A stretch of DNA of 64,000 nucleotides. Source: an uncultured Nitrososphaeraceae archaeon (GTDB lineage: Archaea; Thermoproteota; Nitrososphaeria; Nitrososphaerales; Nitrososphaeraceae). The translations under genes and the position numbers were made by a program. The notes under the pieces are model-generated. The model had not been told where the DNA came from and did not search any database. It saw only the letters and a list, made by a program, of their open reading frames with translations. The stretch covers positions 1-64,000 of the forward strand of contig CAWIMJ010000012.1 of assembly GCA_963837175.1 (NCBI GenBank), written 5' to 3'. Within the stretch, counting starts at the first letter, position 1; the number at the start of each line of letters is the position of its first letter. This document shows, piece by piece, positions 1-64,000 of this stretch.

Positions 1-71
1 AAAAGAAAAAGGATGTAACGAATCATATAATTATAAATGTTAAATATTACATCTTTAAATCTACTCTAGAC

Positions 72-545
72 ATGTCAGAATTTCAATCATCAGACAGACC
101 TTCACCGAATTTGGTTGAAGAAAATAAGTTCGAAGTTGACAAGATTACAGGAGAGCATGAGGCAGGCGAAACAGAGAAAAATACCGCTTCTTCTAGTGAA
201 TTATTAAACCAAATACAAAAACAGTCAACAAGGCAAGCAAAAATAGAGAAAACGCTTGCATCATTAGACAAATCTATGATCCAAATAAGAGATAATCTCG
301 AGAAACCAGGCGATCAGATGGAACAACATCACCAACAACTGCAACAACATCAGGTATTAGAAGAGTCCATAAAACAGATTCAATCCCAACTTTCAGATCT
401 ACAGAAACAATTGACAATGATAGATAGCTCTATTAGTAATATTGTTACCAATCATACTACTACTAGTACTACGGGTCGAGATAAGAAAAAAGGTAAGAAA
501 AATAAGCAGAATAAGAAGAGTAAAAAAGGTAAGAAGAAGAAGTAG
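72..545 (+). CDS. Hypothetical coiled-coil protein with Lys-rich C-terminal tail
   Basis: 157-aa ORF; Q/L-rich heptad-like middle; tail GRDKKKGKKNKQNKKSKKGKKKK; TTAAATA TATA-like box upstream. Confidence 0.7.
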   Translation: MSEFQSSDRPSPNLVEENKFEVDKITGEHEAGETEKNTASSSELLNQIQKQSTRQAKIEKTLASLDKSMIQIRDNLEKPGDQMEQHHQQLQQHQVLEESIKQIQSQLSDLQKQLTMIDSSISNIVTNHTTTSTTGRDKKKGKKNKQNKKSKKGKKKK

Positions 546-599
546 TGTTACGCGAAATAAACGAGATATTCCCATCAAAACCAAAATAAAAAAGAAAAA

Positions 600-840
600 C
601 TGCTAAGAAAATATTGCAAAAACATCTGTAAAGATTACAAAAGCACTAAAAAGTTGATATTCTGGCAGTTATTATGTCGATGGTCATAAAAGATGTGTAG
701 AGTGTGAAGTGTTTTTGGAATGGACAGGCATGAGATGTCCTTGCTGTGATCATGTTCTTAGGATTAGGCCGCACAATATAATATCAAAAGGGAAATACTT
801 GAACAACAAAATGTTATTCAGTATTATTATTATTAGTTGA
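600..840 (+). pseudogene. Small Cys-rich zinc-binding protein of a conserved thaumarchaeal type, frameshifted near 660
   Basis: Manual translation: CKNICKDYKSTKKLI / SGSYYVDGHKRCVECEVFLEWTGMRCPCCDHVLRIRPHN; removing one T joins the frames; absent from ORF track. Confidence 0.65.
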
Positions 841-1296
841 TGAACCGAGTATCTGGGTTTCTTTATCTTAGGGTTTAATCAATAGCTTATGGCCATTTGC
901 TAAATCTATTTTGTCTGTCTGTTTGAGCTAACTTGACCAAAGATTTATTAATTGATTTTCTTACGTTCTCAAATAATTATTTTACAAGTTTATCACTCAG
1001 ATCTTTAATACTGTCTTCTAATTCACTATTCTAATATTTCATCCAAAAATAGATAATCTCTGCTTCAGGTCGTTTTTAATAAATGACTCTGTCCTTCTTT
1101 AGTATTAAACCGTTTTTGTATTAAATAGTATTTTCATGTAGGACTATTGAAATAGAAAGAAATTCTTAGTTCAACAATATTAAAAATAGTGCTCTAAGAT
1201 GATCATCAGCCCACACTTCTCTATTTGATACTTGGAATAATAAGACACTGCAAAAGCTTTTTTTATGATTTCCCTTCCTCTTGTATATGATGATAA

Positions 1297-1839
1297 ATGA
1301 CATTCGTCAACTCTATTAATTCTGGCAAGAATACTCCGGACATTATAAACGTGATAATAGAAATTCCAAAGGGAAACAATATCAAATATGAAATTGATGT
1401 TGAAAGTGGATTTCTTTTCGTGAATAGGAAGCTGCCTTCCTCTATGATTTATCCTTGTAATTATGGATTTATTCCAAAGACCAGAGAAAGTAATGGAGAT
1501 CCTGTCGATGTCTTTATACTTGGTGATGATCCGCTACTGCCTATGTCTGTAATTGAAGCTAATCCTATAGGAATTTTATTAACAGAGGATCAAGATGGTA
1601 AGGATTCTAAAATCATAGCAAAGCCTGTTGAAAAAGTTGATGCTACTTATTCTATGTTAACTGATTTGACTGATATTCCCCCAACTATACTAAATACACT
1701 AGAACATTTTGTTCAGCATCATAAGGATTTAGAGAAGGACAAATATGTGAAGATACAGAGATGGGATAATAAAACCCTTGCAAAGAAAATCATCTCCGAA
1801 GCTATCAGCAGATATGATATATTTATGAAAACTCAATAA
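1297..1839 (+). CDS. ppa: Family I inorganic pyrophosphatase with atypical active-site residues
   Basis: IEIPKG..KYE, YPCNYGFIP, GDPVDV, DQDGKDSKII and HKDLE motifs. Confidence 0.92.
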   Translation: MTFVNSINSGKNTPDIINVIIEIPKGNNIKYEIDVESGFLFVNRKLPSSMIYPCNYGFIPKTRESNGDPVDVFILGDDPLLPMSVIEANPIGILLTEDQDGKDSKIIAKPVEKVDATYSMLTDLTDIPPTILNTLEHFVQHHKDLEKDKYVKIQRWDNKTLAKKIISEAISRYDIFMKTQ

Positions 1840-1882
1840 AATATAAAATCCTGCTACTTTACATTTTTTATTATTATTAGTT

Positions 1883-2329
1883 TTATTTCCTCAAGCCACT
1901 AATGCCTAGCTTGGAAATACGAGGAATACGTGCAACTAATACTGCAAAAGCTATTGCTACTATTGCCATAAACAAGAAACCAAATCCGATTGCCATACCT
2001 ATAGAACATGAGAACCATACACTTGCTGCAGTTGTCAGATTTGTAACTCTTTGATTCGCCTCGCTTTTTAGAATTAATCCAGCTCCAAGAAATCCTATTC
2101 CTGTGAGAATTTGAGCAGCAATTCTTGATGTTGAGTTTGGATCTACATGAGCAGATAAATATGTAAAGATCATAGAGCCTCCTATTACAAAAGCATGAGT
2201 ACTTATTCCAGCAGGTTTATCTTTAGATTCCCTTTCAAGACCTATTAAGAAGCCGGCAAGTAATGATAAACCTAAACCAACTAAGAAATCATAATTAAGG
2301 CCTTTAAAAAAATCTAAATTCTCATGCAT
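1883..2329 (-). CDS. MgtC/SapB family membrane protein
   Basis: IGLERE..KPAGISTH, RIAAQILTGIGFLGAG and LTTAASVW signatures. Confidence 0.93.
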   Translation of the reverse strand: MHENLDFFKGLNYDFLVGLGLSLLAGFLIGLERESKDKPAGISTHAFVIGGSMIFTYLSAHVDPNSTSRIAAQILTGIGFLGAGLILKSEANQRVTNLTTAASVWFSCSIGMAIGFGFLFMAIVAIAFAVLVARIPRISKLGISGLRK

Positions 2330-2775
2330 ATCTGCCCAATGATTAGTTAGTATAGTTGGCTTATATTAAAAATCATTCGAATCATCTTTCTTAAGAGTTA
2401 CTCGCAAATAGATAAAGTGTGAATAATTATATAGATAATAGAAAGTTCTAATAATCTATACTAGATTGCAATGACTGACCTAATCTTAACCATGATCTTT
2501 CTATTGCACTAGTTCTGCTGCTATGACATCGAAACGTCGGCCACACTAAGACTTATTAATCCTGTAATTACAATCATAAATCTGTTAGAATCTATCTTAT
2601 TTCTGCAAAAATTGAGATGTCTAATTATGCAGTAGATCTAATGAATAGATTACTTTTTCTCTATGCTCTACAAAATAGCACTTTATTTTCAATATTCTTA
2701 ATTTTCTATTTTATAAAAATTTCCTACTGATATCAGTGAATAGTAATTTTGAAATTTTATAAAGTTATACATGAC

Positions 2776-3492
2776 TCATATTATATTAGAATCAGTAGCT
2801 TTGCTGATTCTGTCTTGCAATTCTGAATTAATTTCGACTACTGTTCGATTGCCGTTTATAGGTACAATGCCATATGGTTTTTGCATTCTCTGAAATTCCT
2901 TTCCAATCAGTCTCTGATATTTTAAAAAGGATTCTAACATATCTTCTGAGAGCCTAAGATCTGCTCCTGATTCGTAATAGTCAAGTGATGAGTTCTTTTG
3001 AAAGACTCTATGCACAAGCTCATTTGGATCGACATCAAGATAATATACTAGATCAGGTTTGACAGCAAAACCAAATAGATTGTGTGACCATCTTCTACTT
3101 ATTCCTCTGACTGCATCTCTTGCCATGAGGGTATAGATATATCTATCAGCAAGTACAATATAACCAGCACGCAAAGCTGGTACTATTTTATTTTCAAGCT
3201 GATCGGCAAAGTCAGCAGCATAAAACAGACTTAATGTTCTCTTTCCAAGCATTAAATTTCTTTTTGCCTCAAGTATACCTTCGCCTATCAATTCTGATCT
3301 TCTCAAACCAGTATTCACAACAGCATGACCATTTGCTTCAAGATGAGAAGTTATCATTGTAATTTGTGTACTTCTACCTGAAGCATCAGGACCTTCTATA
3401 ACAATTAATCTACCTTTGATTTCAGTGTCCTCTAGATATGATATCCCGTTACCATAGTACCTAATTGATCTGGAACTAATTGGCTTTATCAT
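2776..3492 (-). CDS. Thymidylate-kinase-like protein B (degenerate P-loop GPDASGRST)
   Basis: LIVIEG P-loop, ADFADQ, VLADRY and KPDLVYYLD motifs; start overlaps the upstream stop (ATGA at 3489-3492). Confidence 0.88.
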   Translation of the reverse strand: MIKPISSRSIRYYGNGISYLEDTEIKGRLIVIEGPDASGRSTQITMITSHLEANGHAVVNTGLRRSELIGEGILEAKRNLMLGKRTLSLFYAADFADQLENKIVPALRAGYIVLADRYIYTLMARDAVRGISRRWSHNLFGFAVKPDLVYYLDVDPNELVHRVFQKNSSLDYYESGADLRLSEDMLESFLKYQRLIGKEFQRMQKPYGIVPINGNRTVVEINSELQDRISKATDSNII

Positions 3493-4214
3493 ATAGGGGT
3501 TTTTGCATTTGCATTTGTTGCACTCTTTATAATGTTGTGCTGTCTTATTGTCTTTGGCTGTGGTTGTAATATTTCGATAATTTTTTGTCTAACTAATTGT
3601 TGCTGTTCTTCAATATCTGATCTACCATCTATTACTGTAAATCCTTCAGACTCTATCATAGATTCATATTGATCTACGATCCTACTTTGAAAGATTCTAT
3701 AGCTTTCATACGGATCATTGCTTAAATTCAAATCCATACCAGCTTCATAATACTTTAACTTAGGACGACCAGATAATATTCTTTCAATTGCAATATCAAC
3801 GGGTATCCTGAAATAAAATACAATATCCGGCTTTACAGCAAAGTTGTAGATTTTACAAATCCATTTAGGGCTGCAGCCCCTAACCATATCTCTAGCATAT
3901 GCAGTATATACATATCTATCAGCCAACACCATATAACCTGCACGGAGCAAAGGGAAAATATTTCTCTCATATCGATCAGCAAAATCTGTTGCATGGAGAA
4001 GAGAAAATGTAGTGGGCGTAAGCGTACCCTTTTTCTTACCTTTAGATGTTATCTCTTTAACTGTTTCAGACGAATTCCATTCAGTCAAGAAAACAGGTAA
4101 CATCTTGAATTTTAACCACTTCTCAACAAGTCGAATTTGTGTTGATTTTCCAGATCCATCTATGCCCTCAACTACGATGAGTTTACCACTTACTTCAAAT
4201 TTCTTTTCATTCAT
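3489..4214 (-). CDS. Thymidylate-kinase-like protein A (intact P-loop GIDGSGKST)
   Basis: P-loop, VLADRY and KPDIVFYF motifs; paralogous to the adjacent gene. Confidence 0.9.
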   Translation of the reverse strand: MNEKKFEVSGKLIVVEGIDGSGKSTQIRLVEKWLKFKMLPVFLTEWNSSETVKEITSKGKKKGTLTPTTFSLLHATDFADRYERNIFPLLRAGYMVLADRYVYTAYARDMVRGCSPKWICKIYNFAVKPDIVFYFRIPVDIAIERILSGRPKLKYYEAGMDLNLSNDPYESYRIFQSRIVDQYESMIESEGFTVIDGRSDIEEQQQLVRQKIIEILQPQPKTIRQHNIIKSATNANAKTPI

Positions 4215-5054
4215 TCCAGTTTCCTGTCATAGATTTATGATAATACCTATCAAGTTCGAAATATGAATAATAGTTCTCTGAATCTGTATAGCAACTAGGT
4301 TTGCTCCAAGATGAATATATCTTTCTATTATATATTGACTACTACCGTTGTTTACTTCATCATAGTTGTTCTCAAAAATCAAATGTGCTTCCTATTCTCC
4401 TCTTCTTTTTATGGGCAATGATTTGGAATCTCTATATAACATATCCCAATTTTCATTATACATGAGTAAACTTTTTGACATCTATTTTCTTTAATTCACT
4501 ATAATTGGAAGCTTAAAATGATTTACCGCAATAAAATATATAGTATTAGTTATCAATATAGAATTATATAGTAAATATAGTTCTTCTTTATATGAACACT
4601 ATGCCAATCTAAAGAATAGCCGTTAAAAGTAGTTTGTTATTGAACACTATCGCTTAAGTATATTGTGTTCATTTCAATTACTGTGATAATACTACGATCA
4701 TACTACTATCTTTGCTATCAGAAACTTGAGTTTGGGTTGATGGTGGGACTCCATAGAATTATTGGATCGGGAATAGAGTTATTAATTTCATGAAGTATTC
4801 CAATCAACCACAATTTGTAATATAGTTAGATTTACAAATAAAAACTTCTTCTACATAAAATAACGGTAATATATAGTCTTCAATATAGAACCATATAGTC
4901 TATAAGGTTACATGTGATAATGATGATAAGATAACCTACATAAAATAGCAAGCTAAATAATAATACTAGTCCTTTAATTCAAGGGAATATAGAGTTTCTA
5001 AACTATGGGCATTTGAGAATTGCATGACAGATCAATAGCAGTCTGCTAAAGTAA

Positions 5055-6431
5055 CTATTCATTTTCCTTTTCATTAACTGCAGTTAATTTGACTTTGGCT
5101 TTAATTCTTTCTGGAATGGTAGAGAGGCCAATGCATGCGGCAATTTTCTTAATAGATTTTTTATCCTGTGATTTTAAGATCTGTCTATATCTTATAAATA
5201 ACCGTTTTGCAGTGTTTGGCTTTCTTGTATAAATTATAGATAATGCCAAAAGCACCTGCTCTCTATGACTAAGATCTCTAATATCTTTGTCCATGATCGT
5301 ATAGAACATATTTTCTAGATCGGCAGTCAGCGTTATTTCCGACATCTCTTTTATCGCATGAGCAAGGATCTTATATTCCTGTTTCTTAATTAATCCTGCG
5401 AAAGTCAAAGGCTTTACGGGAGAATAAATGCTTTCTGGAATTATTTCTGGCTTACAACTAACCCTTAAGAAATTTTGAATTTGATCTTTATTGATGTTTT
5501 CTGTGTAGAATGGCGTGGGAAATTCCAAAAATGATGAAAGGACTCCTTCTCTAAGTCCATGAGTACTTATAACGATCTTTCCAAAGGCAAGTTTCCGCAT
5601 TAGCATATTAATTACACATGAACCTGCAGTAATTGTTTCTGCTCTATTGCTACCAATAGCATCAATTCTTGCTATCTGACATGGTGTCATTTTGAAAAGT
5701 CTTCTACTAATACATTCAATTGACTCATAGTCAATATTATAATTATGAATCTTATCAAGCGCATAGTTTTTGATCTCTTGATCATATCCTGCTATAGATC
5801 TTAATGTACCTCCAACACCAATAAGCGTAGCCTCGGTAATCTTGCCAAGTTCTTTACTGCTAGGGAGAGTTTTGAGTATGTGACTCTGCATTCTCAGATA
5901 ATTCTTCTTAGAATATGGACCGTCTTCTCTACTGTAAATTTGCGACAGCCTTAGTGAACCTAAGGGTAATGACATAAATTGCTTAATCCTAAAATTTTCT
6001 GTATATACTATCTCCAGACTACCACCGCCAAGATCAAAAAAGACAGCAGTTGGAATACATGTAGATTTTATTGCTCCTAGGTAAGAAAAGAGTGCCTCTT
6101 CCTTCCCAGATAATACTCTAAATTGGAATCTTGTCTTTTCATAAACTTCTCTGAGAAAGTCATCTTTATTAGCTGCTTCTCTAACTGCACTTGTTGCCAC
6201 AGCTACGACATAATTTATCGACTGAAAATTAATTTTATCGCGGAACAATTTTAAAGCATTGATTGTGCTATTTATCGATTCTCTACTTAGAAGGCCTGTT
6301 TCTCTTAGGTTTGCGCCTAGTCTGACTCTTATTCCTTGTTGTTCATATGCTTTGTAAGAGTTATCAGTATTTACATAATAATTAACTAATTTAAGTGAAT
6401 TGAAACCAAGATTTATCACTGATATTTTCAA
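5055..6431 (-). CDS. ppx: Ppx/GppA exopolyphosphatase family protein
   Basis: ATSAVREA, SGKEEA, FDLGGGSLE, GVGGTLR and GLREG motifs; likely start is TTG at 6431 (the ORF-track extension to 6548 overlaps sixA). Confidence 0.9.
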   Translation of the reverse strand: MKISVINLGFNSLKLVNYYVNTDNSYKAYEQQGIRVRLGANLRETGLLSRESINSTINALKLFRDKINFQSINYVVAVATSAVREAANKDDFLREVYEKTRFQFRVLSGKEEALFSYLGAIKSTCIPTAVFFDLGGGSLEIVYTENFRIKQFMSLPLGSLRLSQIYSREDGPYSKKNYLRMQSHILKTLPSSKELGKITEATLIGVGGTLRSIAGYDQEIKNYALDKIHNYNIDYESIECISRRLFKMTPCQIARIDAIGSNRAETITAGSCVINMLMRKLAFGKIVISTHGLREGVLSSFLEFPTPFYTENINKDQIQNFLRVSCKPEIIPESIYSPVKPLTFAGLIKKQEYKILAHAIKEMSEITLTADLENMFYTIMDKDIRDLSHREQVLLALSIIYTRKPNTAKRLFIRYRQILKSQDKKSIKKIAACIGLSTIPERIKAKVKLTAVNEKENE

Positions 6432-6528
6432 AGTTTTATGTATGACTCCGTCGATGGTTTTAATAGCCAGATATAAGATGTATTGACTACTTAACGTATT
6501 TTTACCTATTGTATATAGATAATATAGT

Positions 6529-7036
6529 TCATTTTGATAACATATCACTCAATAGTTTTGGTGTTAACAACCATCTCAATTCACCCTGAAACTTTGGTGT
6601 TGAAGATATTATTCTAATCCTTGCCAATCCTGATTTCTTTAGAGCTATTCTTCCACCATCATTTCCGTCAAATATGATTTCACTTACCATCTTGCTGAGA
6701 TAGGGTTCGTGACCTACAACAAGTACTAATGACTGCTGTTTGAGGTGAGATAGTTTATTATAAAGATCTATCCGATTACCTTCAGGTGACAATTCATCCC
6801 AATCCTGCATTTTTTTTTCGATCTTTAATGTCTTGGCTACTATTGCTGCCTGTTTGATGAGCACGTTTCAAGGGACTAGTGATAACAACATCAAATTTAG
6901 TTCCTAATTCCTTCAGTGACTTTGCTATATCTGAAACCTCTTTTTGACCTGCAGTGGTAAGTGACCGTTGGAAGTCACCTCTTCCTGTGGAGACTCTTTG
7001 TCCGGCTTCACCATGCCGTAGAATGAATAGATCCAA
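6529..7036 (-). pseudogene. sixA: Phosphohistidine phosphatase SixA split by a 1-nt insertion near 6849 (may be a sequencing error)
   Basis: LRHGEA and SPLKRAHQT in 6794..7036; LVVGHEP and LRWLLTP in 6529..6864; removing one G gives QTAAIVA. Confidence 0.85.
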
Positions 7037-7291
7037 TTATTATCACTACTTGAAGTGGGTAATTATCATGTGATAAATATATACTTCTCTCTAAAGTCAC
7101 TCCACTTGTAATGAGTTAATATTAGATGTAAATAGTAAGGAAAAATAAAAAATCTGAAGTAATTTTAAAAACAAAAATGTGATATAAAGAAGAACTATAT
7201 TTAATATATAATTCTATATTGATAACTAACTATATATTTCATTGCGGGAAATCATTTCAGGCTTCCAGTTATAGTGAATTAAAGAATATAG

Positions 7292-8335
7292 ATGTCATTA
7301 TTGAACAATTATAAAAACGACGACGAAAACAAGCAGGTCACAACTTTTGAAATATTATCTGAACAACAAGAAAAAGTAAATGAAAAAGAATTCATTAAAT
7401 TAAAAATCTATAAATCTGAGATAGATAAAGCAATTGGGAATTTAAAAGAACTTAAGAAAGTAAACCAATATATGAACTTGACTACAAGATTATAGGCTCT
7501 GTAAAGTTAAGATAACAGATTATTGTTATGATGACTAACAAATAGATTCAACCATTTCTGTACGTGTTTCAATTTACATTTACTTTTTCTACAAGGAAAA
7601 TAATCATCGAAATGCTTCGTTCTACTATCTTTGATAAACTGTATCATTCTTTCTCTATGATACTTTTCTCATATCTGGAATGGATATGATGATGGTGCAG
7701 TCTCAAGAACCTGCAAGCCTGTGGATGGATACCATGTACCTCTCCATATCAGTTGAAACAGGATGTTCTCTCCATATCTTTTTACAAGGTTTAATATAAA
7801 ACGCTCTGCAACAAACATGTTTCTCTCCTTTGATATGCTTATTTGAAGAATTTCTCGGTTATCATCTTCAATGGCTATCTATAACCAGATATATTCGGAA
7901 CCAACTTTAATGATAGTTTCATCAATTATAAACTCGGTAATACGTATCTTTCTGGAACTTAACATCTCTGGTTTGTATTTTTGAATCCAATCTCTTATGG
8001 CAGTATGGCTCCTTTTAATAAATCTAGATACAGCTTTGGATGTATTTCTTAATGATAGACCAAGGAAATAAAGATACAGAAAGAGAATATGCTATATCCT
8101 CAGGTTCTGTTCTCTTCCTTATCTGACATATCATAAACTATATCGGAAACATAAAGCTATAGATTTTTCCTTAACTTTACAGAGCCAGATTATAGTAGAT
8201 CGTTATACAGATACAATATTGGACGATTATGGCGGGTATGAAACTCTTAAGCAGACAAAACTATCTACCGATCAAAGTTTTGTGTTGGAAAGAGATGAAG
8301 TTATAAAAGATTCTGCATATAAAGGAAAGAGTTAA
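7292..8335 (+). pseudogene. Hypothetical gene interrupted by an IS6-like element
   Basis: Removing the IS and one TSD copy, plus one A restored near 7463, gives a continuous frame ...KPIYELDYKIIVDRYTDTILDDYGGYETLKQ...KGKS stop at 8335. Confidence 0.6.
7495..8186 (-). mobile_element. IS6-family insertion sequence with decayed transposase
   Basis: Perfect 17-bp TIRs GGCTCTGTAAAGTTAAG (7495-7511 and 8170-8186); 8-bp TSD AGATTATA; minus strand reads LYFLGLSLRNTSKAVSRFIKRSHTAIRDWIQKY...IIDETIIKVG with stops and frameshifts. Confidence 0.92.
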
Positions 8336-8363
8336 ATTAACACAAAATTAAAACTCAGGGATA

Positions 8364-9402
8364 TTGTCCAAATATAATACTACCAATCGTAATATTAGTC
8401 TACATGAATATTATAGAATTTTTTCATTAATAACAATAGTGTTTATTATTACTATATCTATAATGATCTCCTATTCTACAGTAAGTGCATTTGATCAAGC
8501 TAAAGAATATGTATTTGTTAAAAAATGGGGATCAGAAGGAACAGCTGATGGTCAATTTCAGCGGCCACATGACTTAGATTTTGATCCTGCAGAAAAGTAT
8601 CTATACACCCTTGATAGAGATGGTGCTCGCGTACAGGTATTTGATAAAAATGGAACTTTCATAAATAAATGGGGATCTATGGGTATTGGAGATGGCCAAT
8701 TTAATATACCTTATGGAGTAGATGTTGATTCTCAAGGTAATGTTTGGGTTGCTGATAGAGATAATCATCGTATTCAAAAATTCGATAGTGAGGGAAACTT
8801 CCTTTTAAAATTTGGTTCAGAAGGTAGTGGTGATGGCCAATTTAAGAGCCCTAGGCAAGTTGCGGTAGACAAAGATTTAAAGTTCGTTTATGTTGCAGAT
8901 TCAAACAACGATCGTATTCAAAAATTTGACATTAATGGTAATTTTATAAAAAGTTGGGGATCTATGGGAACTGGAGACGGCCAATTTGATAAGCCTGTTT
9001 CTGTGATAATTGATTCAAAAGGAAATATAATAGTAAATGATAGAGGCAATCTTAGAGTTCAAAAATTCGATAGTGAGGGAAACTTCCTTTTAAAATTTGG
9101 TTCAGAAGGTAGTGGTGATGGCCAATTCTCCCATTTTGAGCATATGGCTGTCGACAAATACGATAACATATATGTTAACGATCCACAATCAGATAAAACT
9201 GGTAGTGGCATACCACGTGTCCAAAAATTTGACACTAACGGAAATTTCATTACAAAATGGGGATCATATGGGTACTGGAGACGGCCAATTTATAGACCCA
9301 GAACATCTTGCTATAGATTCAGAAGGATATGTTTATGTTTCTGATAAAGGAAATAATAATATTCAAGTATTCAAACCTATAGATAATGTGCCTCATAAAT
9401 AA
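8364..9402 (+). CDS. Membrane-anchored or secreted NHL-repeat beta-propeller; frameshift near 9270
   Basis: Six WGS.G.GDGQF..P..v.vD..g..yV.D..N.RIQKFD repeats; N-terminal hydrophobic helix; last blade lies in the 9097..9402 frame. Confidence 0.9.
8773..9127 (+). repeat. Exact 70-bp internal direct repeat in the NHL gene (8773-8842 = 9058-9127)
   Basis: Identical nucleotides, offset 285 nt (95 codons, two blades). Confidence 0.9.
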
Positions 9403-9839
9403 ATAAAATAAACAAGTTGAATCAATGATCATACAATCATTCTATTGCAATATGGCAGCAGAACGTTTTATTTTTTCATATATATGGATTAATCTTTTTT
9501 AAAAGATAATTATCATCTTAGTATCTTGTTCCTTCTTAATAAAAAAGAGATATCTATCCAGCTTGTCAACCAGTAGGTATATTATTTCTATTATCTTTTT
9601 TCTCTTTTCTTTTCTTTCGCATCTTAACTGTTATCTATCTGTTTACTTTGTTATTCATTAGTTAATAGGGATCTTAAAGGGACATCCTTTTCTACATTCC
9701 ATTTGCCAATAAAAGCCATATTTAAAGGAGATATCTATTTTCGTCGAAATGCAAAATTTGCTGGATCTTCAGGCTATCTATTGTCATCCTATTAATTCGA
9801 TTATTTAGTTAGTGGAGCGGTATATGTGTAACTGCAATC

Positions 9840-10086
9840 TCATGGAGTTGATACTGGCAGTTGTTCCATGTGGTTATTGTGACAGATAGGACAACCTAAT
9901 AATGGATAATTCACCGAAGTTAAGATATGAGGCACACCAAAAACATGAAGGACACAATAGGAAATCTACTCGTTTATCAGTGTTAGCAGGAAAAATGCGA
10001 TTTGTTTTGCTTCCATCTTCAATGCTAGATAAAGTGGCTTTCCTCAGTACATCATACTCTTTATCTATTAGCATTTGATAGTTCAT
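9840..10086 (-). pseudogene. Small zinc-ribbon protein (CPSCFWCAS...CPIC), frameshifted
   Basis: A second CxxC (RCPICHNN) appears after removing one T near 9892. Confidence 0.55.
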
Positions 10087-10705
10087 AAAGATTAAAAGAT
10101 CATAATCGTTAGTATATTATTTAAAGTATGCAGTCATCAAAACTCAATGCCTTTGTCAAGATCTATATACGCCTAACCAAATTATGTATATTGTATCTTA
10201 GGTATCAGGGATCGTAGCCGTTATCCGAGTTTTATCGCACGAGCCTAGCCTAGTGCCTTTTTTTGCTTTTGCTAACTACCTGTATCTATTACTCAAATAT
10301 TTATGTTGTCTACATAATGCAGTAATAGAAGATAAAGGTATGTGATAAGTCCTCTTCTAAAGAGAATTACAAAAGCATACCAAGGGCGTTATATCCCCTC
10401 TTATGATTTCTCTATTTCGGCTTGTATGTATGGTTTATGCAAATCTTTTGCAACATTATTTCTTATTCACTTGTCAGAGTTGCGCCTGTTTGTTGCAGCA
10501 AATTTAATTGATCTATTACGTCTCCAGTGTTTTGATTGCTTTAGGATTGAAGAGACAATAGTTTGAATGGTACTAGTTTGTTATTAACAAGTGCACATAC
10601 TACGATCATCATCTGAATGTGTTTTAGAGAATACGATAGTAGAAGATTCTGAGATATTTTAATAAAGGTCTATATTTGTGTAATTAATCATATATCATAT
10701 ATATA

Positions 10706-11074
10706 ATGAAGAAGGAGTTTATCGTCTCAAAAATTGAGGCTTCTCAAGATGGGAGTCCTTATTTTTACGTTATGTTGACTGATACCAGAGGTAATTTTAC
10801 TTCCACTAGAAGACAGCAAGGATTCCCCGAAAATCCTTTTGGAGTAGCAGCCATACCTATTACTTCATTAGATGATTTGAAGAATTTACCAAAGAAAATA
10901 TCTGATGCAATAGAAGGCGCATTTGGCGACGGTAGAAACAATATATCATCATCAGAATCTACCACCTTTAAAATGAATGCAAGAGAATATGAAGAACTTG
11001 GCATAAAAATAGGAGATAAAGTTACTCTAGAAATTAAGATATCTAATAATAATAATAATAATATCAAACCATGA
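10706..11074 (+). CDS. Conserved thaumarchaeal hypothetical protein
   Basis: MKKEFIVSKIEASQDGSPY start and EYEELGIKIGDKVTLEI end; clean ORF. Confidence 0.75.
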   Translation: MKKEFIVSKIEASQDGSPYFYVMLTDTRGNFTSTRRQQGFPENPFGVAAIPITSLDDLKNLPKKISDAIEGAFGDGRNNISSSESTTFKMNAREYEELGIKIGDKVTLEIKISNNNNNNIKP

Positions 11075-11424
11075 GCTGAAGGTTTTAAGAGATAAAGATA
11101 TCTTCACTGTTTTCAGATTGTAGATCAGTTTATCTTCTAATACATTTGAACTGCAAAAGATGTTAGGCTTCTTTTGGAATAAGAGAAATATATTATACTC
11201 TACTTTTTTTATTTTATAGGAATCACTAAAAAGGACTGATATCGTAACTGGTTCGATGAGATGCAATACAGTAGGTTATGTAATCCACTTGCGCTATGTA
11301 AAATGATTTAGTCTAAGATACTTATTCTAATTTGTTTTTAACTCACGATATAGTTTGTCTAAAATTCCAAGTAAGTTTATTTAAATAATATTTATGGAAA
11401 TTATTCTATATTTACTTAATGGGA

Positions 11425-11750
11425 TTTTCCCCTAACTTAGAACAATCATTTTATCTTTATCTTTAATCCCTATGTCATTATCATTTTGAACTATTTCCCA
11501 CAATTTTCTCGTTACTTCATTTCATCCTGTAATACATCTTATACTCAAACAGGGTATCTTCATTCAGATACATTTCTACGTTCTTTTTTGCTTCTTGTTT
11601 GATAAATGTAAATCTCTGCTTACCGTTGATTGACAAACATTCAATTCTTATGCTATTTCTGACTGAGTTAAACCTTTGCTGTATAATGAGATTATCTTCG
11701 ATAATCTATTTTCCTTTTCAAAGTCTAAGATAATAGATGTTGATTGTGCA
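11425..11750 (-). pseudogene. HTH protein relic of the type found in integrated elements
   Basis: Manual translation KENRLSKIISLYSKGLTQSEIA*..ELNVCQSTVSRDLHFIKQEAKKNVE with stop and frameshifts. Confidence 0.6.
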
Positions 11751-11933
11751 CAATTGTTATATCCTTACCGACTCGAGAAATGAATAAAATAATAATAATA
11801 ATAGTAATTTCTGTCTCTCATCCAGGTATTCTTATTCAGTCTAAATATAATGAAATCCGATAATGATACAATGAACTGTGATTCGAATTCTATAGATTTA
11901 ATTCTGAACCCCTCTCTCTTTTCCTTATCACAT

Positions 11934-12230
11934 TCAATGAACTGGATTATTTTCAAAGAAGTCGAAACGATCTTTGAATGATATTATAGGATGACTTTCT
12001 ATATAGCAACTATCAAGCAATCCTCTATTAAGTAGTTGTAACATTTCCTTTTCATTTTCTATTTCAATTAAAAAGAAGTGACCTCTGCTATCTGCAAATT
12101 GTCCTCCTTCTACTAATTTACCAGAATCCATTATTCTTTTTATTTGTTCATCTACAAGTTCGGCTTGTCTTTTTAGATCTGGAGCATTTTGGATAGTTTC
12201 AAATACTTTTGTAATAACTAAAAATCTCAT
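11934..12230 (-). CDS. Small dimeric alpha/beta-barrel protein (YCII/DUF3303/muconolactone-isomerase-like)
   Basis: MRFLV start; SGKLVEGGQFADSRGHFFLIEIE; ESHPI. Confidence 0.6.
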   Translation of the reverse strand: MRFLVITKVFETIQNAPDLKRQAELVDEQIKRIMDSGKLVEGGQFADSRGHFFLIEIENEKEMLQLLNRGLLDSCYIESHPIISFKDRFDFFENNPVH

Positions 12231-12550
12231 TTTTTTTATCTTTCAGCTATATTAAATCAGGATTATTTATACTCTATAGAATCTATTATAGATATCAGTC
12301 ATTATATTTCCAGATATGCCATAGAAAGAACAGACAATATCTCAAGCCAAAGGTTCTATAGTAAGAATCGATGAACACAACTATAGAGTCTAATCAGATT
12401 CATGTAACAGAGGCCTAAGTTATTGCTATCAAATTTGGGCTATGCTTCTCAAAGTTACAAAAGCTTGAGTATAAACCACTGAATATCTCCCCCTGGTTAC
12501 ATATCTTCAACGGTTAGTGAGCGTTTTTTAATATTAAGGAAAAAAACAAT

Positions 12551-13843
12551 TCAGAAAGGATTAGTATTGCTGCTTGGTAAAGGATTAACTTGCTTCATAG
12601 ATTTATGTATCATTATGACGAAAACTAATATGGCTAATACTATAATCCAACCAGATAAGCCGAAGGAATATTTCAATATCTGAAGTGAAGAGCTCCGAAT
12701 ATACTCCGAAGGAGAAGAAGACAACAGCTGTGCTAGAACAAAATCTCCAACTGCTCGGATACTTAAAGATAGGATGATCAAAAGCAAAGGTATTTTATTG
12801 AAATTAGTAAAATGAATTATTTTTCCAATTATTGGAGGAAGCATTAGCGGCAAATATAATGCCATAGTAAGTCCGATAAATCCTATAGCAATACTATGAA
12901 TTACAAGGTCATAAAAAACAAAGTATTGACCAACTATACTAAATAAAATGGCTATAGCAATGCCTATAAAAAGAAACAAAAATGATACTTTAACATGAAT
13001 AACGGTAAAGTTATAGCGAGCCTTCTTTTCTCCCTGAATAAGACGCAGAATCTCTCTGTTATCAAATCCTCCAAATGCATAAATTGCACTTGCAAAAGTC
13101 AATGCGGACACAAATAATGTAACATTAAAAATTATTGGAAGTAGTGGAATATTCATATCTATAACAGATACAAGGCCTATAATTATACAAATGGAAATGA
13201 AAACTAATGAAGCAATAGCTGAGGTTTTCCTCGGTCTTATGAATCCAAGAAAAGATGGTAGTGTCTTGTACTCAATTCCAAAAATCATGAGTACTGGAAA
13301 GAGTAACCATAACTGAATATTAGTTAGTGAATTAGCATATCCATATCCTGATAGTTCAATCATATTAACAGTTAGTAAAGTAACGAGAGAAAGAGTAATA
13401 AAATAATCTGATAATCCCAAGAGCTTTGGTCTAACTCTCAATGTCCAGAATACTATTATTAGAAAGATAATTACTCCAGAAAGTCTTGAAATCATGGTCC
13501 ATATTAACAAATTTTTATCATCGTCTACTGTCTGTATGAATCGGAAAATCAAAGAAGCAAGTATTAGAAGGAAAGAAACATATGCAAGCTTTACAGAAGC
13601 AAGCTGTATATTTCTGAACCTTGGGACTATCATATAGCCTATGCCCATTATAAACAATGTAAGAAAGCCATCCATTTGTAGCATTTTATGAAGTTGAAAT
13701 GTGCCATGGAACCATGGAGGCAGACCTATGCCGAATATCGACATCATCCATATTGAACCAATGGATGATCCTAGAAATAGAATGATTACAGCTGTAATTA
13801 TGAATGGTTTACTTGCAGAGGCATAATTGATAGGATTGGCCAA
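12551..13843 (-). CDS. NnrS-like polytopic membrane protein
   Basis: About 12 hydrophobic segments; HKMLQMDGFLTLFIMG...PRF and IHSIAIGFIG motifs. Confidence 0.65.
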   Translation of the reverse strand: MANPINYASASKPFIITAVIILFLGSSIGSIWMMSIFGIGLPPWFHGTFQLHKMLQMDGFLTLFIMGIGYMIVPRFRNIQLASVKLAYVSFLLILASLIFRFIQTVDDDKNLLIWTMISRLSGVIIFLIIVFWTLRVRPKLLGLSDYFITLSLVTLLTVNMIELSGYGYANSLTNIQLWLLFPVLMIFGIEYKTLPSFLGFIRPRKTSAIASLVFISICIIIGLVSVIDMNIPLLPIIFNVTLFVSALTFASAIYAFGGFDNREILRLIQGEKKARYNFTVIHVKVSFLFLFIGIAIAILFSIVGQYFVFYDLVIHSIAIGFIGLTMALYLPLMLPPIIGKIIHFTNFNKIPLLLIILSLSIRAVGDFVLAQLLSSSPSEYIRSSSLQILKYSFGLSGWIIVLAILVFVIMIHKSMKQVNPLPSSNTNPF

Positions 13844-13960
13844 ATACTGATTCTGTTGAGAGTTTTTATTTGGGCTCTATTTTATCGTTACAAAAATCAA
13901 AAATATTTGTGTAAGTCAGATTTGATCAAGATTTATATTTTTTGAACTGAAGATACTTGC

Positions 13961-15025
13961 TTGTGTATGAATCAACAGAAAATTGACCAACTTACGGAAA
14001 GGATTCTTAATGAGACACTCTCTGCAATGAGTTGTCTTAACTTGTATTTGGGACATAGGCTAAATCTATTTCAATCTATAGTTGAGTCTGGTCCCATAAG
14101 TTCAGTAGAATTATCTAATAAAACCAAATATTCTGAACGTTATCTACGTGAATGGTTGGAATGTATGACGGTTCTTGGTTACATAGAACATGATCCTGCA
14201 ACAAATAGGTTTAGCATCCCCCAAGAACACGCAGCAGTATTATGTGAACGTGATAATAGTGCATATACAGTTCCTTTTGTTTATTGCATTCCAAGTTTTG
14301 CGTCAGTTATGAATAAATTGCTTGAAGCATTTAGAACTGGCAAAGGTGTTCCATATTCTGCCTATGGACAAGACTTGATATTCGCACAAGGAGAAGGAAA
14401 TAGGCCAATGTTTCTCAATGATATGGGTAGGTGGATTTCCTCTATGCCAGATGTTGAGAGCAAACTAAAATCACAAGGAGGACGTGTTCTTGAAGTGGGA
14501 TGTGGTGATGGCTGGGCAAGTATTGCATTAGCTCAATTATTTCCCATGGTTAAAATAGACTGTATTGATGCAGATTCTTCTTCTATAGAAAATGCTTCAA
14601 GAAATGTACAAGAAGCAGGCTTGTCTGATAGAATTTCATTACATTTAACCACTATAGAGAAAGCATCCCTTAAAGAAAAATATGATTTGGTGATGACCTT
14701 TGAATCAGTACATGATATAGCCTATCCAATTAGAGCTTTACAAAAAATGAGAGAAACACTGGCTCCAAGAGGTACACTTCTTGTTGGTGATGTCAAGATG
14801 AAAGAAGTACTTGGAGAGAAAAATGATTTTGCAGGCAGGTTTTATTATAATTTTAGTGTGTTGCTCTGTCTTCCACAATCTATGGCTTATCCTGACTCTG
14901 AAGCGACAGGAGCAGCTATGACTCCTTCAACTTTCAAAAAGTATGCAAAAGAAGCAGGATTCTCAAAAATTGATGTTTTACCAGTAAAGCATTTCATATG
15001 GGAATTTTATCGTTTGGCACAATAA
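13961..15025 (+). CDS. Class I SAM-dependent methyltransferase with N-terminal winged HTH (Rv2258c-like)
   Basis: ERYLREWL, VLEVGCGDG, FESVHD and LCLPQSMA motifs. Confidence 0.9.
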   Translation: MCMNQQKIDQLTERILNETLSAMSCLNLYLGHRLNLFQSIVESGPISSVELSNKTKYSERYLREWLECMTVLGYIEHDPATNRFSIPQEHAAVLCERDNSAYTVPFVYCIPSFASVMNKLLEAFRTGKGVPYSAYGQDLIFAQGEGNRPMFLNDMGRWISSMPDVESKLKSQGGRVLEVGCGDGWASIALAQLFPMVKIDCIDADSSSIENASRNVQEAGLSDRISLHLTTIEKASLKEKYDLVMTFESVHDIAYPIRALQKMRETLAPRGTLLVGDVKMKEVLGEKNDFAGRFYYNFSVLLCLPQSMAYPDSEATGAAMTPSTFKKYAKEAGFSKIDVLPVKHFIWEFYRLAQ

Positions 15026-15231
15026 AAAAAAGTAAAAATAATCTCAAGAGATCACGTTATAATAATAATAATAAGCAAACAGTTAAGCAGATATATAATA
15101 TGGTTAGTCTAAACTTTTTTTGCACAAGGAAAATAATAAAAGCACCTGCATTTCCTTACTCGCTTACTCATTTCAGTATACCAGCAATATTTATTCTATA
15201 CTCAGCAGTATAAGAACCCGTATAGTTAGCA

Positions 15232-15277
15232 GGTTCACTGGGATTCAAGATAGAATTGACTCATATTTACCACCCAG
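15232..15277 (+). repeat. Dispersed semi-palindromic element, copy 1
   Basis: GGTTC-N10-AAGATAGAATTGACTC-ATATTTACCACCC. Confidence 0.7.
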
Positions 15278-15749
15278 ATTATATTTCATAAACGTAGTTT
15301 AATTAGTAAAGATAGAAAATTAATGCACCTCAAGGAATTCAATAGTATATTTTATAACATTTTAATTATTTATTCCAAAGCAATAGATAAAGTTTCAAAC
15401 TATCTATATTCAGAGGATTTATGTCCCGCCTATGAAATAGTTCTGATAATTCATATTTAGATCTTCTATTTCAACTTCAAAATTGAAATGGATTTGTCAT
15501 AAGGAAATAACGATAGATAACCTGATTAAAAGTCAATGAATGGTATTGTATACCTTTACTAGGATACATTACCATATGATGGTAAAATAAGTAATATAGT
15601 TTTTTTATCTAGCACTAATTTGAGAATTATCTATTAACAGAAAAGAGTTATGGGAATCCATATATTAAGAACTATATTCAAATTTCTATTTTAATTAAAA
15701 ATAATTAGTTTAATTTCTAATCACCTTTTTATAATTGTTTTCAAATAGA

Positions 15750-15979
15750 ATGTCAACATTACAAAAACTACATTGGCAATAATTGCCATCGTTGCAGTAT
15801 TAGCAGCAGTAGCGCCATCATTTCTGAATAGTGCATCTGCAAAAATATCTCCTCCATCATGTACAACCTCAAGTGGTCAAACACCGCCAGGACAACAACC
15901 AGTATGTAATGGTGGAGGACTAGAACAAAAGCCAGCAAAGAATCCAGCAGGCCATGAGCCGCCAGGACAACAACCTTAA
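15750..15979 (+). CDS. Small secreted Pro/Gly/Gln-rich peptide with two Cys
   Basis: Signal peptide ending ASA; PPGQQP occurs twice; ATG at 15750 joins the ORF if one A is restored in the A-run near 15762, otherwise TTG start at 15773. Confidence 0.7.
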
Positions 15980-16122
15980 ATGATGCGCTGTCCCCTTTTT
16001 TTAATACATTTTCAAGTGATTAATTCCTCTTCCATTTACATAGTATATTTTGTCTCTCTTATTCTGTAAATAAAAATATCTGGTTTGTAATTATTATCTC
16101 TCTATTGATCAAAATAATATAA

Positions 16123-16304
16123 TTAAAATCCCTTAATATGCGATCTTATTTTTTTCTCTTAAGTCGAGTCATTAAATCTTCTGTTTTATATCCATGATCT
16201 TTCAATGTATGTTAGTCAGCATTTTTCATAATTTCCTCTTCTGTTTTTCCCTTGTAAATGTAGTCACAGTCCATACCTACTTCTCTACATGAGACAATTA
16301 ACAT
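16123..16304 (-). pseudogene. DUF1059-like small metal-binding protein with premature stop
   Basis: MLIVSCREVGMDCDYIYKGKTEEEIMKNAD*HTLKDHG. Confidence 0.75.
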
Positions 16305-16403
16305 TGTTTCTTTATTAAAGAACGCAATAATAAATTTGAAATAATATATTTGTATAAATAAATCTAGCACAAAAATACTTCTTAGCTGTATGTAAACTCT
16401 ACG

Positions 16404-16450
16404 GGTTCGGTGGGAAGCAAGACAGATTTGACTCAATAATTCCACCTACC
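16404..16450 (+). repeat. Dispersed semi-palindromic element, copy 2
   Basis: GGTTCGGTGGGAAGC-AAGACAGATTTGACTC-AATAATTCCACCTACC. Confidence 0.8.
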
Positions 16451-16529
16451 AACATCGCAAATAATGCATTATATACATTAATTGTATAAAGTTCAAATAG
16501 CGTATGGATTGTGAAATAATATAACAATA

Positions 16530-17516
16530 TTGAAAATCAAAAATCAAACGGTCTTGGCTGCAATAATATTATCTGGTATTATATTAGTTAACAGTAATAA
16601 TTTTAGTTCCCTTGTAGCTGCATATAGCCAAGGACAGAATATCAATAGCACTTCATTCTCATCTTCCTCTTTCCAGTCCAAAGCCGCTATGATAGACAAT
16701 ATGCCATCTCAAAAAGTTACAGTAGGTGATATAAATATGGCATATAAACAATTGAACAAAGGTGGTGCTAAGCCAATGATTCTAATCACTGGACTTGGTG
16801 CTACCATGGATATGTGGAATCCCCTTCTATTAGAGCAACTATCATCGTCAAATCATACAGTAATTATTTTTGATAATCGAGGAGCAGGAGAATCGACTGC
16901 AGGAACAAAAGAATTTTCAATCAGTCAGTTTACAAACGATACAGCGGGTTTGCTTGAAGCTTTAAAAATAGACAAAGCTGACGTTCTAGGTTGGTCTATG
17001 GGTTCATTTATCGCTCAGGAATTGGCGTTAACAAACCCAGACAAAATTAATAGCCTTATTCTCTATGCCTCAGGCTGTGGTGGCCAGGATGCTGAGCCTC
17101 CAAGTCCTGAAGTAATACAGACCTTTACCAATATTTCATCGATTACTCCGCAAGAACTAGGACAGAAACTTATATCTTTATTATTTCCAACTGACTGGTT
17201 CAAAGCAAATCCAAATTATCTAAACTACTTTCCAATTCCTAAAGAATCAGTGTCTCCTGAAATAATGGGAAAACAATCAGAAGCAATAGCAAACTGGACT
17301 GGTACATGCAATGCTATTACTAAGATTACTCAACCTACTTTGATTATAGTTGGAACAGATGATGCATTTACTCCGGCGCTAAATTCATTAATGCTAGTAG
17401 AAAGAATTCCTTCGCCATGGCTTGTTCAGATAAAAAATGCTGGACACGGGCTGATGTATCAGTTTCCTGATGAGTTTAACAGAATACTAATGACATTCCT
17501 AGAATATAATAGTTAA
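16530..17516 (+). CDS. Secreted alpha/beta hydrolase
   Basis: Signal peptide; DNRGAG, GWSMG nucleophile elbow, GTDD and AGH catalytic motifs. Confidence 0.9.
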   Translation: MKIKNQTVLAAIILSGIILVNSNNFSSLVAAYSQGQNINSTSFSSSSFQSKAAMIDNMPSQKVTVGDINMAYKQLNKGGAKPMILITGLGATMDMWNPLLLEQLSSSNHTVIIFDNRGAGESTAGTKEFSISQFTNDTAGLLEALKIDKADVLGWSMGSFIAQELALTNPDKINSLILYASGCGGQDAEPPSPEVIQTFTNISSITPQELGQKLISLLFPTDWFKANPNYLNYFPIPKESVSPEIMGKQSEAIANWTGTCNAITKITQPTLIIVGTDDAFTPALNSLMLVERIPSPWLVQIKNAGHGLMYQFPDEFNRILMTFLEYNS

Positions 17517-18119
17517 ATGCGTGAAGAATAGTTAACATAGATTTAGCATCATCATAGACACTACAACTTTTCACTTTATGAGTGTTGATATGGTGCTAAA
17601 AGTAGGCTCTAATATGCTTAAGAATAGTGAGTTTTCAGTTTTATGTCGTTTCATGATAAATGTTTAACTAGTTATACTATATACTCCAAGTTCACGCACA
17701 TCAGTAATCAGACACTAGTCTTTTTATTTTTCCTTCATCGGAAGGCCTATAATGTGATTGAAGGCAGCAATCTCCTTTCCTATAGATACTACTCTTTTGT
17801 TCAGTTACAATGGCTGAAGGCTCTGAAGGCTTTGTAGGAATGCTAGGATCTTTATTATACTCTGGTTTGGAATATCTTTAAAAAACTCCTTATATCTGGT
17901 GTTTTCTGATGGAAGAGTGTCCATTATTTTCAATTACATTATTATTATTCTCTTGTGAAGAACCTGTCAGTTCCATAGCAGTAAACTCTAAAGACAACTC
18001 TTACTCTAGGTAATCATTTTATGACTTTGATATTTCGGAAGCAGAGGCTGATAAGCCAAAAATCCTCTACCTTAACTTCTATCCCATCTTCATGTGGAGG
18101 CATTCTCTCTTCTCTTAAC

Positions 18120-19394
18120 CTATTGTGTCTTTTTTTCTATCCATTTCATAAAGGTAAAACGTGCAAAAGTTATTCCAGCTACTAGCTGTGAAAATATATT
18201 GTCTTCATATAAACTTGCATCTATATCTCTCCCACCACTTTTGAGTGATTTTATATATGTACTCCTTGCAAATTCTTCTACCAACTTTGCAAGGTTGCCG
18301 CTTATGACATAATGGTTAAACAATCCAACATAATCATCATTTCCTAAAGAGATTAATTGTACCTTGATAATATATTCAAATTTTTCATCTGGCAAAGACC
18401 TTACGTCACTACCATCAATGAAGTGTTTTGGGATAAGTTTTGAAAGATATTTTGCTTCTCTAATTGCAATCTGAGCTAAAGGTGGATATAATTTTCCATT
18501 CTCATCTTTAACTGCAGCTATATCCCCTATCGAAAAAATATTTGGATATCTATCAATCTGACAAAATTCATTTACAATTATTTTACCATCTTTAGTTTTT
18601 TCAACTTCCGGATCTATTGGTATATCATACCCTTTAACTCCTGCAGTCCAAATAGTAAGAGATGATTGAATCTGTGATGCAGCACCATTGCTAAGATAAA
18701 TTCTACTGCCACAATTTTCGACTTTAGTAACTGGAGAGCTAGTCATTATTCTTATTCCTTTCTTATGTAATACTTCGTTTACTTTCTTAACCAAACGTTC
18801 ATTCCATCCTGAAAGAATAGTTGGGAGTGCTTCTATAATTGTTATAGAAAGACTGTCTGTTTTTTTACTGTCCCTTATAAAATCAGATAGTGCTCCTGCA
18901 AGGCTCACACCTGTGGCTCCTCCTCCCACTATTACGATATTTTGCTTTTTATTTAATTTGATAGGTGTGCTTATCCTATCATAGATCATCGATGCATCGG
19001 AAATAGATCGTAATGGTAAACTATTTTCTTCAGCTCCTCTAATTTTAAAATACTTTGTAGAAGCACCCAGACATATTATAAGAATATCATATTTAATTTC
19101 AGTTGATTCTAAAACAACTAAATTTTTATCTGGTCTTATTTGTTTTGTAGTAGATTGAATGAATTTTATATCCATTCCATCTATTAATCTTAAAATTGGT
19201 ATTTTTACTTCATTTGCTGTTCTAAAGCCTGTAGCTACTAAATGAATCTCTTGAAGCAATTGATGATATGGATTTCTATCAATAAGTATTACCTCTCCTG
19301 CTTTCCCCTTGAGATATCGAGCAATGTTAGTGGCTAAAAATATTCCAGCATAGCCTGCTCCAAGTATAACTATTCTTTTATCATATGAGCTCAT
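18120..19394 (-). CDS. Type II NADH dehydrogenase-like FAD-dependent oxidoreductase
   Basis: GAGYAG and GGGATG dinucleotide motifs; WTAGV, IGDIA, PPLAQIA. Confidence 0.88.
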   Translation of the reverse strand: MSSYDKRIVILGAGYAGIFLATNIARYLKGKAGEVILIDRNPYHQLLQEIHLVATGFRTANEVKIPILRLIDGMDIKFIQSTTKQIRPDKNLVVLESTEIKYDILIICLGASTKYFKIRGAEENSLPLRSISDASMIYDRISTPIKLNKKQNIVIVGGGATGVSLAGALSDFIRDSKKTDSLSITIIEALPTILSGWNERLVKKVNEVLHKKGIRIMTSSPVTKVENCGSRIYLSNGAASQIQSSLTIWTAGVKGYDIPIDPEVEKTKDGKIIVNEFCQIDRYPNIFSIGDIAAVKDENGKLYPPLAQIAIREAKYLSKLIPKHFIDGSDVRSLPDEKFEYIIKVQLISLGNDDYVGLFNHYVISGNLAKLVEEFARSTYIKSLKSGGRDIDASLYEDNIFSQLVAGITFARFTFMKWIEKKTQ

Positions 19395-19928
19395 CTTTTG
19401 TCCTTCTATTAGAGAATAATTACTTCTGTGAGAAGGCTATTAATATTAATATCCTCCATTACAGCAGGCCATCCTTTACGGCATTGTCTTCTTGTTTCGA
19501 GTCTTTAGAGCGTACATGAAGACAGTCATTGCATCGGCTCATGCTCTTGTAATTGTTGTTGTTCTTTAGTTATAGTAGACAAATGTTCTTTCCTACTATA
19601 ATATTACAGTGTAGGTTAAAATAAAAAGTCAAGATTAGGATGATCTGCTCTCTTAGTGAGGATATCGGTTCTTATTGGATTCTAACATTTAATTAAACAG
19701 CAGAACAAATTTTAATATCAATTGTCATCCTCTTCTTTGATTTAGTTACCATGTCATAATAAGTGGATTGAATATTTTTATGACATTTATTAAAATTAGA
19801 TAACTAACTCCTAACTCTATCTTATTTTATGATATTCATATTATTTAAAACTGAAATTATATGTTGCGCGCAAATTATGCATCTTGCTTTGGTATATATG
19901 GGAATGATTTGAACCTGTCATAATGATA

Positions 19929-20378
19929 CTAGATATCTATCATGCGCTTTTTATAATCCCACTTAAATATAGCGGCTGGTACAATTTCTATTGCAACCTC
20001 ATTTTGCAGATGCTCTTTAGATAGTAGTAGTTTATATAATTTTAATGATGATATTGTTGTCTCTTTTCCCGTCAAGTATTTTTGTATCAGCATACGTAGA
20101 ATTTCTTCACCTTTATTTTCTACTATTGATGCTTTACCATAACCTCTGACGCCTCGATAGGGAAAAGAATCTCCTGCAATTTCGAAGCCACATTTTGGAT
20201 TTTTCCTCAAATATTTGACTACCTTAGCTGTATTTTGTGTGGCACAATAAACCTTCTCATTCAGATACGTATACCATAATGAAACAACTATAGGCCAATC
20301 CGAGATAGACATACAAGCTAACCGTATAGGTATTTTGCTATTTGTTAAGCATTCCATTATTATATCCTCAGAGACCAT
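19929..20378 (-). CDS. Pyridoxamine 5'-phosphate oxidase-like (split-barrel flavin/F420-binding) protein
   Basis: RLAC..WPIVVSLWY, KVVKYLRKNP, PYRGVRGYG and WDY motifs. Confidence 0.82.
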   Translation of the reverse strand: MVSEDIIMECLTNSKIPIRLACMSISDWPIVVSLWYTYLNEKVYCATQNTAKVVKYLRKNPKCGFEIAGDSFPYRGVRGYGKASIVENKGEEILRMLIQKYLTGKETTISSLKLYKLLLSKEHLQNEVAIEIVPAAIFKWDYKKRMIDI

Positions 20379-20532
20379 AACAGTAAGATTTTATCTCTGC
20401 ATAATCTACTTATACAATAAATATTTTCTGGGCTAGCTAAAAACATGTTGTTGAGATTGATTTACTCGGTTTGTCTTCATATCATCATCAAGAGTAGATT
20501 TGATCTTTTCCTTCTACGGAGCGCATAATATA

Positions 20533-21132
20533 TCAAATACCTACTTCTTGAATAGGTAGCAAACTCTTTAGAACTCCCATGCATCTATTGGCGAGATTCT
20601 GATTAGTAGTAAAAAATCCTCTATATCTTCCAGCTTCAAATTCTTCAGCAATTAAGGCGCAACCTTCGTCTTGAGCAAGTGCGATAATGACCCAGTTCTT
20701 TTCCAAGCCTGAACGATTGCTGTCAATGATCTCTGTATTGGGTAGCCTGATTCCAGCAGCGAGTCCTTTGCCCCCTATCAAATACAACTTCTTTGTAAGT
20801 GATGCCATCTCAGTATATTGTTCTTTTACACTATTGAAATTGCTAACTCTTTGAAACAACGATAACAATACAAATTTGTTAAATGGTGGTTTTATTCTAA
20901 CAATATTCTCGATTCCTCTGCTAAGCAAAAGCATGTTCTTTCTAGATGTAGTATAGAAACATTCGTGCCAGCTTTCCGGCGCCACAAAATAGTTGTTTGG
21001 ATAATTCAGAGTATTATTGTAATCGGCTTCAATCTGATCAGATGGAAGATTCTTTCCCCTAAAGTCAGATATTAACTGTGAGAATGGATTGAGTGTATTT
21101 GGTGGAGAGCTGGAAAGATCAATGTTTGACAT
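20533..21132 (-). CDS. Stand-alone DICT sensory-domain protein
   Basis: LLSRGIEN, LFQRVSNF, NWVIIA, CALIA and YRGFFT match the DICT pattern. Confidence 0.7.
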   Translation of the reverse strand: MSNIDLSSSPPNTLNPFSQLISDFRGKNLPSDQIEADYNNTLNYPNNYFVAPESWHECFYTTSRKNMLLLSRGIENIVRIKPPFNKFVLLSLFQRVSNFNSVKEQYTEMASLTKKLYLIGGKGLAAGIRLPNTEIIDSNRSGLEKNWVIIALAQDEGCALIAEEFEAGRYRGFFTTNQNLANRCMGVLKSLLPIQEVGI

Positions 21133-21307
21133 GAGACATTACAATACTAGTCATGTTCCGGTATAAGAGATTTTCTTATTATCTCTTATCTCTTATCTCG
21201 ATGATCATGGATCACAAAACTGAAGTAGTTTCAAGTCTTTAATGCTTAAAGTTATCTCATGATTTTAAAATCTAGTATTGTTTTTTTGACAAAACTAAAA
21301 CTAAGCA

Positions 21308-21353
21308 GGCTAGGTGGAATGTAAAAGACAGATTTGACTCCATTTTGCCATCC
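21308..21353 (+). repeat. Dispersed semi-palindromic element, copy 3
   Basis: GGCTAGGTGGAATGTAA-AAGACAGATTTGACTC-CATTTTGCCATCC. Confidence 0.8.
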
Positions 21354-21627
21354 AATTTCTTTCACATTATTTCTTTTGAAGTGATCTACTTGACCTTAGT
21401 TTTTATTATCTAACGCAGCTTTAATAGTTCTTTAAAAGTCACTAGCATTATAAGAACATTATTAGCTTTGCCTTTTGGTGTCATTTGTTTGCTATTAATC
21501 GTTAATATAATACTGTCAAGAGTACAATACTGACAGGCCACGAACTAGTAAAACCGTAGTTCTATTACATATTTCAAAAACCTTTACAAAAAGATTTTAA
21601 TTATAAGCAAATAAAATAATATTTTGA

Positions 21628-22776
21628 TTGCTCAAAAATAGAAGTCATAAATTTAAAAGCATATTCTATGGAAGAGCTAAAGCAATTGCCATTATTAGTA
21701 TTGTATTGATCATATCAATTTCTTACGGTTTATTTTTTTACTTTCAAGGTATTACAGAAAGTAATATCAAAAATAATTTATTTGTACAAGATAGAGATCG
21801 TCAGATTGAGGCAACAAGAAGTCTTTCCCAGCATATTGGCTCAGACCTAGCTCTAGTAGAAGCCAGGCTTGAGAGTTTATCAAATTCAATATATTTGCAG
21901 CAAGGAGATTTAACTAGCAATAAAACAAAAACATTAATGCAAACCAACTTTTTAAAAATTGATAATATAGTAGATCATCTTTTTGTTGTAAATAATAACA
22001 ACATAATAACAATAGACATAACTCCTAAAGGTGCAAAAACTTTTGTAGGTAGCAATGTCTCACAAAGAGAATATGTAATTCAAGCAAAAAAAACCTTGGG
22101 GCCAGTATTTTCCACTATATTTATGGGATTGGATGGTAATTATAGAATTGGTATAAGCTATCCTATAATAAGTGTAGAGACAGGACAGTATATGGGAGTA
22201 GTAGGATCAGTAATACCTACTGAGGGATTCTTTGCACATTATGGAAATATTTATGATATTAATTCTCGATTTCTGGTAGTATTTGATAGAAATGGAATAA
22301 TGTTAGCCAATGGTGCAAGTAAAACATTAGTTGGAAAGAACTTTTTTGGAGATTATACTCAAAAATTTATTAATCATAATCCTAGATTGAACAATCTTAC
22401 ACGTAATCTATTAGCTGGAAATTCTGGTTATGGTGTTTATGATTACGGAAAAGGAGAAAGAATAACTACACAATATCCAATTCTCGTAAATGGTGAGCCT
22501 ATTTATTATATACAGATTGTTCAACCAACTACACAAATATATTCAAAGCTAAATGATATCCTTTTTTCACAAAGAATAGAGACTTTTTCATTGCTTGCAG
22601 GTACTACTGTTGCAATTGTACTTTTAATTGTATTTCTAAGTAGATGGAGTAGTCTTTTAGGGAGAGAAGTTCAAAGAAGAACAAAGGCCCTAGAACTCTC
22701 TAATGAAGAAATTAGACTCCATCTAAATTTTGTACTAAAAGAAGTGGAGCTTTTTAAAAAGAGAGAATCAAAGTAA
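21628..22776 (+). CDS. Cache-domain membrane sensor lacking a kinase output domain
   Basis: Two TM helices flank a dCache-like domain (SQREY, GVVG); ends after a short coiled coil with no H-box. Confidence 0.75.
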   Translation: MLKNRSHKFKSIFYGRAKAIAIISIVLIISISYGLFFYFQGITESNIKNNLFVQDRDRQIEATRSLSQHIGSDLALVEARLESLSNSIYLQQGDLTSNKTKTLMQTNFLKIDNIVDHLFVVNNNNIITIDITPKGAKTFVGSNVSQREYVIQAKKTLGPVFSTIFMGLDGNYRIGISYPIISVETGQYMGVVGSVIPTEGFFAHYGNIYDINSRFLVVFDRNGIMLANGASKTLVGKNFFGDYTQKFINHNPRLNNLTRNLLAGNSGYGVYDYGKGERITTQYPILVNGEPIYYIQIVQPTTQIYSKLNDILFSQRIETFSLLAGTTVAIVLLIVFLSRWSSLLGREVQRRTKALELSNEEIRLHLNFVLKEVELFKKRESK

Positions 22777-23231
22777 ATAAGACAATGTTATGATAACTCT
22801 TAAAAACTTTCACGTACTATATGTTCTAAAAAATTTAGTACAAAACAGACAACAATTTGTAATTTTGAAAAGCTCTATTTGTTATTCTTTCAATACTTCA
22901 CGATAATAACGAATAACTACTACTATCATGAACTTTTGAATGTCTTCATTATCTCAGCATATGGTGTTAGATTTATCTGATACAAACCGTATAGTATCAT
23001 CTCTATTACAGTAGCATTAATTAGCAAATACAGTTTGTTTATGACGCACTCTTTTGCCAATGACAATGTGTGAACTTTTGTCCTTTCATCTGTTTGATTC
23101 TTCCTAATTTGAATTGTGATTGAACCAGTCTTTGTATACCATTGAATGTCACTTCTTTGATATTATTATAACAGTATTAGTTTTAGCTATTTACTTGATA
23201 CCAACTATTAATAATCTGGTATTTTTATCTA

Positions 23232-25283
23232 ATGACAAAGAGAGAGCATCTACATATGAGTAGTAATACTTCGTCACCGTTGCCATATGCCGCCGCTGTT
23301 ACTGCTACTACTACAGATAATATATCATCACTAGAAGGTAAACCTTACCTTAACTATATTAATTCAATCAAAAGTCCCGCAACACAGAAGACGTATATCT
23401 TTTCTCTAAAAAAATACATGCGATTTCACAACTATAAAACCATAGATGAGCTTTTGGCAGATAAAAACACTCCTACAATAATAGAAGAGAAAATCATAAA
23501 TTTTATTATTGCATTAAGAACAGGCTCAGATTTTGTAGTCTCATTTAGAACACGGGCTACATATCTTACAGCCATCCTAACCTTCTACGATATAAATGAC
23601 GTCATCCTGAGGAAGAAGAAGATTGCAAGATTTCTAGGTGAAGAAGCCACAAGAAAGTACAAAGACCGAGCTTACACAACAGAAGAGATAAAGAAGCTCT
23701 TAGACTATGCAGACATTAGATCCAAGGCTATTGTATTGTTGTTGGCATCAACTGGCATGAGGATAGGCGTATTATCCGAGCTTAAGATGAGCACCTTACG
23801 AAAATACCTGAATATAATAGATCTCTTGCGTAATTAGCTAAAATCATCTCTTTGATCCCGATCTTTTGACTACATTATTATAGCGACATTCTATTAAATT
23901 TCATGATTCTGAAGTTGAGTAAACCTGATACAATATCTAATGCATGATTGTACTTTGTTACCCTGTTTCTGAACCTAGTACCCATTATCCCAAACTTCTT
24001 TAGTCTGCATATGATATGTTCTATTATAATCCTCAATTGAGAATGCTTTTTGTTGTAAGTTGTTTTCTCATATGAAAGCATGTTATTCCTCCTCTTTTTA
24101 ATGGGCAGTACAGACTTTACAGTAGGAAAGTCTTTTTCGACGCCCAAATAACTAAGGTCAAAAATATTTTCAACTTGTGGTGGTGGAGTAACAGGATGAT
24201 TGTGTTTGTAAATATCATAATCATGTTTTCTACCTTTCTTATATCCTGTCTTATGTAGTATCAAACCTTTAGTGTTCACCATATACTGGGTTTTTACAGT
24301 ATGTTTCTTTTTCTTGCCTGAATAGTAGCTCTTCCTTTTTCTTTTGTTCATTGGTTTTGGAATCTCCTGTTCTGTAGAATCTATAAAGGCCTTGAAACCA
24401 GGGAAGTACTGTTCTACTTCATCTATATTTCTAAGCCTCCTGGCATGTTTATACAATTTCTTTGTCGGCAATGGAATACATCTTTTTATGAGTGGTTCAA
24501 GTATGGTTATATCTCTACACACATTACTTTGATCAAGATCAAAACAAAAATCCTGAAAGTGTGTAAGTTATATATAACCTATAGTACACTAGCAGCATCA
24601 AGAACCTTTCTCTGACTTTCAGTTTGAATGGTCTACCAGCACCTATATCTCTTACCCTCTTTCTATTAGAAAGATATCTTCTTTTTTCATGCTCCTCATA
24701 TTTTGATTCTATCTCACCGTAAATGGAATCAAATTCTGATATCGTTAATCCAGTAAATGATCTAAATAACAAAGGCTTCTTACATAGCTTAGCGTATGAC
24801 ATCAAAATATCTCATTTGCATCATAGATGATGCAAAATATATCTGTAAGCCACTAATTACGCAATATATCTAATCTATACCAGGTTACTGTTTATGAGAA
24901 CACAAAAGACGAGTATTACACGTTCTGTACTTCCGAATGTGCCAAAGCCATAGACGACTATCTAGGGTATAGAAAGACAAGCGGCGAGAAGATAACAGAT
25001 GACAATGCACCAGTCATAAGAGAGCGTTTTGATCGCATGGACATTGAGAATACAGCAAAGAAGAAACCTGAACCAGTAGCAACAAGAGGAATATCAGAGA
25101 TCCTCTACATTCTTTTAACAAAATCAGGACTAACTCAAGTAACACATTCAATGGAACTACAGCACCTGAAGAAAGGATCAGAGAGGAAAGCTGTCAAAAG
25201 AGCGCATGGGTATAGAAAGTTTTTCAATACCAACCTAATACGCGCTAAGGTCAACATTGCTATAAAGGAATTATTACTAGGAC
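23232..25283 (+). pseudogene. Tyrosine recombinase/integrase, IS-interrupted and C-terminally truncated
   Basis: LLASTGMRIG before the IS; YNLYQVTVYENTKDEYYTFCTSEC rejoined across it; HGYRKFF; ends at KELLLG before the catalytic Tyr region. Confidence 0.88.
23819..24871 (-). mobile_element. IS5-like element (HTH_Tnp_4 + DDE_Tnp_4 type transposase; ORFs 24539..24805 and 23878..24522)
   Basis: 19-bp TIRs AGATCTCTTGCGTAATTAG / CTAATTACGCAATATATCT (17/19 match); AAT target duplication; IDSTEQ, YSGKKKKHTVK and RIIIEH motifs; one extra T near 24541 splits the ORF. Confidence 0.9.
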
Positions 25284-25461
25284 TAATAGCAAAAAATTTG
25301 ATTTCTTTGGGTATAAGTATACAACTATTATTAATTTTTTTATCACTCATTGAGTTTTATGTATAGGGATAAAATTATATCTATTCCTTTAGAAGGGTAT
25401 AATTCATAACTAGTGTCTATAACCTTTATCTGTCTTTGTAACTAACTAATATAGATATAAC

Positions 25462-26143
25462 ATGGCATCAAGAAGAGATAATATTGAAAGAAAAGATAAT
25501 ACAACAACTTTTACAACAAGCTCAGATGTAGATACAACAACATCATCATCACAACAACAATGGCAACAGAGAGAACGAGAAGAACAACAACATCAAGCAA
25601 TCAACAGAGCATTAGATGAGACCAAAGACAACATCAGAAAGACAACAGATGAAGCAAGAAGTCAGATTCCACGTTATACACAATCTGTTAAAACCTATCA
25701 AGAGCAAACTATTCAAGCTGCTAGAGAAATTGCAGACAACTATTTAGATTCACAAAAAGAGATTATTAATTCATTCCAGTCAGCATGGATTCCTCAGCTT
25801 GAAAATGCAAACAAAGTATTTTGGTCAAATTGGATGTCTCCAAGACAGGCGACTGAACTATATGCAAATATGGTTAGTAGTTTTGCTAATAACATGATTG
25901 CTGCCTACCAATTTAGCAAACAATATGATATTTGCAAATATGGAAGCGTTCAAGACATCTATTCAACAAGCAAAAGACAATACAAAGGAATTATCAAGGA
26001 TAGGTGTTAACACTGCAAAGACATTTGAACAAACATCAAGAGATAGTATTACAAGACAAGGCGGCGGCAATTATACTCCAACAGCAAGAGTTTCTGTTGA
26101 AACAGAAGAACAAGATCAAGATCGGGCAAGACGACGATTTTAG
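25462..26143 (+). CDS. Amphipathic helical Nitrososphaeraceae-type protein (phasin/LEA-like), frameshift near 25905
   Basis: Overlapping ORFs 25462..26010 and 25898..26143 join by removing one C (MIAATNLANNMIFANMEAFK). Confidence 0.7.
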
Positions 26144-26494
26144 TAATTAGTCAAAGAGAGAGAATCATTCATACTTTCTTTATTTTCTTCTTACAATCAG
26201 AGTATCTGATCTCAGCAATCAATTTACTATCACCATGCTAGATACATTGAGAGAGAGCTTGATATCTGTAATAGAGCAACCGATGCAGTAAGTAAATACA
26301 ATACTAATATGGCAAAGGTGTGTAAGAATTTGTTTTTCTTCAGAACAGCAATAGCACAAGCTGTAATTATTAAACTATTACTACTATGATGCTATTTTAT
26401 TACCTGTAATTTCTATAATTCTATTATCTTTACCAAAATCAATTTCTAATATTCTTGCTTTGTCGCTATTTCCAATCTCTTTATAGTCTACACC

Positions 26495-26955
26495 GGCTCT
26501 GTTAACTTAACAATAAATCTATAGTTTTAGATACTCTTTATTTCTTGTATTGATGATACTTACCAAAAGAAATAGAACGTTTACAAATGACATTGGGTAT
26601 GGTTTATACCTGTACTTTATTGGTCTTTCATATCGTAATACAGCAAAAGCATTATCCAGATTTAAAAAAAGAAGTCATGTCTCCATTTGGAAATGGATGA
26701 TGCATAAGTACAAACCAGAAAAAATATTTTACAACAGAATGAAAATATCTAAATTTATAGTTGGTGGTGATGAAACTCAAATTAAAGTAGGAAAAGATTA
26801 CTTTTGGTTGTGGGTTGTTGACATCATTAAGCCAAAAGATAAGGATATTCTTCTTCATATTCATATTTCAGCAGCAGAAAGAAACATGTTTATTGCAGAA
26901 CATTTTCTACGTTCTTTAGTAAAAAAAGTACGGAAGATACCCAGTTTCTCACTAC
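26495..26955 (+). mobile_element. Truncated IS6-family remnant
   Basis: Left TIR GGCTCTGTTAACTTAA; LYFIGLSYRNTAKALSRF..RSHVSIWKW..DETQIKVG, homologous to the 7495 element; no right TIR seen. Confidence 0.85.
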
Positions 26956-26999
26956 CAAAGCAAAATAATATTAATTATATTTAGCATACTTAAGGTTTT

Positions 27000-27100
27000 A
27001 CGTAAAGGACTGAAAGAGCTCTGATAGACAAGCTATGGACAGAGATAGAGACACTGCATTAGGTCTTGCCAAAGTCTTAATGTCAGGGAACGACTACTGA
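27000..27100 (+). pseudogene. Relic paralogue of the 47284..47532 protein
   Basis: KLWTEIETLH*VL versus KIWTEIETLQWVL. Confidence 0.55.
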
Positions 27101-27304
27101 GTGACCAGAATGGTGATGTGGGCGATACTATTACAAGGAGAGTAAGGGAAGAAGAAGATAGGCTGGTAGACTGAATCTATTGCATAGTCGGAAGAATAAC
27201 AATATAATAGTATACACGCCCTGCAGTTATCTATACGGTCATATATAATAATTGTAAATATCCATTATTTAGATGAAATACCGATAGTTGGGTAATAAGT
27301 TAAA

Positions 27305-27784
27305 ATGAAAATAAAAAGATTTTATGATAAATACAGATATTATATTCTCCTTAACAAGAATATCATCATTTCTGGAATATTCGCCTTCTTTGCAGGCGCC
27401 CTGTTCACCCAGTGGTATACACATTATGACAAAAATAATCTAACTAATTCTATAGTTACCTTGTCAATAGAATACGCAATTTACATTCCACTTTTTGCAT
27501 TATTGTTTTATATAGACAACAGACAAAGATACACAGATCCTTTAACAGGAAAGAAATATAAAAACATGATAAAGAGTGATATCAAAAAGCTAATCGCAGC
27601 ATTTTCCATCTCTGAGCTGATATTCTCTTCTGCAAAAATAGCGATTCATTATGAATTGCTCCAGATGTATAGAGTAGAACCATATCAGGCATCAATGGTC
27701 GGCTCACTAGCTGCATGGGTAATATTTTTAGTATCAATAAACTTAAGTGTAAAAGCTGTAAAACTGTTTCGAAGTCAAAAATAA
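27305..27784 (+). CDS. Conserved membrane protein (about 4 TM, GtrA-like topology)
   Basis: Clean 159-aa ORF with four hydrophobic segments. Confidence 0.7.
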   Translation: MKIKRFYDKYRYYILLNKNIIISGIFAFFAGALFTQWYTHYDKNNLTNSIVTLSIEYAIYIPLFALLFYIDNRQRYTDPLTGKKYKNMIKSDIKKLIAAFSISELIFSSAKIAIHYELLQMYRVEPYQASMVGSLAAWVIFLVSINLSVKAVKLFRSQK

Positions 27785-28058
27785 GCATTGTGTATCTCAT
27801 GTATTAAGAACTTTAGTCTTGAATATTTAGAACTCTCATCATATCTGTTCTTACTAACAAGTTTTGATATTTCAACTGCACCACGTAATGTTCTCATATT
27901 CTCTTCACGCATTGCTACAGAACCATTAGACTTGTCATCATTAATATTGTCTCCTGCCATATTACCATAATTATTCTCTGTATCATCTGCATACCATCCT
28001 CTACTCCAACCAACAAATGGAAATTTTCCAGAGTACACAGAAAATAGGGTTTATTCAA

Positions 28059-28109
28059 GCTGAGTGACAATAGTGAGTAAAATTTGTCTTTTATGATCTA
28101 CAAACACAG
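28059..28109 (-). repeat. Dispersed semi-palindromic element, copy 4 (reverse orientation)
   Basis: Minus strand GTGTTTGTAGATCATAA-AAGACAAATTTTACTC-ACTATTGTCACTCAG; core at 28075-28090. Confidence 0.65.
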
Positions 28110-28149
28110 TGCTAATCTTATCCTCTATTTAAATTCCATTTGAGATCTT

Positions 28150-28569
28150 CTATTCACCAATTACCTTCACTAACACTCTTTTATTTCTGCGACCATCAAA
28201 TTCTCCATAAAATATCTGCTCCCATGGACCAAAGTCTAATTTTCCATGTGTGATAGCAACTATAACATCACGCCCCATTATTTGGCGCTTTAAGTGTGCA
28301 TCAGCATTATCTTCTCCTGTTTCATTGTGTTTATATTGAGCAGCAGGAGCATGAGGTGCCAACTCTTCTAGCCATTCATCAAAATCTTCATGCAGTCCAC
28401 TTTCATTATCATTTATAAAAACACTAGCTGTAATATGCATCGCATTTACTAAACAAAGTCCTTCCTTTATTCCACTTTCTTCCACTATCTTTCTTACATT
28501 TAAAGTAATATTAACAAATGCACGTTTTGTAGGAGTGTTAAATGTAAGATATTCTGTTTTATATTTCAT
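28150..28569 (-). CDS. yjbQ: YjbQ/UPF0047 family protein
   Basis: [27 protein letters not shown] and [16 protein letters not shown] motifs. Confidence 0.93.
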
Positions 28570-28875
28570 TATGTTTGAAAAAAATCAATGATATATATTC
28601 ATATATGTCTGTTATAATCTTAGCTCAAAGTATATTAGCATTTGTTATTATATAGTTAGTCCACTGATGCTCCCATTCAACTGCTAAATACAAGACGTGA
28701 TAATAGACAAAGACTTAATATAACCACTGTAAGTATCAAACTTCTTCTTTACAAGATATAATGAAATGATTAACAAAGGAAGATTATTTCTTTATACGCA
28801 AAGTAAAATTGTACTTTTTAGCAAATTGTAACTTTATGGAAATAATATTATATAACATAATTTAGCAAACGCAAT

Positions 28876-30063
28876 ATGAATAATAGCATTAAAGTTGCTT
28901 TCTGGAATTTGGGTAATTTATTTGGTACTTATCCTTCATTGATCGGATCAGACCTGGAATTTACTCCTGAAAGAGGTTGGGATGATGAAGCTAAAGATAA
29001 AAAAATTGAGAATATAGCCAAAGTCGTTAATTCATTACATGACAATCAAGGTCCTGATTTGTTAGGATTATGTGAAATTGAAAATGAAGAGTTAGCCAGA
29101 GAACTTATAGAAAAAATAGGTAAACAAGATATTTATGAGATTGCTCAATATACAGATAGTCCTGACATTAGAGGAATAGATACTTGTTTGATTTATTCCA
29201 AAAAGGTTTTCAAATTTATCGATGCGAAAAGTCACAATATTAATTTTAGATATCCTACACGCGATATCTTTCAAGTAAATCTATCAGTGATAAATAATAA
29301 TAACGATAATAATATCACTTCTGAATTAAATGTGTTAGTAAATCATTGGCCCTCAAGGATTGGAGGTCGCTTTGAAACAGAACCTCTTAGAATAGCTGTT
29401 GCTGAAAATTGCGCAAGAGCAGTGGAAAGCGTATTAAAAGTTTCTTTAGACGATCTTAAAGAAATGCCGACTAACCTTAAAGAAAATGAAGAGTCATTAG
29501 CTAAACTGAATCAAAAATGGAATAAGAATGTTTTAATAATGGGTGACATGAATGATAATCCTTTTGATAGAAGTATCTTAAACTATTTACGTGCTACTCC
29601 AGATAAAAATCGATTGATTGAATGGAAAGAAATATTTGAACATCCTAATTTGAAAAAATGGCAGACTGATAAGCATAACTATCTCTATCAGCCAGCATTT
29701 CTGTATAATTGTATGTGGAAACTTATTCCTGATGGTACTCTTTTCTTTGAAGGGGGATTCGATCTATTTGACCAATTTATAATATCAAGAGGATTGCTCA
29801 ATGGAGAACAAGGATTAAAAATGGATTTGAATGAGATAAAAATTGACAAGTCAACTAAAATGTCTAATCACATTCTTGCAGGAAATTTTGAACCTACAGG
29901 CCAAGAAAATAAAATACATCCAATATTCAAAGAAAGCCCAATGCCATTTGAATATATCAAGAAGAAGGCTAATGGAGAGCCAGAAAATTTACCAGTAGGT
30001 AGAGATCCTTTGACAGGATTTAGTGATCATTTCCCTATTCAATCAGTAATCAATATACTATGA
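28876..30063 (+). CDS. Endonuclease/exonuclease/phosphatase (EEP) family protein
   Basis: FWNLGNLF, GLCEIE, NHWPSR, GDMND, FDQ and SDHFP motifs. Confidence 0.9.
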   Translation: MNNSIKVAFWNLGNLFGTYPSLIGSDLEFTPERGWDDEAKDKKIENIAKVVNSLHDNQGPDLLGLCEIENEELARELIEKIGKQDIYEIAQYTDSPDIRGIDTCLIYSKKVFKFIDAKSHNINFRYPTRDIFQVNLSVINNNNDNNITSELNVLVNHWPSRIGGRFETEPLRIAVAENCARAVESVLKVSLDDLKEMPTNLKENEESLAKLNQKWNKNVLIMGDMNDNPFDRSILNYLRATPDKNRLIEWKEIFEHPNLKKWQTDKHNYLYQPAFLYNCMWKLIPDGTLFFEGGFDLFDQFIISRGLLNGEQGLKMDLNEIKIDKSTKMSNHILAGNFEPTGQENKIHPIFKESPMPFEYIKKKANGEPENLPVGRDPLTGFSDHFPIQSVINIL

Positions 30064-30251
30064 TAACTAATTTTTGAAACCAAAATTATGCTCAAATCAC
30101 TAGTGATATCAAATCCATCAAGTATCCATAGCATCTATACTACAAATTCAATCTAGAATTCATATCCGGACAGGCTGCGTTTGAGGTAATTTCATCCTCT
30201 TAATTTTTTTCTAGTATTAATATTTACTAATGGTAGCGTTTATCCACTATC

Positions 30252-30551
30252 ATGCAAAAAATTTCCACAATCTTTTTTGTTGCAATGATTGCAGTAGTAG
30301 TACCAATGACAACAACATACGCATAACAACCAAATACCACAATCGCAAGTTGTCTTGATATCGCAGTCACTCTGATCTATCTAGATAGCTTAAATGCTAC
30401 ATTAAATGTGACTGAGATAGCACCAAATTCAACAACACTACTTGAGAATGTTAATAATCTATTTACCAACCTAATATATGACTGTCCTAATCTTAATCAA
30501 GGTCTGACTGACTATCTTGACTTTGGTGATTTTACACAAGATCAGCCCTAA
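30252..30551 (+). pseudogene. Small secreted protein with one in-frame TAA just after the signal peptide
   Basis: 100-codon frame MQKISTIFFVAMIAVVVPMTTTYA*QPNTTIASCLD...DCPNL... Confidence 0.6.
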
Positions 30552-30984
30552 CTAATTTCTTCTTCTTTCTATAAACAATATCTATCCAAATTGCCAAAGC
30601 ACAAAGAAAAGCTATCTGCTGATGAAAACCGCAATTTCATCTTTTGATTTCAAAATAAATAATGTATATACAGCAGCAAAAGTATAAAAAGAAGATTTAG
30701 TTTATGCTAAAGTCTACTTCCCTGGCTGCTTTGAATGCGAATTTGTCAAATTCTTACAATTGGAGTATCCACCTAGATCTTCAACACAGAAAACAACAAA
30801 GGATTCTCCTAGCGCAATTTGTTCTGAAAATTCAACATAACTCTGCCAATTCTATTGGATCTGCTCTTGTTATTTTTCTTGTTTTTTATTTGGTGTCTAT
30901 TTGTTATCTGATGAACAAGAAGCTTTAATCTTTGACCCCTTCTTCTTCCTGATCTTCTTTGCCTTCTTCTCTTATTATGACAAT

Positions 30985-31600
30985 AAGCTTGTTTGCTATT
31001 TCCGCTTACTCTTTTTCCACGAGCTATAGCAACTTTGCTATCTATTTCTTCTATTGGCCTATCAGCCATAGGTACAACTATATTCTGCTAGGACCATAAG
31101 AACTATCATTTTAAGTAAATTCTGGAACACACTAATGAACACCTACTATTATTACATTATTACTACTATTATTTATCAATCCATGGTAAAACACTGAAAA
31201 CTTCATAAAGATACTTCTGTAGTCTCCTCTTATACTACTCCTCCTCCATGAACAGAAGAAGCTGCTTCACTTGTAAAAACTACACCAACCTTTCCTATAA
31301 GAGAATCATTTAACCATACATAGAGGCTGCTTGTTCTATACCATAATGCCTTCATCTGTGCAGCAGAGCCATATTTCTAAATCTTGTTGGTAAACCAAAT
31401 ATTATTTTGGCATCACAATTTGGTAGATCCTTCTTCTACTAAAGTTTCAATTGAAGTTAGAATATCTTTATACCTTTTTAATATTATATATCCTTTATGG
31501 ACATTTTGGCCAAAAAGGATATATCTCTATTACTTATTGGAACATCATCCACCCAGCAATTCTTTCTTAATGTACTACTATCAGTTCATGTAATTTCTTT
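30985..31600 (-). pseudogene. wrbA: WrbA-type NAD(P)H:quinone oxidoreductase relic
   Basis: Fragments DLPNCDA.IIFGLPTRF.NM, AAQMKALW.RTSSL, LIGKVGVVFTS, SVHGG and ADRPIEEIDSKVAIARGKRV across broken frames. Confidence 0.75.
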
Positions 31601-32429
31601 GCTTCTTTTTTGTAATTTCTTCAGCAATTTGCTATTTCCATATCTAGTATTGAAGATAGTCGAAGATTTTTGAGATGTGATGTCTCCTTAAATTAAAGAT
31701 ATATCTAATAAAAAAGATTACAGTAAAAAATATTGTTCGTTTCTATATATATTACCACTGTTACCAATATCATTATAAAAATAATAAAAAATAAAAATAA
31801 TAATAGTATAATATAATAATAATGCTTAAAGCGGACATCTAATAGGGATCCTCAAAGGAGATATGCGTTTACTTAGCATTTTCGAATCAGAATCCCGAGA
31901 CTGCGATCTTCAACTAATTGCCTATATGTTTTGTCTCAGGATCTTCTATTTCTTGGCTATAGAAGATATCTTCATATTGTCGTAAAATATTGTGTCCAAA
32001 TGGTGTACTTTGAAATCAACAATTTTCTTTGCTTTTCAGTTCTTCTCATTGGTAACGTTTGCGTCCATCGGAGAAGTGTAAAGCTTACTCTATATTAATA
32101 ACTTCGCTAAAATAAAGCGCGTGTAAAAATCCGTGTAATAATTTAAAATTCGTGTAAAGCGTTGTATTACTGGGCTACACTAAATAATACTTGAATATAT
32201 AGCTTATTGTATCACCGCAGTTTTCTTGTACAAATCTACTAATCTCTGGACTACATATGACATAGAATCTCTATATTTAGCCCATTTCTACTAACTCCCT
32301 TGTGTATGCGGATCTATTCTATAAACTTGATGGGCTTATCTGGCATGTAGTACTTTGTAATACACCATAATGCATAGTTTACGTTATAGTATACGGTAAA
32401 GTTTATGTCGTTATATATGGTAAACTTTA

Positions 32430-32760
32430 GATTGTAGAGTTATTTAAATTGGCAAAGAAAGAGGGATGGATATGAGCAGGTCGTTAATGCTGTAGATATT
32501 GCTGCTAATAAACATCCACATATGGAAGGTCTCTATAGACAAGTCAAAGATGAATAAAATAGTCCTCATCATATAAGACAACATTTGATAAATGATTTGG
32601 TAAATGATATAGAAGATTTAAAATATAAAAATATCAGTATTAGATAAAACCGCATTCTCTAGTGAACAAGAGTGTAAGAGAAAAGAACAACAATTGCAAG
32701 AACTTACTATTCAAAAGGATAGAATAGAAAAGTAAATTGCGAATATTTTGAATAATGATG
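32430..32760 (+). pseudogene. Coiled-coil protein relic of the integrated-element type
   Basis: ELFKLAKKEGM..QVVNAVDIAANK..LYRQVKDE*..ISVLDKTAFSSEQECKRKEQQLQEL with stops. Confidence 0.55.
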
Positions 32761-32871
32761 ATGTTTTTTTGTTATACATAAAAGAAGATAATGGGATCTT
32801 CTTCAGTCAACACAGTCGACAGACATTCCGATTAGGATATAATTCTTGGCTAGAAAGTCACAAGATTAAAT

Positions 32872-32918
32872 GATTCAGTAGAAATGCGATAAACAGATTT
32901 GACTCAAATTTGCAATAC
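32872..32918 (+). repeat. Dispersed semi-palindromic element, copy 5
   Basis: GATTCAGTAGAAATGCGAT-AAACAGATTTGACTC-AAATTTGCAATAC. Confidence 0.7.
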
Positions 32919-33035
32919 ATTCGTAAGAGGCTTCATATTTTTCAGTTATGTCGATATTTTAGCCCTTTTATTGAACCAATGGTTAACTATAGACCATAAA
33001 ACTTTTAGAATTAGATTATCCATATAATAATTGTA

Positions 33036-33182
33036 TTGTTTGGCAAGATAAAATGTAAACTATGTAATAATAATGTCAGATTTGCATTAAGACACTTGAA
33101 AGAAAAACATCCAGAAACATTGAAAGACACCGACGTAATAAAATTAAATATGTCAAGGATAATGGAAAAATATTTTGCATGA
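33036..33182 (+). CDS. 48-aa C2H2-type zinc-finger microprotein (below the ORF-track cutoff)
   Basis: TTG start; LFGKIKCKLCNNNVRFALRHLKEKHPETLKDTDVIKLNMSRIMEKYFA. Confidence 0.7.
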   Translation: MFGKIKCKLCNNNVRFALRHLKEKHPETLKDTDVIKLNMSRIMEKYFA

Positions 33183-33770
33183 CATTATTATGAATGCAGG
33201 TTTGACAGAATCCGTTATGCTAGCACTTCAAAAATGATTTCGTATACTAATCGAATGTATGCAAATATTAAGTTTCATTACCATCCATTAGTTAAGCCAT
33301 AAAAAATATTAATTTTATAATATTATCACAGTTTGCTGTAGTATTCTTTGCCTTTTATAATATTCAAATAAATAATTCTATATTTAATCCAGAAAAAGGT
33401 ACTACTGATATTTCTGAAAATACAATACTGTAGAATCAGATTACAAATGTTGGTTTAATATATCTCACAGGGGATATAATCAATTTAGTGGAGAAGGATA
33501 TTCAACATCTACATATTCTTATCATAGACCGCAATACCACTCTCATCCAAATGCCGATAATATTGTTAACTTAAATTCCATGAAGGATTATATATTCAAA
33601 TTCAAAGTAATTATCAATCACAAACAAAGGTTTTTCGTTTACCTGGGATAGATAGATAAAAACAAAAAAATTTAAAACATAAGAATTCACATTACGAGTC
33701 AGTCAACAACATATCATAAACTATTGAAATCATATTTTTGTAAAATACATCTATCTTTTGAGATAGTATT

Positions 33771-34280
33771 TCAATAACCTTGTTTTTGTCTGACTATATC
33801 TTCAATCCTACTAATTATATTTGAATGATCAGCTTTGGCTTCTGTTGTTACATAAATGAGGTGGCAATCACTTAATGGCATGGTAATACGTTTAATCTTT
33901 TCATATTCTGCTAACACGTATTTTCCTTTTCCAATCTTTGGTGCAAGTTTGCTGCGTATTTTCCATGCATTTATGGCCAGTTTAAGTGATTCTTTACTTT
34001 CTTCTGGAGTAAGGATATTATCAACACCGTGGCGATGATCAGAGTACATTATTTTGCCGTTAATATCACTTATTGTAACTAAGCGAATGTTTGGGTCGAT
34101 ATTCATAATCTCTTCATAAATGTCCTTATAATCCCCCCATTTATGATGATGAAAAAGTTTTTTTTGATGATCCTGCTCTTTGCAGTTATCAGAACAATAG
34201 TAGTTTCCACAGCAATAACACTCTATAGCGTAATCTTGGGATTTTTTCCCACAGACAGTGCAGGTTGCGCTCATGTCCAT
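33771..34280 (-). CDS. MYND-like zinc finger fused to a roadblock/LC7-like domain
   Basis: CTVC..CYCC..YYCSDNC..DH, followed by IRLVTISDINGKI..GKGKYVLAEYEKIKRITMPL. Confidence 0.75.
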   Translation of the reverse strand: MDMSATCTVCGKKSQDYAIECYCCGNYYCSDNCKEQDHQKKLFHHHKWGDYKDIYEEIMNIDPNIRLVTISDINGKIMYSDHRHGVDNILTPEESKESLKLAINAWKIRSKLAPKIGKGKYVLAEYEKIKRITMPLSDCHLIYVTTEAKADHSNIISRIEDIVRQKQGY

Positions 34281-35053
34281 ATAATATAATATGGAAGAAG
34301 TAAAATAAAAGCTATTTTCTTTTTATATTTTCGCTTTATATCACCAATATTATAAGAAGCTTCTACTAAATGTTATAAAAACGATAGAAAACACGCAAAA
34401 CTATTGAAAATATCTTAATGGAAGTGAATATGAAGGGTATTTTCAATATCAAGTGAAAGATTATCGATCTTAGAATTATGTTTGAAGCAATAGATCGTAA
34501 AGATCTGGAAAATAAACAATGTCAACCTAATAACTGTGCTTATATAATCGTAATATAACCTTCTGAATCTACCTGCAGATATTATTGATCGTATATGATA
34601 TTACATGAAATAATGTCATCTAAAAATCAAGAAGTATTACATATTATTTGTGGGAGCCATTTTGTCGTGAACCTATACCAAATTATGGAAAAAAGATAGA
34701 TTGAACAAAAATAAATGGAAATATTATTTAGTCTGAGATTTATAATTTATAGGAAGGAACTAAAAAGTTGCCTTAATTTGGATTAAATTTTGACAAAGTA
34801 ACGTCCATTGATGAGAGAAGTGTATTAGCCAGATCTATTTAACTAACTATTTAACAAATAATTTTAATTATATATATGCTTGCTATTTTAGATAACTATG
34901 CAAATTAAAGTGCAGATTGTGGATGCTTACCAGAAAAATGTAAGCGAGCAAATGAACAAAAGAATATCCAAATTGCATTACAGATGAATGTTGCTATTTG
35001 AGTATATAGAAGAATAAACAAAATATATCTATTGTATTGTGTAAGTGGTGTAA

Positions 35054-36541
35054 ATGGGATATTTGATATTAGATAGCGACGCTGTTTTTGTTATAAGAAT
35101 AGTACTATTTGCAACTTTAATTCTGACTTTCATATTATCATTTGGATCTTACTATTTACTACAGGAGAATCAAAAAAATGCTAATACTGCATTTGGTATA
35201 ACTGATTATCCTGAGAGTGCACTTCCTTCTTCTAAAGGACCGATTATAAAAGACACTAATTTAAAGGCAGAAATAGTTTTCAAAGGATTAACATACCCTA
35301 CTGGCATGGCATTTTTAGATCAAGATGATATTTTAGTTATAGAAAAAGACACTGGCATTGTAAGAAGAATCGTAAATGGTGTAATGTTACAAGAGCCTTT
35401 GCTTGATGTCAATGTTGCAACTCAAGGACATAGAGGTATGTTAGGTATTGCCGTTAGTAACATATCATCATCATTGGATCATAAAATTAGTAATAGTAGA
35501 ACTCATTTATCTAATACCAATATCACCAAATATGTTTTCTTGTACTATACTGCTGCTTCAACAGCAGATGGCGAAGATATTGCTGAAGGGAAACAACCCC
35601 TAGGCAATGTTGTATACAGATACGAATTTGAAAATAATAAGTTGATAAATCCTAAACTGTTACTAGACCTTCCTGCGATACCGGGAGCTATTGGAAATGG
35701 TGGTAAGATTCGACTCGGCCCACATGATAAGAATTTGTATATTACTATTGGTGGAGTTGGTATTAATGGCCACCAGACTAAAGCCCAAAACATTCAGAAT
35801 GGTAAAGACCCAGATGGAACAAGTGGTATACTCGTTATTACTCAGGATGGAAACCAAGCAATAAAAAATGGCAGTGGTATTCTTGGCAATAAAGATCCTA
35901 TAAACAAATACTATGCATATGGAATGTGGAATAGTTTTGGAATAGATTTTGATCCTATGACAGGAAAGCTATGGGATACAGAAAATGGGGTAGTATTTGG
36001 TGATGAAATCAACCTTGTTGAGCCAGGATTTAACAGTGGATGGAATAAAATTGATGGTATATGGCAAAGAGGATATGCAATAGAAGATACAGAGAACCAT
36101 GCGGTCTCATCACTACAGGAAGCAAATAATTTATTAGTAGACTTTGGTGGAAAAGGAAAATACAGTTCGCCTGAATTTACATGGTTCAATGATGTTGGTC
36201 CTACCGCAATTAAATTCTTCAATTCTGATAAATTAGGTAAAGAATATGAAAGCGATATATTCGTAGGTGATATTATCAATGGGAATATATACCACTTTGA
36301 ACTAGATCAACAAAGAACTGGATTATCACTATCACCTAATGGTACTCTTGTAGATAAAGTTGTAAGCAGTTACGATAAAAATTTTGATGAAATAATATTT
36401 GGCAAAGGATTTGGCGGTATTACTGATATACAGATCGGACCTGATGACGGTTATCTATATATTCTTACATTTGACAAAACACAAGGCACGATATATAGAA
36501 TAGTTCCTACTACAACAATAACTACTGCAGGGACAAACTAA
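35054..36541 (+). CDS. Glucose/sorbosone (PQQ-dependent sugar) dehydrogenase family beta-propeller, membrane anchored
   Basis: PTGMAF, RGMLGIA, NSFGIDFDP.TGKLWDTENG..DEINLVEPGFNSGW and GFGGITD motifs. Confidence 0.88.
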   Translation: MGYLILDSDAVFVIRIVLFATLILTFILSFGSYYLLQENQKNANTAFGITDYPESALPSSKGPIIKDTNLKAEIVFKGLTYPTGMAFLDQDDILVIEKDTGIVRRIVNGVMLQEPLLDVNVATQGHRGMLGIAVSNISSSLDHKISNSRTHLSNTNITKYVFLYYTAASTADGEDIAEGKQPLGNVVYRYEFENNKLINPKLLLDLPAIPGAIGNGGKIRLGPHDKNLYITIGGVGINGHQTKAQNIQNGKDPDGTSGILVITQDGNQAIKNGSGILGNKDPINKYYAYGMWNSFGIDFDPMTGKLWDTENGVVFGDEINLVEPGFNSGWNKIDGIWQRGYAIEDTENHAVSSLQEANNLLVDFGGKGKYSSPEFTWFNDVGPTAIKFFNSDKLGKEYESDIFVGDIINGNIYHFELDQQRTGLSLSPNGTLVDKVVSSYDKNFDEIIFGKGFGGITDIQIGPDDGYLYILTFDKTQGTIYRIVPTTTITTAGTN

Positions 36542-36739
36542 CTCGATAAATTACAGGGACGTTTGTATACTTTAACCTCCTTTCTGGAATTTGAACCCGT
36601 TCATAGGTTGCACTCTAGAACTGATATTATTTATAAGCATATATAACTAATATCTTAGGACAAAAAAAGTCCCATATGTTTAGGGTAAAAATTGTTGTTG
36701 AGATTGGCATCTACTAAAACTAAAGATCTAAGTCAAGAT

Positions 36740-36982
36740 CTATTTTTCTGATTTTGGTTTATATCTCCTATTATTACTATCTTTTCTCCGCTCCTTGACA
36801 TTTCGTATATTTTTATCATAAGTATAATATTTATAGCCAAAAAAGGCAGCTAAACTAAAATTTGGTAAAGAGAACAACAAGAAAGCAAACGATGCTAAAA
36901 ACGCTGAAAGAACAATACCAAATCCCCCAACAGTCAGAGCTATTATTAAGATCAATCTAAGGTAGTTTTTTTGAATTGGCAA
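36740..36982 (-). CDS. Small two-TM membrane protein with basic tail
   Basis: Hydrophobic hairpin; TATA-like TTTATA upstream. Confidence 0.55.
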   Translation of the reverse strand: MPIQKNYLRLILIIALTVGGFGIVLSAFLASFAFLLFSLPNFSLAAFFGYKYYTYDKNIRNVKERRKDSNNRRYKPKSEK

Positions 36983-37861
36983 TTACTCAGAATAAAGTAA
37001 GAAAGACACACTACTATAAAGATATTTGTACATTTTGCATGTGCAATATTTTTTAGATATAATTTATCACTAGATTTATGTTTCCTTATCTAGAATTAAA
37101 AAACTAAAATTTTATATCAGAAAAGTGGAGAAACGTGTTTTATTTTTTATACACTGTCGCTCTTTTGCTTAGTGTTATCTGTGAGGATAATGATATAATG
37201 TCATCTTAAAAGTAGCTATTATCATATATATTTATGAAACATTTCAAAAGAAAGTTGCATGATACAACCATCAATTTTGTAATAAGAAAGTGACATTAAA
37301 TAATTTCTTTAATTATAGGATCAGCCCAAGATTGATGTTTTCCTAGCTACTATCTCTTTTTTAATTAATTCTCCTATGTCATAGAAGAAATGAGTCATGT
37401 CATAATACTTGAGAAGAATATCTACTGCAATAGTATATTTTAGATATGTCAACCACTGCTACACTGATATTACAATCTTACCATATTGTTGTATACGTAT
37501 TATACCTGCGTAAAAGATCTATATCTTTTCTCTCATAGTTCGGAAAAAAGTTAAATCCATAAGCAATAGTAATACTGTTTCTGTTATATAAAAAGAGATG
37601 ACGCAGCAATAACAGTAGTAGTATGCAACTGGACCATTCATTGAATGATTCTTCAATTAAAAATAATTGTAATCATAGCACCATTCTTAGTAATTATTAA
37701 TTTTTCGATATTGTCATACCAAATATGTTTCTATTAGAGATATTTTCTTTTGATGTTGTTGCTGCTGCTAAATTATTTTGATCGCTAAGCTACATCGCCA
37801 CTACAAAATAATAGAACATACCAAATGATAATATACATTAGCATTACTAGTGACTATAATT

Positions 37862-38037
37862 ATGGATTGATCTATTATCGTGTTGTATGTCCTGCATGTG
37901 AATCAGAATTCGTTAGTTATGAAAAGTATATTGATCATGTTTTCCAAAAACATGACAATCAACCTTCACTTCGAATGAAAGCTAAGATTATAAAAAAAGG
38001 AGACAATAATGATTGTTTGCAAACGGGAGAAACCTAA
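37862..38037 (+). CDS. Small C2H2 zinc-finger protein (start uncertain)
   Basis: CPACESEFVSYEKYIDHVFQKH. Confidence 0.65.
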
Positions 38038-38196
38038 GGTAGATTTACTCCTTTTACATAGATTCTATTGCCTTTTTAGAAGTAATTTCATTTTGGAAAC
38101 CTTTCAGATAGTGACGAAAATTGTAAAGTGTTGTTTTATTCGTCGGTGTCAAATTTTATTGTCGATAGGCTTTTTTAATTTTAATTTTAATCTGTA

Positions 38197-38601
38197 TCAC
38201 TCTGCTCCAAGTAATCCTAATAGATCAAATTCTTCTGATGGTTTAGACTTTATTTCTGCGATTGAAATCCAATAGCCATCTGGATCCTCAATTATTGCAT
38301 GTTTGCCAAAAGATTCATTCTTTGGTTCCTTGACGAACTTGACTTTCTTTTCTTGTAGTTGCTTAGCAGTGGACTCAAGGTCACTAACCATGAAACCCAC
38401 TAATATTCCCATACCACTTTTCATTTTATCCTTGGCCTTCTTTGCTGGATGCAAAGCTAATGTTGTGTCTCTGTTAAAGAATTCCACCCAATCAGGAGAC
38501 TTTGTTTTGATAGGCAAGCCAAGTATATCTTCATAATATTTTACAGAAGCGTCTAGATCGGATACCAAGAGAATTATTGTACCAACTTTTCTAAACAACA
38601 A
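38197..38601 (-). CDS. VOC/glyoxalase family protein
   Basis: VSDLDASVKYYEDILGL, FMVSDL and EDPDGYWISIAE motifs. Confidence 0.9.
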   Translation of the reverse strand: MLFRKVGTIILLVSDLDASVKYYEDILGLPIKTKSPDWVEFFNRDTTLALHPAKKAKDKMKSGMGILVGFMVSDLESTAKQLQEKKVKFVKEPKNESFGKHAIIEDPDGYWISIAEIKSKPSEEFDLLGLLGAE

Positions 38602-38730
38602 TCTACAATTACACTATGAGAATTCTCTATATATTAAGAATATGATCCCATTAGATTAAAAATACCACATTATAACAAAAAGAAATTTATGATCAATAAA
38701 AAAGTTATACTATTTAATATGTAAATTTAT

Positions 38731-38864
38731 CCCTATAGGTTTAGCGAGATCCACATATCCTTATGCAGAAATATGGTTCCCTCACCTACCCTACAAGGTT
38801 TTCTGTACACTACTAAGATTCTCAGTAAGTCTTACCCTACTTCGTTTCCGTTTCGCGTACAGAT
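38731..38864 (-). ncRNA. Putative structured non-coding RNA of unknown family
   Basis: Locally GC-rich island; two long stems with several G-U pairs on the minus strand; TTAATATAG TATA-like box about 22-30 nt upstream. Confidence 0.6.
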
Positions 38865-39631
38865 AGAATTAATATTCACTTAAGACTATATTAACATTGT
38901 AGATAATATTTCTATAACAATCGGTTCTGACAAAATTAATAAGATGATTAGTCATCATTCATTCAAATATATCGTTATTTATCACTAAGAACGCAATATC
39001 GAACGCAAACTGGAATTAAAGCTCAATAACTACCTAATAATTTGAGATAATGATCAATATTAATATACAGATGTATTCAAACAATAATCATAACTATAAT
39101 ATTATTCAAATCGTCATGAACAAGGCTACTAAACAAGTTGATTGGCGAGATTAAATTATATGAACTATTGGTTATGGTATTTATAATCACTATTACATTG
39201 ATGACACTTTCAAATTAAGCCAACCACCCAATACAATTAAGAGATATTCAATATTTAAAGAAATTATCGAGGGCTATCGTTAAGGGATAAATATACAGAC
39301 ATCCCTACTCTATGAATACAAAAATGTTGTATCTTTTATTTCTCCTCCTCAAAAAGAAAGCATAAAGATATCTGAAAAATCAGGCTCTGATGAAAATACT
39401 AAGGTTCAAGAATTATAGTGGACCAAAGATTCTGTAATAAGTTAGATTTACATCTTAATACAAATGTCACATAATGACTCAAGTTTGTAGAATAGTCCAG
39501 TTGTTGCATACAGTACTAATAATATCTAGATAAAATAATGATAGATTTACATTACACAATAAGAAAAGGTATAAAGAAGTAAAAAATACGAGGTATAGTA
39601 ATACATATGCATAGGAGGAAGAATTGTTCTG

Positions 39632-41137
39632 ATGGATAAGGTATTATCATCCAGCGATAATAATAAGTGCGCATTATGTGGCAAAATATTACCATTAACT
39701 AATCAGGACAAATTCGACACAAGTAAAGAAGAATTAATTATTGATGGAATTCTTTATCGTTTTGACGCAAAAGATTGCGCTAACATGTTTAAACGTTTTA
39801 GGAGTGTATATGGTAATAAATTTAGCGAACTTCTAGGTCTAGAACAGTATATTTCTGATCCTTTTTGGAATAAAGTAATTCCTAGTGAACAAGAGATTAG
39901 TGAAATTGAAAAAGAAGCAACTGCAAAATCAGAAGATACTATACTACAGATTATCCGAGATCCTATTGAAGTACAGAAACTTGGCTTTGAACTTATTAGA
40001 TCTGCCAATGAGGAAGTATTGATAATATTTTCAACTGCTAATGCATTCCACAGACAAGAACGTATTGGAGGGATTCAATTGTTAAGGGAGGTAATCCCAA
40101 CAAAAAGAGAACTGAATATTAGAATCCTGACTCCATCAGATGAGAGAATAAAAGAAACCTCTTCAGAATTACAACATCAACTAAAAAAAGTTGAAGTTAG
40201 ACATGTAGAAGAATCGCTACAAACAAAGGTCACAGTTTTAGTTGTGGATAGAAAATACTCATTGGCTTTAGAACTCAAAGATGATACGAAGGATTCTGTA
40301 CATGAGGCGATAGGACTTGCTACTTATTCTAATAGTAAATCAACTGTAATATCTTATGTATCAATATTTGAAAGTCTTTGGAAACAAGTAGAGCTAATTG
40401 AACAGGTAACTAAGCTTATTGAAAAATCAAAAGATGAAGAAAAGATGCATAAAGAATTTATCAATATAGCTGCTCACGAATTAAGATCTCCTATTCAACC
40501 TATAGTTGGATTAGCTGAAATCCTTAGATCTAGAAAAGAAATAGAAGTTGTAAAGCAGGAGGAATTACTATCAATTATTATCAGAAATGCAAAAAGGCTG
40601 AAGGAACTTACAGAGAATATTTTAGATGTTACGAGAATTGAAAATCAGTCGCTAAAGCTACATAAGGAGTTAGTCGATATAGATGATTTGGTGGCTAATG
40701 CATTAGAAGACATTAAAACTCAAACAGATTATAAACAGAATATAAAATTAATATATAATGATTCTAAAAAAGAATCTCCTCTATTTGTAGAAGCAGACAG
40801 AGGAAGATTAACTCAAGTTATTTCCAATTTACTTAGTAATGCAATTAAATTTACCAAAGAAGGTACGATAACAGTAATTACAGAAGAAAAAAGAAGCAAT
40901 AATATCGATTTATTAATAATTAGAGTTAAGGATAATGGCACTGGTATTAATGAAGATATTATGCCTATATTATTCGAAAAATTCGCAACAAGATCAGAAA
41001 AAGGTATGGGATTAGGTCTTTTTGTATCCAAAAACATAATTGAAGCCCATGGTGGCAGAATATGGGCTGAAAATAATGCTGATGGAGAAAAAGGAGCTAC
41101 ATTTACATTTAGTCTACCCTTATTATCAACCAAATAA
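39632..41137 (+). CDS. Soluble sensor histidine kinase with N-terminal TRASH/YHS-like Cys motif
   Basis: CALCG...FDAKDCA; H-box AAHELRSP; N-box NLLSNAIKFT; G1 DNGTGI; G2 GMGLGL. Confidence 0.93.
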   Translation: MDKVLSSSDNNKCALCGKILPLTNQDKFDTSKEELIIDGILYRFDAKDCANMFKRFRSVYGNKFSELLGLEQYISDPFWNKVIPSEQEISEIEKEATAKSEDTILQIIRDPIEVQKLGFELIRSANEEVLIIFSTANAFHRQERIGGIQLLREVIPTKRELNIRILTPSDERIKETSSELQHQLKKVEVRHVEESLQTKVTVLVVDRKYSLALELKDDTKDSVHEAIGLATYSNSKSTVISYVSIFESLWKQVELIEQVTKLIEKSKDEEKMHKEFINIAAHELRSPIQPIVGLAEILRSRKEIEVVKQEELLSIIIRNAKRLKELTENILDVTRIENQSLKLHKELVDIDDLVANALEDIKTQTDYKQNIKLIYNDSKKESPLFVEADRGRLTQVISNLLSNAIKFTKEGTITVITEEKRSNNIDLLIIRVKDNGTGINEDIMPILFEKFATRSEKGMGLGLFVSKNIIEAHGGRIWAENNADGEKGATFTFSLPLLSTK

Positions 41138-41539
41138 AGATAGTACCATTATTCCGGTAACTTGAAATTTTATCTTTGGATCTTACTAATAGATATGCAA
41201 TGCAGGATCAACAACATATATCTCTCGATGTTCATGCGCTGCAGAAACAACTCTCGTAGTTGGGTGTGTATACCAAAGTATATCCTAGGACAGTCGTATA
41301 CTACAAAGGATTCGAGCTGGTATACTAGTTCTTCTATAATATTCATTGCTGCTGCAGCTTATCGGTAGTATCATCAGGCAGCAAAACGAGTTTGTTGCTT
41401 ATGATCGCTGCAACTATAGTGCTAGATATTATGTTTTACAAGATCCCCAAAACTAACTGACAAATACATTACAGCTTGGAACAATTTTGGAATTGATGTT
41501 AGCAAGAGTAGTCTGAAAGTCGGTATTAAGAAAAAAGGA

Positions 41540-41645
41540 ATCTCTTCAAGATGCTGGTATTCAGTATCTTATAGTGGACTTGGCTCCGTCGAGAGAACTT
41601 GAAGCATTAGACATCTTTGCAAACGAGATCATAAGAAAATCTTGA
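41540..41645 (+). pseudogene. C-terminal relic resembling an LLM-class oxidoreductase
   Basis: SLQDAGIQYLIVDLAPSRELEALDIFANEIIRKS*. Confidence 0.5.
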
Positions 41646-41710
41646 TTTCATAAATTGGTATGCTTTACGCCTTTTGAAACTTTAAATTTCATTCCTTATA
41701 CGATCCAGAT

Positions 41711-41899
41711 ATGCATCTAATTCAAATCTCAACTTACCCCGGAATGACAAGAGAACAAAAAGATGCCTTTGCTAAGGCAATAACAAATGCAGCCATAGAG
41801 ATTTTGAAAGCTAAACGACAGCATGTGATTATAACATATGATAAAAGACCGAGTGAAAATTGGTATATTTCAGGAGAACAGTCGTGTGAGGAGATTTGA
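41711..41899 (+). CDS. 4-oxalocrotonate tautomerase family protein (Pro1 replaced by His)
   Basis: LIQI..YPG.TREQK..FAKAIT.A..EIL.A..QHV.I......ENW.ISG pattern. Confidence 0.8.
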   Translation: MHLIQISTYPGMTREQKDAFAKAITNAAIEILKAKRQHVIITYDKRPSENWYISGEQSCEEI

Positions 41900-41902
41900 A
41901 AA

Positions 41903-43342
41903 ATGACAACTGACACGAAACGATCGACAGAGATACAACGACTCTCCGCAGGAGACCTTAAACCACTTGCCTCTCTCATCGATTATCTCGACCTTGCGCA
42001 ACATTTCCCCGGTGACGCTGTGCTGAATGGCGCTGACCCAGTGATCCGTTCGCCGCACCACCTCAGCGAGGCTTCGGCGATGGCTCAGTTACTAATCGGC
42101 ATAGCTGGCGCAGCCATCTGGTATGCGCGAACAGATCAGCAGACTAACATCACAATTGACATAATTGATGCACTTCACTATATGCACCCTACTCATTTCA
42201 TTCAGCAGCAGGGTCGCCCCATGAATGTCGGGGCTGAATTTGTCGACGTGAACGACTTGTTTCTTTGTCGTGATAATCGTTATATCATGATTGAGGGGGG
42301 ACCACCATATGCGAAATTGCTGAAGGGATATTTGAATTTCTTTGATTGTGGTTACAACAAGAAATCCATTGCTCGCGAAGTCGCAAAGTGGGATTCAACT
42401 GATCTAGAAGCGGCTTTGGCAAAGGCGGGTCTTCCCGTATCCCCTACCTTAACCCGCGAGGAGTGGCTTGTACATCCGCAAGGCAATGCCCTAAGCGAGA
42501 CACCGGTTATTGAGATCGACAAGATAGCCAACGGCCCGCCCGTGCAATTCGACGATGGCGGAACCTCCCCGTTACAAGGCATTCGCGTTCTAGACTTCAC
42601 TCACGTTCTTGCTGGTCCTCGTAGTGCCCGTACGCTCGCAGAATATGGCGCGGATGTACTACATATCAGTTCGCCGGCCTATCCCGACACATTAGCACAG
42701 CATCTAGGCGTAGATGAGGGTAAAAGATGTGCTTATCTCGATCTGCGTGAAGTCACCGATCGGAAGACGATGCAGCGGCTCGTCACTCAGGCTGACGTCT
42801 TCACTAACAGTTATCGACCTGGGGTGAATACCCGCTTCGGGCTGATACCGGCTGAACTTGCTGCATCTAGCGAGCGAGGTATAATTTGTATGGATATCAA
42901 TGCATTTGGTCATTCTGGCCCCTGGGCTAAACGTCCTGGCTTTGACCAGGTTGCTCAAGCCGCTACTGGTTTTGCTACGAAGGAGGGAGAGCCCGATAAA
43001 CCCAGATTCTCGCCTGTTTTCTATGTGGGCGATCTCATGGCCGGCTATTTCGCGGCTGCTGGTATGATGGCAGCGTTGCTACGTCGATCGATTGAAGGTG
43101 GATCATACCACGTAAAGATCTCACTAGCGCGCAGCGAGATGTGGGTACAGGAGCTGGGCTTTCTTGACACTGCCGTACAGACATCTATACCGGCGAATGA
43201 TACCTATCCGGTTAAAATGACATCAATTGATTCGGTTTACGGGAAATTATCTTTTCCTGCCCCACCTCTTGTTTTCAGCAATCTGGTTCTACCAAATGAT
43301 GTGAGTCTTACGCCTTATGGGGCTGACGCGCCGGAATGGTAG
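41903..43342 (+). CDS. CaiB/BaiF (family III) CoA-transferase, long form, GC-rich
   Basis: PLQGIRVLDFTHVLAGP, AEYGADV, GKRCAYLDL, SYRPG and RPGFDQ motifs; GAGGAG ribosome-binding site upstream. Confidence 0.92.
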   Translation: MTTDTKRSTEIQRLSAGDLKPLASLIDYLDLAQHFPGDAVLNGADPVIRSPHHLSEASAMAQLLIGIAGAAIWYARTDQQTNITIDIIDALHYMHPTHFIQQQGRPMNVGAEFVDVNDLFLCRDNRYIMIEGGPPYAKLLKGYLNFFDCGYNKKSIAREVAKWDSTDLEAALAKAGLPVSPTLTREEWLVHPQGNALSETPVIEIDKIANGPPVQFDDGGTSPLQGIRVLDFTHVLAGPRSARTLAEYGADVLHISSPAYPDTLAQHLGVDEGKRCAYLDLREVTDRKTMQRLVTQADVFTNSYRPGVNTRFGLIPAELAASSERGIICMDINAFGHSGPWAKRPGFDQVAQAATGFATKEGEPDKPRFSPVFYVGDLMAGYFAAAGMMAALLRRSIEGGSYHVKISLARSEMWVQELGFLDTAVQTSIPANDTYPVKMTSIDSVYGKLSFPAPPLVFSNLVLPNDVSLTPYGADAPEW

Positions 43343-43344
43343 GA

Positions 43345-43462
43345 TTCGACGAAGAAGGCTTTGGCCCAATTGCAGTGATCACGACGTTGCAGGGACGACC
43401 ATGAGGCGATCGCGCAGGCAAACACAACGCAGTATGGAATCATAGCGACCGGCGTCTGGTCC
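43345..43462 (+). pseudogene. Aldehyde dehydrogenase C-terminal fragment
   Basis: FDEEGFGPIAVITT (EExFGP motif), then EAIAQANTTQYG..GVWS. Confidence 0.7.
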
Positions 43463-43464
43463 GA

Positions 43465-43813
43465 TATAATCCTGATCGGCATCTTCATTTTTGCATTCAC
43501 TATGCCAATAATCTTCCAAAAAACTTGGGCTCAGAATAATAGTACAATTGGTAATAACAATTTCGATGTGTATACGAATGCATCTAAACCATATGGTCTG
43601 ATCTACGGTGAATGGACTGCTAAATGGTGGCAATGGGTCTACTCGGTACCGAGAAGTGTTAATCCTTCTTATGATGATTCTGGGAGGTATTGTTCTGAAG
43701 GTCAAAATAGGCCTGTTTATTTTCTAACAAGTAGTTATAAGCATTCGGTAGATCGCAATCCTTTTTTGAGACATTGGGTCTTAATGATATCTTTCCAAGG
43801 TCACTCAATATAA
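43465..43813 (+). pseudogene. Truncated secreted protein of the PYG..YGEWTAKWWQW type
   Basis: KPYGLIYGEWTAKWWQWVYSVP..NPSYDDSGRYC..GQ..PVYFL, then the frame drifts. Confidence 0.65.
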
Positions 43814-44976
43814 CTACAATCGATCAAACGTGTGCGTACCTAGAATCAATATCTGGTAACGAGAGACATTTGGAGCCGACGATAAATGTCATTAGTGACG
43901 CATTTGGACTAGCCTCTTTAAATTCGCTCTGACAGATGATATTCATGATCCGATAAAATAATAATAGCTGCAATAAACCTAGCAATAGCTTTTTGTCCGA
44001 TGACAGTTAACACTTTTACAACTATGTCCTTCGCGTTTTATAATGGCTAAACTCTAGCCTATAGCTTGATTTTCTTTCTTTGTATAAGCTCAACTATACT
44101 AACTAACAAAAGTTCTTTTACAGATTTTTCTTAATATGTAAGGTTTACTATGCTTAAAAAATCCTTTTACTTGATTTTAAAAGATATACGAAATTATGTT
44201 AGGCAGTATAGTCTACTATAGTGCCTCTTACTATAAGATGGATATTTTTAAACTTACCTATCGGTTCTTATATCTACTAGCTGACTGACTGGCTGACTAA
44301 CCTAAAAGGTCTTGTTAGTTGTGTTCACTATCGTAGTTGTTACTACTATATCAGACTCTCCGCTGCTATAATCTTCCCGACGGTAGTAGCGGTATCATCA
44401 TTGTCTGAATCAATAGAAGAGTTGGAATCAGATGTTGTGGCATCATAATCATTTGGTGGTGAAACCTGATTTTCTTTGGCATCTGTATTAGAATCAATTG
44501 TTATCGTAGTGCCACAATTTTTAACCTTGTCATCATCTCTCATCATCAGCTTCTTACCATCAGCATCAGCAGCATCACTTGATTCACTTCCTGAATCTTT
44601 TTCTGATCCAAAAGTGTTGGACTCCCTAGATCTCAATATATATTAGATTAGCGATCTGATATGTAGTCAACCCTTTTGAAAGCATTGAGTTTATGAGATT
44701 TCACCGATGCTCTATCATCCTTGATGTCTGGGCACGGGTCGCAGTAAGATACTTCTTTGGAATTGAATTCTTAATATTTTCAATATCACTTTCAGTTATA
44801 TGATTAGGTGCATGAATTACCATGTTTTAAGACTCCCTGCCTCTCCCCTCTTTCTATTTCTCTATAAAGTACATTGTAAGAAACTAGCGTATATCTCTTT
44901 AATTTCTTCAAGAAAGAAGACTAGCCATAGATATACAGGATTAAACAAAATAGTAGTGGTAGTGTGGTAGTAGTAT

Positions 44977-45438
44977 TCATGTTTGCACGTATTTGGTCTT
45001 GATTTTCTCACGCTTTACAATTGCTACGAAAAATAGACCAAGGGCTGCGAAACTCATAACTGCTAAAAGTAACTCCAAAATAGTAGATTCAATTTCAGGC
45101 ATGAAAATATCAAGTCTTGATACTATTGTACGGATAGCAAATAATCCAAATGCACCTGCAACAAAGAGCAGCTTCTTAGACCTAAGATTCCTATAAGCTA
45201 TTAATGATAAAGCAAAGAGAATTGCTGCGAATATTCCGGTTCCAAAATCAAATATATCAGCTACATCTCCCCTATCCAATAAATCATTCCCATCTTCATC
45301 ACCATTCTGCTCAGCAATAACTAATGGATTAGAAGAAAGGAGAAAGAAAGCGATTGAAAGAAGCAGGATTATTGTTGTTATAACTGATAACATAGAAGAA
45401 GAAGTAGAGATATAGTTACGATGATGACGAAATTTCAT
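44977..45438 (-). CDS. Membrane protein encoded directly downstream of the HTH regulator
   Basis: N-terminal hydrophobic segment plus three TM helices; starts 5 bp after the wHTH stop. Confidence 0.75.
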   Translation of the reverse strand: MKFRHHRNYISTSSSMLSVITTIILLLSIAFFLLSSNPLVIAEQNGDEDGNDLLDRGDVADIFDFGTGIFAAILFALSLIAYRNLRSKKLLFVAGAFGLFAIRTIVSRLDIFMPEIESTILELLLAVMSFAALGLFFVAIVKREKIKTKYVQT

Positions 45439-45443
45439 ATTGG

Positions 45444-46145
45444 CTACTGTTCTCCTATTTTTTTATGTTTGTCTTCATCGTTATCTTGATCTTCATATTC
45501 TTCTTTTTCAATTACTTGTTGTTTTTTTCTATTGATGGTTATATCCTCATTTGCAACACCTACACTGTAGGATCGCGATGCTGTTGATAGATCCAAGAAA
45601 AGGTCAGCTAACCTGGATGATAATTTGCTCCAGATTGTCGGGTAGTATAACTTTAGAAGACTAGTTATGTCTTTGATGTCTCCTTTTATGTAGTATTTTA
45701 CAAAATGTCTGTCCTTCTGGGCTCTAACCAAGCCAATTTCTATTAAATTCGACATGTGCCAATTGATCGTTGGTGAAGAGAAACCCATATGATCGGCTAT
45801 TTCACTTTGTGTGGCTCCAGGATGTTCTAATATATGTATCACTATTTCTCTTGGTGTCTCTTGTTGAAGTGTAGCTAGTATAGATTCTTCTCGTCCTTCC
45901 AAAATAGAAACTGTGTAGTAAACTTTGTAGATACCTATGCGTTTTGACTTTACTACCCCAGATTTTTCAAGATTTCTCAAATGATATTGAGTATCTCCCA
46001 TAGCTAAGGTAAGCTCCTTGTTGATCTTCCTAAGATGGGATCCAGGTTTATTCTTAATGTAATCATAGATGCGGCTCCTATTGTCTGGAATGTTAAGATG
46101 ATGATGATTATGTTTTTCATTATCGTTATCACTATCATTGTGCAA
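45444..46145 (-). CDS. Tandem winged-HTH (ArsR-like) transcriptional regulator
   Basis: Two HTHs: PGSHLRKI..QYHLRNLE and PGATQSEIA..WHMSNL. Confidence 0.85.
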   Translation of the reverse strand: MHNDSDNDNEKHNHHHLNIPDNRSRIYDYIKNKPGSHLRKINKELTLAMGDTQYHLRNLEKSGVVKSKRIGIYKVYYTVSILEGREESILATLQQETPREIVIHILEHPGATQSEIADHMGFSSPTINWHMSNLIEIGLVRAQKDRHFVKYYIKGDIKDITSLLKLYYPTIWSKLSSRLADLFLDLSTASRSYSVGVANEDITINRKKQQVIEKEEYEDQDNDEDKHKKIGEQ

Positions 46146-46360
46146 GCGAATCTCTCCATTATTCTCCTGCTATCTTTTTCCATTATTCTTCAATTGAGTA
46201 TAATGAGGAAAAACACACTTGTATAATATACATCTTCTTTTTCTTACTTGCGGTACGGTTCTCTAAATCCAAGCTATAAAGCATGCTGAGAAACTAAAGA
46301 AATACATACATTGTTTAGGCATATGTTCCTCAATTATTATATACAAAAAATCAGTCTTTA

Positions 46361-46702
46361 ATGCAAGAAGGAAATAAAATGAATCTAATATATGCGCTAA
46401 TAATGATCGGGACAGCGTCCTTTATGTTTAGTGGTGTGACTTTATTTTCTAATCTCTTTGCTGCGTCTTCAAATGCTTCAATAATATCTAAAATAAAAGC
46501 AATATCTCAAGAGGAAAACAATGATCTGAATCTTTTTGACCTGACAAGAAAACATACTCGCATACTTCCTCATCAGACCGTTGATGTAGCAATAATGAAC
46601 ATTTCGGCTCAACCTTTTGATGGTAAATCTTTAGGACTTGAAAATGAAAATGGCCACAATAGTGTATTCTATATACCAACAAAGCCAATAGTAACAGCCT
46701 GA
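46361..46702 (+). CDS. Hypothetical exported protein, possibly a fragment
   Basis: N-terminal hydrophobic helix; divergent from the regulator. Confidence 0.45.
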   Translation: MQEGNKMNLIYALIMIGTASFMFSGVTLFSNLFAASSNASIISKIKAISQEENNDLNLFDLTRKHTRILPHQTVDVAIMNISAQPFDGKSLGLENENGHNSVFYIPTKPIVTA

Positions 46703-47283
46703 TAAAGAATATGAGTAGGTCGGCAAATCCTTAATGGTGTGGAGATTATCTATTTTTCACCACATCATAGTTTCTTTATAACGAAGAATAAATCTATCCA
46801 ATACGAGAGATCAGAAATTTATCATTGTATTAAATGTAATAATTATCAGTAATCTTATAAATTACGTTTCTAATAAAAGAAGATGTAGAGGCATAATAAG
46901 TAACATCCTCAAATAAACAATATTACATCAAAATTAGCAGTTATCGTATTATCTGTTGGATTAATTACCGGAATATCTCTTGTTCCTGCAATTCAACCTG
47001 GCGCATACGGGCAACTAGTGCAAATAGGATATCTGTAGAAATATACTTCCATTTCAAAGGTTTGTTGGATAGTGTTTGTCATCCTAGAATATCCTATTTT
47101 CTTGCAGTGATCTGGCACATGCAATCTCTAGACAAATTGCAACAGCCATCATTTAACCAAATCAAATATAGGCAGCATAATCTTATAATATCTTCTCTTT
47201 TACTTTTTCACTTCTCTTGCTCCCTTGTTGGTGCTTCAATTCGTATCTTACACATGAACTACAGAACTTTATCTGTAAATAAA

Positions 47284-47532
47284 ATGAATGATAATAATGA
47301 ATCAACAAAAGAAGCAGTACCCACACCAACACCATTATTAAAAATAATTGAAGACATGCTGCATGACAGAATCGCCAAGAAGAAAGTAGAGACCCGCAAG
47401 CGCCATGAAATAGCAGAGACAGAAAAGATATGGACTGAGATTGAAACATTGCAATGGGTGCTATCAGAGAGTCTTAGTATCAGAAGAAGAAGACGATTAG
47501 AGGGTCTGGAAGAGCAGCACCGATACTACTAG
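47284..47532 (+). CDS. Small helical hypothetical protein
   Basis: Likely start ATG 47284; WTEIETL motif is shared with the relic near 27030. Confidence 0.6.
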   Translation: MNDNNESTKEAVPTPTPLLKIIEDMLHDRIAKKKVETRKRHEIAETEKIWTEIETLQWVLSESLSIRRRRRLEGLEEQHRYY

Positions 47533-47681
47533 GAGGATGTGGGAAAAAGCGAAAGATGGAAAAGAGAATATAATAGATAGACAGTCAGATTCAGGAGTCT
47601 ATTACATTATCATATATACTCAATACCCTGTTTACCCTGTTTAATACTCAATTTTATTTAACAAATGGCTGTTTATCGGTC

Positions 47682-48065
47682 TTAAGCTGTAATGTTGTCG
47701 CCGATAATCTTTTTTATATTTTCAATTAATTCGTTATGATGGGATTCTTCTTTCTCAATAGAAACTCGTAATATATGGTGGTTATCTAATGGAAATGAAG
47801 CAAGTTTTATCTTCTCTCTTTCTGAAAAACTATAAACTGTTTTACCAAACTCTTTATCAAATTCTTCACGCATTACACTTCTAAGAGCAAATTCTACATA
47901 TAGTTTTTGAGAATCATCTTTGTCTTCCATTGATTTTATACCTTGTCTCATTCCTCCTGCTACAAATTTTCCAATTTTGTCAATAACTACAGCAGAACGT
48001 ATAGTTGAACTGAGTGCAAATATGTCATTACATAGTTTTTCAAAGTTATGATAGCTGTCAGACAT
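47682..48065 (-). CDS. Roadblock/LC7-like thaumarchaeal protein
   Basis: IRSAVVIDKIGKFVAGGMRQGI..EFDKEFG..REKIKLASFPL. Confidence 0.8.
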   Translation of the reverse strand: MSDSYHNFEKLCNDIFALSSTIRSAVVIDKIGKFVAGGMRQGIKSMEDKDDSQKLYVEFALRSVMREEFDKEFGKTVYSFSEREKIKLASFPLDNHHILRVSIEKEESHHNELIENIKKIIGDNITA

Positions 48066-48702
48066 ATGTGTAATCTCTTTTTCTCTCTATCCAACCCTAT
48101 AGATATAAAGATGCTTATTTTTCTTATATTACAGCATTAGTGTATTTAAAATTACATTACAAGAGAATATATGCATTAGATTAATTATAAAAATAATATA
48201 TTTGTACGTGTAAATATTTATCCATTTTACAATTGCCAAAAGCATCATATGCAACGAACGCTGTTGTGATCATAAAAAATATTATGATGGCTAAATATGG
48301 ATCAGCAATAGTGTTGAAAAGCTTACAAATATCTAAAAGCCAGTAAAATTGATAGGCCTTTTGCTATTCATAATATATATTATTTTACCATGTTATCTAG
48401 TTAATTATTAAGTTTTAATAGAGATGGATAGAAATAACAAGTTTTCCGAAATTTAGTGATGTATTATGCTCTTACTTCTTTGTATATACAATCTTATCCT
48501 TCTAGTGATGCTTTCTTTTTTTACAACCTCAATAATAATGGTGAGATTAGTCTTGGTTAGTGCTACTGATGATGATAGCGGCCATTCTTCTAGGTACATA
48601 TCTGTATAGATGTGAGTCATCATCGTCGTCATGTTATTCTGGTGAGCGATTACGTGACGCTGCTATTGTTTCATGATCACAGTGTACTTCTTTTCTTTCT
48701 TT

Positions 48703-49134
48703 CTATCGTTGCCGAGCAAAATACTCGCGATTCTCAATCATCTGTCTAACTAGATGCCGATGGCAGAATTGACCTTCTTTTTCAATACATAACAAAGTGA
48801 TTGTTTTATTTTCTTTATTATTATTATCAATCGCTTTATTGCGTAACATTACAAGCAGTCTCAGAGCATTTTGATTCTTCATTATTTCATTGTTAAATCG
48901 TGTTATATATTCTCCTTTGGATATTCTCTTCTTATTCTTGTCTTTAGGATACCAGTCTCTGTGAAGTTCCTTGCTTGGCGCCAAGTCTCTAAGCCAATCA
49001 ACAATACGCAATTGATTCTTTGACTTTGGTCTAGCCCAATATCGCATTATTAGATATCTTTCCCCATCTTCTTTATCGTCAATCGGATCATTATACGACT
49101 TTGTTTTAACTGGCATTTCTTCTCTGCATTCCAT
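48703..49134 (-). CDS. DUF488/YeaO-like protein
   Basis: DGERYLIMRYW, WLRDLAPSKEL and TLLC.E...CHR motifs. Confidence 0.85.
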   Translation of the reverse strand: MECREEMPVKTKSYNDPIDDKEDGERYLIMRYWARPKSKNQLRIVDWLRDLAPSKELHRDWYPKDKNKKRISKGEYITRFNNEIMKNQNALRLLVMLRNKAIDNNNKENKTITLLCIEKEGQFCHRHLVRQMIENREYFARQR

Positions 49135-49671
49135 GATGATTTTTATCTCATCCTACTTCTTTTTCTTTCCTGCTTCTATTGCTATTTGTCGTCGCCGTTG
49201 CTATGACTACTGTTTTTGTTGTTGTCGTTCATGCTGATACCCTATTATCACTCCTCTAATTGTGGGGCTGTCGCAACATTAGATTATTTTGCTGCTGCAT
49301 CTCCTGCACTGCTACTATCGCCGCTGGTATTACTATCTCCACCACCGCCGCCACTCTCCATATATAGCATTAAAATTGTAAAAATCAGATATAAAAGTTG
49401 ATTTCTATAGGTCACATTGTCATCTAAAGCGTTAGGTAATACCTTATAAAATCTGAAAAATATGAAAATAAATGTATGTAAGTAGAGAGAGGATGAATTC
49501 GAACGGCACTAGTAAGTTTTAATTCAAATAGAATGGAGATTTACATATCAATCTCTTCAATAAAAGAAGATAAAGCAGTTCAAACTAAAGCAGAAAAAAA
49601 GTATTAACTTAGGCAAGGCACAAATATTTATGGACATCTCGATACAAAAAAACTCGCTAATTGAATAGTCA

Positions 49672-51137
49672 CTAAATCTCAATTGCCATATGCGCTACTC
49701 GTCTTCTTAGCATCAATGCAAACCCAAGCGAGACTGTTGACAGTAATGCTGACGTGATATAGACTAGATTATATGAGTTCAGAGAAGGATACGACCCTTG
49801 ATCTCCTTTGATCGTCTCGTGATTCTCCATATACACGCCTGCCAGTGCCGGACCTATTGCCATTCCTATAAACAACAAGAGAGCGCCCACTCCTACTGAT
49901 ATGCCGATGAATGATTTGGGCGATGATGACACGACGATGTTCCACGTTGCAGTAATTGTCATCGAGAGGCCGGATGCAATAATGGCTAGATTAGTAGATA
50001 CTGCGAATTCTGTAGAGTGAAACATTACCAGTCCGAGTGACCCAATCAGGCTGATTATGGTACCGATTGTGATAGGCATTAGCTTTCCTATTCGATTTAT
50101 GATAAGTGGAGTTATGCTTGCAAAGACTAGGAACATGATCATAAAAGGAAGCTGGACATTTGCGGCGTCTACTGCATCACCTCCGAATCCCAGCGGCACA
50201 GGGCTTCTTACCAGTTGCACTATAGCTGGGTATGCCATGAACATTGTAATTCCGGTGGCCATCAATATGATGTACGAAGGCAGGAGAGTCTTGTCTTTTA
50301 GCAATCTTAGGTCAACCAATGGCAATGTGATTCTTCTCTCTATGATGACAAAGACAGTCAATGAAATTACTGAAACTACAAATGCAACTCCAATCTGTGG
50401 CAGAGTCTCAGAGTTTATTCCTGTCTCTACGAGTGTCAGTGCCATAAGAAACGCAATTATTGTTGCAGAAAGCGCCAACGCTCCCTTCATATCTATGGAA
50501 GGCGCTGCCCGCTTTTTACCCATGTTTTCTTGAGTATTGACAGGAGCCATTAATTGCCCTTTGTTTTCTTTTACGAATTTGGCAATCATAAATGTCACTG
50601 CGCCGCAAATGGAACTATGGAGAAGAAAGTAGAATGCCATCCAAAGCTCTGAATGATGGTGGCTCCTGCCAAGAGGCCGACAACCGAACCTGCAGAGTAC
50701 ATAGATCCAAACACTCCTACGGCGATCGCAAGCTTGGCTGGTGGAAATGTGTCCCTTAGGAGGCTGAAGGCTGCCGGGACTGCGGCCAAGCCCACACCCT
50801 GGATTATCCTGCTTGCTAATAGGAATAATATGTTGTCTGCAAAACCTCCGGCGGCTATTCCAGCTGCATACATCGTCAGTAGCACCAGCAATACCTTCTT
50901 TTTACCGTAGAGGTCAGACATTTTGCCAGCGATAGGAGTCATCACGGCTGCAACAATCAGGTACGAACTGAATATCCACGCTGCCGTCCCATAAGATATA
51001 CTAAAGTCTTGCATGATCTCTGGGATGGCCGGAAGGAGCATGGTTTCTGAGAAAAAGACTACCAAGAGTGTGCTGCTAAGTATCCCAAGAGTAACCCACG
51101 CATCACGATTGACAGTAACGGAATCTAACGACGTCAT
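49672..51137 (-). CDS. MFS drug-efflux-type transporter split by one frameshift near 50600
   Basis: GKMSDLYGKK motif A, RIIQGVG and PLVDLRLL; two consecutive ORFs. Confidence 0.88.
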
Positions 51138-51150
51138 ATAGCGACAATAG

Positions 51151-51253
51151 GTGTATATGCACTCTTATAAGTGTATCTACACGTATTTGTACCTAAGTTT
51201 CACTCATATTGATATCGAAGTAAACCTTTTATTAGTAATATGTGTATATCAAC
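51151..51253. promoter_or_regulatory. Three palindromic operators GTGTAT(A/C)T(A/G/C)(C/A)AC in the MFS/MarR divergent promoter
   Basis: GTGTATATGCAC 51151-51162, GTGTATCTACAC 51171-51182, GTGTATATCAAC 51242-51253; the first two flank TTATAA. Confidence 0.75.
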
Positions 51254-51263
51254 CTAGTTAGGA

Positions 51264-51737
51264 TTGAAGGAACGAACTATTAATACAATACTGGAACAAG
51301 GAATGTCAGCAGATTCGTGTACATGCGGTGAATTACGGAAGGCAGCTAGAGCAATAACACTACTTTATGACAACGCATTCAAGTCAAGTGGCTTGCTGTC
51401 TACACAGCTTGGTGTACTAGATGTAATCTGCAACTCTAACTCAATAAGAATTTCAGATCTTGCTGCGAAGCAAGGAATGGATAGAACGACTCTTACAAGA
51501 AATCTATCTGTTTTAGAGAGACAGGGGTTTATCAAGATCTCATCGGGAAAAGACCATCGAACGAGAATTGTGACAGCTACTCAAAAAGGACGTAGCGCCG
51601 TAGCCAAAGCTATTCCTCTCTGGATTGAAGTTCAACGCAAGGTAAAACAACAAATGGGCGAGGACGTATGGCATAATCTAATACAAAATTTGTCTCAATT
51701 TGTAAAGGTAGCCGACCAATTAAACGAATCAATATGA
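51264..51737 (+). CDS. MarR family transcriptional regulator
   Basis: CTCGELRKAARAIT..YD, MDRTTLTRNL and DHRTR motifs. Confidence 0.92.
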   Translation: MKERTINTILEQGMSADSCTCGELRKAARAITLLYDNAFKSSGLLSTQLGVLDVICNSNSIRISDLAAKQGMDRTTLTRNLSVLERQGFIKISSGKDHRTRIVTATQKGRSAVAKAIPLWIEVQRKVKQQMGEDVWHNLIQNLSQFVKVADQLNESI

Positions 51738-51889
51738 CAAGGACGCAATGAGACTTCAAATCCCACTGGTATCATAACATGTGTTACTAGGTATTGGTAT
51801 CAAAATACATTATTTCTACAAATGACATTTGGTATTGAGTAATTTATTGAAAAGCTATCTGAACCCATTCAACTATAGGGTTCAAGCAG

Positions 51890-52018
51890 ATAAAGTACCT
51901 AGGTACACTTGAGAATCCTGTTGCGAAGATGATAATAGAAAATGCTAAAAATGGGGTTGAGGTTATGATTGAAATTACACCAAAATTCTTAGCATGGGAT
52001 TTTGGCAAGGCTATGTAG
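51890..52018 (+). pseudogene. C-terminal fragment of a pyridoxamine-oxidase-like protein
   Basis: IKYLGTLENPVAKMIIENAKNGVEVMIEITPKFLAWDFGKAM*; resembles the C-terminus of 19929..20378. Confidence 0.6.
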
Positions 52019-52379
52019 TTTAAGATTGATTAATTAAATTGATCGAGTATTATTGCTTCCGCGACCACAAGCAACAGAAAATTCAACACCCAAAAAATTA
52101 GCATCAATAGTAATTGAATCTCTCACGTTCTTTTGTTTCTGTTTCATAGGTTACTGATAATTTGTATTTTAAATATATCCCTTATACTAAAGATAAATCT
52201 TCTCCTCCTAGGTCATTTTCTATGGTGTTAATAGTTCAGCACCATCAGCAATCAGCAATAAAATATGAATATCACGTGATCCACTTTGAATCACATATGT
52301 CTACAATCAATGGTCTTGTCATTTAGACATTGCTAATGTTCTTAAAAATGGCTAACTTTTATAAGTTCGACTAACTTCA

Positions 52380-53653
52380 ATGGATGCGTCAGTATTGGGT
52401 CCCTCGTATCTATTGGGCAAGAAGGATTCTTTGCTCAAGCTTATTCTGTATACTGGACCTGCCCTTATTGTAAGTATGGCCTATATGGATCCTGGAAATT
52501 ATGGTACGGATATTCAGGCAGGGGCTTCTCTTAACTATAGCCTTCTTTGGGTTGTTTGGCTCTCAAGTGGTATGGCAATGCTACTTCAATATTTATCTGG
52601 AAAGATTGGAATTGCAACAGGATTATCATTACCAGAAATAATCAGAGAAAAACTCAAAACGAAGAGGAAAGCCTATGTGATATCTTACTGGTTGGCTGCT
52701 GAGGCGGCAGTAGCTGCCACAGACTTGGCTGAATATCTAGGTACTGTCATTGCTCTTAATTTGCTGTTTGGAATACCTATGATCTACGCTGGCAATATTT
52801 GGAGCTCTGGATGTAATTTTGATTTTGCTATTAGCTACACAACAGAGATTTCATATTATTGAAAGGCTATTTGCACTCTTTGTATCAATAATAGGGTTTG
52901 GCTATCTATATGAAATAGTCATTATAAACCCAGATCCATCAGCTATTTTATACCATTCATTTGTCCCCTCGCTTGCCAGCACTAATGCGATTCTTCTTGC
53001 TGTAGGAGTTATCGGAGCTACTGTGATGCCTCATGCTCTTTTTGTTCATTCTTGGCTTACAAAAAACAAGGCTCAAAACAAATCTCTGGAAGAAAGAAAG
53101 AAAATGCGAAAATTTCATCTTATAGAAAATGTTGTTTTGCTAACAATTGCAGGTGTGATTAATGCAGCTATAATGATTATGGCTGCTGCTGCCCTTTCAT
53201 TCACATAGTCCTGGTGTTGCTTCGATATCAGAAGCTTATAAAACTCTTGTACCATTATTTGGTGCAACAGCTGGAATAGTCTTTTTAATTACACTTCTTT
53301 CATCAGGCATTGCATCATCGGTTACAGGAACACTTGCTGGTCAGGCAATAATGGAAGGTCTGTTAGGAAAGAAAGTAAATGTTTGGTTGAGGCGATTTGT
53401 AACTCGATTTATCAATGTTATTCCGACTACAATTGCGATACTTTTAGGTCTTGATCCACTTAATATATTGGTATACAGCCAAGTCATTTTAAGCTTAATG
53501 ATCCCTTTGCCTATGATTCCACTAGTAATACTCTCGACAGACAAAACATTAATGAGCGAATTTGTAAATAGAAAGATAACTACAACTGTTGCAATCGTAT
53601 TCGCTGGAATCATACTTGTATTCAATTCTTATTTGTTAGTGAATATAAAGTAG
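52380..53653 (+). CDS. mntH: Nramp/MntH divalent metal transporter with two frameshifts (52791, about 53193)
   Basis: YMDPGN, GATVMPH and GTLAGQ motifs; removing one G and one C gives a full frame. Confidence 0.9.
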
Positions 53654-53773
53654 AATGTTGTTATCGACACAATCTCTAGCAAGGAGAGGTGAATCAAATT
53701 TAGCACGAGTAAGGATCTCAGTTTCTAGTTCTTGATGAATGTAGTATTAGATAATCATTATCTCGTACATACA

Positions 53774-53821
53774 GGTTCTGTAGATTTTAAGACAAATTTG
53801 ACTCATACTTACATTTACATC
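53774..53821 (+). repeat. Dispersed semi-palindromic element, copy 6
   Basis: GGTTCTGTAGATTTT-AAGACAAATTTGACTC-ATACTTACATTTACATC. Confidence 0.75.
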
Positions 53822-53831
53822 AAGCTCTGAA

Positions 53832-54017
53832 TTACTTGTAACGACAGTCTTCCTTTATATGATATCTCAATGATGTAGCTGCAAGACTTTTCGCTATTAC
53901 GCATGATTGCATAAGTATGAATCTATTTCTTGCCAACAATAATGATGTAGAATGGCATATTTTACTTGAACTTCCAGTAACAATGGCAATATTCTGTTGG
54001 TGGTCTTCCTGTTTCAA
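53832..54017 (-). pseudogene. N-terminal relic of an SDR oxidoreductase
   Basis: IAIVTGSSSKICHSTSLLLARN (decayed TGxxxGxG motif). Confidence 0.65.
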
Positions 54018-54544
54018 CCATTCCAGTCTTTCTATTTCCTAGCATAATAGATTTTATTAAAGATAATATTGTAGGAAGGAGATAGAATATGACTAAGGAA
54101 AAATTAAATCGATTTTAGAGGAAACGCGTTCATGCAAAACATTTTAATATAAATTAAAGAATTAAGTGAGAGCATTTCTTTGCGTGTATAAAGGTTCTGT
54201 TGTTGTTTGTTGTTATTTTTTAGATTTCTAAGAAAGATTTCTGAGCGTTTGATTGAATATGTTGCTGACCAAGTTATCAATTTGTCTATCCTCTGCTATA
54301 ATGTAGAAATTTTCTGGAAATAAAATCATAGACTAATACATCGATATTACTGAATCCAAACAGTTTGAGTAGTTGGTTAAAGATACACATGCCATTAGGT
54401 CTTACTATGGGCAATCAAGCACTTATCTTTTTTTCTCTTCAGGTTAAAAGGTCAATTACTCCTATCCTATTAATTGCATTAACCATCACCTTCTTTTAAT
54501 TATAATGTTCACTGATAATCTAGATGTGCGAATATTCAATGCCT

Positions 54545-56209
54545 TTATTGTGGTCTTAGATCCAAATGCGAACCAGGACGCAAAAGACCATCTTGGTCCC
54601 GTATCTCTGAGATAAGGTGTACTTTGCCATCGTCAGTTTCATCTTTTTGAACTTTAAGATAGCCAAAATTGAAGATCTTGTTCTCATGGTAAATATATGT
54701 TGCATTGATTGTTGGATCGATAGGAATCGTAGTAGGATAAGTAATCGCTGCAAAAGGCCCGCACACAATTTCATATAAAATTATCCTATCTCCATCATTG
54801 TTTGGATCTTGGTTGACTATTACGTTAGCCGGAAAATGCACATCTGTCGTAATAAAGACTACATTTTTGATATTGTTGTCATCAAGATATTTTAACAAAT
54901 CATTTCTTTCCCTCACAAAAGTCTTTTTAAATGCACTGCTGTTAGTCGCCCAACTATCGCACCCCAATTGATTAGTAAAGCAACTTGGAACAGTAAATGG
55001 TACGTCGGTAGAAATAACCTTCCACGTAGCTGTAGAGTTAAGCAGACTTTGTTCTAACCACTGAAACTGTGCTTTACCTAGCAATGTTTTATTGTTCTCA
55101 GGAGTATCATCTAATTCACTACGGCTGCGGTAAGAATGTGCATCTAGTAAAAACAAGTCGAGGTCCTTGCCCCAACTAAACGATCTATAAATACGGTTTA
55201 CTTCTTCGGTATTACTACTATTATTTCCATCTAATGGGGAGAAATTGAAGAACGCCTTTAGGCCAGCCTTAACTAAATTAGAAAACCCTGTTCTGTCCTT
55301 TGTTGCATTGCTCAAATATGACCAATTGCCACCATAATCATTAACAACTTCGTGATCATCAGCTTGAGAATAGATTGATGTATTCTGCAAAAGACTCTGT
55401 ATGTGCGGATCTGCTCTATTGTATTCCCAGTGTTTGTTGTAAATATCTTGCAATTGAGATAGATTGGCCCAATTCACCTTTTCATCAGTAACACTAGGAA
55501 AATTTCCTTGTATGTTATACCATCCTACTACGTCCTCTGGACCTTGATGAGCAGGACAGACATCATCGGCGTAAATCTGATCTCCATTGAATATAAAGAA
55601 ATCAGGCGAAAGCGCCTTTATTATCGAGAATATTGGATAACCTAAATCAACACGTCTGCAATATCTGTGACCACCTAGGTCTCCACCAATTACAAAGCGG
55701 ACTGTCTTGCTGGTTGAATTATCTGGAGATGTTCTAAAGGTTCCTGTAATGGAAGAAGAAGAATCTAAAACTATAGATCCTTTGCTGCTGTCATTGTTTT
55801 TGATGTCTTGGCCTTGTTTAGTAGTAAACCATACACGATAATAATACAGAGTATCAGGCATAAGTCCATCGATCTTTGCATGTCCAGTAAAATCTGTTGT
55901 TTCATTTACATTTGTTGTTGTTATTGTAAGTGATTTTGAAGATGATGAGAAATTAGAATTAGTATCGTATTCTACATGCATCTGAGCTTGTTTATTGGCA
56001 CGTGACCATATTACAGCGCTATGGTCTGTCACATCGCCACTAGCAACACCATGTGTGATGAACAAATTAGTATTCTGCTGCGCATAAATAAATAAAGGAT
56101 AAAAGAATATGATATCACTTAAGACCAAAAATGCCAATGTAACAACTGTTGCTAGTAATATTATTGCAATTTTTGATTTTTTAAATAAAAATACATAATC
56201 CTCTAACAC
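54545..56209 (-). CDS. phoD: Alkaline phosphatase D family protein
   Basis: HGVASGD..WSR, GDQIYAD, DDHEV, YRSFSWG, LLGKAQFQWL and DVH motifs. Confidence 0.93.
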   Translation of the reverse strand: MLEDYVFLFKKSKIAIILLATVVTLAFLVLSDIIFFYPLFIYAQQNTNLFITHGVASGDVTDHSAVIWSRANKQAQMHVEYDTNSNFSSSSKSLTITTTNVNETTDFTGHAKIDGLMPDTLYYYRVWFTTKQGQDIKNNDSSKGSIVLDSSSSITGTFRTSPDNSTSKTVRFVIGGDLGGHRYCRRVDLGYPIFSIIKALSPDFFIFNGDQIYADDVCPAHQGPEDVVGWYNIQGNFPSVTDEKVNWANLSQLQDIYNKHWEYNRADPHIQSLLQNTSIYSQADDHEVVNDYGGNWSYLSNATKDRTGFSNLVKAGLKAFFNFSPLDGNNSSNTEEVNRIYRSFSWGKDLDLFLLDAHSYRSRSELDDTPENNKTLLGKAQFQWLEQSLLNSTATWKVISTDVPFTVPSCFTNQLGCDSWATNSSAFKKTFVRERNDLLKYLDDNNIKNVVFITTDVHFPANVIVNQDPNNDGDRIILYEIVCGPFAAITYPTTIPIDPTINATYIYHENKIFNFGYLKVQKDETDDGKVHLISEIRDQDGLLRPGSHLDLRPQ

Positions 56210-56903
56210 GGCAACTACAACTTAATCTAAATATTTAAGGATTCATTTGAAAAAGCAAAGCTAAAGTTATATCAATGTTTTGCATAGATCTAAAAACATA
56301 AATGGATCATATATTATGCATCGTCAAAACTATGATCATAGGTAGAATAAGTACTTTTTGTGCCTGCTGGCAGTATTGACGGAATTGATATAAATATCAG
56401 AATTAAAGCAGTTGAAAAACCTGCAGAAAATATATACTTTAAGTCAACGCACATTATGTACGAGATTCAATAGCTGATCCATAAAGATATTGTATATATA
56501 AAAGATTATTCCAGTATACAATTCATCCTCGTGTCATGTAGTAATAATGATTCAGTCAGAATATAAAATGCAAATTAATTATGCAATTAATTGAAGGATA
56601 TATCAGCAGTTTCGAACAAAATCAAAGTAGATGATAGATATATTTATCTATCTCTCTGTAAATGATTGACAAAATTGCTTCTTATCACAAGATCCATATT
56701 TGCGGAACAAGATTTCATATATACATTTGTTGTTTGAATAGAAGGTTCGAAGCTTTTATGCTATTAATATAACATGTTGATTGATAGTTTAGTTCAAGTA
56801 ATTTTTTCCTCCATTGATCTAAATGCACCTTTAATTGACGAAAGAAGCTAAAATTAATAGTTTCCTTGAACTTTTAAATAATATTGTATGTAGTATTCCT
56901 ATA

Positions 56904-57152
56904 ATGGAAAAAATGCTAATAATTGCGACTACCTTATCACTGTCAGTAGTAATCTCAGCAAGCTTTGTAAGTTCATTGTTTGCACAACAAAACCAGACTG
57001 ATATGATGACAGCCACTAACCAAACGGGTTCAATGATGAATAATCAAACAAATCAGACAGGAGGAGGAGGGAATCAAACACAAAAAGGTCCCTTGGAACA
57101 ACTAGGTGAAGCGCTAGGCGGAGTCTTTGGAGGAGGAAATCAATCTAAATAA
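56904..57152 (+). CDS. Small secreted protein with repeated NQT sequons
   Basis: Signal peptide ending FA-QQ; several NQT/NQS; C-terminal GPLEQLGEALGGVFG helix. Confidence 0.7.
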   Translation: MEKMLIIATTLSLSVVISASFVSSLFAQQNQTDMMTATNQTGSMMNNQTNQTGGGGNQTQKGPLEQLGEALGGVFGGGNQSK

Positions 57153-57508
57153 AACTACTTCTTTTTTCTGGGATTGATAAGTTTGTAATTTTGCTAGATT
57201 TTTTCTCTGCAAATCACCACTTCATCTTATAGGTGTCAATAAAAAGGATCTGGTGTTTAAAATTATGATATAAAATGGAGAGGCAACAGACTTAAGTCAT
57301 TTTCTCGTCATGTACGTTTATAATTGTAGTTTAGCCTGACTAGTGTATCAATTAGATAACATATTAGCAGTCTGAGTCTAGGAATTGCTCCAAAAACAAA
57401 TACTAGTTGAACACAATCAGGGGAGCGATATATTATTCAACCAACGAAAATAAGATATCCGAAATTTGGCTTATGTATTTAATCGAGAAGAATACAAATT
57501 AACACACT

Positions 57509-58262
57509 TCACTTAGCTTTACTATCTTTACTATCTTTGCTGCTTTTACTATCTTTACTATCTTTGCTGCTTTTACTATCTTTACTATCTTTGCCTTTTA
57601 CTATCTTTACTATCTTTACTATCTTTACTATCTTTGCAATCTTTGCTGTCACTAAAAGTTGGTAACACATTCTTAATACCTTCATTTTCTCCTCCTCCTG
57701 CTATCACTGCTGTTGTTGTACTATTACCTAAAGTTATGCTATTGTCTGTTATTGATAAGGGATGCTGTTGATTTTGATCAGATGATATTCCTATGATATC
57801 TACACTATACCATTTTGTTAAATTAGCATTATTATTATTATGATCAATACACGATAATTTGGAAGTTAGGTTGTTTGTTCCGTTTGTAATGAGATGATAT
57901 TTGTCAGTATACGTAAAAGTCCAGTTAGAATAATCGTTTGCTCCACCAGGTCCCGTTGCAACAGCTTTTTGAAACGGCTTTTGGTCATTCCAATCAGCAT
58001 AAACTGTACAATCAGTAGTAGTTTTATCTGTTGATGTTCCAGTGATTTTAAGTTCACCCGCTGAAACTTCTCTTCCTGTCATAGGAGATGTAATCTTTAC
58101 ACCTATCATAGTAGGTGATTGTGGTTGCTCCTGTACCTGTTGTGCCTGTACTTGTAAAGTACTATAATAAACTGGAAAAGCATAACAGATAAAGAATACC
58201 CCAACAATAACTAATAATAATAGTACCAGTTTTTCGAGCTTAAATTTACTAAATTTTTTCAA
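57509..58262 (-). CDS. Secreted Ig-like-domain protein with (DSK)n tail; frameshift near 57594
   Basis: Signal/TM segment; VKITSP..GTS.D..TDCTV..GPGGANDYSNWTF domain; restoring the AGCAGCAAA unit extends the frame to TGA at 57509. Confidence 0.75.
57515..57650 (-). repeat. 9-bp tandem repeat (GATAGTAAA) with a 27-bp higher-order unit, encoding (DSK)n
   Basis: About 15 units; the array continues past the ORF-track stop. Confidence 0.9.
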
Positions 58263-58712
58263 ATCGATCCTATATATGACATCTTACTTATATATTGAGA
58301 TCAATATAGGCTTATTCCTTTCTCAGAATCTTGCCGACCCCAGAATGCAATTCCTAACATTAAACCACTGAGGTTTACTCTAGATAATATTGGCGTGATT
58401 AATGTGGCAAAAATTAAGGATTTAGATTAATCCGTAGAGAGAACACTTACTATCTAAAGTGTTGAATGTTCCCTTGCTCACATCAAGACTTTCGCTTAGA
58501 ATGAGTTTCATCTCAGATGGTCTGTAACTTAATCTAAGCGATGTGTCAATCATTGATATTGCCTAACACTATTGCCCTTTTTACTAGGTGCAAATTCGAT
58601 GGAATGTTGCAACCTATCAGTTCATTCCTGAATGTAAATATCTAAGTTTTTATAATTTATGAATAGAGTGCATCATAATACAATATATTTATATCATTTC
58701 TAATTATTCTCT

Positions 58713-59528
58713 ATGTCTACTCCAAAATTTGGTTTACTAACAAATCCTTCAATTGATATTGTAAAGGAGATAAGAGATATCTATGATTTAGGTTTTGATT
58801 ACGCAGAAATAGGAATAGAAGTTCCACAAGGAAATCGACAGATTCTCTTAAGTAATAAATCACTAATACTTGATTTACTTAAAAGATTTAAATTTCCATC
58901 AACAATTGGTCATACTGCACATTGGATAGACCTTTCTAGTGAATATCATTCAGTTCGTCAAGCTTGGATTTTAGAAGCAATAGAGGATGTAAAGGTTGCA
59001 AAGGAGCTTGGATTGACTTTTGTCAACTTTCACAGCAATATTAAGGGATTGTATATTGGCAAAATGCGAAAAATAGTTTTAGATAATTGGATTTGTAGCT
59101 TGCAAGAGATAATTGCTTATGCAAGAAAATTAAACATGGAGGTAATGTTAGAAAATGTTCCTTCTTCTAATGGAATTCATAAAGTTGATGAATTCAGATA
59201 TATTATTGATAACGTTCCGGGTTTAAAAGTCCATCTAGATATCCCACATGCATTTACATCAGGTGGAATGCAAGAAATTCTTCAATACATTAGAACATTC
59301 CAAGATAAAATCGTACATATTCATTGGCATGATAACCATGGAAAATTTGATGAACATCTGCCCATCGGAGATGGTTTGATAAATCATAGAAGTGTTGTCG
59401 AAGAGCTCAAAGGCATTAATTATAATAAGACTGTTACTTTGGAAGTCTTTACAAACAAACGAGATGCTAAATATTCAGCAGAAAAATTGAACAAATTATG
59501 GACAGAGGTTAACAAACAAAGTCAGTAG
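58713..59528 (+). CDS. Sugar phosphate isomerase/epimerase (AP-endonuclease-2 TIM barrel) family protein
   Basis: MLEN, HLDIPHA, HIHWHDN..DEHLPIGDG and TLEV motifs. Confidence 0.9.
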   Translation: MSTPKFGLLTNPSIDIVKEIRDIYDLGFDYAEIGIEVPQGNRQILLSNKSLILDLLKRFKFPSTIGHTAHWIDLSSEYHSVRQAWILEAIEDVKVAKELGLTFVNFHSNIKGLYIGKMRKIVLDNWICSLQEIIAYARKLNMEVMLENVPSSNGIHKVDEFRYIIDNVPGLKVHLDIPHAFTSGGMQEILQYIRTFQDKIVHIHWHDNHGKFDEHLPIGDGLINHRSVVEELKGINYNKTVTLEVFTNKRDAKYSAEKLNKLWTEVNKQSQ

Positions 59529-59826
59529 ATACTATAAAAAGATAAAATGGATTTTCTTTATACCGAGACTCTTTCTGATTCCTAAATCTAGAAATTATAT
59601 GTTATTATTTTATTATTTTTATTTTATATTGTTTGATTAGTATATCATTGTAACATTCAAAATTCAATACTACAAGTTAATCATAGTCTTTATCTTTATA
59701 GAAAATAAGATAATCTCTTAGCATCGCATATTTCTATATGATAAACAAAGTGTTTATCTAATTTATTTTTATACAAGTAAAACATCATTCTTGATAATCT
59801 TAGGAGTGGCTAATTTTTTTACAATC

Positions 59827-60267
59827 TCATTGCAAATATTTATTCATCCTTCGCATAAAAGATTCTTGGTAATCTTCATAGACATTCTCTCTCTTAAGAC
59901 ATAACTGACAAATGTAGGCATGATGAGATTTAGTTTTATAGTCATGGTATTCGACAGAATCATACTCATTTCTGGAGATCGTCTTATTTCCGCAAATAAA
60001 ACATTTTAATTCTATGGTCTGCTGCAGAGATTTTCTATGTTGAGCACTAGTGAATTCTTTTTCTTCTGATCCCTGACTTACAAATTCTTCTACGTTTGTA
60101 CTAGCGATTGCCTGATTGTTGACATTTCTAGTAGGGCAATCTATGTGTTTAACAGCTTTTGTAGATTTAGACCAAAATGCTTGTCCTGATGTTATCTCTT
60201 TACCACATTCGCAGCATTTCCCTCTGAACTTTATAGTGATTTCAAGCCAATCTATAGGATTAGTCAT
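59827..60267 (-). CDS. Double zinc-finger hypothetical protein
   Basis: KFRGKCCECG...HIDC and CFICG...CQLC. Confidence 0.75.
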   Translation of the reverse strand: MTNPIDWLEITIKFRGKCCECGKEITSGQAFWSKSTKAVKHIDCPTRNVNNQAIASTNVEEFVSQGSEEKEFTSAQHRKSLQQTIELKCFICGNKTISRNEYDSVEYHDYKTKSHHAYICQLCLKRENVYEDYQESFMRRMNKYLQ

Positions 60268-60688
60268 ATCTTTTACTCAACTCGATTCTTTTAAGAGATA
60301 TACAATGCAGATCAGATCAATATAACTTAATTGCCACTGTAATTCTGATACTGACTCTGATTTTGTTGTTGACGACGATGACGATGAATATATATTTTCT
60401 CTTTTGTTCTAATGTTCTCTCCTTTTTAATACATCATTTCAAATAATTCAGCTTTTGGATAAAAGATTGTTCGTAATTATCAAAAGAGCCGTCAACATGG
60501 ATAAAAGTCTTAACGTGTCATTTTCGAACACGAAAAGGGCTTTAGTATAGACAATAGAGGATAATGGAGGTATTTTCCTATTATCATTATCTACTGGAGT
60601 TATAACTGGCTGTTCTGAGGTTCATGACGTCATTTCCCTTTTGTAATGGATATAATTAATCAAAAAATACCATCTTTTATCTACAAGA

Positions 60689-61200
60689 TCAATTAGATTG
60701 AAATATTTCATTCAAGTTAGTTTGTGATCCTCCAGGATCTAGTCCTCCAACAATCACATATACTTTATCATCAACAGATACAGCTGCTAAACCATGTCTA
60801 GCTGTTGGCATTGGCTTGGAAGATGTCCACGTATTTATCTTAAAATCATATTTTTCGTTATTGTGAAATGTACCACCTGGTCCTTCGCCACCAAATAGGT
60901 GGATAGTTTCATTGAGTACTGCACTAGCCAATCTCCTCTTTTAGAAGGCATCGGTTCTAGGATACTCAACTTATCTGTGATAGGATCGTAGACCTCATTA
61001 GCCTCAACATTAGCTGCGATACCTGCAGTTCTTCCTCCAATGACATACAATTTTCCGTCGAGTAATGCAGATGCAAGATGTTCTCTAGCTGTTAGCATTG
61101 ATGCCTTTTCTATCATGCATTAGTCCTTGGGTCATATGCCAAGTTAGAGTTGGATGTTCCTAAAACATCAACACCTCCAACTGCATATAAGCTTCCTTTT
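60689..61200 (-). pseudogene. Kelch-repeat protein, 5'-truncated and broken
   Basis: LYAVGG, LYVIGG, EVYDP and MPTARHG repeats across three frames; abuts the stop of the upstream gene. Confidence 0.8.
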
Positions 61201-62787
61201 TTAGTCAATATTTGGAGCCGAATTTTCATCAATGTACATAGTTCCTATATCAGGACGCGTCATTTCTGCTGGTGATACGGCAGATGTTAAGTATAAAATA
61301 TTATTTATATCCACTCTATAATAATCAAGTCTATCTGGATCATATTTTTGCACGATTTGTATGCTTTCACCTTTATCTATTCTGCGCATTACCACATTAC
61401 GGTGAACATAACTTGTTGCATAGGAATATCCACGTTGTTTTGCCTCTTTGAGAAACTCTAATCTAAGGAGATGACCGCCTGTTTCTCCCCAAAAACCCGG
61501 CTTGATACTGATCCATTCCATATATGCAGTGTTCTTTTTTCCCCAATTTTCATCACGTGTGCCACGACGCAGATGGTAGTTTTCTAGCGGCCCACCTTTT
61601 ACATAACCAACAACTTCACCATGTTGATCATTGATCCGTAAGGTGATCAATATTGTATCACTATCATACAATGACTTTGTAAAGTTATCTTCGTTGATAC
61701 GTAATGGGAAAGGCAGTTGTCTATATATATTCAAAACAGATGCTTTCACATTCAAATCAAGATTGTTTTCAATTTTTTCGACGAGTGTTACTAAACTTAG
61801 TTCCTTTCTTCTAAGTGAATTTCTTATATCGATCTCCTTTCTCCATGTTTCTCTGAAAGCCGCTACATTGTCAAAAAAATTCTTCCTGTATTCATCAGAT
61901 ATTGCATTTAACACACGCTCAAACATTTCCTTTTCCTCCTTTAATAAACTAAAGAACTTGACAGATTCTTCATTTATAAGTGATGGATGCCATCCAAGAG
62001 CATGAGCATTGCGTCGTGCAAGTTCTATAGAATGCTCAAAGTCACCTAGAACATAACCTGCAATACGTTCTGAAACAGACAAGAACCATCCTAGATCTTT
62101 ATAATGTTCTCTTATGTTGGTATCGTTCTCAGAGATTCCTGCATAAGTAAATAATTCTTCCATTCTCTTTTCTGCATGTTCTGCTATCTTACCTCTAAAG
62201 GGATATGCAGTGCGATGTATTATTGCAATTACAATATCAATGCTTATTCCAACATCGTCAATGAAGCCTTTTATCTTATCGTCATTTCTCAAGAACCATT
62301 CAACAGAATCCTCATTGGGTTTATCAAACTGTTTTAGAGGATCATAATCGTGAAAAAGAGCAGATACAAACAGGTATATAATGTCATCTTGACTAAATTT
62401 GTTCTCTTCATAATATCCATTGGCTGCAATTAAAGCGAAGTATGCAGCTTCTAGTTCATGATCTATATTATGATAGCCATAATAATCTGATCCTAACCCT
62501 TTCTTTGAGAATTCAGATACGGTATGTCTTATTATCCTATTTAGCCATTTATCTTGTAATCCCATCTTTGTACCCACTTGAATTATTTTATTTTTTAAAA
62601 CAGCCTCTTGACCTAGGCCAAGATTATACTTCAGCCACCAAGGAAATAACTTGACTCGTTTGTAAAACTCGTACCAAACTGGTGGAGGTTCGGCTAGAGG
62701 ATTTATTGCTGTATGCAAATCCATTTTGCTAGCGGTATCGCCAGCAGAATCATTATCTTTTTTTTCTTTGAATAAGAAATTAATCAA
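61201..62787 (-). CDS. HD-domain phosphohydrolase (YHNxxH...HD) fused to a C-terminal GNAT-like domain
   Basis: YYGYHNIDH and ALFHDYD; C-terminal EVVGYVKG, YMEWISIKPGFWGETGGHLL and AKQRGY. Confidence 0.78.
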   Translation of the reverse strand: MINFLFKEKKDNDSAGDTASKMDLHTAINPLAEPPPVWYEFYKRVKLFPWWLKYNLGLGQEAVLKNKIIQVGTKMGLQDKWLNRIIRHTVSEFSKKGLGSDYYGYHNIDHELEAAYFALIAANGYYEENKFSQDDIIYLFVSALFHDYDPLKQFDKPNEDSVEWFLRNDDKIKGFIDDVGISIDIVIAIIHRTAYPFRGKIAEHAEKRMEELFTYAGISENDTNIREHYKDLGWFLSVSERIAGYVLGDFEHSIELARRNAHALGWHPSLINEESVKFFSLLKEEKEMFERVLNAISDEYRKNFFDNVAAFRETWRKEIDIRNSLRRKELSLVTLVEKIENNLDLNVKASVLNIYRQLPFPLRINEDNFTKSLYDSDTILITLRINDQHGEVVGYVKGGPLENYHLRRGTRDENWGKKNTAYMEWISIKPGFWGETGGHLLRLEFLKEAKQRGYSYATSYVHRNVVMRRIDKGESIQIVQKYDPDRLDYYRVDINNILYLTSAVSPAEMTRPDIGTMYIDENSAPNID

Positions 62788-63379
62788 AAATCAAGCATCA
62801 CCGCTCATAAATTAGTTAAAGAGAAGTATATTATAAAAGAATTATGATGCTATCTATTTATAAAGTAAATAATCCTTGATAATAATAATTAGATTATAAT
62901 ATTATTTCAGTTTATGGTTTATATATATATAAAAATTGGATGTCCGTAAAATACCAGATTAGGTTCACACTTTTCCTAAAATTCGCTGAAATTACAATTA
63001 AATAAATAGGTTAAGTTAAGATTAACTAGCACCTGTTGAATAGATAGACATCGCAGAAGAAAAAAAAGTTATAGTATTAGATTTGTATACCTGCTAGATT
63101 ACCAGCAGTTATAATCTCATTGCCCATTGCAGTTACATATCAGCCAAGAAGAAGTGGAAAAGATTATTTGGAGTAAAAGAAAAGAGCAGGGGATAAAAAA
63201 GATATGTAGCAACAGGTATCATATACTCATTCTCTAGGTTGGGTTTATCTTGATGTACAATAGTTGATATAGATTCTGCATTTAAAATGGGCTTAGACTG
63301 GAGTCTAGAAGGCATTAAAAGTAGAATCTAATTTTTTATAATTGATAACGTATTCGTTTTATATTCATCACCTAAATGT

Positions 63380-63526
63380 TTACGCTAGCACTTTTACTAA
63401 CACACGCCTGCCAATCCAATCGCGTGGAAGGATTATATGTCCACCGCTTCCAAATTTCTTCACTTCTAAATCTTTCAATGTTTGTTCTTCTCTTTGTTTA
63501 GGTTTATTTAAGTGGTTTGTTGTCAT
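63380..63526 (-). CDS. DUF2080-like (AbrB-fold, transposon-associated) microprotein, 48 aa
   Basis: MTTNHLNKPKQREEQTLKDLEVKKFGSGGHIILPRDWIGRRVLVKVLA; absent from ORF track. Confidence 0.75.
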   Translation of the reverse strand: MTTNHLNKPKQREEQTLKDLEVKKFGSGGHIILPRDWIGRRVLVKVLA

Positions 63527-63831
63527 TTTCTATTCAAACATGATATAACAGAAATGATAATTAAATGATAGTCTATTTTTATCCCAAGTAATACATTTAC
63601 TATGTGTTTTGGGTTTACCACTTTATGAATATTAACCATTATATTGATTAATTGATTAATGAAACTTTATGTAACTTTAGATATATGTGAGTAATATTAT
63701 ATCCCATAGTTCTATACGTTTTGTCCCTATTAACAGTTGATCGTAACATAGAATTGGAAAATAAAAATTATCAGGAATACGACTCAAATCGCTAGTGATA
63801 TTTATATATTATATAATAAATAATATATTAT

Positions 63832-64000
63832 ATGAATATAGTAAGAGAAGACGCATCATTTAAAAGTAAAGCTCTTGCTGCGCTTGGAATAGCTGTTACA
63901 GCTGACGCTTTAGATTATTTTGCAGCGCCAATTTTTAGTACGCCGATAATTGGTGACATATTTGATTCATTTATAACTAGTTTGCTATATTCTATAACAA
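63832..64000 (+). CDS. Membrane protein, partial (runs off the window)
   Basis: MNIVREDASFKSKALAALGIAVTADALDYFAAPIFSTPIIGDIFD...; open to the window end. Confidence 0.65.
   Translation, partial: MNIVREDASFKSKALAALGIAVTADALDYFAAPIFSTPIIGDIFDSFITSLLYSIT

Follow-up and report, generated by a model that had tools for sequence, protein, structure and literature searches.

A probable family-3 polyphosphate kinase pair, annotated as thymidylate kinases, in a Nitrososphaeraceae archaeon

Described systems and the layout of the locus

The closest described system is the family-3 polyphosphate kinase (PPK3) of Sulfolobus acidocaldarius, SaPPK3, which is encoded by Saci_2019 and Saci_2020 (bioRxiv 2024, 10.1101/2024.08.28.610084; JBC 2026, PMC12995831) and for which Nitrososphaeraceae are named as carriers. 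The catalytic subunit Saci_2019 (cPPK3) makes polyphosphate (polyP) from ATP and has no dTMP kinase activity, and the regulatory subunit Saci_2020 (rPPK3) is inactive alone and boosts the activity, which reaches its maximum at a ratio of 1:1 (PMC12995831). The reaction is reversible with an approximately 50-fold preference for ATP formation (polyP + ADP → ATP), and polyP is synthesized only with an ATP-recycling system (PMC12995831). In Data S1 of the same paper, Nitrosocosmicus and Nitrososphaera species are marked as PPK3-positive. We found no assay of any Nitrososphaerales or bacterial PPK3 in the literature.

Two other proteins should be noted. Among solved structures, STK_15430 of Sulfurisphaera tokodaii (PDB entries 2plr, 4nzy, 4rzx, and 5h70, under the title "dTMP kinase") is nearest to both proteins described below. 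It is the S. tokodaii homologue of cPPK3 according to PMC12995831, and differs from the present pair in that this c-type subunit was solved without an r partner. The two-domain class II PPK2 of Pseudomonas aeruginosa (PA3455) resembles PPK3 in combining an active P-loop kinase module with an inactive paralogous oligomerization module and in preferring polyP-driven nucleotide phosphorylation, whereas its substrates are AMP and GMP instead of ADP (PMC12995831). It also belongs to another family and is one fused chain, not the product of two genes.

In the window (the whole 64-kb stretch of DNA analyzed here), the genes on the minus strand are ordered sixA, ppx, c, r, and then mgtC, and ppa lies beyond them on the plus strand. 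The gene c (3489–4214, minus strand, 241 aa) gives 77.7 bits with PF02223 and 90.4 bits with TIGR00041, and r (2776–3492, minus strand, 238 aa) gives 76.3 and 84.1 bits, respectively. The two share an ATGA junction, read directly in the sequence, where the ATG of r occupies 3492–3490 and the TGA of c 3491–3489. The initial annotation had described a pair of paralogous thymidylate-kinase-fold genes overlapping in this way between ppx-sixA and mgtC-ppa, and every element lies where it had been placed. It had further proposed a heteromeric polyP kinase made of a catalytic and a regulatory subunit and labeled as tmk. This proposal matches the PPK3 family represented by Saci_2019 and Saci_2020 (PMC12995831); such an enzyme is thus already published. 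We consider it very probable that 4214–3489 and 3492–2776 encode the cPPK3 and rPPK3 of a Nitrososphaeraceae archaeon. This identity is supported by sequence, tree, synteny, and the presence of a separate canonical tmk.

The exopolyphosphatase gene ppx (5055–6548, minus strand; PF02541, 165 bits; TIGR03706, 250 bits) and the histidine-phosphatase family gene sixA (6529–7036, minus strand; TIGR00249) are directly upstream of the c/r pair. The true start of ppx is probably downstream of 6548, since the Ppx domain starts near residue 42. The other neighbors, mgtC (1883–2329, minus strand; PF02308, 117.6 bits) and the inorganic pyrophosphatase gene ppa (1297–1839, plus strand; PF00719, 167 bits; NF002317, 206.9 bits), had initially been taken as parts of a polyP locus, and this view did not hold. 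Homologues of mgtC and ppa are found in only 1/80 and 0/80 related loci, respectively, and neither gene adjoins the PPK3 locus in the same-genus genome G041, so they are chance neighbors outside the conserved locus. A CHAD gene is present outside the locus on contig C40 (972–1583); in G041, CHAD comes after r.

Sequence features separating the pair from thymidylate kinases

The c protein contains the Walker A motif GIDGSGKST, the segment TEWNSS, a basic patch (KGKKKG), the DRY motif, and the lid GRPKLKYYEAGMD, which includes YYEAGMDL. In r, the Walker A motif is GPDASGRST (Lys to Arg), the segment is TGLRRS, the DRY motif is intact (ADRY), and the lid is LDYYESGAD (YYESGADL). All motifs cited for the two genes in the initial annotation are thus present in the translations. 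Outside Sulfolobaceae, r generally still has its Asp-Arg-Tyr, along with a lid and the glycines of the P-loop. The r and c proteins are 40% identical. The closest solved relative of c is 2plr/5h70 (E-value of 1.6e-64, 220.8 bits), and the best canonical TMK match in the PDB search has an E-value of 1.5e-13. The match of r to 2plr has an E-value of 8.6e-40, and the predicted model of r (pLDDT 84.7) also has 2plr as its best fold match, with a TM-score of 0.90 (0.90–0.93 upon superposition, with rmsd of 1.8–2.3 Å).

The similarity to SaPPK3 extends to several points. Both systems are adjacent dTMPK-fold paralogues in the order c then r beside ppx and sixA, both have a c with the Walker A lysine, TEWNSS, DRY, and the basic patch, and both have an r without the conserved basic residues of c. 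A separate canonical tmk and a position in the same tree clade are also shared. The sequence identity between the S. acidocaldarius enzyme and the pair is 45–51% for c and 32–37% for r.

Contrarily, canonical dTMP kinase differs from both. The genome has one on another contig (C46, 86299–86835; PF02223, 114.3 bits; TIGR00041, 108 bits), as the initial annotation had anticipated, and it shares the P-loop kinase fold, the DRX motif, the lid, and the family-model matches with c and r but is only 22–24% identical to them. All six canonical tmk rows contain the usual dTMP-binding segment, as [KQR]EP in three Sulfolobaceae and as FPDY[ST]T in three Nitrososphaerales. Neither c nor r has such a segment ([KQR]EP or FP-x-x-ST after strand 2), as noted initially, and TEWNSS and TGLRRS take its place. 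Exactly one canonical tmk together with c and r was found in each of the five other genomes checked.

These observations bear on the explanation that both genes encode ordinary or specialized dTMP (nucleoside-monophosphate) kinases whose adjacency to ppx is incidental. The PDB entries nearest to the pair bear the title dTMP kinase, and PF02223 and TIGR00041 match c and r above their cut-offs. According to the discussion of the preprint (10.1101/2024.08.28.610084), an earlier study described the S. tokodaii protein as an unusual thymidylate kinase. The TIGR00041 scores of c and r are, however, just above the dTMP-kinase equivalog cut-off (83.25), and an S. tokodaii-type c, biochemically not a dTMP kinase, also passes at 109.4, indicating that TIGR00041 does not discriminate PPK3. 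Moreover, a better-scoring canonical tmk is present elsewhere in the genome, other residues stand in for the dTMP-binding segment, archaea and bacteria alike keep the genes linked to ppx, sixA, and CHAD, and dTDP formation was seen with Saci_0893 but not with Saci_2019 or Saci_2020 (PMC12995831). We therefore regard a pair of dTMP kinases as highly improbable and favor assignment to PPK3. No PPK3 model was found among the NCBIfam release 20.0 matches listed. Since both c and r pass the cut-off of the dTMP-kinase equivalog, genomes with PPK3 are presumably still labeled with three thymidylate kinases by automatic annotation.

The quick IQ-TREE phylogeny of 86 rows (80 c and r, and six canonical tmk) gives the same separation. 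The 80 c and r rows split from the canonical ones with SH-aLRT support of 99. All 40 r rows are on one side of a branch with SH-aLRT of 87, and the c and r subtrees are mirror images. The c protein falls in the c clade together with the Sulfolobaceae c (group f21), and r falls in the r clade. Group f21 is tied to Sulfolobaceae because one of its loci (L048 of genome G283) yields the entire 2plr sequence (467 bits, 1–213 of 213). A 27-row clade (support of 99) unites Sulfolobaceae r and Nitrososphaerales r. A tree with the Sulfolobaceae c and r as one clade, that is, a separate duplication, is not rejected by the AU test (p = 0.137), and shared derived residues (2 versus 1) decide nothing. From these sequences, orthology of r with the Sulfolobaceae r is favored but not proven.

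Conservation of the pair and polyphosphate routes in the genome

The c/r arrangement is widely conserved. The r gene adjoins c, in the order c then r, in 77/80 named loci of archaea and bacteria. The same order is found in 25 of the 30 family loci, and in the other five r does not adjoin c. The recurrence of the same order indicates that the pairing is not due to chance. In one relative, G049, two c copies and no r were found with the r query used. A ppx homologue is located within 6 kb of c in 61/80 named loci and a sixA homologue in 40/80, and CHAD is found in 27/99 loci with a single CHAD query, consistent with the co-occurrence with polyP genes expected in the initial annotation. None of ppx, sixA, CHAD, and PPK2 is found at the six canonical tmk loci, where the flanks are only 1.5 kb in five of six. 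In the GTDB species set, bacterial titles account for 62 of the best 80 loci, and a c orthologue is present in 45/301 sampled genomes of one bacterial phylum. PPK3 is thus far more widespread in soil bacteria than the phrase "a few scattered bacteria" implies. It also supplies the polyphosphate kinase that had been missing from Crenarchaeota and Nitrososphaeraceae, a main point already published.

The absence of ppk1 and ppk2 stated initially is true of the 64-kb window but not of the genome, since a PPK2 is encoded on contig C17 (55973–56650, 224.6 bits). The PPK2 model PF03976 has no match to c or r at E ≤ 0.01. Because of this PPK2, PPK3 is not required to explain polyP metabolism here. The family sample consists of 61 genomes, 44 of which have PPK3. 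PPK1 is found in none of the 61, and PPK2 is present in 35 of the 44, contrary to the anti-correlation with ppk2 that had been predicted. Neither PPK2 nor PPK1 was found in the remaining 9/44, where PPK3 would be the sole known polyP route.

In another explanation, the pair is solely a polyP-dependent nucleotide kinase for ATP/NTP regeneration, as many PPK2s are, and the polyP synthase is a different enzyme, for example the PPK2 encoded on C17. The co-occurrence in 35/44 genomes and the PPK2 genes directly adjoining PPK3 in six Acidobacteriota loci are consistent with such a division, as are the approximately 50-fold higher activity of SaPPK3 toward ATP and its polyP synthesis only with ATP recycling (PMC12995831). 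However, PPK2 enzymes themselves usually favor polyP use (introduction of PMC12995831), so PPK2 is no better candidate for the synthase. The Sulfolobus enzyme is reversible (PMC12995831), and the nine genomes showing neither PPK2 nor PPK1 also argue against a role in polyP use only. We consider this explanation unlikely, and prefer a reversible PPK3. The term "polyP-synthesizing" in the initial annotation is nevertheless only half the story; SaPPK3 does make polyP, but its strong preference is for forming ATP from polyP and ADP (PMC12995831).

By homology with SaPPK3, c would carry the active site, in which a Walker A lysine, a DRY arginine clamp, and a lid act together with a basic cleft that accommodates the polyP chain, and would shuttle the terminal phosphate reversibly: polyP(n) + ADP ↔ polyP(n−1) + ATP. 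The direction would be set by the ATP/ADP ratio, with ATP formation favored. The r protein, a paralogue without the Walker A lysine, would bind c and activate it by building a hetero-oligomer (α2β2 in Sulfolobus). For the pair here, activity, direction, stoichiometry, and activation are all inferred by homology. The PPK3 pair, Ppx, and SixA, with the CHAD protein and PPK2 encoded elsewhere, would constitute the polyP turnover set of the cell.

The conservation of c agrees with a catalytic role. The Walker A lysine is present in 127/128 c rows (the remaining row is truncated) and the DRX arginine in 128/128. Nine basic positions (Lys53, Lys58, Lys61, Arg81, Arg136, Lys154, Arg173, Arg178, and Arg209) are kept in c but lost in r; at the sequence level, they are Lys or Arg in at least 85% of the 128 c rows and in less than 50% of the 107 non-Sulfolobaceae r rows. 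The loss in r of the conserved basic residues of c is as described for the polyP cleft in PMC12995831.

Predicted complex, regulatory subunit, and minor features of the locus

A hetero-oligomer of c and r is predicted by modeling. The c:r model has a median ipSAE of 0.75 over three runs, while that of the best control is 0.00; in silico, the heterodimer suggested initially is thus reproduced. The mark of 0.75 is attained by 116/157 solved complexes and 2/215 mismatched pairs. Contact agreement among the c:r runs is at least 95%, and the partner pLDDT is at least 84. The modeling covered the 1:1 pair, while the Sulfolobus form is α2β2. The predicted interface uses helices that we take to be those of TMK dimers, so resemblance to solved TMK homodimers may account for part of the score. 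The PDB searches with c and r gave no heteromer structure.

The positions of the DRX and Walker A residues in r should be noted. rPPK3s are described as lacking the catalytic DRX arginine, and the residue is used to explain their inactivity (PMC12995831). However, the arginine is kept in 106/107 r rows outside Sulfolobaceae, including r here, and is replaced by Gly only in the Sulfolobaceae r rows (12/12). Judging from these sequences, we attribute the loss to the Sulfolobaceae branch rather than to the PPK3 family as a whole. The Walker A arginine is present in 116/119 r rows overall and in 107/107 outside Sulfolobaceae, whereas the Sulfolobaceae rows have Arg in 9/12 and Lys in 3/12. In addition, r here has an N-terminal arm of approximately 25 residues (YYGNGISYL) that is usual outside Sulfolobaceae and found in 0/12 Sulfolobaceae r; in the predicted model, this conserved arm rests on c. 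This contrast with the Saci_2020 type in DRX, Walker A, and arm was not found in the main texts of the PPK3 papers. The characterized Sulfolobus r looks atypical and degenerate as a representative of PPK3.

The active site of r is nearly complete and strictly conserved, which suggests that some ligand is still bound. It is conceivable, though on balance rather doubtful, that r outside Sulfolobaceae is a ligand-binding pseudokinase rather than a dead scaffold. The ligand could be ATP or ADP, in which case r would be an energy-charge sensor, or the end of a polyP chain, in which case r would offer a site for processivity or priming. If r is such a pseudokinase, the regulation of mainstream PPK3 in soil archaea and bacteria would differ from that of the Sulfolobus form, where both the DRX arginine and the arm are gone from r. 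The two systems also differ in that CHAD is off-locus and PPK2 is present in the genome here, and in that S. acidocaldarius is a thermoacidophile whereas the organism here is presumably mesophilic, judging from the presence of its DNA in metagenome runs of soil and rhizosphere. A mesophilic pair like c and r would reveal the regulation of the common form and the sharing of work with PPK2 in ammonia-oxidizing archaea.

Two minor features lie upstream of the pair. The sixA reading frame is broken into two overlapping frames (6794–7036 and 6529–6864) by one extra base at 6849/6850, a break not mentioned in the initial annotation, and the N- and C-terminal halves give 53.6 and 33.2 bits with TIGR00249, respectively. 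Contigs from three DNA runs of three studies have one base fewer at 6849. Without the extra base, sixA is a 168-aa frame with 85.7% gap-free identity to the intact 168-aa SixA of G041. The frameshift is private to the GCA_963837175.1 assembly. Inverted repeats, I1 and I2, are 91–93% complementary to 7182–7297, the arm upstream of sixA; the arm upstream of c (4476–4593) duplicates the sixA/c intergenic region. In G041, the repeat sequence is single-copy and is located between divergent sixA and c.

PPK3 membership of the tmk-like pair

Along minus-strand transcription, the gene order is sixA (7036-6529, two overlapping frames), ppx (6548-5055), an 840-bp spacer with no ORF longer than 54 aa, the tmk-like gene c (4214-3489, 241 aa), the tmk-like gene r (3492-2776, 238 aa), and then mgtC (2329-1883), which follows r after a 446-bp gap in the same direction. 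The ppa gene (1297-1839) is on the plus strand. All of these gene names were confirmed with Pfam and NCBIfam. The stop codon of c and the start ATG of r overlap as ATGA, as read in the sequence. The translation of c contains GIDGSGKST, TEWNSS, and DRY, and that of r contains GPDASGRST, TGLRRS, and DRY. The initial annotation had described these motifs and an overlapping pair between ppx-sixA and mgtC-ppa, and it was correct in every checkable detail. The G+C content of the window is approximately 32%, and its contig is C12 of a 3.81-Mb genome (58 contigs, completeness 91.5%).

A family-3 polyphosphate kinase (PPK3) has been reported in S. acidocaldarius (PMC12995831, J Biol Chem 2026; preprint 10.1101/2024.08.28.610084). 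There, two "thymidylate kinase" genes near ppx/sixA, saci_2019 and saci_2020, encode the heteromeric enzyme. Saci_2019 (cPPK3) forms polyP from ATP and lacks dTMPK activity, and Saci_2020 (rPPK3) is inactive alone and stimulates the catalytic subunit, with a maximum at 1:1. The complex behaves as α2β2, the reaction is reversible with an approximately 50-fold preference for polyP + ADP → ATP, and the real dTMPK is encoded by a third gene, saci_0893 (PMC12995831). The discovery of PPK3 is already in print, and the Nitrososphaeraceae are named there with the Sulfolobaceae as its main archaeal carriers (PMC12995831). The remaining interest of the locus is secondary, and concerns a common r unlike the Sulfolobus r, the co-existence of PPK3 with PPK2, the frequency of the family in soil bacteria, and its misscoring as dTMP kinase.

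The c protein matches the cPPK3 homologue of S. tokodaii (STK_15430; PDB 2plr/5h70, titled "dTMP kinase") with an E value of 1.6e-64, versus approximately 1e-13 at best for canonical TMKs. The r protein matches the same entries with 8.6e-40. The proposal that the tmk-annotated pair is a heteromeric polyP kinase is supported by this homology to an experimentally characterised enzyme. A PF02223 search of the window's own genome gave three matches over the cut-off, namely the canonical tmk, c, and r. The initial annotation had looked to a separate canonical tmk elsewhere in the genome, and this gene was found at C46:86299-86835 (PF02223, 114.3 bits; TIGR00041, 108 bits). The canonical tmk genes of three Nitrososphaerales genomes (L001, which is the above gene, G000:C46:86299-86835, L059, and L061) have NRY, not DRY, at the DRX motif, together with a GxDKAGK-like P-loop and an FPDY[ST]T segment.

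Across 61 genomes from the family, matches to c fall into three tiers: c orthologues (67-92% identity), the r gene (34-42%), which adjoins c in most, and the canonical tmk (22-31%). Among 401 genomes sampled from the phylum, the pair is present in 12 of the 56 genomes of the sister family f2 and in 14 of the 15 of family f21. The latter is Sulfolobaceae, since the f21 locus L048 has the 2plr sequence, identical over the full length. The PPK3 catalytic subunits score above the TIGR00041 cut-off of 83.25 (90.4 for c and 109.4 for L048 c), and r also exceeds it. No PPK3-specific model is found among the NCBIfam matches to c, r, and L048 c. Because TIGR00041 passes PPK3 and no PPK3 model is matched, the misnaming in automatic annotation will presumably persist.

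A quick IQ-TREE phylogeny was built from 86 rows (40 c, 40 r, and 6 canonical tmk; PPK2 sequences were left out), using 40 loci hand-picked for spread over groups from 134 with a c row. In this tree, c and r are separated from canonical tmk (SH-aLRT 99).

The AlphaFold2 model of r, made with a 12-row alignment, has a mean pLDDT of 84.7 and a pTM of 0.83, and its residues 66-80 are modelled with low confidence. In a Foldseek search with this model, S. tokodaii entries are the best matches (TM 0.90-0.93, rmsd 1.8-2.3 Å), followed by canonical TMKs. The co-fold of c and r, the heterodimer envisaged in the initial annotation, gives a predicted interface with an ipSAE of 0.75 (median of three runs), versus 0.00 for the best of three controls. 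For comparison, 116 of 157 solved complexes attain this mark, as do 2 of 215 mismatched pairs; these counts apply only roughly, since the c:r fold used custom alignments. Contacts are shared by the c:r runs to at least 95%, and the pLDDT of the partner is at least 84. The modelled interface consists of residues 51-84 and 113-125 in c, and residues 68-101 and 135-142 plus arm residues 14-19 in r. TMKs are known homodimers, and therefore part of the complex score may be due to likeness with solved TMK dimers. The model supports binding between c and r but is not proof of it.

Residues and origin of the r subunit

The residues of r at the DRX motif should be noted. The DRX arginine is described as replaced or absent in rPPK3s, and this is used to explain their inactivity (PMC12995831; preprint 10.1101/2024.08.28.610084). 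We aligned 128 c, 119 r, and 6 tmk rows, some of which come from genomes shared by both sources and are not independent. In Sulfolobaceae r, the DRX arginine is Gly in 12/12 rows, whereas it is Arg in 106/107 r rows of Nitrososphaerales and bacteria. The Walker-A position is Arg in nine and Lys in three of the 12 Sulfolobaceae r rows, and Arg in all 107 of the others. Walker-A Lys is found in 127 of the 128 c rows, and the remaining row is truncated.

The window-type r usually also has an N-terminal arm, in which an aromatic pair ([FYW][FYW]G-like) precedes the P-loop by 9-30 residues. This arm is present in 22/25 r rows of family f1, 5/6 of f2, 15/16 of the named archaeal loci, and 47/58 of the bacterial loci. 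Contrarily, it is found in 0/12 Sulfolobaceae r, which have 6-12 residues before the P-loop, and in 1/48 c rows. Within r residues 1-25 (loci L072-L151; window 2776-3492), the arm is [FY][FY]G-x-G-[LI]-P-like and is kept in Nitrososphaerales and bacteria. Thus, the window-type r differs from that of SaPPK3 (Saci_2019 and Saci_2020) in combining a DRX Arg, a Walker-A Arg, and the arm, where Sulfolobaceae r has Gly, Arg or Lys, and no arm. A term search of the main texts of PMC12995831 and its preprint, whose alignments are in the supplement, did not find the Lys-to-Arg change or the arm.

In the 86-row tree, all r rows lie on one side of a branch (support 87), a clade (99) unites Sulfolobaceae r with those of Nitrososphaerales and with seven bacterial rows, and the c subtree repeats the r grouping. 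The derived residues common to both r groups give two columns for and one against a common origin, a count that weighs neither way. When Sulfolobaceae c and r are constrained to one clade, as expected from a separate duplication, the resulting tree is not rejected by the AU test (p = 0.137). For this reason, a single origin of r is favoured rather than shown.

Neighbouring genes, PPK1, and PPK2 in relatives

Related loci were taken from the GTDB species set as the best 80 of at least 599 pattern-matching stretches, of which 18 are titled archaea and 62 bacteria (Acidobacteriota, Verrucomicrobiota, Nitrospirota, and others). The proteins of the window served as blastp queries for counting neighbours. 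Among these best 80 loci, r adjoins c in 77, ppx lies within 6 kb in 61, and sixA is found in 40. A CHAD homologue is present in at least 27 of 99 loci, a lower bound since the single blastp query found none in 12 Sulfolobaceae loci, though a CHAD gene is reported in the PPK3 operon of S. acidocaldarius (PMC12995831). In G041, a genome of the same genus, CHAD directly follows r. These counts bear out the anticipated co-occurrence with ppx, sixA, and CHAD. The adjacency of mgtC and ppa, which the initial annotation had included in the locus, is an accident of this genome (1/80 and 0/80 of the related loci, respectively). The six canonical-tmk loci, with flanks of just 1.5 kb in five of them, showed no ppx, sixA, CHAD, or PPK2.

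Of the three r-less loci among the 80, L111 stops at c, and L072 and L073 are from one MAG. In L072, CHAD directly follows c. G049 (L013) carries c twice, at 83% and 78% identity to the window c, and r was not found there with one query. G049 and L072/L073 may represent an r-less variant or incomplete assembly. In several genomes of the phylum of G459 (G528, G704, G644, G589, G674, G498, G499, and G755), the c match sits in an open frame of 569-845 aa, which may reflect a fusion, with ppx or r for instance, or may simply be a long stretch free of stops.

The PPK3 family is frequent in soil bacteria. In the phylum of G459, the acidobacteriotal genome of L100, a c orthologue (E ≤ 1e-50) is found in 45/301 sampled genomes (44/300 without the unpublished G613). 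G459 itself has two c-r pairs (C4:180295-181598 and C8:87530-88629) and five PF02223 matches in total.

PPK1 (PF02503, PF13090) was not found in the window's own genome or in any of the 61 family genomes searched. PPK2 is present in the own genome at C17:55973-56650 (224.6 bits), on a contig with the same G+C content as the window's (30-35%), and in 39/61 family genomes. PPK3 and PPK2 are both carried by 35 of the 61 genomes, PPK3 alone by nine, PPK2 alone by four, and neither by 13 (34, 9, 4, and 13 of 60 without the unpublished G035, which has both); since the genomes are related to one another and not all are complete, the tally is not a statistical test. The expected anti-correlation with ppk2 is not seen in this tally. 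In Data S1 of PMC12995831, the PPK1/PPK2/PPK3 marks are 0/0/1 for Nitrosocosmicus franklandus, and 0/1/1 for N. hydrocola, N. oleophilus, and Nitrososphaera evergladensis. PPK2 is directly beside c in six Acidobacteriota loci (L099, L100, L101, L112, L114, and L116) and is separated from the pair by 1.4 to 3 kb in G013 (C52) and G022 (C61). This placement in one locus argues for different roles of PPK2 and PPK3, not replacement.

Inverted repeat, sixA frame, and RNA contigs

A 118-bp inverted repeat (4476-4593 versus 7182-7297, 91-93% complementary) brackets ppx-sixA. In G041, whose c and r are 92% and 95% identical to those of the window, the repeat sequence is single and lies between divergent sixA-ppx and c-r, with the c-r block in the opposite orientation to that in the window. 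We infer that an inversion duplicated a shared bidirectional promoter region, which would explain the 840-bp gap between ppx and c. With this duplication, c-r probably kept its own promoter, with no read-through from ppx. A promoter/terminator scan gave 27 promoter-like sites versus 25.4 expected, which is chance; its consensus is bacterial and uninformative for an archaeon.

The 4599-4839 segment has no counterpart in G041, and 36-nt direct repeats (4547-4582 and 4874-4909) lie near its ends. This segment may be a variable insert. A joint of 4598 to 4840 in contigs of sequencing runs X1 and X4 was not called a deletion variant, as its shorter side has only 24 letters.

A single additional base at 6849/6850 breaks the sixA gene into two frames. 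The contigs of three DNA runs, from soil or rhizosphere and each from a separate study, do not have this base, and without base 6849, sixA becomes a 168-aa frame that is 85.7% identical, ungapped, to the intact G041 SixA. The split thus belongs to the assembly, as an error, or to the strain, as a private mutation, and not to the locus. A frameshift in the nine-A run at 6810-6818 was rejected, since the contigs of the three runs differ at 6849 and the frame is restored without that base. An NHL-repeat protein gene (8364-9402, plus strand) also appears split into overlapping frames (8364-9344 and 9097-9402), and a second frameshift so near sixA (within 2.5 kb) may be a sign of indel errors in the assembly.

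A reading of the locus as expressed was dropped, because contigs from RNA libraries, in which DNA is possibly present, cannot prove transcription, strand, or level. In the soil metatranscriptome run X15, mismatch-free contigs cover 2850-3199 (r) and 4042-4371, the latter stretch reaching from the 5' part of c to 157 nt upstream of the gene. Another X15 contig, with one mismatch, covers 6301-6451 in ppx.

Follow-up and report, generated by a model that had tools for sequence, protein, structure and literature searches.

A probable new family of stand-alone structured RNAs in Nitrososphaeraceae, with a predicted promoter of its own

What is encoded by the minus strand upstream of a VOC/glyoxalase gene in an uncultured Nitrososphaeraceae archaeon? 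The window analysed here, the whole stretch of 64,000 nts within which the locus lies, contains at this place a segment that an initial annotation took for a two-domain structured RNA with its own promoter, and the question is whether it is an RNA gene, whether it belongs to a known class and what such an RNA might do. The element is present at the place, and on the strand, that had been described. The minus strand of 38725-38870 folds with a minimum free energy (MFE) of −53 kcal/mol (z = −6.13), a fold that not one dinucleotide shuffle in 200 equals; for the plus strand of the same stretch z is just −0.58 and 52 of 200 shuffles do as well. The structure is therefore strand-specific, as had been argued from the G-U pairs. 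In a reading of the sequence from 38400 to 39200, the minus strand from 38864 to 38724 forms two hairpins in tandem. The G+C content of the element, 0.35, is a local peak (the flanks have 0.23–0.26 and the whole window 0.33). No notable open reading frame lies over it, the sole one being of 36 codons on the opposite strand, and the antisense reading frames of homologues have differing ends and mirror the conservation of the RNA. That 38724-38864 is a real gene for a structured RNA is very probable. The best explanation as a whole, with a probability of roughly 0.8, is that it would be a stand-alone structured archaeal non-coding RNA, transcribed from its own promoter and belonging to a new family confined to Nitrososphaeraceae.

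Homologues were sought in several ways. A BLAST search with a 201-nt query against 40 relatives returned four homologues from the same genus (77–83% identity) and three from other genera, the matches to the latter beginning at query position 36 (window position 38865, there counted as the first base of P1). Covariance models (CMs) were then available at two depths, R1 built from 10 sequences and R2 from 30 (R2 gives the window's copy, 38724-38864 on the minus strand, 114.6 bits). With R1 the RNA is found in 24 of 151 genomes of Nitrososphaeraceae and in 9 of 18 genera, a count that takes in the window's genome and the unpublished genome G093. The other families of the order, represented by 127 genomes from 19 families, yielded no CM match. 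A degenerate 20-nt word from the most conserved part of the RNA occurs in 26 records of a species-representative genome collection. All 22 of the archaeal records, which are titled Nitrososphaera, Nitrososphaeraceae or Thermoproteota archaeon, hold full or near-full CM matches; the four bacterial occurrences are chance ones, with a CM match in none. The same word picked out 82 metagenome stretches, and 68 of the 80 that were searched as loci match the CM at E ≤ 1e-6.

The gene is accessory rather than core, being patchy among genera and amplified in some. All sampled genomes have it in some genera (g14, 5/5; g10, 2/2), part of them have it in others (g15, 4/21; g13, 3/21) and none has it in several more (g2 and g5, 0/21 each; g9, 0/14; g17, 0/11). 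When R2 was run on 10 negative genomes of 91–99% completeness, one of them a single contig, nothing better than E 0.4 appeared. The element is single-copy in the window's own genome, and the single-contig genomes G020 and G122 likewise carry one copy apiece. Some other genomes contain 3–7 diverged matches (seven in G021, five in G048, and four each in G058, G068 and G078), including short forms in which P4 is kept and P6 is missing altogether, as is the 3′ strand of P5.

Such a distribution raises the possibility that the gene is carried and spread by mobile elements, or is a selfish repeat. Besides the patchiness and the multiple copies in some genera, in fragmented assemblies many copies lie close to the end of a contig or on a short one, one genus has the RNA at two different loci, one copy adjoins an rve-type transposase gene and others are near split family-B polymerase ORFs. 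However, there is the single copy in the window's genome, similarity between copies does not extend beyond the promoter on one side and the 3′ end of the RNA on the other, no common flanks or terminal repeats being seen, the diagnostic 20-nt word has no match in the viral contigs of IMG/VR, and a transposase or integrase domain is within ~1.5 kb at 1 of the 26 loci scanned. The compensatory evolution of the helices, described next, also implies that the RNA itself is selected. Spread as a mobile or selfish element is accordingly improbable. (A comparison with sister genomes for an empty site allowed no clean insertion boundary to be defined, local synteny being scrambled; in G002, G005 and G001, similarity over the kinase orthologue breaks off at window position 39530.)

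The evidence for the fold comes from covariation. In an alignment of 30 sequences (fitted to the model, with G093 left out) 91.0% of cells are paired and 33 of the 48 modelled pairs have changed on both sides. For 70 distinct sequences the values are 90.8% and 36 of 48, so that the covariation expected of homologues in the Nitrososphaerales is indeed found, the homologues all being from Nitrososphaeraceae. None of 500 shuffles of the 30-sequence set reaches any of five measures, though this control overstates significance since the sequences are related and both the 30- and the 70-sequence alignments are model-fitted. Because these alignments lean to the model, MAFFT and RNAalifold were run without it on 26 sequences. 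The same six helices emerged, with 27 of 37 pairs compensatory. The leaning is also mitigated by slid controls, in which the 3′ partners were moved by 1–3 columns and pairing fell to 30–53%. Of the modelled pairs, three (two bordering P2 and one, mostly C.A or U-A, in P4) are largely unpaired and count as parts of the loops. Compensatory change in the helices means that selection acts on the RNA itself.

A mutual-information scan of all column pairs for a pseudoknot or loop-loop contact gave lineage-correlated pairs only, with no adjacent run of extra Watson-Crick covariations. This bears on the idea of a self-cleaving ribozyme. In the hairpin ribozyme two helix-loop-helix domains dock, and the present RNA also has side-by-side helix-loop-helix domains with invariant purine-rich loops, a resemblance only. 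With no covariation indicative of loop-loop or pseudoknot contact, and no match to an Rfam ribozyme family at E up to 10, a ribozyme of this type is very unlikely.

The RNA, numbered from position 1 at window position 38864, consists of two irregular hairpins in tandem with a 3-nt linker between them, and has six helices, P1–P6, with 48 modelled pairs (Table 1). Hairpin 1 comprises P1 (9 bp), a GAA/AGUA internal loop, P2, a GAA/GAA 3×3 loop, P3 (5 bp) and a 6-nt loop. Hairpin 2 comprises P4 (9 bp), a GUA/RAR 3×3 loop, P5 (7 bp and G-U-rich), a GGAA/GGA purine junction and the variable P6 (~10 bp). Family covariation upholds the 9-bp stem UCUGUACGC/GUGUACAGA, now P1, with which the initial annotation had closed domain 1. 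It does the same for domain 2 as originally drawn, with its 9-bp stem CCUUGUAGG/CCUAUAGGG (P4), the GUA/AAA loop, GGUGAG(G)/UCUCGCU and the apical CCAUAU.../...AUGUGG helix. Inside domain 1 the drawing has had to be changed. The CG-GAAA-CG tetraloop proposed there is not conserved, and the UACUGAGA/UCUUAGUA hairpin, with room for a loop of just 1 nt, is not what the family conserves; instead there are the covarying P2 and P3, which make domain 1 one long irregular hairpin. The family pairs GGAUAC-type with AUAUCC-type segments in P2 and GUAGG with CUUAC in P3. A repeat that had been pointed out, GTAGGGTA once in each domain, is real in the window (38840-38833 and 38794-38787, minus strand) but homologues do not conserve it.

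Table 1. Features of the RNA locus in the window. Counts over 30 are from the 30-sequence alignment.
Feature	Position	Strand	Observations
TATA-like box TTAATATA	38887..38894	minus	ends 22 nt upstream of first base of RNA
Small RNA gene	38724..38864	minus	full-length covariance-model match, 141 nt; CM R1 131.3 bits, E 4e-24
P1, 5′ strand	38855..38863	minus	9 bp with 38802-38810; 7/9 pairs changed on both sides; 94.7% of cells paired (70 distinct sequences)
P1/P2 internal loop, 5′ side GAA	38852..38854	minus	GAA 25/30, AAA 5/30; second and third A invariant
P2 and all enclosed	38816..38849	minus	MFE; in family, 8/8 modelled P2 pairs changed on both sides
GAA/GAA-type 3×3 purine loop flanking P3	38841-38843 and 38822-38824	minus	3′ GAA 24/30, 5′ GAA 12/30
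P3	38836-38840 with 38825-38829	minus	98.8% paired; 3/5 pairs changed on both sides (70 sequences)
P3 hexaloop GUAAGA	38830-38835	minus	
P1/P2 internal loop, 3′ side AGUA	38811..38814	minus	AGUA 16/30, ANUA 26/30; last U 28/30, last A 30/30
P1, 3′ strand	38802..38810	minus	covariation in 30- and 70-sequence sets and MAFFT/RNAalifold
Linker AAA between hairpins	38799..38801	minus	of 67 sequences, 3 nt in 45, 4 nt in 21, 20 nt in 1
P4, 5′ strand	38790..38798	minus	9 bp with 38731-38739; 87.7% paired; 4/9 pairs changed on both sides (70 sequences)
P4/P5 3×3 loop	5′ GUA 38787..38789, 3′ AAA 38740-38742	minus	GUA 23/30; 3′ side GAG 16/30, AAA 10/30
P5, 5′ strand GGUGAGG	38780..38786	minus	pairs with 38743-38749, G-U-rich; 4/7 pairs changed on both sides
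P5/P6 purine-rich junction	5′ side 38777..38779, 3′ side A 38750	minus	GGAA 23/30, GGA 22/30
P6	38767-38776 with 38751-38760	minus	10/10 pairs changed on both sides; 93.4% paired; most variable helix
P6 apical loop	38761-38766	minus	
P5, 3′ strand UCUCGCU	38743..38749	minus	MFE and covariation
P4, 3′ strand	38731..38739	minus	covariation sets and MAFFT/RNAalifold
First T run after P4, TTT	38723..38725	minus	candidate termination point
T6 run	38698..38703	minus	stronger candidate terminator; ~95 nt upstream of VOC start codon

The most constant parts of the molecule are its junction words, and the helices and apical loops differ among genera. Invariance reaches 95% or more in 38 columns, and many of these belong to the junctions. 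The conserved unpaired words are just 3–4 nts each: GAA, AGUA, GUA, GGAA and GGA. Several positions of the apical loops are 46–72% conserved. The most sequence-conserved part is the 5′ strand of P4/P5 (the two model helices that compose P5 are each 98.5% paired in the 70 sequences). The window's copy departs from the family at a number of places. Its P2 is weakened, with G16-U49, G17-C48, A18-U47 and C21-G44, and two A.A mismatches take the place of the family's A-U/U-A; the 3′ side of the 3×3 loop flanking P3 is UGA; at the P5/P6 junction, where the family consensus is GGAA opposite GGA, it is one A shorter; and the GAGA of its P5 is shorter by one base. Its CM score is at the lower end among close relatives (131 bits as against 141–153). 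The weakened P2 and this low score are why the window's own copy could be in decay.

Upstream, a TATA-like box had been proposed 22–30 nts from the RNA, and the one found has its counterpart throughout the family: in each of the 30 aligned homologues a TATA-like A/T word ends 22–23 nts ahead of the RNA, and in GC-rich homologous loci it contrasts with its surroundings. The TATA box of archaea is centred ~26–27 nts upstream of the transcription start. From this usual spacing and the position of the box, transcription from 38887-38894 would be expected to start at, or adjoining, A 38864. Oligo-T is a termination signal for archaeal transcription, and a run of at least three Ts within 30 nts after P4 is present in 27 of 30 homologues, though this is a weak sign in A+T-rich DNA. 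The RNA would end at a T run shortly past hairpin 2, giving ~141 nts, or ~165 nts if it continues up to T6; one of these downstream runs probably marks the true 3′ end.

The relationship to the neighbouring genes is informative. The arrangement in the window, with a divergent histidine kinase gene upstream and a Glyoxalase/VOC gene downstream (the initial annotation had identified the latter correctly), is otherwise found only in G003. Elsewhere the neighbours are ordinary chromosomal genes of many kinds, among them genes for peroxiredoxin, universal stress proteins, response regulators, transporters, methyltransferases and many unknowns, and their distance and strand vary (for one phasin/apolipoprotein-like neighbour the Pfam matches are sub-threshold only). 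A neighbouring protein family is common to several loci only where the genomes are near relatives and syntenic. When copies of different genera, or copies at separate sites of a single genome, are compared, similarity is limited to about −50 to +145 around the first base of the RNA. With its own promoter at fixed spacing, similarity limited to promoter and RNA, and varying neighbours, the RNA is a gene independent of those around it.

The same evidence largely refutes the idea that the VOC gene, a Glyoxalase family member at 38197-38601, has in this RNA a cis-acting 5′ leader, whether riboswitch or attenuator. The RNA is ~125 nts upstream of that gene and on the same strand, the T6 tract between them could serve as an attenuator, and one divergent copy in G015 also adjoins a glyoxalase gene. 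However, the gene in G015 is on the opposite strand, the VOC neighbour is kept in one other genome only, and at other loci the downstream gene is a different one, is separated by hundreds of bases or is read from the other strand. Furthermore the VOC gene has its own A/T-rich box upstream, as had been noted at the outset. Since the neighbouring genes vary, the RNA is not a VOC leader or riboswitch; the chance that it is one is very slight.

In a GC-rich lineage the RNA comes after two paralogous genes of unknown nature, P0001, whose product has a basic tail, and P0002. The P0002 family is present in 15 of the 151 genomes, in 9 of 24 RNA-positive and 6 of 127 RNA-negative ones, related genomes not being independent counts. 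A functional link with P0002 is not claimed, as the family is missing from the window's genome and is often far from the RNA.

Does the RNA belong to a class already known? It had initially not been recognised as tRNA or any other familiar class, and the searches agree. Rfam 15 has no match at gathering score in the 64-kb window and, at E up to 10, nothing that overlaps the element or is at the position of the RNA in 14 diverse homologous loci; ARAGORN reports no tRNA or tmRNA gene in the window.

The closest formal resemblance is to the plan of archaeal H/ACA RNAs, and a double-hairpin pseudouridylation guide of that type, or another snoRNA-like guide, deserves consideration. The size fits (~140 nts in the archaeal double-hairpin H/ACA sRNAs too). 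There are two tandem hairpins with distal stem-loops, basal stems of 9 bp in both (P1 and P4; a basal stem of about that length is an H/ACA trait), an internal loop, an upper stem of 7–8 bp, a G.A-rich loop and a stand-alone gene with promoter. The distinguishing features of a guide are another matter. ACA follows neither hairpin in any of the 67 full-length distinct sequences (for ANA the counts are 32 after hairpin 1 and 9 after hairpin 2), and the internal loops, 3×4 and 3×3 nts and nearly invariant, have neither the size nor the variability that guide pockets have in the H/ACA sRNAs. A canonical K-turn or K-loop is not apparent. The tandem-purine loops GAA/GAA and GGAA/GGA have, in the register supported by covariation, a 1-nt bulge and not the three of a K-turn; an alternative register with a 3-nt bulge clashes with the covarying P5 pairs. 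As to the other guide class, C/D RNAs carry a C box, RUGAUGA, and a D box, CUGA, near their ends. The C box is in none of the 67 sequences, and CUGA, though somewhere in 39 of them, has no conserved terminal place. There is also no match to an Rfam snoRNA family. With neither ACA box nor C box, and with small constant loops, the RNA is not an H/ACA or C/D guide, such an identity having only a marginal probability.

One of its loops may have a more specific counterpart. The loop-E/sarcin-ricin (bulged-G) motif, known from loop E of 5S rRNA, has the consensus AGUA opposite GAA, forming an S-turn, and in the P1/P2 loop GAA is opposite AGUA directly on the closing pair of P1. By their letters these appear to be the two words of a loop-E/bulged-G type motif, though the exact AGUA is in just 16 of 30 copies, the rest of the RNA is not 5S rRNA-like and Rfam gives no match. 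The other purine loops can presumably form tandem sheared G.A pairs.

What might such an RNA do? Given that the gene is real, a mode of action through bound protein, as an RNP, scaffold or sequestering RNA, is favoured over antisense regulation, with a likelihood somewhat short of even. It is favoured because the helices vary, the purine loops are nearly invariant, there is no conserved unpaired stretch longer than 4 nts and the apical loops vary. Variable helices together with invariant non-canonical loops are typical of RNAs that are read by proteins or by tertiary contacts. The folded RNA would be a particle bound by one or more proteins at its short purine-rich internal loops, and would act in trans as an RNP, a scaffold or a sequestering RNA and not by antisense pairing. 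A more particular version, which is tentative, makes it the RNA subunit of a lineage-specific archaeal RNP, an accessory, gene-amplified particle of soil ammonia oxidisers whose four purine loops dock proteins. The binder might then be L7Ae/L30e-type or ribosomal-protein-like, and could be scaffolded or sequestered in the way that proteins are by Y RNA or 6S RNA. The comparison with bacterial Y RNAs and 6S RNA is a functional one only. Alike are the stand-alone gene, the conserved fold, the invariant internal loops and the covarying helices (Y RNAs also have a patchy distribution); unlike them, the present RNA is without a terminal stem joining its 5′ and 3′ ends, and there is no homology of sequence or structure.

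Antisense regulation comes next in rank for a real gene, though it is rather unlikely; a function of some other kind is doubtful too, if slightly less so. Spelled out, a trans-acting antisense sRNA would pair with mRNAs through the 5′ half of hairpin 2 (the CCUCGUAGGGUAGGUGAGAGGAAC-type segment) or through a loop, and its paralogues would provide dosage or differential regulation; in that specific form it is less probable again. Several features are in keeping with it: a stand-alone gene with its own promoter, multiple diverged paralogues in several genomes, the proximity of some copies to genes for histidine kinases or response regulators, and the P4/P5 5′ strand, which is the most conserved part in sequence and stays conserved in the short forms of G021 where its pairing partner is missing. 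Archaeal trans-acting sRNAs with paralogues are known, for instance in Methanosarcina, with their own promoter, a length of ~100–200 nts and several paralogues. The RNA here is like them in its independent promoter, its similar length and its several paralogues per genome in some lineages. It is unlike them in having no conserved single-stranded seed, and it is far more structured, and more deeply conserved, than antisense sRNAs typically are. The conserved unpaired stretches are all of 4 nts or fewer, the apical loops differ among genera, and covariation supports a fold in which the conserved segment is paired. Regulatory sRNAs can hold their seed within a helix, so absence of an exposed seed does not exclude antisense action. 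The protein-binding mode is nonetheless the one preferred.

Metatranscriptomes offer a limited view of expression. Fourteen soil runs contain 5–10% of the words of the surrounding 10 kb. In the assembled contigs of four of them, which come from a type of library in which small RNAs are generally lost, each run covers the VOC gene and none covers the window's RNA, a result of little weight in either direction. A 261-nt contig in run X3 matches 38781-38817, with loose ends that resemble the copy of another genus; as it starts within the RNA and runs ~150 nts beyond its end, it demonstrates neither a discrete transcript nor the lack of one.

A full-text search of the literature found no description of this RNA, though supplementary tables of transcriptome studies could list it by locus tag, and in the portion consulted of a paper on Nitrososphaera viennensis only the SRP and RNase P RNAs are mentioned (PMC13475601). 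By these comparisons the family appears to be undescribed and new. The original suggestion of a novel stand-alone archaeal non-coding RNA is thus sustained at the level of sequence comparison, by the promoter, the limited extent of similarity, the varying neighbours, the covariation, and the lack of a counterpart in Rfam or the literature searched.

Few archaea-specific structured non-coding RNAs are known to us, and for the soil ammonia oxidisers, which drive nitrification, we know of no such RNA, nor did the literature searched yield one. Six covarying helices, a promoter of mapped position and over 70 different natural variants suffice for a family of Rfam grade now, and they make a precise construct available to experimenters. 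The accessory, amplified distribution suggests a role in adaptation, not in housekeeping. Should a partner protein come to light, it would mark out a new archaeal RNP.

Two helices differ from the family in the window's own copy of the two-hairpin RNA. P2, in hairpin 1 (window 38816-38849, minus strand), is weakened by two A.A mismatches, and P5, in hairpin 2, is missing one A of its conserved GAGA. The score of this copy with the covariance model of the RNA is among the lower ones within its close relatives.

Departures are also found in other genomes of the family. Three loci of one genome, G021 (L030, L031 and L032), are short forms of the RNA that retain the promoter and hairpin 1, and from hairpin 2 they keep the 5′ half. 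A mini-hairpin of 4 bp stands in for the entire P6 and for the 3′ strand of P5, with P4 still closed, and the three share downstream sequence of their own. In a single copy, L055 of genome G116, UAC-like repeats lengthen the linker between the hairpins from the usual 3 nt to 20 nt.

In the DNA that separates the promoter of the window's RNA from the kinase gene (see table), similarity to the kinase locus of three sister genomes ends at window 39530. Within window 38935-38965, on the minus strand, there is a C-box-like word, AUGAUGA. Its match to a C/D snoRNA model is weak and at the level of chance (E 7.7), and no D box was seen downstream of it on reading the sequence.

Features near copies of the RNA
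Feature	Location	Extent or distance	Position relative to the RNA
A+T-rich stretch without sizeable ORF	window 38865-39631	~765 nt	between RNA promoter and kinase gene
Histidine-kinase gene	window 39632-41137		divergent from RNA
P0002/P0001 genes	L052 (G020)	~60-1130 nt	upstream
Helical ~180-aa protein	L104, L106, L111, L124, L133, L135, L142, L165, L042		upstream
Helical ~180-aa protein	L109, L117, L136		downstream, opposite strand

Protein genes recur beside copies of the RNA. In a GC-rich lineage a pair of paralogous genes, encoding P0002 (157 aa) and P0001 (217 aa), is situated ~60 nt upstream of the RNA on the same strand; besides the tabulated locus, the arrangement is present at L122, L130, L137, L139, L148, L162 and L166. 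Neither protein has a Pfam match, and the C-terminal tail of P0001 is Lys/Arg-rich and very basic. A homologue is also upstream of the RNA, on the opposite strand, in another genus (L054, genome G149). The P0002 family is absent from the window's genome and patchy in occurrence, being present in 15 of 151 genomes, nine of which are among the 24 that are positive for the RNA. A second neighbour, a helical protein of ~180 aa, adjoins RNA copies in two different arrangements, and its only Pfam matches, apolipoprotein/phasin-like, are sub-threshold.

At one further G021 locus (L069, contig C10) a family-B DNA polymerase is divided between two ORFs, 1-3 kb from an RNA copy, and Rad51/RadA-like fragments are close to it. 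Possible readings of the split polymerase and these pieces are broken genes, inteins or the remains of a degraded element. The polymerase piece has a second copy near another RNA copy, L029.

A 261-nt soil metatranscriptome contig (run X3, record 8), which aligns to window 38781-38817, likewise contains an RNA homologue. The contig starts within the RNA and continues ~150 nt past its end, and the homologue is of the type found in genus g14.
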